From Podarcis melisellensis (taxonomy: Eukaryota): a stretch of DNA of 64,000 nt. Of the stretch, positions 1 to 64,000 are shown piece after piece. Location: assembly GCA_964234715.1 (NCBI GenBank), contig OZ174278.1; one strand, given 5' to 3'. The notes under the pieces are model-generated. The model was not told the origin of the DNA. It ran no database searches and worked only from the letters and a program-made list of their open reading frames with translations. The translations under genes were made by a program, and so were the position numbers. The stretch's first letter is position 1; each line of letters opens with the position of its first letter.

Positions 1-996
1 CCTGATGTCGTGCCACCCTGCTGCTGAGGTGGGAACATCTCCTTCCCATTGGCTTGTTCTTGATCTGACACACTTATCTTGCTTTGGATTGAAAGCTCAA
101 GGTCACCCCTACCTCCATATTTCAAGTCAGGCTGTCTAATTTTTTATTTCCTTTTTTCCAAGTGCCTACAAGTTTATCCACTCAAACATATGCCTGCCCC
201 CTTTTTTTCTATTTTACACTTAGAAAATTGCTCAGAAAGAGGTGAGAGCTGGCTTTGACATGAGGGTCAGCTAACCAGCAATGTGAGCAGCATTGCTCCA
301 AGGGAAGTTTCCTAATGACTGGCACAAAGGCTTTGCACAACACTGCTGGGAATGCTCTTCTGTCAGTCATTTTAAACATTCCCTAAAAGCAAGACTTTGC
401 ACATTGCTGGTATGGTGGTCCTCAAGGCAAAGATGGCTTCTGCTCCAAATCAAGACAGGTTCCCCAAATCCAATCAGGGAAAGAAGACTGCAAGTCTCTC
501 CGAAATGCAGTATCCAAATGATATACTCCCAAGCTAGGGAGGAAACTACACCAGTCCTGAAGCTGGCAGATCTTTGGATGGACAGTTCAACCTTATTTTA
601 TTCTTTGTCCCTGCACTCTACCTTTGTCTTGTTCTTGTGTCTATTGTTAACGCTCAGCCTGAGCACCTTTCTGGACCTGGTCAAACTGTTGCATCTGTCA
701 AAAGGGTGAATGCTGCTGGTACAACAAGCTGTTGCACCAGTGTAGTTCCCTGAATTGGTTGAAATAATTCAACCACAAGTGATGCTGTATTGCTGCAACA
801 GTTCATATTCTTGATCCTCTAAACTTGCAGTACTCAGTACCCCAAGCAGCAATTTGTAGGATCAGGCTATTAAAAGGAACAGAATTTATGATATTTTGAA
901 TTGCAGGAAATTCCAGTGACTATTCACAGCTACTGTTGCAGATAGGTTGCCACACACTTTTAGCATGAAATGTTGATAGAGGGGGAAAACTACTAC

Positions 997-1165
997 CTGT
1001 TGTGGATATGGCGTTGTTCTGAGTTTTGTCTTCATTTTATTACTTCTAGGTTTTGTTGCTTTTCTTGTTTCTTGTGAGGTAGATGCCGAGTTTCTGCATG
1101 GAAACTGTGATTTAGAAATGGTGACCTGGTCCAATGATAATGGGAGTTCCTTATATTCTATATCT
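997..1165 (-). CDS. SIM2: SIM2 coding exon 9, 169 nt, with the basic NLS-like segment; the gene continues left of the window
   Basis: (T)DIEYKELPLSLDQVTISKSQFPCRNSASTSQETRKATKPRSNKMKTKLRTTPYPQQ within ORF 886..1218; acceptor TTTTCAG|, donor CAG|GTAGTA. Confidence 0.94.
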
Positions 1166-2632
1166 CTGAAAAAACAACAACAGCATTGCAACAGAGGAAT
1201 GGTCCATTTTCTCCTCACTTAGGTGCCCCCAAGCATTTAAATTGGGGTGGGGGGAGAACCTCAGGCCTAAGGTGCCAATGTGATCCTTTGGGCTTCTCTA
1301 GCTGGCCCTTGGGGCTCTGCAAGCCATGCATCACCCTCCCAACGCTCCTTGAGTGCTCTTGCCTGGCTGTACTGTTTCCTTGAACTATGATAGTATCTCT
1401 CAGATGCCTAGATGGAGACTGTGCGTGTATACACACGTGTACAGCAGGCTGCATTCCAGGTACACACAAGGTAAAAACCACACCCTTTGCTCTATCTACT
1501 TTGGCCTCCAGCTTTGCCCCCTGCTGGCACATAACCCCTGTAAAGTTAACCCTGAGTGTATGTTTCCCTCACACTGAAAAAGGGTTCTCCAACCCTGGTA
1601 TAAAGAAAGCTTCAAAAAAGAATACCAGACATGCCGCAGTCACTGGACTATTAAAACTGAATCCTTAATGCACAAAGAAATGATAGGAAGGGGTTGGTAG
1701 CCGTGAAGCTAGGTTAGGAGTTCAATTCAGGACACTTGAACTCCAGACACTGCCAGAGAGGAGTAACTGGGCCACCTCTCATACTTTCAAAGCTTTCATT
1801 CAACTGCCTCTATAATACTGTGTATGTAAGCAGTTATTTGATATACACTCTCAACCTGTCATTTGTTCATAGTTGTGCAGCTGGAACCCATTAATAGTTA
1901 ATAATATATTTGAAAAATGGCTGCCCTTCTCCATCCTAAAGTAATAGTCTGCCTCTGTGTCATAAGAATGGTTATCTCCTTAGGTTGTTTTTTGTTTAAT
2001 TAGTTTTCTGGAGTTTTTTGGGGTTTTTTGTCATCAGCTGATCTGCACCTGCATTTTCTCTAAAAGAGCTGCATTTATTCCAATGCCATTTTAGTTCATT
2101 AATATGTCACAGTGTAGGGGTAGAGCAGGACCAGCCCTAACATTAGGCAGAGCAAGGTGGGCATCTCAGGTGGCAGATGCTGGAGTGCAGGAGGGCAGTA
2201 GTAGCATCGCCCCCTGATCCCTACCCCAGCTGTGCCTCTCTGATGCAGAATAGAATTATGTGTGTGCAATGCAGCCTGCATTGTGCCACCTAAGGTAGAC
2301 TGCTCCCTTGATGTGCAGCGAAAGATGCTGTACAATTGCCAGTGTTGAAATAAGATTTAACTTCTAGTTCAGGCAACCTCTGTACATGGAAAGGGATGTG
2401 CTCTCTTCTACCTTGTGTCAGGCAGCAAACCTTTCAAGAAAGTTTTTCAATAATGTCATTTTATGTTGTTTGAAATGTAGTCATTCTTTTAGTATTAGAT
2501 TGGTTGTCTAGAACACAGTCTTCAGCTGTGAGATTGAAACCCAGAAGTGAGTTGGCCATACCAAAATACTTTCCCCCCCCCCCCCCAGGAAATGATGTCT
2601 ACCTTATAAAGCCTAATAGAGTATTATAAAGC

Positions 2633-2694
<62 letters not shown>

Positions 2695-2745
2695 GGTTTT
2701 GGTGTCCTCGGGTGTCTTCCCGTGTAAAAGTTGGGGTGTCTAGGC

Positions 2746-2779
2746 GACGTTTCGACGAGGTCTCACTCGTCATCTTCAG
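2746..2779 (-). ncRNA. Minimal hammerhead ribozyme motif, sense to the SIM2 pre-mRNA
   Basis: Exact reverse complement of 2849-2882. Confidence 0.7.
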
Positions 2780-2848
2780 GCTGGTGCTTTCGGCTTCTTG
2801 TTACTGGAACAGAGCTTGTTCCAGTAACAAGAAGCCGAAAGCACCAGC

Positions 2849-2882
2849 CTGAAGATGACGAGTGAGACCTCGTCGAAACGTC
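2849..2882 (+). ncRNA. Minimal type I hammerhead ribozyme motif (PLE-type)
   Basis: CTGAAGA-T-[GACGAG/TGAGAC/CTCGTC stem II]-GAAA-CGTC; palindromic ACGT in place of helix III; predicted cleavage after GTC at 2882. Confidence 0.7.
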
Positions 2883-2964
2883 GCCTAGACACCCCAACTT
2901 TTACACGGGAAGACACCCGAGGACACCAAAACCTGCATTCCTGTACCCGTGAAAATCTACGAAA

Positions 2965-3011
<47 letters not shown>

Positions 3012-3062
3012 GGTTTTGGTGTCCTCGGGTGTCTTCCCGTGTAAAAGTTGGGGTGTCTAGGC

Positions 3063-3096
3063 GACGTTTCGACGAGGTCTCACTCGTCATCTTCAG
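3063..3096 (-). ncRNA. Minimal hammerhead ribozyme motif, sense to the SIM2 pre-mRNA
   Basis: Exact reverse complement of 3312-3345. Confidence 0.7.
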
Positions 3097-3311
3097 GCTG
3101 GTGCTTTCGGCTTCTTGTTACTGGAACAGAGCAGGATCTCAGTGTTTGAGTTCCTATAAATACTGTTGAGGGGGTGTGGTGTATAGCCTCCAATGTTCTG
3201 GGCAGAGAGGAACATTGGAGGCTATACACCACACCCCCTCAACAGTATTTATAGGAACTCAAACACTGAGATCCTGCTCTGTTCCAGTAACAAGAAGCCG
3301 AAAGCACCAGC

Positions 3312-3345
3312 CTGAAGATGACGAGTGAGACCTCGTCGAAACGTC
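3312..3345 (+). ncRNA. Minimal hammerhead ribozyme motif, second plus-strand copy
   Basis: Identical to 2849-2882. Confidence 0.7.
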
Positions 3346-3572
3346 GCCTAGACACCCCAACTTTTACACGGGAAGACACCCGAGGACACCAAAACCTGCA
3401 TTCCTGTACCCGTGAAAATCTACGAAAGCATATATATATATATATATATATCGGTGATCAACATTTTAAAGTAACAATTTGGAAATCAGGATGGAAGAAA
3501 CAGATAAAGTTATCAACATGAGACACTGAATAAAATGAATGTGGTATACAATGGTAGGAAATATGGACTTAC

Positions 3573-3720
3573 GTTAGGACATAATTAACACTCACTATGC
3601 AGTGAGGTCGTGATGAGCGGCTGTTGTGTACAATCGTGGCATAGCTCTGGACCCAAACCCAGCCACTGTTCTTTGACAGCAACCGATAGTACTTGGTTGT
3701 GACTTGTCCTTTCACCAACA
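3573..3720 (-). CDS. SIM2: SIM2 coding exon 8 (PAS-B/PAC), 148 nt
   Basis: (L)[48 protein letters not shown](T); acceptor TTTATAG|, donor AC|GTAAGT. Confidence 0.96.
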
Positions 3721-5564
3721 CTATAAAACATAACATGAAAGGAATTTAATTATACTCATACTCTGCCTTTCCTCCATGAAACTTGAGGTGGCATATTTAA
3801 GGCTCCCAGGTGACCTTCTGTTCAGACATTGATCCAGACCTGCTTGGCTTAAGAAAGTTTGTTACATCATTGATTTTCAGGCCATACCATTGTACTTTGG
3901 TTTATTTGTTTTTTAAAAAGAGCATTTTACCCTTATAATTGAACTTTCAAGCAAGGGCAATATTTCGGTTACTGCGACTGAATGTTCTCTTAATACAGGT
4001 CTTATCTAATACAAAATCCAATAAATAAAACAGAATCCTAGATACGTCTGCTCAGAAGTCCCACTAAACGTGTATAGGATTGCAGGCTAAAAACTCATTT
4101 GAGCCTTCGTTTGTGCTTTCTTGTACTCCTGGACTCTTGCCTAATTAAAAGTTTATCCAATTCTCTTATAGCTGTAATACAAAATCTCAAACCAAAACAT
4201 GTTCTGCCTTCTGCCTTCTTGTATATCCTTTTCTTAACATCCCATATTGACTGTAGATTTAAGAATGAAGTGATATGGAGAAAGAACATTTTGGACTATA
4301 CTTTCTCAGTGGCTGCTTTCTGACAATCATATCTTGGCTTAATAAGCTGAGGTATGAATGAGCCTCATACACCTGTATGTCGCTACTCTGCTCCTCTCTT
4401 TGTGCAAGACAGGAAATTTGCAGTTAACTATAGCTTCCTGTTACAACTGAAGCAGGAAACTATGGTTAATGGCTTCCAAACAAGCCAGGCTATTTAACTT
4501 TAAAGCATGACTTTATATTTTAGCAGCTTATTGAAAAATAGTGGTTTGCTTGAGATCCTGCAACCAATTCCAAGAGCAGAGAAACGGGGCACCACAGTTT
4601 TGGGAACAAGCAGAAGTCCTGCTCAATACACAGAACTAGTTGTACAGTTGTCTAGCTTTAACCTAGAGTTCTTTCCTCACAGACCACTTCCCAAGCTTCC
4701 TGATGCATGTATTTTTTCAGAAAATTAAAACATCTCTATTAAGTCGATATGCATACCCTTAAGAGAATTTGGATTTTCTTACTATAGATTAGTTCAGCTA
4801 AGATAGCCGGTGCCTGAAGGTTCTTTACATTTATTACTCTGAGCCAAACAACATACCTAATTTCCATTATAAATGTTACTGCCTTCCACAGCAGCCATTT
4901 GCTCCCAAAGGTGCTGTAAACAGTTGGGAGAGGACAATATTTGGTGGGAAATCAATGCAGAGCTCCAAAACGCTGCTTTAACTTCAAAATAAAAGTTCTC
5001 AGGCTTGTCTAAAAAGTGTGAATTATTTGTTGTTGCTATTTATTAAATTTATCCAGGCAGCCTTTGAACACGTGAATTCTGCCACTACTGCACTGTCAGA
5101 ATACCAAAGAAATTCATTATGATTAAAAAGGAGTTGCCTAATCTGTAATACACATGAAATCCAGAGACTTGTGCACAAATATCATTCCTACCCTAGTCAT
5201 CCTCATAGCTTGGCATGTTGCTAATGAAGTTCTTTAGGAAATCTACTAGTACTGGAACAACAGCTGTAACAAACTGTCAGTCACTTCGTCTTCTTCCAGT
5301 ACTAGCTCACATTTTCTTAACTTGAAGAATATGGATATGAATAATCTCTGATTCATCAATTTACTTTGCTTTCAAAATTTGTTCCAGCAGCTTCACATAT
5401 TAAAAAGTTACACCAATGAATTAATATGAAACCGAGGTGTAGACAATACATTATCATTTTACATGTGAGTTTTTTACTAGGCAAGCTGTGCCCCAACACT
5501 TATACTGTGAATAACTCACATCAACATCATTACAAAATTATTTTACTTGTTTTCCATTACTTAC

Positions 5565-5671
5565 AAAGATGGTGAGCATATCGTAAATGAAATACATCAC
5601 ATCCATGCACATGGTGGTAGAGAGTTTTCTCTATCAGGTCCTGTGGCTCATATCCAGTTAATTCAGTCACT
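5565..5671 (-). CDS. SIM2: SIM2 coding exon 7 (PAS-B), 107 nt
   Basis: (R)[35 protein letters not shown](L); acceptor TTTTAG|, donor T|GTAAGT. Confidence 0.96.
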
Positions 5672-5778
5672 CTAAAAGAAAGAAATATAGCTAATAAGCA
5701 GCATCCTTAAATATTTTACAGCAATAAACAATTGCTCTCCTTTTCCAGAAATCAAGTTTCCTGAAACCTTCAGAATTA

Positions 5779-6005
5779 CAGTAAACCCACAACTTATGCA
5801 CATTTAAGTTGTGCGCATTCAGTTTTACATGCTTGGCAAAAAGCATTTTAAAAAATCAAAAAGGGCAGAAAGGAGGTAGGCATCTGAGAAAAAAGACTCT
5901 GGCAATCCCACCTGCTATTGAACCCAATGTGTTTTGACTATACACAATTTTGGCTTAAGGAGCAATCCCTGGAATGTAACCCCCACATAAATTGCAGGCT
6001 TACAG
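5779..6005. mobile_element. Degenerate Tc1/mariner (Tigger-like) MITE
   Basis: TA-CAGTAAACCCACAACTTATG ... CATAAATTGCAGGCTTACAG-TA: imperfect TIRs with TA flanks. Confidence 0.5.
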
Positions 6006-6487
6006 TATACATTTGTTTTTAACTTTATTAGCTTCATAGAGTACAAAACCTCAACAGTATATTTAAAATACCTATATGCATTTCAGTATAAAGGATTATG
6101 CTGAAATATATCAAGCATTACATAGCACCGATCTATTAAAGGGGAATGCTATAATAACAATTCTCACTTTTAAGCAGAAACATTTTCAGTGGCTGTTCCA
6201 TTTGGTAAGATAATGAGTAGGTATGGTGTTGACTGGTTAATGGGACAGAGGATGAATATTTGCTCACATTCAGAATTGCCGAAGGATACAACTAGCAGTA
6301 CTGCAGGATATGGCACAGATGAAATAAATTGTGGGGCCTCCTACGGGGACCCTGGGACAATAATACAGACTAAAAGGGTACATAAGAGATAGCTTCCTAC
6401 TAGAGCACCTGCTGGATACTATTAAGTCTCATTCCTGGTCCAAATGTGGCAGTTGTTATTTCTTTGGGATGCATTAAATTTATGACG

Positions 6488-6605
6488 GCCCTCCAGCTGT
6501 TTTGGGACTACAACTCCCATCATCCCTAGCTAACAGGACCAGTGGTCAGGGATGATGGGAATTGTAGTCCCAAAACAGCTGGAGGGCCAAGTTTGGCCAT
6601 GCCTG
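6488..6605. mobile_element. Palindromic hAT-type MITE, left end truncated
   Basis: GGCCCTCCAGCTGTTTTGGGACTACAACTCCCATCATCCCT ... AGGGATGATGGGAATTGTAGTCCCAAAACAGCTGGAGGGCC; same family as 9491-9622. Confidence 0.75.
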
Positions 6606-7270
6606 GTCTAGATGCTTTATTGCTATCTCTTTGCCTGAGTAGGGAGGGTGGGGGGATACATTCTAAGTGTGCTCAATAGTATGTATCAACAATGTGATAG
6701 TCAGTTTTTCAAACAAATTTGTTACTGTCTTGTGAGCTTCCTTCTTTGCTTAGAGAGCTACTCAAGAAAAGAGTAAGCAAAGATCATTTTCTTTACTGCT
6801 GGCAAACCCACAAGTGACATTTACCTTTTGCCAAGATTAATGAATATAACAGGAGTGATTAATCTGTAGGGCCTGTAATCAGTTTATAAATATAAGAGAG
6901 CATAAAAGAAATTAGATATTTGTCTTAGGAGAAGGAATAGCAGTGTCCCTTAAGAGGGATGAAAAGAACATTTAAGTTAGATATTACAGAATAACAGGAC
7001 AATGAACACTGCAACACAAATAACTTGGGTACAAAAAAAATACTAAGGCCCTACCACTGAGGATAAAAGGATAAAATATGCCTTCTGCAGCACCTGTACG
7101 ATTTGAAAGTGTGATCATTTCACTGTCTGGACACAAGATTTGCACAGTTACAGCCTTCACTGCAATATAACTCATTTGATAAGCTATTATTATTACAGGT
7201 CCTCTCAGCAGGAATCTCATGATGTAGCCATAGGGCAAAGCCATCTTGTCTTAACTGGTCTTTAAAGATA

Positions 7271-7594
7271 CCGTACTTTTCCGTGTATAACATGCCCCCT
7301 ATTATGGGGGGCTCAAAATTAAGAAAAGGGGGGATTTTGGGGGGAGGACTGCCCAGAATTGTTGAGCACATCGCCAAATCAACCAATCCTCTGTCCCAAT
7401 GCCGAAAAACGCAGCACACTGGCTGCCCAATTGCCACAGTGACAGCCAATCAACACCAGCCCTTGCCACAGCCACCAATAATCTCCAACTAGCAGCAACC
7501 AATCTGATATCCCCACAATGCACACTACCCGTGTATAAAATGACCCCTAATTTTGAGTAAAAAAACCCATAGTCTTATAGACAGAAAAGTACGG
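7271..7594. mobile_element. Tc1/mariner-superfamily non-autonomous element
   Basis: TIRs CCGTACTTTTCCGTGTATAA / TTATAGACAGAAAAGTACGG, flanked by a TA target duplication. Confidence 0.8.
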
Positions 7595-9446
7595 TAATCC
7601 AGATTTATCTAGGGATCAGAATGCTAAACCCATCCACATGGTCCATCTTGTTTGTCACCCGTCTTTGATTATCAATAGGTATCAGAGAAGGTGCTATTAT
7701 TACTTAGAACCATGATACTAAAGGGTTAGGCAAGGCTTCCCCCAACTGGTGCCCTGCAGATGTTTTGGACTTCATCATCAATGGCTGTGCTGTCTGATTA
7801 CAAATAACAGCAAGAAAATGCTAATAAACTTTGTGACATTGATATTTATCCTTTCCTTGGTGGGGGGAGAGCAATAGGGTATTCTACTCAAAAGCCTAAA
7901 ATATAACTCTTTACAAAGGCATTATATAGAACTAATTTCCTGTTTGTAATGAACACAGAAGAGGAAATGAGTTAATACAGCAAATGAAATCAAGCACTGC
8001 TGAGAGTATTCATTTTCCTCTACCACTAAGGTCATGAGTTTGCTATTTTGTCTTGAAGTCAACAGATTTTTCATTTATCTCTCACGTTCAATATCTGGTA
8101 AGTTTTGAAAGTAAGATACAGAAATTTAGTAGTGTGCTTTTAGCCTCCTTTTGAAAACTGATAGAAACAAATACTCATATGTCCACACCCCTACCCTATT
8201 AACTTTTCAGTTCTTCTCTACATTGTAACCTCCAGCACTGCTCCACTTGTAGATAATTTTAAATTATTTCTCCACTAAAGTTTCAAAATGTACTGCTTAG
8301 TTGAACACCAAGGGAAAGGTCACTTATAAGTAGCAATGGGGAAGAAATTGAATTCAGTTAGCTTTTAAAGCCAAATTAATCAAAATCACACTCATCTGAA
8401 TTTTGCTGTGCAGTTCTCCAACCAATGTTTACAAAAATGCATATATTAGAAAGATATGTGTATAAGAATGAATTATCTGTGAAAGCATACAGAAACACAT
8501 TATATTAGTAAAAGTTGCTTTTAAAAATCTGTACATTAGTCAAAACTGCACCCAAAAATATGTTTAGGAGGATAAATTTGCCTACTAAATTTGCACTAAA
8601 ATGCTGAAGAATTTTCATGAGGATTAAAAATAAATAAATCACAAATTGCTGTAGAACTGAAGTTAAGACTGGAAAAAATGAGAAGCTTAAAGAATAAAAA
8701 ATGACAGATCCTTTCATCCCACCTTATGATCAAAAAATTATCTGTAGCTCACATAGCACAGACATAATTCACTGTCTTACCCCAGTACAGGAGTCGACCA
8801 AAAAAACTACTGGGTTAACAACCAGTATTCCCTTTTCACTTCACTCCAGATACAAGAGTTTAACTATATATTAGTAATATAAAATGCTGTGAAATACGAA
8901 ACACCATTGCATAGCAACTAAGATATTTTCAAATATACCCGTATCAAATATCAACAGATGTAATGAGCAATATTTCAGTTCGAGAAATATTTACAAAGAC
9001 AACTTCACAACCTACTGTTTCTGTCCAATATCCATTTCCCTATTATTTTTAAATTTTGCTAAACTGGGAGCAAGATAAAACAAAACATCTCAGTAAAGAC
9101 AAAGACAAACATGACCAAGAAAGAGCAACACGGCTGCTAACAAAACAGCAAATGTTATTATTGTGAATTTATAGTAAGTTGTTGCTTAGACTGCTTTGAC
9201 CATATTTATAATTAAATGGTCCATAAACAAACAAACAATTAGTGTGAATTAGTTTTATTTCTTTTTAACATGCAGTGGTTTAGGGCTGGGTGAGGTATGT
9301 TGTATACAGCAGGAACAGCAAAAGAAGACTCTCCTGTTCTATTATTTCTGTGGGAATTCACTTCAGCATTTTAGCAGCAAAGGCCTATTTTGTTTTGGTT
9401 AGGATTCAAGCCAATATTGACATTACATCTTACAAATGACTATTTT

Positions 9447-9628
9447 CATAGAATCATAGAATTGGAAGGTACCCCGAGGATCATCTAGTCCAGTGTTTCT
9501 CAACCTTGTGCCTCCAGCTGTTTTTGAACTACAACTCCCATCATCCCTGACTAGCAAGACCAGTGGCAAGGGATGATGGGAATTGTAGTCCAAAAACAGC
9601 TGGAGGCACAAGGTTGGGAAACAACCCC
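9447..9628. mobile_element. CR1-like 3' tail (minus strand) interrupted by a palindromic hAT MITE (9491 to about 9622)
   Basis: CATAGAATCATAGAATTGGAAGG...ATCTAGTC, then CAGTGTTTCTCAACC...GGTTGGGAAAC, then AACCCC resuming the CR1-like sequence. Confidence 0.7.
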
Positions 9629-10202
9629 CAGCATTCCCATATTATGGTATGCAAGCTATGCAAACTGTGACCTTAGGAACAAAAGTTGGTTTTGTGATAA
9701 AAGTACAAACTAAGAACTTCAGAGTCCTGAAGTGTGTATGAAGTTTTGCCAACAGCTTTCTAGTTAAGCTGTGCCTCATTTGTCAACTTTGTCATGGAGC
9801 AACTTAGTACTTCCTCTATTCTCCACTTTGCATAATTAAAAGAATGTCCAGTCTTCAAAAGACAACCTCAGTCTTCCAGTAATTTTGGTTAACTCAATTT
9901 CAACCATTACTGCTACCAAATAAAAGTATTTACTCCATGAGCAGTGGCTTGTCCTACAGTGATACTTAAAGTGTCACTTTATCCTATGTTCATGTTACAG
10001 GCGTTAACACGTATAACATACAACAAAGCTTCATTTTCAAATGCTGTAACAATTCAAAGATAATATTGTTTCTACAGTTTTGTGTGGATTCTCTTGTTCT
10101 CTTGCTCTTTTTCAGCTTTATATTTTTTAGCTATCTTTTGCAAGTTGCCACAAGCATATGGGAAAATGGAACAACCATTTTTGAAAATAAATTTTTACTT
10201 AC

Positions 10203-10402
10203 CTTGAATCTAGAAATATCAGTTTTAGATCTAGGCTTGCTCTGAACATAAACATGTTACTATGGAGTTTGATCTCAGTGATTGCACTCGGAGGTAATGA
10301 TTGACCTACAGCAACCAGCCCCACAATTTGGTAACAGGTATCATACAAAGACATATCCAACATGTACTGACGTATCTTCAAATAGCCACTGCAGTGGATC
10401 AC
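10203..10402 (-). CDS. SIM2: SIM2 coding exon 6, 200 nt
   Basis: [66 protein letters not shown](R), matching ORF 10199..10402; acceptor ACCAG|, donor AG|GTAAGT. Confidence 0.97.
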
Positions 10403-10499
10403 CTGGTATGATATGGGAGAAAAAAGGTACAGTTATGAAGGAGAAACGAATGACTAAGATGGCCTCTTGAGAATGCTGTTTACCTAAAATCTCCAGGAT

Positions 10500-10503
<4 letters not shown>

Positions 10504-10548
<45 letters not shown>
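10504..10548. repeat. (CT)n(GT)n compound microsatellite
   Basis: Directly visible, about 100 nt upstream of the exon 6 acceptor. Confidence 0.95.
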
Positions 10549-12104
10549 TTCCTGAGTAGTCTTTTTACAGGTGAATTGGTAGGTTTAAAGCAGAGGTCAA
10601 CATATACCATGTATTGCATGCCAACACTATATGACAATTAAGCTGACATTAAATTGCAAAGATCTTGACTCTACATTCTCTAGATACATTCAGAGTATCA
10701 AATTATTTTTGTGGCCCTCTGAATATTTATTATACATTATCTTCTTATAACATAATGCTCAATGTGAAATATCCAGATAATATTTGATTGTCTTTGCATA
10801 AACCTAATTAAACATGCATACACACAAATTTAAATTATACATTTGATAAGCCTATGTTGAAATGCACACACAGAACACTGGTGATTGTACCGAAGTCTTG
10901 CCATAAACAGTTATCAGCTTGGAAGGAGGGAGGCAGAGATGAGTGGTGGCAGAAAGACCGACAGAAACTGAAAGACAGTAGGATTGTGTCCCATCCCCTG
11001 GGGTTGCCAACACAGAGTCCACAGATCTCAGTAAATAATCCGCTCAAAAATCTGCAACGCATGAGAGTCTGTTTGCTCTTTCAGCTCAGCTCCTGTTTGC
11101 ACTGGTTTGGCCTCTCCTACACTGACCACACTCCATTAAACATGCCCACATTTCACTTGAATGGACACACACCTATTCTGAACAAAGAGAGGTGCAAATA
11201 ACTTCTCTCTATGAGCAGTACGGCAGTTGCTGGGGAAGATGCCTTTTTCCACACTGATGCGACAGGGGGGACATGCACACACCATTTGGTAGTGCTGATT
11301 CTTTTTCTGCTCTTTTAAACATGGGTGAGTTATGCCACACACCCTAGAGCAGCCATTTTATGCCACCCACACCATGTTAGCCATTTTGTGGTTGGCGCTC
11401 ATGGCATAATTCAGCACAAAAATATGTGAGTGTGGAAGCACTGCACATGCAACTGGAGACAAGCCTTTTTCAGAGTTTGTGATTGTGCAGACAGAGCTTA
11501 TAGCCATACCATCAGTATATGCATAGGCTCATTCACATGGCATGCTGAACCTTCATAGGGATAGAAGCAATTCCATTGGCTTCTCCACATGCATTCATGA
11601 TTCATTATAATGTGTAGCCTATGCATATTTACTCAAAAGTACGTTCAGTGAGTTTAGTGGTTTCAATAACATGTACACATGCAGAGGCTTTCCACCTTTG
11701 CCTCCTCACATTCACTCAAGGAGAGAAGAGGAGGAAGAACTGCTGTGCAATTTCCACCTTCAATCTATTTGATCCTCAGAGTTTTCAGTTATCCTTGCAA
11801 ACAAGCCATTTGCTATTTGCTGTGGCAATAGCTGCTTTCATAGAGGCTGCTGATGCAGCAAACAAATGACAGCCAAAACCGTCGCAGACTGGATTTGGGG
11901 TTGGCTTCTCCCGGGACATAGCATGAAGTAGCAAAGGAAAACATGCAATACTATGATTGTTTACTTGGGAATAAGCCCCAATGAATTCAGCAAAGCCTTC
12001 CTTTTGAGTAAACATGCACAGTATCAGGCTATAAGCTTTACTGCAAAGCATTTGCATGTCTGCACAAGAGGCTGTGGACCTGGAAGAAGGGAATGGGGAG
12101 GGTG

Positions 12105-12107
<3 letters not shown>

Positions 12108-12159
<52 letters not shown>
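12108..12159. repeat. (GA)n microsatellite
   Basis: Directly visible; explains the ERERER/SLSLSL ORFs. Confidence 0.95.
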
Positions 12160-12163
<4 letters not shown>

Positions 12164-12349
12164 TGCATGGTGGATGCGCTGGGGAAACGGAGATTGCCCA
12201 ACAGTCGGCTAATTAGTCAAAGGAGAAGGTACAAAATACACTGGAGTTTACCTGCCTAAATAAGTTCTTTGTTTAATTTACATATTGCCCCATAGTGAAG
12301 CATTGTGGGTAGTTCACAGTAAGAAAGAGCTTTACAGAGCAAAACACCG

Positions 12350-12535
12350 TAGCAAGCTGTATGATACCAGGCCAGACCATTTGCTTATCTTGCCCAGTAA
12401 CATCTACTATGACAGGCAGAAGTTATCATGGGTCTCTGGCAGAGGTCTTCCCCATCACTTGCTACCTAATCTTTTAACTGGAAATGCTATGGAGAGAACC
12501 TGTGACCTTCTGTACACAAAGCACTGAATTATGAT
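12350..12535 (-). mobile_element. Old tRNA-derived squamate SINE remnant
   Basis: Reverse complement resembles the plus-strand remnants at about 24730-24990 and 63180-63320 (B-box-like head; CTGCCAGTC...GGGCCAATRGTCTG..TCAGTATAAGG tail). Boundaries approximate. Confidence 0.5.
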
Positions 12536-13200
12536 CCGTCCCCCAAAGCAAGACAAAATATCCAGTTTTAAATCTAACTCAGCTAAGAGGCCCTTTGCAA
12601 TAATGGAAGGTTTTCACTGGCCCCCTCAAAAGTAGTAAGAATAGTACAATACAAGCCTCCCTGGAAGCAAAGTTCAATCACTGGGGAGCCTATGGCAATA
12701 AATGCTATTAATCAGAGCTGTACTGAATCTTCACCTGTGAAGTTTTAAGGTGAAAAAGAGTGGAGTGTTACACATGCACTCATTGCTTATCTTTTTTGCA
12801 TACTGTTCTTAGGTGTTTCTTTTCCTGATCTGCCACTTTAGTGCCTTTTATAAAAATGGAATCCCAGACACATACAGCATGAGGATGTCAAAGAGACAGT
12901 CAACTTGGCTTCATGGTGTTATTATGAAGCTATACAGAATGATGTTTTCCTGACTGCATTTTGAATAGTCAAACATTTTTGCCATGTTTCACAAATCCAC
13001 ACATACCACCAAAAAAGAGTGAAGGCAAGTTTCATGATGGGGGGGAATTTTTACAGACTCCCTTCCATTTTGGCTCAGCCCTAGTATCAATGTCACAGAT
13101 ATTACTGTATATTACTGTAAAATATATGTTTGCTTTAAGGCAAGCTTCTATAATTAAAACCTGTTGCCCTGCGAAGATGGCAAAAATCTAAGCACTTTAC

Positions 13201-13286
13201 CTTGTAACCACTACATGTTAGTCCTGCATTCCGTTTGGCCAAAACACACTTCATTCGCAGAAAAAAAGATCTCTCTATTTCATACT
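13201..13286 (-). CDS. SIM2: SIM2 coding exon 5, 86 nt
   Basis: (E)[28 protein letters not shown]; acceptor TTTTCAG|, donor AAG|GTAAAG. Confidence 0.96.
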
Positions 13287-13499
13287 CTGAAAACAAAATA
13301 CAAATGTTTCAAGAATCTTTACAATATTCCTTTTGCCCTTTTAACATAGTTTTTAATATTAAACCTGTAGTACATTTTTTTAGTTAAGCTTACAAACATG
13401 AAGCATGAATATGAAAGTGATAATTAGAATGCTTGCTAAGCCATTATTTGTCACAGGCCTCATGATTTTAAGCATCCCTCAAAATCTTAAAAACATGAA

Positions 13500-14510
13500 T
13501 TTATTTATTTTAAACATTTTTAGGCCAGTTTCTGTACTATGTTCTCTGAAATGCCATCATTCTCTCAGATGTATCAATTTTTACGTTTCAGAATAAACAT
13601 TTTACATATTTTTAAATATCCAGTGACTTCCCTTCTTCTCCTTCCATGGTTCATTTTACTTATCTTCCATTCCTGCATATTTTACTATAACCAATTAAAT
13701 CAGTTCTCCATTTTTACATTGTTTAAACATTAATCACACTGATGAATTTATCTTAATGCTGCCAGCGTTTTCAGCTGTGTGCAATTATTTTCCATATATT
13801 CAATAAATATTTTTCACTCTTCTTTAAATATGTGTTCTTCTTGTTCTCTTATTCTATGCGTTAAGCCTGAAGTTCTGCATATTCTAGAATCTTACGTTGC
13901 CAGTCCTCTTTACCTGGGACCTCACTCACTTTCCATTTTGGTGCTAACAATACTCAAGCCGCTGTTGTTGCATAGATAAAAAAACTTTTCTGACATCTGG
14001 GAATTTCTGTATGACTTATTCCCAATAAGAAGGACTCCAGTCTTTTCGGGAAGGTTATTTTAAACATTTTTTTTCAACTCATTATAAATCATTTCCCAGT
14101 ACTCATTTACTTTTTTACATGTCCACCACACATGAAAAAAGTATTTCCGTTTCCTTACATTTCCAACACATATCTGATTCTACTTTATACATCTTAGCCA
14201 ACCTATTCGGAGTTAAAGACCATCTATGGATCATTTTCAAATAGTTCTCTTTGAATGAATAACATGCAGTAAATTTCAGATCATTTTTTCAAAGTTTCTC
14301 CCAGAGGTTTAAATCTATATTGTGTCCTATATCTATTGCCCAGTGTGTCATTGAAGCTTTAACTAGCTCGTCATTCGTTTCCCATTCTAATAAAAAGTTA
14401 TACATTTTGGACAAAGGTTTATCCTTATTTTGTATTAATTCTCTTTCAAATTGTGAGCTTTGGTCCAAAGGTATCCACACTTTGAGAATGAGTTCACTAT
14501 TAGAATAGGT
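13500..14510 (-). mobile_element. 5'-truncated L1-clade LINE: ORF2 C-terminus plus 3'UTR
   Basis: ORF 14289..14522 (LSKMYNFLLEW...WAIDIGHNIDLNLWEKL), followed by CWKCKE..FFHVWWTCKKVNEYWEMIYNEL (frameshifted CCHC zinc knuckle) at about 14080-14170. Confidence 0.8.
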
Positions 14511-14559
14511 CAAAATCAGCACGTTTAAATTAACTGGAAGGCAGTGTAGCTATTTTAAA

Positions 14560-15330
14560 ACTCCAATATGACCAGCCCCACGGTTACATTATGCAGTAGC
14601 CGTAGTTTCTGAACAGTCCTCAAAAGGTGTCCCACATGAAACAGTACGTTACAATACTCTAAATGCATACATGGAGAACTGTGGTCAGGCTATCTTCATT
14701 CTTGAGAAAGATAGCAGTTGGTGTGCAACCGTTAGCAAACGAAAGGTGCTTCATGCCACAGAGGTCACTTGGGTCTCTGAAGCTAACACCTCCATATTGG
14801 GAACCTGATTTTTCAGGTGGAGTACACTATCACCTGACAACGAACCTGACTATAATGAACAAGAGAAATTGAGCTCCGTGCTATCAAAATATTGAGAACA
14901 CCCCAGTCAGTAGATTTATATAGATGCTGTCCATCGCGTGGAATAAAACCTGAAGAGCACCATAGAATAACTCCCAATAAGCAGCCTTAATAGTTGATCA
15001 TCAAGGGAGCAGGAGCCCACAACATTATACACCAAGTTCCACCAGCCAACCAGTTCATCAAGATATCATAGTGGATGGTACTGGACACCTCTGAGAGGTA
15101 CAGGAAAATCAACAGGATTGCAATTTCTTACTCTCTCCTCACAAAGGTGGCACCATGGTGATCATAGTTTCTGTGCCAAACCCTAATCAAAAATGGATTT
15201 AGATAATCAGTGTCATTCAAGGGTGTCTGGAGTTGCGTGAACACCTTCTCCTCAAAAGGTACATTGATAACTGGCAGGAAGCTGGCACAACTGTCTGAGT
15301 CCAGTATAGATTTTTTAATGAGTTGACAGG
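14560..15330 (-). mobile_element. Degenerate L2 LINE reverse transcriptase fragment
   Basis: Decayed motifs KKSILD...PVINVPF.EKV..QLQ..LNDTDYLNPF (ORF 15128..15364), an LDLS..FDT.DH-like stretch near 15070-15115, and LEYCN near 14650. Confidence 0.7.
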
Positions 15331-16050
15331 AAACTGCCTTATTTAGTGTAGAAAAGACAACCATCTCACACAGAGATGTTCATTTCATTATCTTCGGATT
15401 ATTTCTGAATATTTAGGTGTTTGAAACTTATGCTCAGAATGTCAAATTGGAGCACAGGGTTTCAAAGTATATTCCATTGTTAAAAAAATGATTTTAATAA
15501 TATAATTTTATTTGCAATTAAGATGCTTTATTTAAATGCAGAATTATACTTCCCTTAGTAACTTCCCAAACTCCCTTGATGAGGACTTCCACATTCCAGC
15601 AAATTGAGAAACAGTGTGATCCTGTGCACGTCTACTCAGAAGTAACTTCACCAAGTTCAGTAGAACTTACTCCCAGCTAAGCATACAATCACAACCTAAA
15701 TTTATTTCCTATGGATTAAGAAGTTGACATTTTTGTGCTGCTTCCACCAAATTAAGGTGTTTACATGCTTTCACTTTCTTCCATGTAACATTCCTACATG
15801 GAAAACAGTAGTTCTTCACAACAAACGGCTTACGAATATGAACAATACACATGTAAACTCACTAAAAATTGACTTTATGACATCTGTACTAAGATCTGCT
15901 AGAAATTAGAGCAAGATACTAATTCTCACCTTTCTGGACATGTTGGAGACACGTGGATACTTAGCCCTTGAACAAATATTTGGGCACCCTACATCTATGC
16001 ACAACCTGCTACCTCCTGCTGACTGCATTCATTTTTTCTTTCCTCAAGGA

Positions 16051-16381
16051 CAGGGGTCAGCAACCCACGGCTCCGGAGCCACATGTGGCTCTTTTACACC
16101 TTTGCCGTGGCTCCGGGGCGGATACTAGTGAGGGGAGGAGGCGCACTGTGCGCCCCGACACTCCCCACTGTGGCGGGCGCTGTACTGGCTGTGACGTCGC
16201 ATGGGGGCGGGGCGTGCGTTAGTCACGCACCGTCCTGACGTCACCTTCCCGCCCGCTGTCAGATCGCGGCTCCGGAGATATATTTGTTTTAAATGTCGCA
16301 ATGGTTTTGCGGCTCCCAGTTTTTTTTCCTTCGGAAACGGGTCCAAATGGCTCTTTTTGTCTTAAAGGTTGCAGACCCCTG
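16051..16381. mobile_element. Young hAT non-autonomous element
   Basis: TIRs CAGGGGTCAGCAACC / GGTTGCAGACCCCTG; 8-bp TSD CTCAAGGA / CTTAAGGA (7 of 8 match); CpG-rich interior in CpG-poor surroundings. Confidence 0.85.
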
Positions 16382-17529
16382 CTTAAGGACCTGTGCCACA
16401 CAGAGCACATCCTTGCTAACTAGACAATTGCAATAAGCTGCCTGGTGAGAGATCATAGAATTGTAGAGATAATGCAGGTTCATACAGCTAGCAGGTTGAT
16501 ATCCCCTGCAGACAAACTACGAGAGAGACAAATGACCCACCCACCTATCCTTGAATTGCTTGAGGATTTTGTTTGGTCTTCATTTTTAAGCAAACTGACT
16601 AGATTTGCACTTACCAGACTAATACGTGGATCAGAATGCAGTTATCCTTCTGTTTTCATACTTCTCCCATTTTGCAATACAGGTATCAGCTCAAAAAATG
16701 TACCAAAATGCACACAAAAATGTGTATTTTAGGATAAAATGCGTTCAAAATGTGTCTTTTGTAAAAATAAAAATACATTGATGTGATTTTTTTTTTGCTT
16801 TTAAAAAATTGCAGATAGTTGCAGAAACAGATTTATGATCATATGTGAACCAACACAGACCAGAAACATGTTGATCCATCCCTAATCTATAGATAGCAAG
16901 AAGTTTCCCAAACCTATGAAGCTATGTAACTCCTGAGCCACCTAAGAGCTAGGTTCATAAACTAAAAAAACCCACAAATCTATTGGCCTAACGCCTATAA
17001 AATCCTGAAGATCTATCTAACTAGCTGACTTAACATGTTACATACAAAACATGAATATGTAAGCCATAGCTTTACTTCAACACATTAAGTAAAAGATGAC
17101 ATTAGAATAACAAACTAGAAAATCTTTTTCTGCAAGGTGTCTCATAGTCTGCTACATTTTTTTTCAAGTCAGCAGCTGCAGCAATCTAACTGGTAGCTAA
17201 AGACCCTTGATGCTATGGCCTACATTCTGAGAAAGAGCAGCCAATCTACAACACACTTAGGAAACATGGCCACAGTTGAAACCTTGAGACTTTTAAACCT
17301 CTTCAGGATCTCAGCATCTTTGTCAATTGTTTAGCAATAAATCCACTTGAGTGATCCTGTCACTGTTTTTTGTTTTGTTTTGCTTTGCTTTTTGCACTGT
17401 ATTCTCACCCAGCTGCTACTGCTGGCCCTTAAATAATCATTGTCAAATCACTGAATTTCCATTGAAGAACTGTCCACTCACTGAGTCTTCTAAGAGCATA
17501 TATCTGCTGCTTCAAGTTAAAGGACAAGT

Positions 17530-17794
17530 AAGATAAAAGGTAATGGCCCCTGGACGGTTAAGTTCAGTCAAAGGTGACTATGGGGTGTGGTGCTCATCTC
17601 GCTTTTCAGGCCAAGGGAGCCAGCGTTTATCCACAAACAGCCTTCTGGGTCATGTTGCCAGAATGACTAAACCGCTTCTGGCGCAACGGGACACCGTGGA
17701 GAGTGCCAGAGCTCACATGGATTCGAACCACTGACCTTCCAATCTGCAAACCCAAGAGGCTCAGTGGTTTAGACCACAGCACCACCCACGTCCC
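17530..17794 (-). mobile_element. Sauria SINE with an internal deletion
   Basis: Reverse-strand head GGGACGTGGGTGGTGCTGTGGTCTAAACCACTGAG, B-box GGTTCGAATCC, ACCTTT-type tail; 12-bp TSD TAAAGGACAAGT at 17518-17529 and 17795-17806. Confidence 0.85.
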
Positions 17795-18179
17795 TAAAGG
17801 ACAAGTGAGGGGTAGTGGGATTTAAGACAAAAGGAGTATTTATGAGAAGGAAACCCATCCTTTTCCTTGTCTAGCTCCAATACTAGAAGTACAGCACAGA
17901 GAAAACCTCTTAAACGAACGCAGAGAGATAAGGATGAGGAAGGGAGGTTTTCCTCCACTCCCTGCATGCTCCTTTTCATGGAAATCCTCCCTGCCCGCTT
18001 TATAACTAAACCAGTAAGTTCATGTGCAACGACACAAACACACATACACCTACCAGGCGCTCAGATTAGTAGCTTTGTGAATTCAACCAGAAAGCAAAAC
18101 AAGGAACCCACTCCAGAGTTTCAAGCAACATTCCCCTTTGCCTCCTGGGGTTTAGGTCTTCCTTCCTTAGGTCTTCCAC

Positions 18180-18331
18180 ATGTGCAGAAGCGATCTGCGT
18201 GCTTCAAGCATGCGCAGATGCGCTCGATCGCACCGCGCACATGCGCAGAAAAGGCACTCTAGTTGCGGACTTTTCGGGATGCAAACAGCACCCCGAAACT
18301 GATTAAGTCCACAACTAGAGGTACAACTGTA
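18180..18331. mobile_element. One-ended Tc1/mariner MITE remnant
   Basis: Ends in ...GAGGTACAACTG-TA, like the TIR of the 36865 family; internal GCATGCGCAGA repeats. Confidence 0.5.
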
Positions 18332-18721
18332 TCAAGCACTTTAAAAAGAAAATTTGCAAATAAAACTCTAGCCAGTATTTCCCAGATACATGGCCTGCAA
18401 CTGGACAATGTGTGATACTTAATGAATTAAAACCAAAGGGGCAATTCATCTCCATGTGTAGCCACCATCAGAGGGGTGACAAATGATGTGTTTTCTCCTT
18501 TCCCTCTTGGAGACCATGTACTGGCCATTACTCAGAACAAAAGGCCAGCATGGTTCTAGTGTATCCAGACCTTCTGCACTATTCCAATGTAATGGCTGGT
18601 GCATATATGACAAAGAGGAGGAAGGAAAGAAGAGACATTAACCAGGCCTTATAAGAAACTCTCCACATGTGACAAAAGAAATCATGCTCCACGTCATTTG
18701 TGTACCTTTGTCTTACCCATA

Positions 18722-19082
18722 AAATGGTAAAGGTACCCCTGCCCATACGGGCCAGTCTTGACAGACTCTGGGGTTGTGCGCCCATCTCACTTAAGAGGCC
18801 AGGGGCCAGCGCTGTCCGGAGACACTTCCGGGTCACATGGCCAGTGTGACATCGCTGCTCTGGCGAGCCAGAGCTGCACACGGAAACGCCGTTTACCTTC
18901 CCGCTGGTAAGCGGTCCCTATTTATCTACTTGCACCCGGAGGTGCTTTCGAACTGCTAGGTTGGCAGGCGCTGGGACCGAGCAGCGGGAGCGCACCCCGC
19001 AGCAGGGATTCGAACCGCCGACCTTTCGATTGGCAAGTCCTAGGCGCTGAGGCTTTAACCCACAGCGCCACCTGTGTCCCCC
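18722..19082 (-). mobile_element. Full-length Sauria SINE
   Basis: tRNA-like head with GGTTCGAATCC, TACCTTTACC tail, 14-bp TSD TTGTCTTACCCATA at 18708-18721 and 19083-19096. Confidence 0.9.
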
Positions 19083-20000
19083 TTGTCTTACCCATACATC
19101 AAATAGATTGCTGATACTTTGAAGATCAGACAATCCAGATATTAAGAGAGAACATAAAACAGACTCATCTAAACCCACCTATTTATTTACATCCAGTTTG
19201 AACTGAGATGCCAATTATCAAATACACATTAAAGATAAAATACTCATTTGATCTCGTCAATGGAATTTCAAATAAGTGAATTGTTCTTGTTTTAATCAAG
19301 TATGTATCTTAAATTATCCCATTTTCCTGGAAATTCAAAGACAACATGTCCAACTTCAAAAAAGATTTACAAATAAATATGTCCTATGGACATTTCAACG
19401 GTTTGCTCTGCTATACGTCACGGTATTAAAAAAGGAGGCAGTGGCTATTTTATGTAATGAATTTGTGCCTGTACATTCAGATTGCACATGACTATTTAAC
19501 AAGATACTTTAGCCCCTTCTGTGAAATTATATTTAGCTTTCATGCAACCCTGAATCATCCCTGAGGTGATGGAATGAAATCAATCTTACTTGCTCTCTCC
19601 CATTTCTATGTGTTTTGAAGAAGGATCACATAAAACTTCAGAATGTTTTGTTTGTTGTCAAATGGTCACTAAGCATTTTTCACAACTCTATACCTACTAT
19701 ACCCTTGTTCACAGAGCAAAGTCATTTATTATTTCATAACTGTAGTCTACAATTTAAAGTTTCGTCACTGTGAACAAACCTAATATTGCAGCTAGATATG
19801 CTGAAGAATGAAGTTTTAATATTAATTTCACAATTTGGAATGAGATAAAAGATTCTACATCAATATAGCTACATACAACACTTGGCCAGGAACCCTTTTT
19901 ACATTTGTAAATTTCAGTGGATTAAGTGTTGGCATGTTAAGATCAGCACTATATCTCATCATCCTTTTTACTTGTATATGGTCATATCATATGGAAGTAC

Positions 20001-20109
20001 CTTGTAAGAGATGAGGATGAAGAGGCTGGTGAGCTGTTAGAACCGCTGTCATTTCATCATGGTCTGATGGATGTATATACTCATAAATGCTATTACCGGT
20101 GAGTTCCAC
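20001..20109 (-). CDS. SIM2: SIM2 coding exon 4 (PAS-A), 109 nt
   Basis: [36 protein letters not shown](E); acceptor TTGACAG|, donor CAAG|GTACTT. Confidence 0.96.
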
Positions 20110-23100
20110 CTGTCAAGAATATATTTAATACATTCAGAACTATAGCAGATTTTTTTTTCCTTTTAGTATTAATTTTCAGAGGTCTCTTGTGTGTAATATA
20201 CATATGATTTACAAATACTCCACTGCATTTCTAACACTCCTATTGTCTTCCTAGACCAAAAGCAGCTATCAACCAATAGCCATGATCAACAAGTTGTTTT
20301 GTCTTATCATGAGCAAAAAAGGTTCAGTTGCAGCATACATGACTTGAAGACTGTGATCTATGTAAATACTAATTACACCAAAAAAAGGATTCAGTGTTAA
20401 GTATGACCCTATTTTGAGCTCGGGAGTCAAACAGTTATTGCTGGAGGAGATAACTATGAAATAGAATGTTTAGTTCCCGTGATTTTTCACAATGAAAAAA
20501 AACCTCTATTAAAAAATGTGTGATCACAGCTTGGATGGAGGGTGGTAGGGGAGAATTGAATAGCCCCACTCATTTCTCAAAGGCTAACCAGAGTTTGGTC
20601 TTTTCCTAAAGGACTATGTTCTCACAACCCTGGCAGTGTGGCTGTTACATTGAGCTTGGAAACAGTGTATACACCATCCATTTGCACTCCTGATTCCTCA
20701 AACAACTGACATAGCTATATTTTCTATAAAGGTGAATTCACACCTTATGCAGATTGTACCATTGCAGTTAGCATTCAGTAGCTTAAAACTGCAAAACAGT
20801 CCTTTTTATCATGGTCTGGATGAGCTATTAAGAGTCACAGGTTCAACCGTTTCTTCCTGCTCTCCTCTCCCACCAATTAGTAAACTCCATGAGACTAGTA
20901 TTCTGATTGAGTTCCAACCAGAACTAGGACATTTAGGGTTGGAATGAAAAGCAGCTTTAACAAGTTTGTGAATTAGACTTCACAGTTCTCAGTACTTAAC
21001 TAGTTAACAACAGGTCTAAATTTAAATATGTGGTTGAACTCATGTGTTTTCTACAAGCATGTGCCTTGCTTTACTGAATTAAGGCATAGATTCATTTAGA
21101 GATTGGAATCTCAACTAATTTAAAGTTTTAAAAGCTGTCCCTCAGTACATTTTATAAGCCAGAGAATGCAGTCTTTCATCTGGCTAACAGCTATGTGAAT
21201 GCTTATTAATGTTTACCAAATGTATACATAATAGCTATATGAAAAATTCAATCTTGTCCTGTGGGCCTTCATTCCAGTTTTGAGGAAACAAGTGGTATAT
21301 AAGCAGGGGCAGATCCACCCACATGGAAACAAGTAGTAGTATCAGTTTGTATCTGTGTCCTTTCCAAGAAGGAAGAATTACCCTGAATCAGACCTAACAT
21401 AACACAGCTCTCTGTTTCTAGCTTTGTTGGGAAAGAGACTGTAAATGCAAAGATGCAGTGTTTTACCCGAAGCCATTCTTCCAAAATATATTTTCCTACT
21501 TATTGTTCTCAAAAGGAAAAAAGGGTAAAGAAAGAAGGTAGAGTATTGCAGACAGGAGAGTGAAGGAGGCAACACAGTTTGCACAATGAACATTTTTAGG
21601 GAGTGAAGGATAGAAACTGGAAAGGGAAAAGGTGGTTTGAAAAGGCAGAAAAGGCAGCTATAGTAGAAATTAGAGACAGAAAGAACTTGGGGAAGGGTAG
21701 AACAGACATAGTCATACCTTAGTCTCTTAACAAGGCATCACATGTATAGAATTTCCTCTTTACCTATACATTATTGGCGCACAGAAAAAGTGAAGGGAAT
21801 CCTCTCCCCAGAATACCAAAACAGTCAAAAGTTTTTTAAGAGTGCTTCTATACCTCACATACCTCCTTGCCATGCCTGCATTTAGGGATTTGCTACTACT
21901 AACACAACTAGTTGCTTTCTTTTACTCTATTTTTTCCACCAAAGAACTCCCTCATTCTAGTGGTGTCTGCTTTCATCTGAGAGTCTCAGAGAAAAGCAGA
22001 TGTCACCAAAGCAGAGCACTTTTGAAAAGAAATGAGAAGTTACTTTAAAAAAATAGCTAGAAAATTGGTTTTTACTGTGTAGGCAACTCGAGAATATGGT
22101 GTCATGTCAGGGACAAGTCTAGTACAGAGGTCTTTTCTAATCACAGAAAAGAAAATTATTTCAAAAGGTCCAACAATGACAAAAATGGTCCTGCAAAAAA
22201 ACTTAGTGCCCAATTGTTAATTGCCCCTGAGGAAACAGCAAGCAGGTTGCATCTGCTGCCTTGCCCTTCCCCTCTTAGTGGTGCCTAGGCAATACGATTC
22301 CAGACTCTACTCAGGTCCTTTGTCCTATCAGTGAGTTCATAAATAGTTACATACCATTCTTAATTTTTTTTTAAGATAAATAACAATCTGTCTCTAATTA
22401 ATAAAAGTCAAAGCAAATATGTGGATCTTCGCTCAAGGCTACAAGGAGAAGCCTACAAAATGAAGCTGGCAAGCTAATACTGACCCACCATGCACTTTAA
22501 GGCCCACATGGGAGCATTCTGTAAGAGCCACTCCACACATGAAAATAAACACCCTCTTTACTGTTTACTGAATCAGCAGTACTTCACACAGGTTTCGGGG
22601 GGGGGGGTGGGAAACATTTCCATGATAGTGGGAACATCCAGTGTTGATAAATGGCACAATCCTCTACATCAGAAGGAAATCACACTGAGTTTAAGTGGTA
22701 TGTGATTGCAACCTAAGGTTGCTAAAAAATAACTTTTCAAACCATTAAACATGGGCTAATTACAAGTTTGGGGCACAAATATTTCAAAATGCTGCATCAC
22801 ATCCCAATTCAGCTTGCTAACAGAAATAGAATTGCTTTATTCTAAACACATGTACTTGAAAGTAAATCCCATTGTTTTCAGTTGAACATACATTTAAGAA
22901 ATTGTTAGTTACCTTTAAAATGAACAAATGTAACAGTGCCCTAAAACCCCAAACACTAACGTTTGAGCAGAACAGTAGTAAACCTGGTTTTATGAGTTCT
23001 ACCATAAACATATAAAACGCTTTACTGAAAAGGCCACAAGGCTGGCAAAACTCAAGAAAAATTGCCTGAATTCCATGTGAACACTCATAAATCTGCTCCC

Positions 23101-23189
23101 TTTTTATTTTTTCCTAAAGCACATTTACTATAAAACTCAGGTTTCCTCTGTTTTCACAGCAGCTAACACTACAAGTGGAGAGACTGCTG

Positions 23190-23288
23190 TTGCACTCAGT
23201 TCCTGCTTGTGGACTTCCTATAGGCATCTGGTTGGCCACTGTGAGATGGATGGGCCTTTGGTCAGATCCAGCAGTTCTTATATTCTTA
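23190..23288 (+). mobile_element. CR1-type 3' end remnant
   Basis: GGCATCTGGTTGGCCACTGTGAGA..GATGGGCC.TTGG.C.GATCCAGCAG..CTTAT.TTCTTA tail; family recalled from memory. Confidence 0.55.
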
Positions 23289-23584
23289 CTGCATACAATT
23301 CAAAACACAGACTGGAAATTTCCACTTTTTTCCAGAGATCTATACCACTGCTCTGGTCAATGGCCATTTGTAACAACACCCAGCAAGCAATAGGCAGCAC
23401 TTGCTATAATTGTATGACAAGTGGACTATGCTGTATCCAGCTTCCAGGAGGTTTTAGTAGCACAAGGGAGAGTAGAATTAGCAGAGCACTTTTGTGGACT
23501 GCATTTTTAGTTTCAAAATGTATATAAGTAACAAGCAAAATGCTAAGTTTTTCCTTTACAGTGATAAGCTGTGTGAATTATTTA

Positions 23585-23779
<195 letters not shown>

Positions 23780-26700
23780 TTACCACTTACAATTTACAGT
23801 CAAGTTGCTTGTGATAAGTTTTTTTATTTCCCCCTACAGAAGAACATATATTTTAAAACATATTACCCAAATTGGCTTGATGAAGACTAGGTTAGGTTGA
23901 TTAAATATGTGTATCACTTCCCACTAAAACATCCCAAAATGATTTATAAGCAGGTAAAATAAATAATCAAATTAAGTATACAATAATAAAATTAAAACAG
24001 ATTAAAAACAGATTTAACTGTATTATATAATTGGTGCTGCCCAATTACTATTATACACACACTATAAAAAGTTAAATCTAACTCATTCTCCCCTTACATA
24101 TGCTAGTTTTACAGCAGCAGCAAATTTAACATTCTCATGTTGATATTGGGATATTATAGTACTTAGCAAAAATCTTGAGTCCTTATGGGGGAAACCAATC
24201 CCAATTAATTGGTTGAAATAACTTATCACTATTTACTGTTTTAATGATTCCTGAGTGATGTTTTACATTCTTCTGACTATGTTTATTAAGGGTTTCGTGA
24301 GCATAGAATAATCTGACAAGTGGCTCCTTTGAAACTTGTAATGGAAAGAACATGAATGTTTCATAAAATAAGTTTTATGAAACCATAATTTCAAAAGCGA
24401 TAGAAGGGAAATCCCTTGAAAGTTAAAACTACCTTATATAATTGTTCACAAGTAACTCTGCAATATGCTACTTTGACTGATTCTATAGTTATTGCTTGGG
24501 ACCTAATATTGCATATTTTAACCAATAAGATAAAATGAAGGCTCAGCAAAAATTTAAGCATATTGTTGTATTTTAAAAACACTAATCCTGATCACATGAG
24601 TAGATTTAAATCTGCTTCCAAACACCATTTTGAGGATTCGGGTATGAGTCACAAAAGGAAAGCAATCTCAGCCCCAGAAACATGTATTTGGAAGCAAGCT
24701 CTGCTGATTTCAGGGAAGAACCTTAATGCACTAGAATACCATTTAATATGCAGCAGGTCCCAGGTTTAATCCCTGGCATTGCCTTTTGAAGAATCTCAGG
24801 TAGCAAGGCAGGTAAAGTTCGAAAAAGCCTGCCAATCAGAATGGAGCAATCATTTGAGAGAGTTGCCACAGCTCAACAGCAGAGCATCAAAGGTCTCAAG
24901 TTAAATTGCCAGTTAAAGCATCTCAGGTAGGCAGGCTGAGAAAGACCTCTGTCTAAGACCTTAGAAGTTACTGCTTATCAGAGGACCAAATGTTCATTAA
25001 AACAAAACCCACCTCTACACAAGTGTGATTAGACCATAAGAATTCTTCATATGGAGGGAAAGGGGTCTACATTTGAAAAGGGAAATGTATTTCTAAATAC
25101 TGTATATAGATAAAACAATTGCCTTTTATATTTACTAGTTCATATTTTAAGATGCTGGAACAAAAGGAAAGTAATAAAAGTCTGCAACAGAGGGGCAAGT
25201 TCAATGTTACCCCAATAAAAAATATTCCAAATTATTCTCTGACCTACTCTACTTTTACAGCATGTAATTAGAACCAGATTACTCTTTGGTTTCATTCCCG
25301 CCCCCCTTCTTCTGAACATAAACAAAACTTTGTAGCAGTATTAACATGGGGAAGAAATCACTGCTTTCTTAAATAAAACATTGCTTTAAAACATTCCTCA
25401 TAAACTAGCAATTTGTTCCCCGATGTTATAGTTAGGCTGCATTGGCACTTCCATTAGAAAACCTTACTTTTAGTGGCTCTTTAAATACATGGCACTCCCC
25501 TCCCTTCTTTGCTCAAAGGTGAAAGCACACATATTTTCAGTAAAGTAGCTGCATGTCTTAAAACAACATTTATAATTCAGAAATAGCTGGACATTTTAAA
25601 TAGTATTACATCATTATTTTGTGTTAAATACAATTTGAAAATAGTAAATTAAGAAGTTGCAGGTATGTTATAAATATTAACTACTGCATGCAATCTCAAG
25701 CATAAGAGGTAAGATACAAATTTTTAAATAGCTAGCAAATAAATAGATGTCACTAAGCTCCTTACTGTGTGCCAAACTATATTTTTGAAAGATTAATTTA
25801 TATCACATTTTGTTTAAACATATATTTGATTTTTGTCAACAAAGGTGTTCTAAAAGTTTTTTTTCCTCAAAGTATACACTACTTTTCATGAAGTTGACTT
25901 TCTATGCAACAACAATATGACAAAATATACTTTAAGGATGTGAATCAATTTCTGTTTACATTAAAGTTACTTTCAAAACAGGTTACATTCCAGCAAAAAG
26001 ATCATTATACACCTCATTCTACATCAATGCCAAAGCATTTGTTAATGTATTACAATTATATACACCCCACTATCCAATGGAAATTAGTGAAAATAATGAT
26101 TAAGATATGGAAACCTTTATCATACAGTGTCTGTTTATTCAAGTTTCAGAAGGCCCTGCAAATGTCAATCTGCTAGTAAAATGTGGTTGAAAAGTTTAAG
26201 AACTCGCTTACCTGGGAGTAAACCCCATTGAATTAAATGGGAATTACTTCTGAGTAAACATGGTTAGAACAGCGGCATAAAGCATAACTAAAACAAAGTT
26301 CTCAACCCTTACCTAATATTTTCAGGGCTACCTTTACCAACATGCAAAATGGTTACAATAGTGAGTGTAAGATAAATTATAGTAATTTTGAAAAACAGTT
26401 TACTGTTTTATTTTTCCGGTTTCACCTACTCTAGGCTGCTTTTCTCTTTATTATACCTGTAAAGTCAGGAGGAATTTACTAGCAAAAAAACCTTTTGTGA
26501 GGTGAGCACACGCATGTCTATACCCTTTGCAGCACTGGGACTTACACAATAGAGAGAAGCAGAATTCCAAAGTGGATCAACCAGATTTTGAACAACTGTA
26601 TTTTCAGGTGCTAACGTCAATGGAAGATCTAATCCAGATGTTCTCCTCCCACCACAGGAGCCATGCGTTCTTTTAAAGGTTTTCCCTACTGAGCAATGAG

Positions 26701-27238
26701 TGAACTGAAGTCTCCCATTAAAAATGCATGTATGTGTATAGATATAGATATGCAGCCGTTTAAAAAGAGCCTATTGCAGCACGTGTAGATTGACTGAAAT
26801 GTGTGTATATGCAAGCATATATTATAAATTACAAGCCACTAGGGTTTCTTGCCCATTTATGCCACTTGATTTATGGTTGTCCTGCATACACAAGATCATC
26901 ACATTCTTTTACTTTGCATTAACCCATTCACTGCCACGCCCTAATTCTGTACTCCCAAATCATAATAAACCCGGACTTGAAGTCCCACTCTACCCCTAAG
27001 AAGAGAGAGCTGGCCAGCATGTGCCCATTTTCTCTGCGACGGTTTATTCACAAGCCACGGTTGTTAGACTCATGGACCGTCTCTTCCCTTTCGCCTTTGC
27101 AACAAAAAAAATGCGGCTCTCTCCAGGGGACCGAGCCTTGGGTTCTGGGGCGAAATCCAGTGGGTTTTAACGCAACGAACTTCTCCTGAAACAACACAAG
27201 CAGTATTGAAGCAGCAGCACGAATCGCAGAGACTCTAC

Positions 27239-27321
27239 CTGAAGCAAATGCGAGCCCAGCTCCTTCGCGACATTATCCAAGGGGCCTAATCTGCTCGGCT
27301 GGCCCCAGGCGTCTCCCAGAC
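27239..27321 (-). CDS. SIM2: SIM2 coding exon 2, 83 nt
   Basis: (G)[27 protein letters not shown]; acceptor TTTTCTAG|, donor CAG|GTAGAG; phase matches exon 1. Not in the ORF track; read by hand. Confidence 0.96.
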
Positions 27322-29264
27322 CTAGAAAAGAAACCGAGAAGCCTCAGTTAACGCACAGGAATACAGTTCATCTGAAGCACTAGCGGGAGGTGCAAGTTGG
27401 CCTTTTCCCTCTGCAGCAGAGGGAGAGAAGCAGCGTAACATTGGCTGGGTCATATTAGGGGGAGCTGGGCCTCCCTGCCCTGCCTGTGCAGTTCCCCGAG
27501 CGGGTTTCTCGGCGAGTTAGGTGGTCTTTTCCTCAGGAAAATTAGCTCCATGACATTAGGGTTTAGATTCAGCTGAAGGCCGCCACGTTGCGAAAGGGCC
27601 CGGCCGGCCCACATGTTACTCAGGGTTCAGTTGCCATTTTAGAGGTGGGGGTGATCCCCCACAAAGTAACATAAGCCTCCCTGAAATCGGCCGAGGGGAC
27701 CTCGCTAAAGACGCCCTGAAAAAGAGTTTTGTACTCTCTCTCTGCCCTCTTCCCCCACACCACCCCCGCCATCTTCCCACAAGCCCTTGCGAAGGGAGGC
27801 CACGGAGGCAAAAGGCCGCCGAGCTATACAGTATTATTGCCTTGGTGCTTTTAAGTGCAAACGTTTGGTCCCTTCACTCAAACGCCCGCTGCTGTCGCTT
27901 CGGCAAATCCATCCATTTGTCCCTTTCACAAATCCTTCCGATTCAAGACCTCCCCATCTATACAACTTGACTTTGGGCGGAACGGTTTGCTAGCAAACCG
28001 TGCAGCTCCTGTTAATTGGCTATATTATATCCACCCTTTAGATTTCTAAGAAATAATCAGAGTTAGACCCAGTGAAACCAATGAAGTTATTTATTTTAAT
28101 GGGTCTATGCTGTGCATAACTTGAACGTAACTTTCCCGCCTTTGCTCCTGTGAGGGAAAATTCCCTCAGCCGCGTGAAATCCCCTCGTTTCCTCCATCCT
28201 CGGAAGTCCCTTCAGCAGGAAGTCTAGACTGAGGGTAGATGGGATCTCACGCTGTTTATCCCGGGCACGGATCTCCTTCAGTGTTACACATTTAATCAAT
28301 AGGTTCTTGATTATGAATGGCATTGCTCGGACCCACCTCCTGACCCACTGAGAGGTTGACCAACTACCACAAAAGTAGTGGGATGTTGGGAGTAGTAGTA
28401 GAAGAATAAATCATAGATAATAGGGCTGTCGCTTTCGTAGAGTAGACAACCTAACCGCTTATTCTTTAAGGGGACCGAAACACCTTAGCGCTCACACTCC
28501 TGGTTGTCTGCAGAGCGTGGACCACTGCTTCACTTAGGTTGCTTTTAAAATAATAATTATTCTTTAAATAGTGATCGACACGGTGCTCTGTGTAAACGGA
28601 TGGCCGAAGCCTCTTTCACCAAAGAGAGGTCATAACATAATGCCCTTAACTTCAACACGGCCATTTCAGAACCCCTCGAACAGGCTTCGGATCAAAACAA
28701 AATGAGTACTCCAGACGGTTCCTCGGAGATCCTGTTTTTCCCCTGACATTGTCCTCGGAAAATTCGTCTCTCCTAAATTACTAGCAGTAACGAAAGCTGC
28801 AGCCCATGTGCAAAAGCCGCCGAAAGCAACAACGCCACAGGTCGCATCAGGGAAGAAGAATCCGTTTGCAGAATCCTCCCAAGGTTTCAGTTCTAAGCTA
28901 AAAATGTGCCACAAGTCAGCCTGCAGGGAAGGAAGACACACACCCCGCCAGGCCGCCGTTGAAGATGTCGGGGCTTCGGCCTGCCCATTGGACTCTAGAA
29001 GCCCCAGCCCAGCCCCTCGAACAGCAGCTGCAACGGCGCTCTATATGTACTCTATACATGCTTTCCTGGCCAAAATCGTTATGCTGAAAGAATGTTCAGA
29101 GACTAAATAGGCGATTTGGGTGTACTGTATACTGGCATAGTATGTAAACCTTAACTCATAATATTACACTACACACGCTATACCTTTAAAGCATATTCAA
29201 ACCACACACACACACACACACACACAAAAAGCCATGGCTTCAAGTTTCAAGAAACAAAGGATAT

Positions 29265-29472
29265 TCCGAATCCGACTCAACGTCAGGAAGAATTTTCTGT
29301 TTGACAGTGGAACGAACTGGCTGCCTCGGAAGGGGGTGGACTTTCCTTCCTTGGAGGTTTTTAAGCAGAGGTCGGATAGCCATCTATCATGGATGCTTTA
29401 GTTGAGATTCCTGCATTGCAGGGGGTTGGACTAGATGACCCCCGGGGTCCCTTCCAACTCTACAATTCTATG
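29265..29472 (+). mobile_element. CR1 LINE 3' end
   Basis: AGGAAGAATTTTCT...CCTTCCTTGGAGGTTTTTAAGCAGAGG...GGGTTGGACTAGATGACC...GGTCCCTTCCAACTCTACAATTCTATGA. Confidence 0.85.
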
Positions 29473-32400
29473 AAGAACCCCACAAACTGCATTTTACCCC
29501 TCACTGAACTATATTTACGAACTACGGTTCCCATTACTCTTTGGGGGGGGGTGTGATCTGTGCTTTAAATATCTGGTGTGTACTACAGCCTACATAGATT
29601 GTACATACTATATAATCTCTCCCACGCCCCTTCGCCACCTCTCTCCAGTCCCACTCTGCTCTCTGCTAATAACAGTTTTGTAACACGGAATGAAAGATTT
29701 GCATGAAGGCTTGGTTTAAATCGTGCTGCAAAAGACCGCTTTGCCCGGAGCTAAATCAGAAGCAAGTTGCTCTGAAATCGACTTTTAATAAGACGCAAGA
29801 GAGGCGTGAAGGTCTCGTTCTCCCCTGGGCATCTCTTTCCTTTGAATCCTTATCCGTCTGGCACAATATTGCCTGTGTAACTGGGTTCTTATCACTTTTA
29901 TACGGTGTAATTAATTGATTAATTGATAGCACCAACTCGTACAGCACCTCATATATGAGGTTGGTGTGATCTAGATGTGTAAATATGATTTTGGGGCAGT
30001 TTCACAAGAGGATAAAATCTTATTTTGTCTGAGCGCTACCAGATTATCAGTGCTTGATTCACAACGGGGGCATATTTCCTTTATCTAATACTGGAGAGCG
30101 TGGTTTTGGTGACATCTCTGTGCAGCAAAAGCTCCATAGTAGAAGAGATTAATGATAATGATGTATATGACTTTTAGAGCGCCACAAGAAGACATAATTT
30201 ATCCCGTTAACTCTAGCAAATGGGCTGTAGAAAGCAATCTTCCCGCTTCCTCACAAGGAGTAAGGAGATGGTACACTCCTCGTAACCCAGATTAGCTATT
30301 CCAGAGTAACTATCAAGGCCTGGTACCTTCCTTGTCCAGAAGCATTGTAAACACACAGTAACAGATTCGTGGTTACACAATACTCATCTTAATGAGGAGT
30401 TATTAACCTTTCTTCGCACTCACAGAATGGGTTTTTATTTCCACCCTTTCCCTGTATGTGTATGAGTGCTGCGGGGATGCTAACCAACGTCCGTATGCAT
30501 AAGCAAAACTTGGTAATTATTTCGGATTAATTTGCGTGGAGGGCTAATTTGCACACATGGCCAGTCCATGCGGGAAGCGGGGGAGACTTGGTTGGAAATC
30601 CGCAAGTTTAATTAAGGTGACTGCAGTTAAGAATAGCCAAAGGTCACTCATGTGGTGATTCTAGCACAAATTCACTTTCAGTACTCAAGGCCGGGATAAG
30701 CGCTGCCTCTTCGAGGCTCCTAAAACACTCGCCTAGGCTTGCGGCGCTCGCTCCATTCATTCCACTGTGAATTCCGCGTGGCTCCCAGAAAGCACAGCGA
30801 AGAGCCCCGCGGAGTCCGTGGCCGCACCTCCCTCCTGTCATTCTCCTGCTCTGCCTGCGGGTGGCGCACGAGATATCCATCTTATTGCTTTCCTCTTCCG
30901 GAGACTGGAGCCCTGACCCCAGTCAAGTAAATAGAGGACAAACGCGATCTACCCTATGGAGGTGTGGGGAAACCAAAGCTGCACCTTTTCTCTGGTGGTC
31001 CCGACAGAGCCTTATTTCCAAGGCTGTTTAAAAAAGGGTTTCTTGCTGATGTGAACTGCTCCTTATCTTGTGCAGGAGGGGAAGGAGAAAGGGACTCGTC
31101 AGTCAGCCTTTCCCACTGCACCTGCTCCCAGGGTCGTTGCGCTGGAGACATTGCGAGACAAGCTCGGAATCGGAGCGGGAAATGCATGCATGCGTCTGAC
31201 TGCCATCCAGCGCCATGCAAATTCGTGCAGAAGTGCAAACCCCCTTAAGCTCACAGTCCGAAAGAGCATGCTGCTGGAGAAGCAACGCCTTTTGGGCAGC
31301 AATGGGATTCACTTGAGAGTACATTGTGCTGCAAGAATATTTACAGAAATCAATTGGGTTCCGAATTACACATCGGTGTGTTTTTGGTTTGGTTTGGTTT
31401 GGTTTGGGTTTTGTTTTGTTTGTTTTTGTTAAAGCTAAGACTTAGCTTTAACAGGTTTATGGATTGAGCCATCCCCCCATTCAAAGAGGCGTCCGTTCTT
31501 TCGAGCAGATGAGCCAGCCATTGTTCGCCGGCTTTTCAAGACCCGCCGCTCGGTACCTGCTTTCTCGCCGGCTGCGCCGCGCCTGCTAATTATACAAGCT
31601 GATGCAGAGCCATGTGCACTTGGTGCCCCGTCCACTTTTTCTGCTAATAAGGGAACTGCATGCAATGGGAATGCACAGGGCGCGGGGGGTGCATGCTAGA
31701 CTACGTTGTAAACACCGTATCTTGAAGAAGTGATGTCACAAAGATATAGAAATTAAGAGCCACACTCCCATCTTTTAAAAGGAAAAGATATAGCTATCAT
31801 AAAATTCCTGAACAACATGAATGGGAGACCTTCCATCGACTCACTGTGGTTTAGATCGCGCCCCGGCGTTGCCAAATGAGGGAAGCACTAGAGAGAGAAA
31901 TCATACATCGTTTTATATTAAACATCTGTTAACTGGCATGCTAGTGTTTAAGTGGCTCTGCGGGGTTCACTGTCTCTTTGAGTTCCTTTTTCTTTATTCT
32001 CCCCATCCCATTGTGGTACGAATTTATCAGCATGTTCAGAGTTATTTCTACATGCACCTTTTGTCTGAATAACTATCGCCTGGGCTTCAGTAAATGCTGT
32101 CTCATAAACCTTTTAACCTCTTTGTACAAGCAAATCGTGTTGTTTTTTATTAAATGATTATTTAATGATTAATCTGCTTGATTAAGCAGAGCCCAGCTGC
32201 ATTTTGAGGAAGACATGAATCCATTGTTGCATTTCCCAAGGAACAGAATGTAGATTTATTTGCTGCTGCTCTCCACTACTACTTATCTCAAAGCCTTTTC
32301 CAGAGGGCTACAAATTCCATTCCCACGTATACCCGTTACGTCTTTATACATAGAAATGCTGTCTTAACTGGGTTAGAAAAATATATAGAAATACAAAGAA

Positions 32401-35400
32401 ACGTTGCCAAGTCCATCCCTCGGCGTGACATTCAACCACGGCATCAGCAGTTTCAACTTTGTTGTCATCCTGGCAGCCGTAAGTACATCATAAGAAGGGC
32501 CAACAGAGTTAGCAAAATGCTAAATCTTTGTTTGTGAGTGTGTGTTTTGATGCTAATATGTCTGCTGACGATCAGGAAATACAAAGCATGTTTGTTCTTT
32601 GAGCCAATGGATTTATGCACCAAAATCCGCCAGACGGGCTCCTTTGCATTGTATCATTTGACATTAGTTGCGGGATTCCCGAAGATTTTTAAGTGTTGCA
32701 AGATTCTCTCCAGTACAAAACTGAATTCCTCCAGTCGCATTGTCAACGGTGACGGCAGGGCTTTGGGGCAGAGGTCCATAGTCCCACTCAGCAAAATCAG
32801 TAGGGGACCGGTATCAAAACGCACGTTACTAGCATTCAGAGACGGGACCATATAAGACCAAAGTCTAAAATTGCCCCACTGCTCCCACCGCTAAAGCTCA
32901 GGTGTATGTCGCCAGAGAGAGCTCGATCCAAAAAACAATGAAGCCGAATTGTTTAGGCTAATGCTGATAGAAACTGCGACATTAGCTATTTAAAGCGCAA
33001 TCCTGTGAGTGTTTACTTAGAAGCACAGTCAGCATTCAGTGAGGTTTGGTCCCAAGTAAGTGTGCGTCGGCAGTGATGTAGCGGTGAATACCCCATCTCC
33101 ATGTCCCTTCATGGACATAGCCAAGGGAGGGCAGGGGAGCAGCTGCCCCCACCCATCAAGTAAAACAATAGAAATACTTAAGTAACTGACCAATCACTTC
33201 GGTTCTGCCCCGCTCCCCACAAAAGTGCTCCCCGCAACAAAAGCCATGTGCCCCTCCTAAGGCAACAAAGCTGAACCTTTGACCAATACAGACTTTATGG
33301 TCAATATCAAACAGGCTGATGAAAGCGTTTCGGAAGACTCAAAAGCTCCTTCGTTGTTTCGTGACATTTTGTTTGGTCATAATGAATAAAGGGACTCCGA
33401 CATTTCTTCGAAGCAGAAGTGGGCTGCTTAATCCTTTAGCTTGCATCCTAGTGTAACCTCTCTACCTCTTCTTCTTCTTCTATTTATCGTACATGGTGAG
33501 GGTTTCCCCCCTCGGAGAGCAGCTCCTTTATTTGGCACGCAGAGGATTGGCTTGGCAAATAACTCCCAGAAGACACGAAAGAAGGAGCAGGAGGAGGCTG
33601 GTCGTCCCTGCTTGCCTTTCCCTGCTCTGCTGCTGTAGCCTCTATTGAGGAATGACTGCCGAGGTGACTTCCTCTTTACATCTCCCTCCTAAACGGCTGC
33701 CTTAAAAGAAACAGCCAGTTTTGCTACAACGAAACCGACTTGACGATTCAACTAAGCTCAGCTGAATCTCTCCTCTTCCCCATTTCCCGGAGGAACTGTT
33801 ATCTTCCCGGCATGTGGGAAGATTGCTGTCGTTGTTGAGTATTTGATGAACTGAGTACATATTTTAAAGATCCGCACCCCAGTCCCCACCACCTTCCTTC
33901 TCCTCTTCTCACCCCGAGTCCAGATCTATGACACACGGGGATGAGGGAGATTCTTCCAACGACAGGACACCGTTCGAGCCGCCTTTGAACCTTCAGGCGA
34001 AGGCGGCATATAAATCCAAAACAAGCGCATCACACGAATAGCAGCAATGCGTTTAGGATCCACATCGTGCTTCCTAAAGTGAGGGTCTTTAAATGTACGT
34101 AGAACTTCCTTCTAAGTCAGGTACTGCAGAGAACCGCGGAGTTTATCCGCCTTACTTTCCACCCGAGGGGCTGAGCCTCCATCTCTCTTTAAAATGTAAA
34201 CACTGGACGCCAGGGTCTCCCATCCCAGGGAAACAAGGACGCCCCCAGAAACAGACCCCCCGAAGGGAGCACAAGCGTCCGTCTCTTCTGTGTTGTTGTT
34301 TCATAACCAGGGATTATTTGCAGAACTCTGAGAATTCTCCAGGGCTTCCTCACAGATAAATGTGTGTTTAAATTCCTGCTTAAATTTGAGAGCTGGGTCT
34401 GTCTCCCAGGTAAACAACGAGGTAAAGGCTTATTTTTGGAACAGCTCGCTTGGAAGCGCTCGCTTTCCGGAAAGCGGAAGGAGCCTCCAAAGAATCGGCC
34501 CTGGCCCCAAAATCAGAACCATCAGCGGCACTTTGAAGGATTCCCGAGGATCTTCTGGGGCCCAGTGGGCATAAAGGAGTATATAATGAAATCGGCATAC
34601 GCGGGAGTAAGGCGACCGGGCCGCGATTTATTTTTATTTTTATTTTTGCTGGTTGTTGGCAAAGGCGTACGCGCATGTACCGGCCCGGCGATTCTCAGAG
34701 TGTCTGGAAAGCTCCCTCTTCAGACTGCAGACCTTCTGCACCCAAAGGGTTGCGTGGGAAGGGGAAGTAGGAGACTGAAGAAAAGCTGATTCTTCGGCTT
34801 TGTAGGTACTGTACTGTATATGACTCGCAACAGTTACGGTTGGTCCGGATTAATTTACCTAAAGCTATCGCCCCTTTAAAAACTCATGGCTAATGCGCTT
34901 GAAAGTATAGGACACCAGTCCGTGACGACGACGATGAATACCGATATGTATGTTATGTAGTATCTGATCCACTTTAAGAAATCCGGAGCCGGAGCAATCC
35001 TAATACCTGCACGGGCTGTAGAATGCGACATTTGCAATGCGATCCTAACGCAACTATAAATTTAGAAGTAAATCCCACCGAATTCAGCGAGAAACGGAGG
35101 AATCGCAGCCTTAGTTGATTAATTGATGGAACTTAATCGATACAGGCGTCCGATGAATCAGGCATTTCAACACCCCCCCACCCCACATTAAGTACTTTTT
35201 AAAAAAAGTGCACGTGACAGGCGCCATCTTATAAGAGGCCCTTGGCTTCTGTGCGAGAGATCTCGCTTCTGCTATGGCGCTGCTGCCGCTGCTACTGCGG
35301 CACGCGAGCGAGGCCGCCATCTACAAACAAAGAGCGCACCTTTTCTGGGGCAGAAAAACTGGCGGCAGCCCAAAGACAATTCTCTCTCTCTCTCTCTCTC

Positions 35401-36864
35401 TTTCTGCTGGCAAGTCCTGTTTGCTTGCCTGGTGAGAACAAGCAGCAGCAGCGCCCCGTGACTCTCTAAGGGGAAATCGCCTGCTAGAGGAAAGACATCT
35501 CCGCTCCCAGGAAAAATAAACGTCTCCCTTCCTTTTAGCAGCAGGCGCCAAACCTGGCTCTGCGCGGCGTCGCTCCGCCCGTTGACTGCGAGCAGCGCCC
35601 GCGGGCCGAGGGATGGCGCTCTCCCAACCCAATCCCCACTCCTTTTCACTTCGCGCTTGAATCGAGTGGGGCGGGGAAAGAAATTGCTGAAAGGTCAAGG
35701 CTGCCATCCTAGCCAGGGCTGCCCTCTTGAATAAAATGTTTGGGGTGGCAGGTAAGCCGCACCCCTCATAATCGATCACATGACTTGGTGCACGTATGTG
35801 AATGGCAATGTCCATCATCTGGGGGGGGGGGGTCGGCCCCCTCAAATATTTTATTGGAGGGAGCCGAAGACCCCTTGGCTCCTACGATCCTAACCCTGCC
35901 CATTTAGGACTAAGGCCCCCTGGATCCAATGGGCCTTACTCTTAGGTAAGTGTGGGGGAGAGGCAGTCATGTCACTTACCTGGGACTGTGTCCCGTTTAA
36001 TTCAGTCGGGTTTAGTCCTAGCCCCGCTTACCTTCCTTCCTTCCTTCCCCCTTGTCCCAGACGCCCCTTGCCCTCCCTTCGCCCACGGCGGTCCTTCAAG
36101 GGATCCGGGGGGCTGGAGAAACAGGAGAGGAAAGCAGCTGGGTGTCGCGGAGGGAGGGAAGCCGAGGGCGCCTCTCTCCCTTACGTATCATCCAGAGCGA
36201 GTTAAATCCGACGGAAAACTGCTGATAGCGCTGACACTTGATCCTAAGCACGGTTTACTGCATATTTCAGTTGGGGTCACCACCAGCTTTCTGGGCTGGC
36301 TTGCCCCCCTCGCCTCCGCCCACATGCTTTAAGCCAGTCTTCGCCAAGCTGTTGCCCTCCAGATGTTTCGACCAAAACATGGGGAGGGCACCCGGTTGGT
36401 GAAGGCTGGCTGAAGGCATAGGCAGGAGGGAGCCACAGGCATAGAAAGGCCAGGAGCTCTGGCAGAAATATATAATCCAATTTCCCGAGAGCATCGGGTG
36501 TTTAGGATGGCGGTTTTAGGAAAGGCCAGCGGTCCTTCTGGGTCTTAACCAGCAGTCACACAAACAAGAATTAAGCACGTAAAACTTTCCTCTCCTTTAT
36601 TCGAGGTGCAAACACGCCTCTGCCCTTAATGTCAGATAAATAGGAGCTGAGACTACACGGGAGGGAGGAGATGGCACTCTGCGAGTGCTGGGGGTGGGGG
36701 TACTCTCGTCTTTATTGGGACCTTCGGACCCCGGCTGAAAATAGCTTGCAGCAAACATTTAACTTGAGAGTAAGTCCCTTTGGATTCAGCAACGCCTTGC
36801 ATCTGGGTAGGAACGAATCGGATTGTACTGTCAGCCCCGCATTCCTTCCCCAAATACTACAGTA

Positions 36865-37089
36865 CAGTGGTACCTCAGGTTACATACGCTTCAGGTTACA
36901 GACTCCGCTAACCCATAAATCGTGCTTCAGGTTAAGAACTTTGCTTCAGGATGAGAACAGAAATCGTGCTCCGGCGGCGCAGCGGCAGCAGGAGGCCCCA
37001 TTAGCTATGTGGTGCTTCAGGTTAAGAACAGTTTCAGGTTAAGAACGGACCTCCGGAACGAATTAAGTACTTAAGCCGAGGTACCACTG
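36865..37089 (+). mobile_element. Tc1/mariner (Tigger-like) MITE, copy A
   Basis: TA-CAGTGGTACCTC ... GAGGTACCACTG-TA. Confidence 0.9.
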
Positions 37090-38407
37090 TACTGCATTGC
37101 TCAGGAAAGTCTTCCCACGGCCAAATTGCGTATTTCTAAAAATTGGTGTGCAATTATTGAAAACAACAGCAACCACCCTGTGCTCTGCCAGCCAGATCCT
37201 AACAGTAGAGCCAGCGCGTTCATTGTCACTTACTTGCATAAAAGTATTCTAATACAGTACGATCCATAGCATGTCTACTCAGAAGTATACCCTATTAAGT
37301 TCAGAGAGATTCGCTCCCAGGTTAGGCTGCAATTAACTCCACTTACCTGGGAGTAAGTCCCACGGAACTCATAGAGATGTATTTCAGAGTAGATTTGGTT
37401 AGGATTACACTGTTAGTGTGGATAGGATTGTGCTGCAGGGTTATAATCTTTAAACATGTTTACCCATAAGTAAAGTAAATGTGAATTCACTTGGACCTGG
37501 TATATGATGTTAGCTTTTCTGCTTTAATCTGCTCTAGAAGTAGTGATTAAATAGGTGTAATATAATTGATCATGCAATATTCATAAGAAAACCAGAAACA
37601 GTAATAAGACCATGCGCTGCGGGTTTTCAATTCTGACTGAATAAGAACAGCCAACGCCAAGGAAAGCTGAAAATCTCCAGGTTTTTCCCGCTGCTACAGA
37701 AGGAGACGGCTGGCTTCGGCAAACGCTGATTGATAGTAAACAGGGGTTTGTGCTCATGGCATGTTAAAAGGTGCATGCAGTTTTTCAGCTGAGAGAGAAA
37801 GAGAGGGAGTGTGTGTGAATATACAAAGCCCTCGGATTTTACAGCCTGGTGGTTCTGTGCAAGACGACTAAGTTTTGGTTTAAGCGATCCACAGTTGCGT
37901 CACGGGCGTTTTAGTATTCTGAAGCTGGGCTGGGAGGTGACTAAACGTGAAAGGCAGAAAGCGGGATACCTTTATAAATGAAGCGAGTCCCATTAAGATC
38001 GAGTGGAAAAGTCCTTAAACCCGAACTGGACTCTGGATTCTAAGCACATTGACTTGAAGTGGGAGAGTCTCTTACTTTTTCTTAGTGCGGGAGTCCTCCG
38101 CTTAACCAGGCTATGGCGTTCCCCACCACTACCTTGGCGGCGCCCCAAACCAAGTGCCACCAGGGCAGAATCTGGAGGGCCCCCCAAGCGCAGTAGGGTC
38201 ACATTTTGAAATAGCACGTGACGCATCCTAATAGAGGTGAAGACCACTAAGTCCGCAGGCTACAATTTATCCAGTTGCCCCCCTCTAGCCCGAGTCCTCT
38301 CCGTTTAAAGAGGGGTTGTGAGCCCCACGCGCCTTTTTCTATTTCGCCATATAAGTTAACCAACAGGGCAAATGGCAATGATGGCGCAGTGCTAGCAGAG
38401 CAGGATA

Positions 38408-38633
38408 CAGTGGTACCTCGGGTTAAGTACTTAATTCGTTCCGGAGGTCCGTTCTTAACCTGAAACTGTTCTTAACCTGAAGCACCACTTTAGCTAATGT
38501 GGCCTCCCACTGCCGCCGCGCCGCCGGAGCATGATTTCTGTTCTCATCCTGAAGCAAAGTTCTTAACCTGAAGCACGATTTCTGGGTTAGCGGAGTCTGT
38601 AACCTGAAGCGTATGTAACCCGAGGTGCCACTA
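38408..38633 (-). mobile_element. Tc1/mariner MITE, copy B, inverted relative to copy A
   Basis: Near-exact reverse complement of 36865-37089; TA flanks. Confidence 0.9.
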
Positions 38634-38635
38634 TA

Positions 38636-38780
38636 TTTAAAGCGCGCACGACATACATTTAAAGCAAAGCAACTGAATCATGGGGACCGTCGTTTCTCCC
38701 TCCTTCCCTACATGTCCCAGCACCCTTCATAAACTACAGTTCCCAGGATTCTCGTGGATGTGTGCTTTCAATGCAGCTAT
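38636..38780. mobile_element. Degenerate palindromic MITE; relatives at about 29480-29590 and 56260-56410
   Basis: Shared AAACTACAGTTCCCAGGATTCT...TGTGCTTTMAATG core with an inverted counterpart. Boundaries approximate. Confidence 0.55.
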
Positions 38781-40252
38781 GGCACCTTTGTACTTGATTT
38801 TGAGCTGATAACTATACGATTATAAACAGGGGCTTATGCGAGGAAGAAACCTCTGGAAAGCGTTATCATATGCCTGCCTTTCTTTCTGGATTAAGGCGAC
38901 CGAGGTTCCAGGTTTGCTTGCTTTTTTAAAAAAGTCATTCATTAAGCAGCTGGCCTCCCTTTTTGGTTTAATCATTACGAAGAGGGCTGTTTTTAAATGT
39001 CCATTTTCATCGCTACGCCGTGTCACACTTTAACCATGGCGCGTCCCCAACCTGGAGGGACCTGGATGCGGGGGGGGGGGGGAGAGGGGCGCTTTACTTC
39101 CTAAAGTGTTCCTCTTTCCCCCTTTCCTATTGTGGAGGGAAAAGAAAAGTAAACACCCGCGGAGAGAGGGGGAGAAGGGAGGGCGAGAGGAAAGGAAAAT
39201 GAAGGCATCCTGTTCTATATTTTTGTTTTACAGCAATAAACGGTCGGACATGAAAACATGCACACACACAAAATCCAAGCACAGCCGCGGGGAGTGTTAC
39301 AGAGCCGAGATCTGACGCGGGTTTCTGCCTCCTGCCTGGACTTTAATTCGTGGATCACGAAGGTCAGCGCAAAAGCTCAGGGGCGAAAGGGGAGAAAGTC
39401 GAGCGCGATATTAGATCCTGGGGAGCAGCTGGGGATTCTCACTGCGGGGCTCGGGGACTCCGCCGGGTCAGTCGAGAAACCTCGCCAGCATCTGCTGAAA
39501 AGGCTCTCGGTCTGATCCCCCGATCTGTAAGAGCTGAAGAGCCAGGATTTATGTTGGTCAGCGCTCCCGCGTTCGGCCCGCTCATAAAGGCGGTTTACTT
39601 GCACGTAAGACCCAGGGCGTTCAATGAGGCCGACGGCCTTCGTGCGTCTCTTCGGGGTCGCAGGCGGCCTTAGCGGCCACCTGTTTCATGCAGGATCAGG
39701 CTTCAGCGGAGGCTGGGGCTGCCTAAGCCCAGGGGAGCCGGGGGTTCAAAGGCATTTCCTCCTCCCAGCGGTGCTACGGTTTCCTTGCTCCTCAACTCCC
39801 CCCAACCACACTTCTTCCTTCGCCCCCGCTAGTCAAGAGAAATGCCCAGCCAGGCTGCTGCGGGAACCTCTCCTAAGTACCAGGCAGAAAAACAAGGGAA
39901 GTGCAGTAGATCTCTTGGAAAGGGGGGCGGGAGGAGCGGAAGACATTTATTTCGATACATTATATACGGGCGAATCTAAATTAATATTCCATATAGAGTT
40001 GAGTTTGCATTTATTGCACACCATACAAACCATTACGAATAGAGAAATCCGCAAGCTGGGGGAGTAGGTGGTTTTGTTCTTGTTCTTGTTTAATGTAATT
40101 ATTTGGGCCATAGGACACTCTTAAGTGGTTGCTGTCGGTAGCAGATTGCAGTGGGTTTCGACTTTCCAGTGCAATCCTGTTTTTGGACTGGTAACTCTGA
40201 ATCTGGGCCGTTTCGGTGGGCTTTTCTGGTTATAAAGGCCTGGAAACCCTTA

Positions 40253-40502
40253 CAGGGTCAGCAAACCTTTTCGGTAGGGGGCCTGTCCACTGTCTCTCAG
40301 ACCTTGTGGGGGGCCGGACTATATTTTTTTTGGGTGGGGTGGGAATGAACAAATTCCGATGCCCCACAAATAACCCAGTGATGCATTTTAAATAAAAGGA
40401 CACATTCTACTCATGTAAAAACACGCTGATTCCCGGACCGTCCGCGGGCCGAATTTAGATTGGGCCGGATCCGGGCCCCGGGCCTTAGTTCGCCTACCCA
40501 TG
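40253..40502. mobile_element. hAT (Charlie-type) non-autonomous element
   Basis: Termini CAGGGTCAGCAAAC ... GTTCGCCTACCCATG; subterminal GGGCCG motifs; internal CACTGTC.CTCAGACC...GGGCCGGACTATA...GAACAAATTCC. Confidence 0.75.
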
Positions 40503-41573
40503 CACGTAGCCGGAGCCCTTGTTCTTGAAAGATACACGAAAAGGCAGATCATCTCTCTTTCTCCTCCCGCCCTTCCTTTTTCCTGTCTCTTTGCTTAAGA
40601 AAACCAAATCCACCCGAAGTGACATTCCCTCCACGCATGCCGGACGATTGTGAGTTGCTAGCAACTATGAGACAGAGAGAAAGCGAAACTCCTTGCAATA
40701 AATAGCTTGTGGTTTGCAACATGTTTTTCCTGGAGACAATGAGGAAGAACCGTCAGGGAGGTCCTATATAACACCGAACTTTCCGCTTTCCTACCGTACT
40801 TAACAGATCCCCAACTTTGAAAAGAACTGCTGAATACGAAAGTTAAAAGAACCACCCCCCGCCCCCAGAAACCCTGCAATTAATAAACCTGATTACATTG
40901 ATTTATAGTCCCAAAGGGGGTTTCGGGGATCGCCACGTCCTGTTCTGAAGAGGACTGAGGCTCCAGTCTTAACCCCGTTCACCTGGAACGTAGCCCCATT
41001 GAATTCTACAGGGCTTACACAGCAATTGTTACCATGTCTACTTAGAAGTAAATCCAACTGAATCCGTGGGCCTAAAATGGTTTCCCCCCTATCATTTTAA
41101 TTGCCCTCCAGGTTTCCCGGCCCTTTAGAAAAAGTGTCCAGGCGAGTTGCGACCCTCGGAACCGGCTCCCTTCAAAAATCCAGACACTATCCAAATTTAT
41201 TCCTCTTTCATTAAAATGTTATTATCAAGCGATCCTTTCCTGAAAGGGCTGAAGGATAGAACTGGGATGCAGTGAAGTCATCCCAAATCGGAGCACGCAC
41301 ACACACAAAATCGCTCACATATTTGTGCACCTTCACTTCTCATGCATACTTCTCAACAAAGGGAGTTTGGCTAATTTCTAGAAGGAACGCGGAAGGAATT
41401 GAACAAAAATGGATCAAAATTATGTCTCCGATATTACTCAATTCCTACGTTTTAAGATACGTGGGGAATCTTTTCAAAGTTTTTGTAAGCATGGCAGAAT
41501 TATCGAATCTCCCTGCTGTTAACTTTGTACTTTATTCACACTTTTTAATTTATGAAATAATGGAGAAAGAGGA

Positions 41574-41757
41574 GCAGCCCAATCTTCTCCATGTTTACTG
41601 GGAAGTAAGTCCTGCTGAGTCCAGTGGGATTTATTCTAGAAATGCCCAGGAATACAGAGTTAGCGGCAGCCCTAAATCCACTTCCCTGGGAGTAAAATCT
41701 ATTGAACTCAATGGGACCTACTTCTGACTAGACACGCTAAGTATTGCAGCGTCCTTA
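41574..41757. repeat. Two adjacent copies of a roughly 85-bp palindromic dispersed repeat (Harbinger-MITE-like); representative of many copies in the window
   Basis: By-eye consensus GCAATCCTATRCATGTYTACTCAGAAGTAAGTCCCATTGARTTCAATGGGACTTACTCCCAGGTAAGTGTGYATAGGATTGC. Confidence 0.7.
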
Positions 41758-44700
41758 GCTTTTGTCAGTTCAGATGTTCTCTGTTTAATGGATCTTTGTT
41801 AAAGCTAGACTTTGCTGGTGTATCTCCGCAGCAGGAACACGCACATGCTGGCAAACTTTTTTTTCCTGGTGCTTCGGTTGGACAACTTGGTATACGCCTT
41901 TAGAGTCTGACTGGCAGTCAATGTTAGGGCTGCAATCCCATGCCCAGTTTCCTGGGAGTAAGCTCTGTTTAACTTAATGGGATTTATTACAATCCTCATA
42001 GTACTTACTCCCGAGTAACACCAACGAACTTTATGAAATGCCGAACAAGCCCAATGAGACTGGAGCTGCAATCGCCTTAACACCTAGAACTCGTCTTAAA
42101 CTGGGCTGTGGATGAAGCTGCGAAAGGAAAATCAGAGCTTTTGAGGTGCCTATTCTTTTCTTACCCTCCACGGTCTCGACACAAGCCAAACGCAAACTTG
42201 CACTTGATTTGGTATATTTTCTTTAGGCAAACTGCCTCAAGTTATCAAGGCAGAGGAGGGAGGAGAAAAAGCGTGAACAAACTGCACGTCCGATTGTTAC
42301 TTCCTCCGACTGAAAATGCGCAGCTCAAACGCACCTTTCCAAGTGAGCATGGATTACGGACAGTGTTCGGGTCCACTAAGAAACTGCCACTGAAATCATT
42401 GGGACTAATTGCTTCCTTGTGTAGGATTGTGGCGTTTTCTGGAGGGGAATGAAACCTTGGATTCAAAGCCTATGAAATAAAATGCCGTGGACTGGAGAAA
42501 TGAGGGCATCCTTTTGCAGAAGGAACCGCAGTTTTGCCTGAAAATCTACCCAAAGAAATTGAAATGGTGTAGATGGCGATTCTTAAGCAACCTCCCACAA
42601 TGCCTCTTCTCTGAGTTAATTTTAAGAAGTGAAGGAAAAAATATCCCAAAAAGAATTCTTAGCCAGAAAGAGCTCTGGTGATTTGGGAAGAGCAGATTCC
42701 CCAAACTACTTGCCTTCCTTCCGACGGGATGGGGCTTTTTATAGTGTGCTTACAGCTATAGCAAACGCTTGATCAAATGAAAACAAAACAAACAAAACTC
42801 TCGGCTTTCAAGGCAACAGATGCAGAATGAGCGCATTAGAAGAGGTCCTCAACAGGACTCCTTATTCAGGCCAGAGTTGCCCACAAGCAGGAGTGAAAAG
42901 GTAAACCCAATTGATTTCAATATAAGCTTTTTAAAGGAATAGGGTAGAAATAGGACAACAATTTATACTGTAAGCTTCCTGGGGCAGGGAACTATTTGTT
43001 ACAGTGTAATACGCCATGTACGATGCTTAGATTATAATCAGCATTGATAGAATACCAGCCTCAAGCACCTCAACTTGCAAGCAAGCCCCCTGGACTTCAG
43101 TGTGATCATCAGTGCAACCCTATACCTGCCTACTCAGAAGTAAGTCCCTTTGACTTCAATGGCACATACTCCTAATTAAGTGTGCATAGAATCCTAGACA
43201 TGCTTTCACGTGAGTAATTTCCATTTAACTCAATGGCATTTAATTTCGGCAACTTTCATAGAACTGTACTTTTATTGAGTATGCGTAGGGCTCCGGCCTT
43301 AAGGAGAGAGATATAAAACAAAAACCTGTCTCAAACCACTCTTAACTACATAGTTTGCTCGAAAACAGGACATATTTCCAAATCCGAGTGTAGAAATAAA
43401 ACGTCTGCTATCAAAATTAGAGCGGCTCAGGTGTAAGGGTGACTTCCTTACTGACCCAGCGATTGTTAAACCATAAAACGAAAAATGAAAGTCTATTTTC
43501 CCATCACTGGAGGAAGTGATCCTACGAAATGCGGAAGTTAGAAGACTCAAGCGAGTAAGCCAAGCCACAAGGCAATCTCCACCAAATGGCAGGTGCATTT
43601 TATTTTAGGGTTTAGGATTGTAGGGGAAGAAAACGCAAGGACAATACATTTAATCTGACGCAACCCTGCCTCCAGAGGGAAAGAGGTGGGTAAGTCATCT
43701 GTGTGTGTGTGTGTCTCTTTGTTTGCAAAGGAGAATGAACATTATTTAAAGCAGTGCGCGGGGCTTATCAGAGCAGAGAGGCTGCTTTGAACAGCTGTCC
43801 GCGGCGCTGGATGGAACTAATTATATCTCCTGCCGTCAGCTCAACTCAGCTCGATTCCCGGCTGGCGCTGCCCACCACCCAAGCCGGCTGAGCGCTTGTT
43901 TACAGCGGAGGCTAAGACGCAAATCTCCCTGCGACTCCTGTCAATTTCAAGGCTGGCGCTGAGGAGGGGTTTCCGCCGAAAGCGCGGCCCTGCAGGCGGC
44001 TGCGCGAAAAGGGAAACCGGCGAAATCCACACCATTGCGGATCAGCTGCGGTGGAGAGTTTACTTACACCACTTTCAAATATAGGCGACCCAACGAGGGA
44101 GACTCAGAGGGCTTCCTGGGCCGAATTTTCAGTTTGTACTGCAAGTCCAGTTATACTGCTAGCTAATCTTACATCTAGGAATTGCCACTGATCTCGCCTC
44201 TAATTCCAGTAGGGCGCATTTTAAAGTAGATATCCTAGAATAGCAGACCTTGCGCCTAAAGTATTTAGATTGCAATCAATCGACTTTACTGTTGTTATTT
44301 TTTAAGCGCACAACTCAACTTCTGAGTCAGACCATGTAGCACAATATTCTAACTGGGAGCACTTTTCCAAGGCTGCAAAAAGCCATACCTGGAGACACCC
44401 CGAGTTGAACTGGGACCGTCTGAGTCTAGATGGGTTTAGGGTGCTGGCTTTGCGAGAGGGGGTTTGAGATCGTGTGCGACTCTCTGAACCCCCAATTAAG
44501 CTGATCTGTATTACAGTATAAGAAAGCTTATATTAAATCATTCCGCCTTAACTTTCAAATAAAGTTCTTCTGGCTGCAATCTCTCACAAACTTCTGAATA
44601 GGAACGCATAGGATTGCACTGCTCACTGCCTCTTGCATCTGTTCACTTAGATCCTCAGCACATTTACTTAGAAGTAAGCGCCGTTGCTTTATATGACTCG

Positions 44701-45599
44701 TAAAGTAAAAAAACTGTGATAACGCCTCAGGTTGGAGGGAAGTGAGTTTACTTTCCAGCTCCTCCCCACTCGATCGCCCTCGGGCTGTCGAGTCCTTTAT
44801 CTACTCAATTCAGCTTGTTTTGCTAGTTAAAGATACGGAGAGCAGGACTGTTGTCTATTTTTCACCTGGACGATTTTCCGGACGGTAAATGCGATTCAGG
44901 CAACAAGCGAGCAAATCTGTAGTGTTGGTAGGCCTTTGATCTTGGAAAACTTGACACTTTCCCCCCTAGACCGTGAGATACAAAATGTAATCTTCCAAAG
45001 TTTTCTTTTTCTTCCCTGAGTCTGACAAACCATTGACTGTTGGCGGAAACCCCAGCAATCATGGCTAAAACACGGATCTCCCCTTTTTCTGGAACCTTAC
45101 ACACATTTCCCCCTCTTTCTTCTACATATTGCTAGCAAAGTTAAGTTAAAGGGTTTATTTTGCTGTGCTTTTATGGTGAACTGTCTGACAATTGACGGAC
45201 AAATCCTGTCTTGTCTTCCTCCCACAGAAGTCCTATCAAATGCAGTACATGTGACATCGGAAGGATTTGTACTGTATTTTTAATGGTGGAAAGTCCCGGC
45301 TGCAATGGCCATCTCTCTTGACTTCAGCAGGACTACTCCAGCATTCAACGCGTTGTAGATTGCTGCAAATATCTTTTATTTCTGCACTCAGGCTTCCGCG
45401 ACTGGTATTAAAGAACTCTCAGTCCGATATTAAACACATTTCGTTAAGCAAAAGGCCACTGAAGTTATTTTAAAGAAACGGCGTTTGGGGTTCTTGGGCC
45501 ACAATCTACAATTTTTGAAACTTCATAGTAGTCCTACAAAAAGTCACGGAAATCGCTCCCAAAAGCAAAGGGCTTCACTGTAACTAACAAACATAGGAA

Positions 45600-47900
<2,301 letters not shown>

Positions 47901-49743
47901 AGGAAGGCGCTTGTCTTTCAGCTCTCTGTCCACAAAAGAAGGATCTCGAAGGCAGTCGGTGGAAGGTCTTTCCAAGCGAACGCCTTGCCTTATTTAAGAT
48001 CCTACAGCTTTCGACAGAACCTAGGCATTTTGAAATAAAAAATTCCGGCCCCTGATCCCCGCCGGAACCAGCATCTACCTAAAGCAGCGGTCCCCAGAGC
48101 ACTGAACTCCCCGCAATTTGTTTACTTCTGAATAAAGGTGCTTAGGATCTGATCGCGCTGGAAATTAAGGTTCCTTTGGTCGGTTAAAGGTCCTTAAGTT
48201 GCACTAGTTTCCACTCAACTGACCAAGCTTGTTACCTATTAAACTGGGAGTGAGGCTTCAGCGGTTTCTGAGCAACCATATTAGTTAATGGATCCTGACT
48301 GGGTTATTAATAATACATTCCATTAAAACGGTGGGATTTCCCCTCTAGTGAGCAAGAAGAAGGTTTGGGGTGTAAAATCCCCTCTGGACTCCCAGGCATG
48401 TTATGAAAGAGTGGATCAACATTACTTAGGCGCCCATCCTTGACTCACTTCTCTGCCCCACTGAACTCAATGAGGCTGGCTTCTGAGTTGACAAGCATAC
48501 GATTGTGCTGTTAGTTAGTCGTGTCCTCCTCTTCCAAGTATATATGCAACCCCTTCATCTGTCACCAGACTATAACTCCCCTTCGACCTAGTTGATTGCT
48601 CAACCCTATTCCCAATGTTCATGGGGTGCGCGACCCTGCACACACGTCTCTGAGGGTCAGTCCCGTGCAACTCTGTGGGACTTTCTTCTGAGTTTAGATT
48701 TGCGGGTCCCCAGTAGCTCTAAGACGCACTAACGTAGAGGCCCAGATCTACTCGAGAGTCGGAATGGGGGAATCCAGCAACTTGGCCTAAACTCAACCTT
48801 GGGTCCCAGTATGTTGTTGGACCACAAATCCCATCATCTTTGGCCGTTAGCTAAGCTTCCTTGGGTATGATGGGGCTGTACTCCAAGAACTCAGAAGTAT
48901 AGGATTTTCTGCAATCCTATACACACTCACTCAAGAGGGAGCTTCATTTAACACTGTGGGATTTCCATCCATTGAATTGCCCTAGCAATACAGGGTCCTA
49001 TGCGCGCTTACTCAGAAGTCACTCTTCCCCGGGAGTAAGCTCCACTGAACGCAGTGGGAGAGACTTTTGGGTACATACGTGCAACCCAGGAGGAAGCCTG
49101 AAAAGGCCATAATCTCCTTGCCTACAAGCGTATCTTGCTGCGCCCAAGTGACTTCCTGCAGGAAAGTCGCATGCGCCAGGCAATGTGCCCCGAAGTGTCG
49201 CCCATCGAGGCTACCACGCTCCCAGGCCGACTAAACAAATGAGAGCAGCCCACTTTAACTGCGCTGCCGGCGGGGGAATTCATCCCACCTACGGACTGCT
49301 CAGGCGGCTGGCGGCTAGCGAGGACCGCGCTTGTCCGTCCTCTGCAGCAACCTTGGGATTGTAGGGGACGGTGGAGGGGCCGCCGTCGAGCAACGCGGCT
49401 GGCGGCTCTGGGACCAGCAAGGAGGGTTGGGTGTGCTGGTGATTAGCGGTTCCAAACTCTCCGATCTGGAGACTGACCTTACAAGAGGATGGATCTGCTA
49501 TTGAGGCAAACTGACCGGTATTTACGCAATCAATGGACACGAGCTACTGACAGTCTTTAGGGCAGATGATGGGGAGCCTGTGGCCCTCCCAATGTTCTTG
49601 GACTCCCATCAACCCCAGCCAGCATAGGGAATTGTTGGGGATGGCGGGAGCTGTAGTAACCTCCTCCTTTGGAACGCAATCGCGTTGTTATACTCCACAG
49701 CCTTCCTTATCTCTGCCGCTCGATCCCAAAGACTATATTTACT

Positions 49744-49888
49744 CATAGAATCATGGCAGAGTTGGAAGAGACCCGAGGATCATTTAATCCAACTACCTGC
49801 AATGCAGGAATATGTAGCTGGCGCGCACCAGGATCGAACCTACGACCTGGGCTTGTCAGCGTCACGCTCTGACACGTGAACTAACCAC
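49744..49888 (-). mobile_element. tRNA-headed SINE with a CR1-like 3' tail
   Basis: Minus strand reads TAGTTCA...AGAGCGTGACGCTGACAAGCCCAGGTCGTAGGTTCGATCC (tRNA-Ile-like A/B boxes), then TTCCTGCATTGCAGG..TTGGA..GATCCTCGGGTCTCTTCCAACTCT..ATGATTCTATG. Confidence 0.7.
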
Positions 49889-52800
49889 CTTGAATACTTG
49901 AAAGTAAGCTGCGCGAATTAATGCGTGCAGCTCGATCCTATATGTGCTTGCCTAGAAGCACTCCCTATGAATTCAGTAGGTCTTGCAGGCTGAGCGGGCG
50001 CCTTCTTTCCAAGCGAAGATGCTTCGGAGAAGGGAGGTACCTGCGCCCCAATCTGCCTACTTCCACCTCGAGAGACGGACAGACAGGGAGTAGTTAGCCC
50101 CACGGAACTTACATCTGAGCAAGCATGCATCCCTTTAATCTCTATTCAACATGGAGTATCTTCTTAGGCGTTTTTAGACGCGCAGAAACGGTCTAAATAG
50201 CAGTGTAACACAGTGTATATATGATGTTGAGTAGTCCGATTAAATTCGACGGGACTGTCCTGGCGTAAGCAGGACTGTGGTTTGCGACTCTGGGTTCCTT
50301 CCCATCAGCTCGCTGCTGCTGCTGCTGCTTTGCCCGAGTCCTCTGACAATGCATCTGCTTTGTGAATTCATGCCTCGCACACTGACCTTAGGGAGGAGGA
50401 TTCCGAGGTGTTTTCTGAAGCCTGCAGAGGAATCGGATGGAAATCTACATCCTGCGAAGCTCCCCGCTCCCTCCCTCACACACATACACAAGGCACACAC
50501 TCTGTCAGCCCTAAGCAAGTTTTATTGCAAAGTGAACCCCATGACGCTTACTTCCGAGGAAGCGCGGCTCTGCTCGCTTCTGAAACGCCTCTCATAGGGA
50601 AATCCGATTGTCTTCCCAACCCTGCTGCGCCCTTATGACTTTCGGGGCTCGGAGGGGGCAGTTCCCCAGCAAAGCTGCTCTGTGTCAACACCCGGCCTCT
50701 GGTAAGGGCTCCGCTGCGCCTTTAGGCGAGAATGGCACAAGAAAGGCTTTTAGGGCACCGCCCGAGGCAATTCCTCCGCAGCCTGGGCCGCGGTCTCACC
50801 TGTGCTTGGAAATGGATCAGACTTCCTGGTACATCTAGTAGGCAGGGATGGGACTTAAAGACGCTCCCTGCTCCCTGGGAAGTGGATGGAAACGCTTTTA
50901 AAAGCTTGAACACCATCCTTTAGATTTGGAAGTAGCCCCTGCATGGCAGAAGGAGCCATTGGTAGCCGCATATTTCTCAGGTCAATAGATTGCAAACACC
51001 GTACTAACACCAGCAATTTAATCCATTATGGGCCACTTATTTAATTATTTTGAATATTACGGAACATGAGGCGCATTTAATAACACTTTCAAATAGGTGA
51101 CTCGCAGTTCAATTCTAACCTCGTCTACTCAGAAGTAAGACCTATTGAATCCAGTGGGTTTACTCCCAGGTACTTGGGAGGGTTAGTATGGCAGCCTACG
51201 AGCTCCGATGAATTTAGCAAGGCTTATTTCCGAGTAGACACGTGTAGGGTCGCGCTGTTAATATATTTCCTTGCTTACGACGCGAGGAGCTGAGACAGCC
51301 TAACTGCTTTCTCTGGGCTGGTATTATTGACAGTAGTAGGGCTTTCTTCCTCACAAAATTACGTAAGGTCAACGACTGCGAGACTAGACATCCCCCCCCC
51401 CCTCCAACACACATACAATGAGTGACACGTCGCGCTTTTGTGACAGTTGATGACATGGGACTAAACCGGCTTTATTCTCCATTTAGAGGGTTTAGGATCC
51501 CGGGTGGTGCAGACCTACCAAACAATTGCTCTCAGCAATTGGGAAGAAAATGAATGTGCGCGCGCGCTGCTGCGCTTAAACCACTCTCTTAAATCACTTA
51601 GTTGGTTGGCCGTTGACTTCCGCAGGAATCAAGGAGCCTTGCTTCCACCTAAAGTAAACCCCTTTGCGCTTGCCGTGGAAGTTCCCTGTCCTATTGACAA
51701 TCCCCAAAGCCACAGAATACAATCTGGATGGCTAAGGCTTGGGCTGCGCTCTCTGGAGACAGAAGTGCTGCTTCTGTGTATGTGGAAACAGGCAGTAGAC
51801 ACAGGCACGATCACAGATCTGTTCCTGAACTAGCCGGGATGGAACATTTGTGTTTGAACCGCTTTGTCCCAGTTTTCTGCAAAAATGTGCTCCACGAGTT
51901 GGAAACCAAGCCGGCTCCAGATCGCTGGCAAAAGTTCTCAGGCGGTTCCACACATTAGGTTTTCTCTCTCTTCAAAGTGTCTGATTTTGCTGCACCCACC
52001 ACGACACGAAAAACGTATTTTCTACGTCTGTAACTTTCAACTTCGAGGTGGTGAGACTGCCTGTTCAGTCGACTTGGAAAACCGACTAACTCGGCTGAAC
52101 AGGACACGAATAGCGGGACAGGCGTACTTTGCTCTTAGGAAAGAGTTTGACAAACGACGCATTCTGTATTAAGTATTCCTTAAATAGGTTTAGCATAATC
52201 AGAGCTGGCTCTTTTAAACTGTGACTTGCGAGGGCCAGAGAGAGAACTCCTGAACAATCCTGGTTCAGCAAGGCGTCGAAAGCGCTTCTCTTACACCCGG
52301 TTTGGAGTCCTGCAAACTAACACCACCACCACATTTCCTGAGGGGGTCACAGATTAACAGACCCTCCCAGAGAGACCCCCTTCTAAGCAAAACTCCAGCC
52401 CGAAAGGGGCTGCTTTTGTCCAAGATCGCTGCCTAGGACGATAAACAGAAATAAATTAAATGGCCCGGTAATAAAAGATCAGCTTCTTCTAAAATAAACA
52501 GCGACAGTTTGGTATTAACGACAGTTCCTGCTTGACTGGCCTGACCAGCCAAACCAGAGCTGACCGATTTAGACTCACTTCGTGCCCTCGAAGCAAATGA
52601 GAGACTATTGTTTTGTTTTGTGTTTTGTTTTTAAAGGGGGAGGGTGTCCTTAACTGGCTTATGGGTAGACTTGTAAGAGTTACCCGAGGAGCACAGGGTC
52701 AGGCTTAAAACAAGGTAAGGGGGGAAAGGCGGAAAATGGAATATACCCAATCCTGAATCCTCAGAAGCAGAGTACCGTATTTTGGTAGTGATGTGTCAGA

Positions 52801-55800
52801 ATATTACTATTGCAGAAGTTTTCATGGCGCATATGCTTTTCACAATTCTTATCTGACGGATCTTTCTCACATCCCCGTGCAGAAAGAACCGTCTGAAGTC
52901 ACTTACCCTACATCTGCTTGCATTTTAAAATAAATGCAAAACTGCTGCCACGGCTTTGGCTTTCCAAGACAGCAGGGATTTGAGCCGGGATCGCTGGAAT
53001 CCGGGCCACTTGCTTCTTCCTCGATCGAGCAATCCGGGGTCCGCTTCTGATTCGCTTCGCTTGCAGGTTTGGCCACTAAGCGAAGATAAATGGTATTAAC
53101 CCAACTCTACCCCTTTGTCTATCGCTTTGTAAAATCGAAGGCAGAAACCCCTTTTAATCGGCGAGTGAATACGAATACTATTTGTATGAGGGTTGGGGAG
53201 GTGAGCGCGCGCCTGTTCATTCTGGGGAGAGGTAAGCGCCTAAATGCGCAGACGGTTTAGGTAGGTTTTGGACTGCCTTCCCAACAACATGGCAAATGCA
53301 GGCATTCCGACATCGGTTCCTACTACCCCAATTCCAAGAATTCGGGCTGGATTCAGTGAGATGTTCTCTGGGAGAATCGGGGCGTTAAAGAGATTGTTAG
53401 TTGTTTTTGTTGTAGGCCGCCTGGAGAACGGTTTTGCGGAAAGGCGGCTCTGCAGAGAAATTGTGGACACAATCTGATCCTAACAAAGCGCCGGCTCAGC
53501 TCGAACCCCGCGCGCGTTTACTCCAAAGTAAGTCTCCCTACTCAAAGCTCTGCCATTCCAACCGGCCCTTTTCTTCCATTTCGTCAGCCGAAGTTAGCCA
53601 ACTACTAATTAACTGGGAAAGTAAAGGTCCATTTCCTGTGTGTGTGTGGGGGGGAGACCCTCTCACCTCATCCCCCCCCCTTGTCCTTCCATTCTGCTTG
53701 CTGCAAACCCCAGGCGGTGGCGCGCCAGAGGCTGAAGCCGCCAAAGCGCCGGCCCGCCAGAAGCGCATCTAGCGGCCCGCGGGAAAGATTCGCGGCGGGC
53801 TCCGCGTAAATGCGCCCAGACCTCGCCGCCATTTTACAGCAGCTGCTTCCCTCGCTTCCTTCCCTTAGTCGGATCTCCTCCTTCCCCATCTAGACGAGGA
53901 CCCTGATCTCTTTAGCAGACGCGGGCGGCTGTCTCCGGCCGTAACAAAGCCGGTCCCTGTGCGCTTTTCTTAGCAGGGTATATTTCACCTTTTCCTTTCC
54001 TGATGAAGCTCATTTCCAAAGGCTGGTGCCTCCTGTCCCCATCCTGCTTCGCTGGACTTAAAAGCCCCCCCCAAAGACATTCTTTTTCCTGGGGAAAGGG
54101 GATAAATGGGAATCGCGTGGAAAGGATAGAAAACATAACTTTACGCTCTGAATCTCGCACCAAAGTCAGCTCTCCTTCGGTGTGTTTAGAGCCGGGGCTT
54201 GCTTTCCTTTTTGGGTGGGTCATAAAATCCTGTCCCCAAACTCTATAAAATGGAACAAGAGCTGCTGTAACATAAAGTATTCTCTCTGTCCAAACTGGGG
54301 ACACCATATATCATATAATAAATAAACGCCACTTGATAATAATTATTAGAGATTCAGTAGAGAAGCAGCTGCGCCGGAATCAGGGAACAAAACTCTGCCC
54401 ATTTCTTCGCAATTTGTCAATTGCGGGCGGACTTGGAGATCCTTGCTCCGACGTCCCAAACGGAGGAGTTTGTTCTTTCCTGCCTTACACAGTCGGACCC
54501 TGTATATTTCATCCGTAGCGCGAAATGCCCTGGAAACATTTGCTTTCAAGGGATTTCCTTCCAAGTTAGGGAGGTGCACACGGCAGGGAAGGTCATCGTA
54601 GTAGTAAGTCCTGTTGACATGAATTATTTGGAAGATGCAATAAGAGTCCTATTTGCCTTTAGGATGGAGGTGCGTTTGGTGAGGATCCTAACTAAAGATG
54701 TCGCCTGAGAAATAAATCCCATTGAGTTCAATGTGCTCGACTCTCTAGAAGTGCAGTTTTCCTATTGATCTTGGGTCCTTAACATAACTGCTTGGAGCGT
54801 GTTTGCTGCAATGGGTAAAGGGCCGGGAGCATAAGAGCCAACTCCTAGGGGCCGAGATCCCTTCGCTTCCTCCCCAATAAAATATTTGAGGGGCCTGCCA
54901 CCCCACAAAGTTGTTGGGATTCCTATTCAAATGGTGCGCGCGCCTTGTGATCGATTATGCGCGGCTTACCTGGTCCCCTCCCCCAATATTTTATTCAAGT
55001 TGGCACCCTGGCTGGGAGTGATTTCAGCGGCTCCGAAGCTGCAATCTCTCACAGGTTTACTTAAAAGTCTAAGCAGCGCTGAATGCAAGGAAACTTGGGC
55101 AAATTTGTCCTGACGATGGTGCTCTCAGTTTTGCAGTATGCACTGGAATCCACGAGGTATGCTTTCAAGCAGCTTTGAATGATCCTATGTGTTCTGATTT
55201 CAGTCCCCTTCATTTTAGTGGCACCTACTTCCAGTACCACAACAACCCTTAAGAGCCTCTTGTCCCTCTGCGCACTTAACTTGGAGGCGGCCCCAATGGG
55301 CTTACTTCCGAGTAAACCTACAATGGGTTGAAATGCCACCGTCCCTAAGCGATCCTCCTTGGGAACGTCCCATTGAACTCAGGGAGGCTGACTTCTGAGC
55401 AAACCGGAGCAGGAGCGGGCATTAAAAGCCCGCGGGGGTGCTTTGAAACTCGCCCCTTTATTTGTGGCTATTCCAGGCCAAAGGCAGCGAACTCCGCTAA
55501 CTTGAATGAAGCCATCTCTCAGGAACATTTCGCTTTCTCTAATAACTAGGCAGAGAATCGGGACCTTCGGTGGGGGTTGCGATGTCCCCCACCCCAAGGG
55601 AGCCTGCTGGGACGGTGACCTGAGATGGCAATTTTGCTTTGGAGCTGCTGCCTATTTATTATCTCCACCCCCCTCCCCGGGAAAATTGACTCCCGCCGCA
55701 GCGCGACAATATCAAGGGGCGGTGGAAGCGTGAGCCCCAGATGCCTGCCAGCTCTCCTGACCCGGGTAAGCTAAGATCTGACCTTCACATTAACACGTTA

Positions 55801-58800
55801 ATAGAAGGAAAAAGCCGGCCCAATAGTTTTATGCGAAGAAACGTGGAGACTTTCAAAGTCCGGGGAACCGGAGCCTGTTTACTTTTCCTCGACTTCTGGC
55901 TTTTCTTTCGCTTGGGAACCCATGTCTCCATATAACAGAAACAATGTTTGGGCAAAGCCTGCACAAACAAGGAGAGGCCGGTTTACAAGGCTTAAGGAAC
56001 CGGCTTTTGTGCTCCCTTTCCATTCTGAAAACGCTCTTTATACCATCCCCTTTTCTGCGCCCCTCTCTTCGCTCCCCCATCCGCTTCCCAGCTTCTCCCT
56101 TTTCCTGGATCCCGACTTCAGGTCAGGATTCCTTTCCAGCTTTCTGCGATGAGAAAAAACAAGGATCTCCTTCAAGACACCAAAAGCGATTATGGAAAGC
56201 GAAGCTAACCTAGAAACTCAGGCACTGATCGCAAAAGTGCCCTTTGGGGTTGCTGTGCGCCTATAATATACACACACATCCCTCCCACCCCTTCATATAA
56301 TTCCGGGAAATGTAGTTTAAGGGAATTAGAGCATTTTGAGGGTGAGTTACAGTTCCCGGGATTCTTGGGTGTGTGCCTTTGGCGATGTGCTTTCAGTGTA
56401 TGGCTGCGCCAATCGATCACTTTTTGAGCCACTTTGATTTTAAAAATACAAGCTTGAAAAATGTGCGCATCTTCCCCTCCACTGAATTCAATAGGGGAAT
56501 CAAGACCACGCTTCCATTTCTCCCGTTGACTTGGAAGTCAGTCTAGCGGGTGAGGGAGACTGCGTGGGATCAGGCTGCCTTAGGGCTTAGCTGTGGCTGA
56601 ATTGTGCCCTTTTGTAGTCCGACCAGTTATTCCGAGCCCACAATCCTGGATCGAAGCTGGTTGTTTTTTTTAAAAAACAACAACACAACAACAACAACAA
56701 CAACAACACCATTTCCCTCAGAATTAGTAGGAGAGATGGCACGCAGACTTTCTGGAAAGGAAAGGGGCCGCTGAGATCAACTAAACGCCGCTCGACTTAA
56801 CTTTCCAATTATTGCGTCAGTATTTCCATCGCAGGACTTCGTGCGTTTCGGGTTGCGAGGAGGAAGCAGGAAGGAAGGAAGGAAAAAACCCGACCCAGAT
56901 GGACAGCACCAGAGATTTCACTGAGAGCATTTGTGCTAAACCAGCTGCTAGCGATGAGGCTGAAAGATTTGTTTTCAAACCCGAAGGTTGCAATGCTTGT
57001 GGACAGCATAAGGCTTGGACCACCTTATCCTTTACAGATCATGAATGGTTTGGGGGAAGTTGGGATTCCTTCACTGTGTTGGCATCAGATGTGTTTGTCA
57101 ACAAATTCCATTTTATTTTAAGGAAAGCTGACCGGAGCAAGTTATTTGTTGACTGAGGCAGGTTGGAGAAGAAACCATGGATGTGCTTACGCTCTGTAAC
57201 CCTGCAGAAGCAGTTTTGTTCCAGGGAACCCAACAGTCCATCAATGGTGTGCAGATTCCACCACTAACGCTGGCAGATGGTGCCTGCCCTCTGCAGAAGC
57301 AGCTCATGAAAGCATGTGGAGGACACTTTGGTCACAGGTAGGCCATCTGCAAGAGGACTCTCAAAATGCCACAGTTGCCTTGAGTGGGCCTTTGGCAGAT
57401 TCAAGGCCAGGTCAAGGTGCTTCCCAGCCAGTAGCAGCGGAGAAAAAGGTGATGACGTGGTCCCAGCGTTTTTTGTGCTGCGTCAGATTTGTGATATCAA
57501 GGGACACACATTGCAGGATGCTGTGAACATTCCTGGCATGCTCTGCTGCCAGCATATAATGAGGACTAGCATAGGGATGCAAGAGATGGCAGCATGCAAC
57601 TTCCTATTTCCTTGCGAGAATTTTTGGACAACAACTGTTCTGTATTTGTTTTTATAAATGAAGGTAACTTTTAAAAATAAAAAGTACCTTTTGGTAAACA
57701 AGATTAGCTACACATGGAAGTCATGCACAATGCATTCATTTGCACTAATTTGATTAAAAGCGCACATAAATCACAGAACGTAATGATAACAGCAGAAGGC
57801 TCCCAACTGACTGCCTACTTCCCTTCGGTCCTAGGATGCCACAATTTATGCTTTCCAGCATTTAGAGAAAATCTTTTTATATGCAAACTTTAAATGTAGT
57901 AGGAAGCAATATTTTTTTTTTGGAAGTCTATTTCTTTGCCTCCAACCAAGCCTCAGAGGCACCAATGCATTTAGGAGAGCAAGAAGTCTATCCACAACTA
58001 TATGCTGGTTTGTTTAATGTGGCCTCAGTGAGTGAAAGAGAAAAATAGAGGGCTGACTCTTTGCATGAGTCTCTGGGGAAATCCTTCACACATGTAACTA
58101 ATTTGAAATCCATACTTCATAGGTAGATTACAGTTCAAATCTGGCAAGCTTTGCCCTCCCCGCCAACTCTTCCTTTGGCCAATATCAGGTCGTGACTCCT
58201 GGGGCTGAGACAACAGGTGCGACCTCAATAATGCTCAGGAAATTGCCAATCAGTTTCAGGTAAGCAAACCATTCTTCCTTCCTACTGGGGCAACCTATCT
58301 CTGAGCAGAATCGGGATGGAGTTGGAAGTGTAGCATTAATTGACTACTTCTTTTTATCTCCCTTTTATTACACTGGGATAATAAGGAACTCCATAAAACT
58401 GTGTGATGCTTGACTAACCTTGCTTCACCTACAGTGGATATAACAGCCCAGTCATATACCGAGGCAGGCGTGTCTGCCTTCACCGATCTCTGTGGGCTTC
58501 AGCAGACCTGAATCTGCAGCACTTTCCAGCCAGGTGAAGAGAAATGTCAGAAGAAGGCAATGAGAGGGAGCAATGGCCATTTTGCATGCGATGGAAGTTG
58601 GAGTCAGTGCCATCTTTTCCGTAGGGCTTAGTGGTGCGTTGCGCCAGGGTGCCGGCCTTTCAGGGGCGCCCCGGTGAGTGGGGGAGCTGCATGGCTTTGC
58701 CAGTGGCCTCCCCTTTCCCTGCATGCCCGCCAGCTGCGCCCTGCCAACCATAGGGCTGGCGGGCGTGCAGCTTGCCTCCCAAGCCTCCGTGGGAGGAGAG

Positions 58801-61800
58801 AGATCCCTGCAAAGGCTTAGGATGGAAGCTGTGCTCCGCTAACTATATGGCCGGCGGGCATGCAGCTTCCCTCTCAAGCCTCTGCAGGCATTGCTCTCCT
58901 GCAGCAGCATGGGGGAGTGTTGCCCCCCCAATGGCTGTCAGTGCGCAGTTTCATACCCCCCCCCATTGCATGGTAATTTGGGGGCGCTGGGCAGATATTT
59001 GCACCCCGGCGCTGCATCTGCTAAAGATGGCCCTGGTTGGAGTGCCATTTCGAAGCAATGCATTCTGTCTCAAAGACATCTAGCCATGTGACGCTGACAC
59101 AAAAGCTTACACTATGCAAAAGAATGAAAGGTCATTACCCCCATGGGGGGCTGGGGGGCAGCTGCCCCCCTACAACAAGTCAATGTTTAAAAATACTCAC
59201 GTCACAGAACCCAAAGCAATGTTGTCAATGTTTTTATATTTTATACTTTATCCCCAGCACCCTTTCTTCTCATACAGGCTCATGGGTGGTTAAAAAGTTC
59301 AACATATCTTGTCTTATGTAAGAAAAAAGCAATATAAGGAGATACAATTCACATATACATTTGACACATCAAAGATCTGCTGCACACGGACAGAAGGCTG
59401 ATATTAAACCAAAGCACAGATTTGCAGTTGTGGGGTACTCCCCTAGTAGTACCCTAAACATAAAGTTTAATTCCCACACTGCTAACCTGTCTGTACTGTC
59501 TGGCTTGCACTTGTTTTGGGGCTGTGATTGTGGATGTCAGCCTGTTTAGTGTTGTCATTTAAAGATGTAATACAAGGCTTTAGAACTGCTTGCCAAGCGA
59601 GACTTGGCTAGCACTATCTTTGATGACCTTCTGCTGGCCGACAAAGAGATTTTTATTTAAACAGGCCTTTGGCCCATAAACTGACACAGGTAATTTAGTG
59701 TGAGAGAGTTTGGTTTTAAACGATTATTTGTTTGATTGTATTGATGATCAGCTTCTTTGTTTCTTTTGCTTTGAATTATATTGTGGTTTTATTTTATTTG
59801 CATTGTTGCCAATAGGTGTAATGAGTGCTATTTGGTGGAAAGTGGGGATACAATGTAAGCAAATGATGATGATGATATATGTTTATCGATATTAATGCTG
59901 TGTATTAGTCACAGTATAGTCACTATACTATATACCCTTGAGCACAGTGCTTTGCAAGTCGTGTCAGCTGATCAGTGGTGTCTGCAAACCTGCTTTGGCC
60001 CAATCACATCTGATCTGCCATGCTGCCACTCACCTGATGCTATATATGACATGAGTTGAAGGGCAGATGGCTTGGCCAGAGTGGTCTTTTGAGCAAAATG
60101 GGGAGGCTTCATTAGGCCCACAGTCTGGATATTTCCAACCCTGAGTGCGGTGAATCATGTTGGGTACTTCTTTACAGCGATCTTTATTTTTCCTCTAAAC
60201 CAAGTGACTTTTTGAATCTTCCTCTCCCCTAGCTCGCTTTGAGCAATAATGCAATTATATCCACAGGAGTCCTACTAAAATACAGAAGACTCACTACCTG
60301 TACAATGGCAACCATACACAGTGGGTAATTTGATGGGGCCAAGGTCACACAAAGGGCCTTTCAGGGTCACAGTCTGTGGATTTACTGTTGCGTAGATTTT
60401 TAAGCTATATGCACATTACTAGCTTAAAACACAGCCAGATCATTCTTTTGCTCAATTTGGATCAAAGATGGTTTGTGGGGAAATGCATCGAAACACAGTA
60501 TTTCACAAGAAACAACAGGGCAGATGCAGGATAGATATGGATGGTGGCTAATGTTGTGTGTACACAACTTTCCAAATCGGCTGTGGGAATGCCCTGGATG
60601 ACGAGTAATTAGGAGCATGTACACAGCCTTAGTTGCACTCAGCTATATATGCCATTGTGGAATTCTTTGCTGTGTCGATAAAGTTCAGCCTGCAAGATAA
60701 TTTTCAAATGGCCAGTATGACTAGTTTGTAAAAGCCACCCTTTACTTGAGAAGTTGTAGGGAGCTTAGATGAGAAATATTATCCTGGCATGCTGCTTTGC
60801 CACATGAAGACTGGGTGCTCACTCACTCAAGACATGTAACATTTTTTATATTTGTTGGAGACTATTAAAGCCAGAGGCCAGAAAATGCTAGTTGTTAAAT
60901 AAAGGGAACCTTTACCATGGACTAATCAGTTTATTTGCATTTCTATATGGAGTGTGATACCCATGTAGTCACGCCAGAACAGTTGTCAGCATTGATGAAT
61001 TAATTCAAAAGTATGACTTAAAACACCCCAGCACCAGCTTATGTGCAAATAGCATACATATTCAGTGCTACATTCTCAGGCCAAAATCCATCAATTGATT
61101 CTAGTTTTATATTTCAGCACTGAAATCAAACTCATACTATTTTGCTTGGGCCAGACTTGATTGTTTCGGTTAGGCCTGGTGCGTGATGAATATTCTGAAA
61201 GCATTACAAAATGGGACATTAATAATAATTATCATGAGCAAACATTAGCCCTGGCTTGTTCAGGATGCAATGCTACACACACACACATTTTAGCGGGAGT
61301 AGATAGTTTAAAAGGTGAAAACCTTTCTTGGGAGAAGGGGAGGCAATATATTAATCACAGGGAGGAAATTTCTAGGCTGAAGAAATAGGAAAAACCTACT
61401 TTGAAAAAGCACACACTAGAGTATTTTTGTTCCATTTGTCTGAAAACCTTTGAACACTTTGAAAGTCAATGTAAGTATTCTTCTAAGTGCTGTTCAGTGA
61501 CTTAAGCAAGCTTTTTTAAATTTTTGTTTCTTTTACTCTTACCTTGAATGCACACTGTGACTAATCTAGTGGGAATGAATAATAGATCTTTAAGGAATAC
61601 AGAAGTTTTAATACAAACTTTTTCTTTCTCAATTTATGGCCGTCATGAGGCTTTATACAATGGTTGTCATAGGAACTCTGGAAGTCATTTAAATAAAGGC
61701 AAACTTCATGACTTCTTTATTCATGATTTAGAAATGATGGATTTAAACTGTTGCTGATACATGATCATAGCTTGATTTGCCATGTTTTCAAGAGCATTAA

Positions 61801-62189
61801 TAAAGAATTAAATGCATGTCAGCCTTGGAACACCCTCTTAGAGGTTGCCCTAACATCCTGATTAAATGTTTTCAATGTCTGTATCCAAAGCACATTGTAA
61901 AACACCTTACAAAATCTGGGGTGTGTCACGTCTGATATTTTTATTTTGTGTCGCCTAGTTAATGCCCCCTGACGCTATCCTCTGCTGTATGTTTGTAATT
62001 TACTAGAAGTGGATCAGGGAAATTATGTATAGCCTTGGGTCAATGGGGGGTGGGTAGATGGGATGGGAGTGAGGTTGCCATCCCTATGATAGTAGGTAGA
62101 GGGTGATATGGAGGAGGGAGAAGGTATAGAGGGGAGGGAGAAGGGCTAGTTCCATCAAAGCCCTTGCCCCCTCTGCTTTGCCTGCTGTA

Positions 62190-63180
62190 TTTCAGAATCT
62201 GGGGGTGCCACACAGCTGTCCTGTGGCCTGTTTTTGTTGATAAATGCCAGAGGAACAGATTGGGATATTGTTAATGTACCCTTCACACTGTTGTGCTACA
62301 ACCTCCCTAACCAAACTTGCAGGGGTAATTTTGGATGCTTTGTTGGACAGCCGTTTCCTGGTGGTGTTGCAGGACTTTAATATCCATGCTGAGGCTGCCT
62401 CAAACAGGCCAGCTTGGTGGTTCATGGTCTCTATGGGCAACCATGGGGCTGTTTCAGTATATCAGTGGTTCAACACACGTGGCAGGGCAGTCCCTAGACC
62501 TAGTCTTTGCAACAGGGTGGATTGGTAGTACTCCATTGACATGTGTGTTTGGGGCTTGCTGTGAGTCCATCGGTGAGGTTTGGGGGGAATGTAGCTACTC
62601 CATTTGGGGGCGGGGGACTCGTTGAGATGCTCTGCCCTCAGAAACTGATAGACTCTGATGGATTCATGAATGCTCTGGGGAATTTGCTGGCTGACATGGT
62701 TGGTGCTCATATTGAGGGCCTTGTCTCACTGAGGAAAGGGGAAATGCTCAGAGCCATTGACACAACACCTCCTGAATGCCTTCACTTTTGCCGTGGAGTA
62801 CATAGGTGACACTGGTATTCCAGTGGCCTGTGTGCGATGAAACACAGTGGGCAGATGGTGTAATTCTCAGTCTGAATGTGGTAGCGGTGGCAGAGAAAAC
62901 TTATTTCACCACCACCACCACTGGATCTGCAAGTAGCTGTCAAGCACAGCTTTTCCAAGTGGCCTGCTGTGAGAACTTGGTGAGGCACTTTAGGGACAAA
63001 ATCACTCAGAGTTGGCTGCTACAAGTTAGAGCAAGTCCAGTGTGGGGTACCGGAATACTGTCTGTTCCATCTGTACTGGATTTGTCTCAGTTATTGGAGC
63101 CTGAGGATTGTGGACAAGTTGCTTGAAGAAGTGAAGTTGACCACCAGTCCCTTGACCCTTGCTTCTTATCTGACTGGTCT
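62190..63180 (+). mobile_element. Degenerate L2 LINE ORF2 (APE endonuclease region)
   Basis: Fragments GILLMY...LVVLQDFNIHAE (ORF 62244) and YISGSTHVAGQSLDLVF (ORF 62335), plus LDPC near 63150; multiple frameshifts. Confidence 0.8.
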
Positions 63181-63390
63181 CAGGTCCAGTTGCCAGTGTC
63201 TCCAGGCAGGGCTGGAAGAGACACTTTCCTGGAAGGGGAAGCTTCTGCCTCTCAGTGTCACCAATTGGGGCTGGATGGGCCAATAGTCTGAATCAGTATA
63301 AGGTACTTTCAGTCTTCCTATGGGATTGAAATGGAAACTTTTCTTTTCTTCTTTCCCAGTTTATTGCATTTTTTAAAAATTGTACAAATA

Positions 63391-63644
63391 CAGTGGTACC
63401 TCAGGTTACATACGCTTCAGGTTACATACGCTTCGGGTTACATACGCTTCAGGTTACATACGCTTCAGGTTACAGACTCCACTAACCCAGAAATAGTACC
63501 TCAAGTTAAGAACTTTGCTTCAGGATGAGAACAGAAATCGGGCTCCGGCAGCACGGCAGCAGCAGGAAGCCCCATTAGCTAAAGTGGTGCTTCAGGTTAA
63601 GAACAGTTTCAGGTTAAAAACGGACCTCCGGAATGGTACCACTG
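63391..63644 (+). mobile_element. Tc1/mariner MITE, copy C, with an internal 16-bp tandem expansion
   Basis: Same family as copy A; CAGGTTACATACGCTT x4 at 63402-63465; TA flanks. Confidence 0.9.
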
Positions 63645-63706
63645 TATGTGATCCTATTAATAAATCATACAAAAATACAAATGGTACACATTCATTCGTA
63701 GTAGCC

Positions 63707-63854
63707 NNNNNNNNNNNNNNNNNNNNNNNNNNNNNNNNNNNNNNNNNNNNNNNNNNNNNNNNNNNNNNNNNNNNNNNNNNNNNNNNNNNNNNNNNNNNNN
63801 NNNNNNNNNNNNNNNNNNNNNNNNNNNNNNNNNNNNNNNNNNNNNNNNNNNNNN
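63707..63854. other. Assembly gap (148 N)
   Basis: Run of N. Confidence 1.
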
Positions 63855-64000
63855 CATTTATGATTCAACAATTCAAAAAGAAAAAGAGAGAAAGAGAATT
63901 GTATGCAGTCATTTAATAAATTAAAAAAAAACACACAACTCCTAAGGGAGCACATTTTAGCTCTTGATCTAGAACAGTCTCACGTAAACAATGGTTCCAT

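Follow-up and report, generated by a model that had tools for sequence, protein, structure and literature searches.

Four strand-alternating hammerhead motifs in an intron of a single-minded family gene probably derive from two recent fold-back insertions of a Penelope-like element end

The 64-kb stretch of DNA analysed here, referred to below as the window, carries on its minus strand exons of a gene that, judged by its protein profiles, is a member of the single-minded (SIM) family. The exons of this host gene were each searched against profiles singly and not as parts of a joined model, and the relevant ones are as follows.

46136-46312, minus strand: bHLH exon of the host gene (bHLH_HIF1A, E 3.6e-18)
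3596-3720, minus strand: PAS-fold exon, upstream of the intron that holds the insertion (PAS_3, E 2.3e-06)
889-1164, minus strand: next exon, start of the SIM_C region, boundaries approximate (SIM_C, E 9.7e-10)

The donor of the PAS exon, GTGAGT, lies at 3595-3590 on the minus strand and opens an intron of 2.4 kb. The gene is presumably SIM2, and the exon and intron in question presumably exon 8 and intron 8, names that fit the human protein sequences. The bHLH exon, which is the first coding exon, is surrounded by a G+C-rich region (45900-47300) with long spurious open reading frames on both strands, and this composition suggests a CpG-island promoter.

About 30% of the 2.4-kb intron is filled by repeated sequence, arranged in two units within an (AT)n tract.

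2640-2691, no strand: (AT)26 microsatellite, left part of the target (sequence, repeat search)
2692-2816, minus strand: unit 1 inverted 5'-truncated element end (sequence, repeat search)
2746-2779, minus strand: hammerhead core in the unit 1 inverted arm (pattern search)
2817-2936, plus strand: unit 1 forward 5'-truncated element end (sequence, repeat search)
2849-2882, plus strand: hammerhead core in the unit 1 forward arm (pattern search)
2937-2966, plus strand: unit 1 tail, 28-30 nt, at the forward end only (identical to 3400-3429)
2967-3008, no strand: (AT)21 separating the units (sequence)
3009-3209, minus strand: unit 2 inverted 5'-truncated copy (sequence, repeat search)
3063-3096, minus strand: hammerhead core in the unit 2 inverted arm (pattern search)
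3210-3399, plus strand: unit 2 forward 5'-truncated copy (sequence, repeat search, DNA depth gradient)
3312-3345, plus strand: hammerhead core in the unit 2 forward arm, with predicted cleavage after C3345 (pattern search)
3400-3429, plus strand: unit 2 tail, 28-30 nt (sequence; reduced DNA depth)
3430-3451, no strand: (AT)11, right part of the target microsatellite (sequence)

Both units are small, at ~250 bp and ~420 bp. A repeat search resolves them into two perfect palindromes, one with arms of 122 bp (2690-2811/2817-2938) and the other with arms of 192 bp (3007-3198/3210-3401), and unit 1 is 100% identical to unit 2 over 166 and 172 nt. The outer ends of the arms are common to all, whereas the inner ends differ, and the units were therefore truncated at different points. 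In unit 1, the inverted copy extends 4 nt past the truncation point of the forward copy, deeper into the element, and has in addition an odd T at 2816. In unit 2, the palindrome appears to be interrupted by an 11-nt loop (3199-3209). In reads derived from other copies, whether of RNA or of DNA, however, the consensus upstream of 3210 ends in CTCTCTGCCCA, and because the loop is the reverse complement of CTCTCTGCCCA, it is the element's own upstream sequence rather than a spacer. The tail sequence follows the forward arms only and is missing from the inverted arms. No further copies of the element were found in the window outside the two units, and the open reading frames of the 64 kb include no reverse transcriptase (RT) or GIY-YIG coding sequence. 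Two 104-aa open reading frames that cross the palindrome (2776-3090 on the minus strand and 2855-3169 on the plus strand) result from the mirror symmetry and run through (TA)n; they were rejected as genes. A C15 run (2582-2587) lies to the left of the target microsatellite.

The original prediction had described four identical copies of a 34-nt motif in the order minus, plus, minus, plus, and a pattern search of both strands of the window recovered precisely these, as four perfect matches; the chance expectation for the 34-mer is 0 across 100 shuffles. A search with a generic descriptor (CUGANGA, 0-1 extra nucleotides, a stem of at least 4 bp, and GAAA), the kind of check that had been proposed with the prediction, returned the same four sites and no others in the 64 kb, with 2 matches in total among the shuffled controls (n=30). 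The two minus-strand cores are 317 nt apart, as had been claimed, and the two plus-strand cores 463 nt apart. The minus-strand cores begin 500 and 817 nt past the PAS-exon donor; together with the exon matches, this agrees with the claim that the SIM pre-mRNA contains them, about 480-830 nt past the donor. The four copies are not independent of one another, as they belong to two palindromes in two mutually identical units.

In each core, CUGAAGA and GAAA are arranged as in a type I hammerhead, and the cleavage triplet that follows, GUC, conforms to NUH (GAAA-CGUC). A single unpaired U lies between A9 and G10.1, and the G10.1-C11.1 pair closes a 6-bp helix II (GACGAG/CUCGUC) that forms in all folds of the isolated motif. 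At the position of helix III there is only the palindromic ACGU (3341-3344) and no stable helix. Helix I can form just two pairs, G1.1-C2.1 and C1.2-G2.2, in keeping with the ~2-3 bp that had been anticipated. Published minimal hammerhead ribozymes (min-HHRs) of Penelope-like elements (PLEs) are marked by a G10.1-C11.1 pair, a long helix II, and palindromic 15.2-16.2 positions; they occur as thousands of dispersed, truncated copies in fishes, coelacanth, frog, turtle, and snakes, and some form opposite-strand pairs 100-700 bp apart (PMC4209133). The motif described here resembles them in its CUGAAGA and GAAA boxes, its unpaired U, its 6-bp helix II, the ACGU at 15.1-16.1, and the GUC triplet, as well as in its occurrence as dispersed truncated copies, some of them in opposite-strand pairs. 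Unlike most of that set, it has a helix I of 2 bp rather than the usual 4-5 bp, a length of 2 bp being reported only for the Drosophila virilis variant (PMC4209133). Unlike that set also, the present family is nearly invariant and hence offers no covariation. These traits, read from the sequence, support the assignment made in the original prediction, namely a putative PLE-type minimal type I hammerhead in which ACGU replaces helix III.

The Infernal check proposed alongside that assignment came out negative: the Rfam hammerhead models (types I, II, and III, HH9, and HH10) gave no match at the gathering threshold in the whole window, nor at E values up to 10 in the interval 2600-3500. Sub-threshold matches to Rfam miRNA-precursor, sok, and similar families in the same interval reflect hairpin shape alone and were rejected. 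The motif shares with Hammerhead_HH9 and Hammerhead_HH10 its position on the sense strand of a vertebrate gene intron; those families, however, are canonical, conserved, single-copy intronic ribozymes of amniotes, whereas the present motif is a recent repeat and has no Rfam match. When loop positions were left free, the core pattern was found in 0 metagenome contigs and 0 viral contigs, collections ill-suited to animal repeats, and searches for the core strings in published full text returned unrelated primer matches only.

Public sequencing reads place these two units in a large family. The reads placed on 3199-3595 came from DNA contigs (run X13), raw RNA reads (X23 and X24), and what are likely RNA contigs (X15). 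In X13, summed DNA contig depth is 96,000-523,000 over the element compared with 9.7 on the unique flank; summed depth is not a copy number, and we take these values to indicate a family roughly on the order of 10^4 copies. Depth increases from 5' to 3' along the element, as is expected for truncated reverse-transcribed copies, and falls in the tail to about one-fifth to one-half of the depth of the body. Loose ends of the aligned reads reveal other copies that end at 3401, or that start at 3246 or 3318, straight against (AT)n, and such (AT)n junctions are present in the loose ends of both DNA and RNA. Partial tandems occur as well, with 3401 joined via AT letters to 3277 or 3360. The family is polymorphic in DNA at 3236 (C>T) and 3304 (G>A). 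Loose ends at 3311 show that some family transcripts have ...GTTACTCCAGC upstream in place of ...GAAAGCACCAGC, which suggests a sub-family with a ~15-nt deletion, for which helix I would be no longer.

We consider it probable, at roughly 85%, that the locus consists of two adjacent and very recent insertions of a PLE 3' end into one (TA)n microsatellite within the 2.4-kb intron of the host gene. PLE insertions are strongly 5'-truncated, often have an inverted 5'-truncated copy beside the forward copy, carry a tail of 30-40 bp at one end only, prefer (TA)n as a target, and bear a hammerhead near their 3' end (Evgen'ev and Arkhipova 2005; PMC8557442, Craig et al. 2021). The units described here display each of these features. 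In both, an inverted 5'-truncated copy abuts a forward 5'-truncated copy; the tail stands at one end only and, at 28-30 nt, lies at the low edge of the published range; (AT)26, (AT)21, and (AT)11 flank the units; and the hammerhead is close to the 3' end. They differ from the insertions of that study in being tiny and without open reading frames, and in lying side by side in one microsatellite. That the insertions are very recent follows from arms and units being 100% identical.

Each insertion consists of a 5'-truncated forward copy with its tail, set head to head with a tailless, inverted 5'-truncated copy, and because the truncation points differ, one palindrome has arms of about 122 bp and the other of about 192 bp. 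The mobilising enzymes would be the PLE reverse transcriptase and endonuclease, to which the units are linked by motif and architecture, and the inverted arm may have arisen by template switching or snap-back. With an element end that presumably carries the min-HHR of metazoan PLE pseudo-LTRs, two insertions of two arms each would yield four cores that alternate in strand. Another class of hammerhead-bearing repeats, the retrozymes, is short, non-autonomous, and related to PLE pseudo-LTRs (PMC7229834, Cervera and de la Pena 2020; 10.64898/2026.07.22.740005, Li et al. 2026 preprint). Like the units at this locus, the non-LTR retrozymes of animals have type I hammerheads; those of the retrozymes work as dimers. 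Retrozymes are, however, head-to-tail tandems with canonical hammerheads and circular RNAs, whereas here the copies are inverted, helix I is minimal, and antisense sequence separates each direct pair of cores. Identity with a non-LTR retrozyme was rejected on the grounds that the copies are inverted and the hammerhead is minimal rather than head-to-tail and canonical.

A transcript of either strand of such a double insertion would form two long, perfect hairpins in which each core is paired with its antisense copy. Minimum-energy folds of 2692-3430 on either strand consist of two uninterrupted hairpins, at -686 and -683 kcal/mol, and in them all four cores are fully paired with antisense copies. 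The original prediction had stated that the antisense arm is made before the core; the order of the arms confirms this for each strand. Because the cores are paired to antisense arms that are transcribed before them, ribozyme folding at the locus is very unlikely, and on these models the cores are almost certainly masked. The predicted masking of the ribozyme by the hairpin is thus upheld by the folds, with which the ADAR-like editing of the family RNA described below agrees; both are what would be expected of an RNA that lives as a long hairpin. The further proposal that tandem cores on each strand dimerise in cis fared less well. It is geometrically possible, but the double-hammerhead fold of two isolated cores (-20.3 kcal/mol) lies 6.7 kcal/mol above their minimum (-27.0 kcal/mol), just as the hammerhead-like fold of a single isolated core (-8.5 kcal/mol) lies above its own (-10.2 kcal/mol), and by these calculations hairpins of about -685 kcal/mol would outcompete a double hammerhead. 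Thus, the ribozymes would be inactive at the locus, and the hairpin RNA would instead serve as a substrate for ADAR.

Family RNA covers the element in both orientations (X23, X24, and X15). No RNA reads fall on the unique intron flank (3451-3595) in these three runs, and the RNA evidence accordingly concerns the family. Among ~430 family RNA reads, there is no pile-up of molecule ends at 3345/3346, the predicted GUC site, nor at any other position, and RNA depth is even across the site; efficient cleavage is thus not apparent in the family RNA. What the reads do contain is clustered base changes: A>G at 17 positions and T>C at 18 in X23, and at 13 and 16, respectively, in X24. The A>G changes occur solely in reads whose first mate is on the minus strand and the T>C changes solely in the opposite orientation, such that, if the library is stranded with the first mate antisense, all are A-to-G changes in RNA. 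In one loose-end read, every T of a stretch has become C. The changed letters have about zero depth at these positions in the DNA contigs, and the two polymorphisms that the DNA does contain (3236 and 3304) differ from them. The case that the A>G clusters reflect ADAR editing of long double-stranded RNA is strong but is not formal proof, as the DNA and RNA runs may come from different animals.

About 30 edited sites lie within 3225-3378, including 3316. Editing extends into the core itself: about 8-25% of sense-strand reads carry a change at positions 3339-3341, which correspond to A13, A14, and A15.1 in the GAAA box. A G is the 5' neighbour at 7 of the 30 edited sites and at 27 of all 96 adenosines, a comparison that is uninformative on ADAR preference. 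Penelope elements have been reported to be massively hyper-edited in lizard (PMC5625713, Porath et al. 2017) and to rank with the most heavily edited repeats of Xenopus tropicalis (PMC10636886). The pattern found here, clustered and strand-consistent A>G changes in self-folding repeat RNA, resembles the ADAR hyper-edited inverted repeats of those studies; unlike them, in which the hammerhead core is not discussed, it includes the editing of A13, A14, and A15.1. A speculative extension, to which we attach a low probability, is that the hammerhead core of fold-back PLE transcripts may regularly be destroyed through editing by ADAR; if this were true, hairpin formation and editing together would be a general host/element route by which thousands of intronic ribozymes are disarmed. 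Alternatively, partial unwinding by editing could free some cores, which might then cut host pre-mRNAs, that of SIM among them.

The original prediction went further and proposed a self-silencing palindrome that lets a self-cleaving RNA persist in a developmental gene; on an extended form of this reading, the RNA would be tolerated in the SIM2 pre-mRNA, possibly with regulated unmasking. The minus-strand cores do lie in the sense transcript behind antisense arms that are transcribed first, and the masking is both predicted by folding and consistent with the editing of family RNA. The fold-back is, however, the default product of PLE insertion (PMC8557442), and the structure recurs in a family of ~10^4 copies, so that nothing about it is specific to this gene. 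The masking of the cores is thus a consequence of the insertion mode of PLEs and not an evolved self-silencing device. Moreover, with arms and units 100% identical, the insertion is so recent that retention by selection could not yet be visible, and there has been no time for anything to "persist." In addition, min-HHRs cleave poorly in vitro even as designed dimers (PMC4209133), helix I has 2 bp here, and the ends of family RNA do not accumulate at the GUC site. We regard this proposal as highly improbable. Another reading, in which the insertion has its effect through double-stranded RNA formed within the intron, whether as an ADAR substrate, as a source of small RNAs against PLEs, or by disturbing the splicing of the 2.4-kb intron, is unlikely but deserves more weight. 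Perfect hairpins of 122 and 192 bp make up ~30% of the intron, family RNA shows clustered A>G changes, and Penelope hyper-editing is published (PMC5625713; PMC10636886); yet the RNA runs examined contain no reads over the unique flank of this intron, and any such effect would be a generic side effect common to thousands of copies.

Two other readings were weighed. Perfect palindromes, TA-repeat flanks, and the lack of coding capacity would all suit a fold-back DNA transposon or MITE with a preference for TA, in which the hammerhead-like string had arisen by chance. In such an element, it is hard to see why arm lengths differ between units while the outer ends are common, why the palindrome centres are arbitrary truncation points, or why a one-sided tail breaks the symmetry. 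Furthermore, a family depth that climbs to the 3' end and many truncation points are typical of reverse-transcribed copies, and the motif has several independent min-HHR traits that lie outside the search pattern (PMC4209133), all of which makes a DNA transposon very improbable. The least credible reading is an assembly artefact, in which chimeric long reads or the collapse of a repeat generated the palindrome. Assemblies are known to have difficulty with PLE fold-backs (PMC8557442), and the X13 DNA contig at the locus covers 3459-3595 only and not the junctions of the insertion. Nevertheless, the sequence on either outer side is unique and has no mirror image; the two arms of a unit differ by 4-5 nt in one case and 11 nt in the other, all of it true element sequence; a tail stands on one side alone; and the dsRNA-type editing seen in family RNA shows hairpins of this kind to occur in vivo.

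The preferred reading, two recent PLE-end insertions, makes the four motifs an ordinary by-product of abundant insertions of this kind and not a special arrangement of the SIM gene, for which the locus has little importance: it is one more copy of the end of an abundant and recently active retroelement. The hammerhead motif, the fold-back structure, the preference for (TA)n, and ADAR editing have all been described already. What the public RNA reads supply is a set of family-level data, in which GUC cleavage is not apparent and heavy editing of double-stranded RNA reaches the catalytic GAAA box.

The window holds other repeats away from this intron. A ~227-bp repeat is present at 36866-37091 and, inverted and 1.3 kb away, at 38406-38632 (95% alike); a third copy (63449-63633, 92%) adjoins a run of N at 63707-63854. 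The repeat is probably SINE-like and could likewise form double-stranded RNA. A ~107-bp repeat (6490-6596 and 9511-9617) matches in both orientations (89% and 84%) and is palindromic and MITE-like. Finally, GA/CT dinucleotide tracts at 10400-12200 give rise to open reading frames that read "RERERE" and "SLSLSL."
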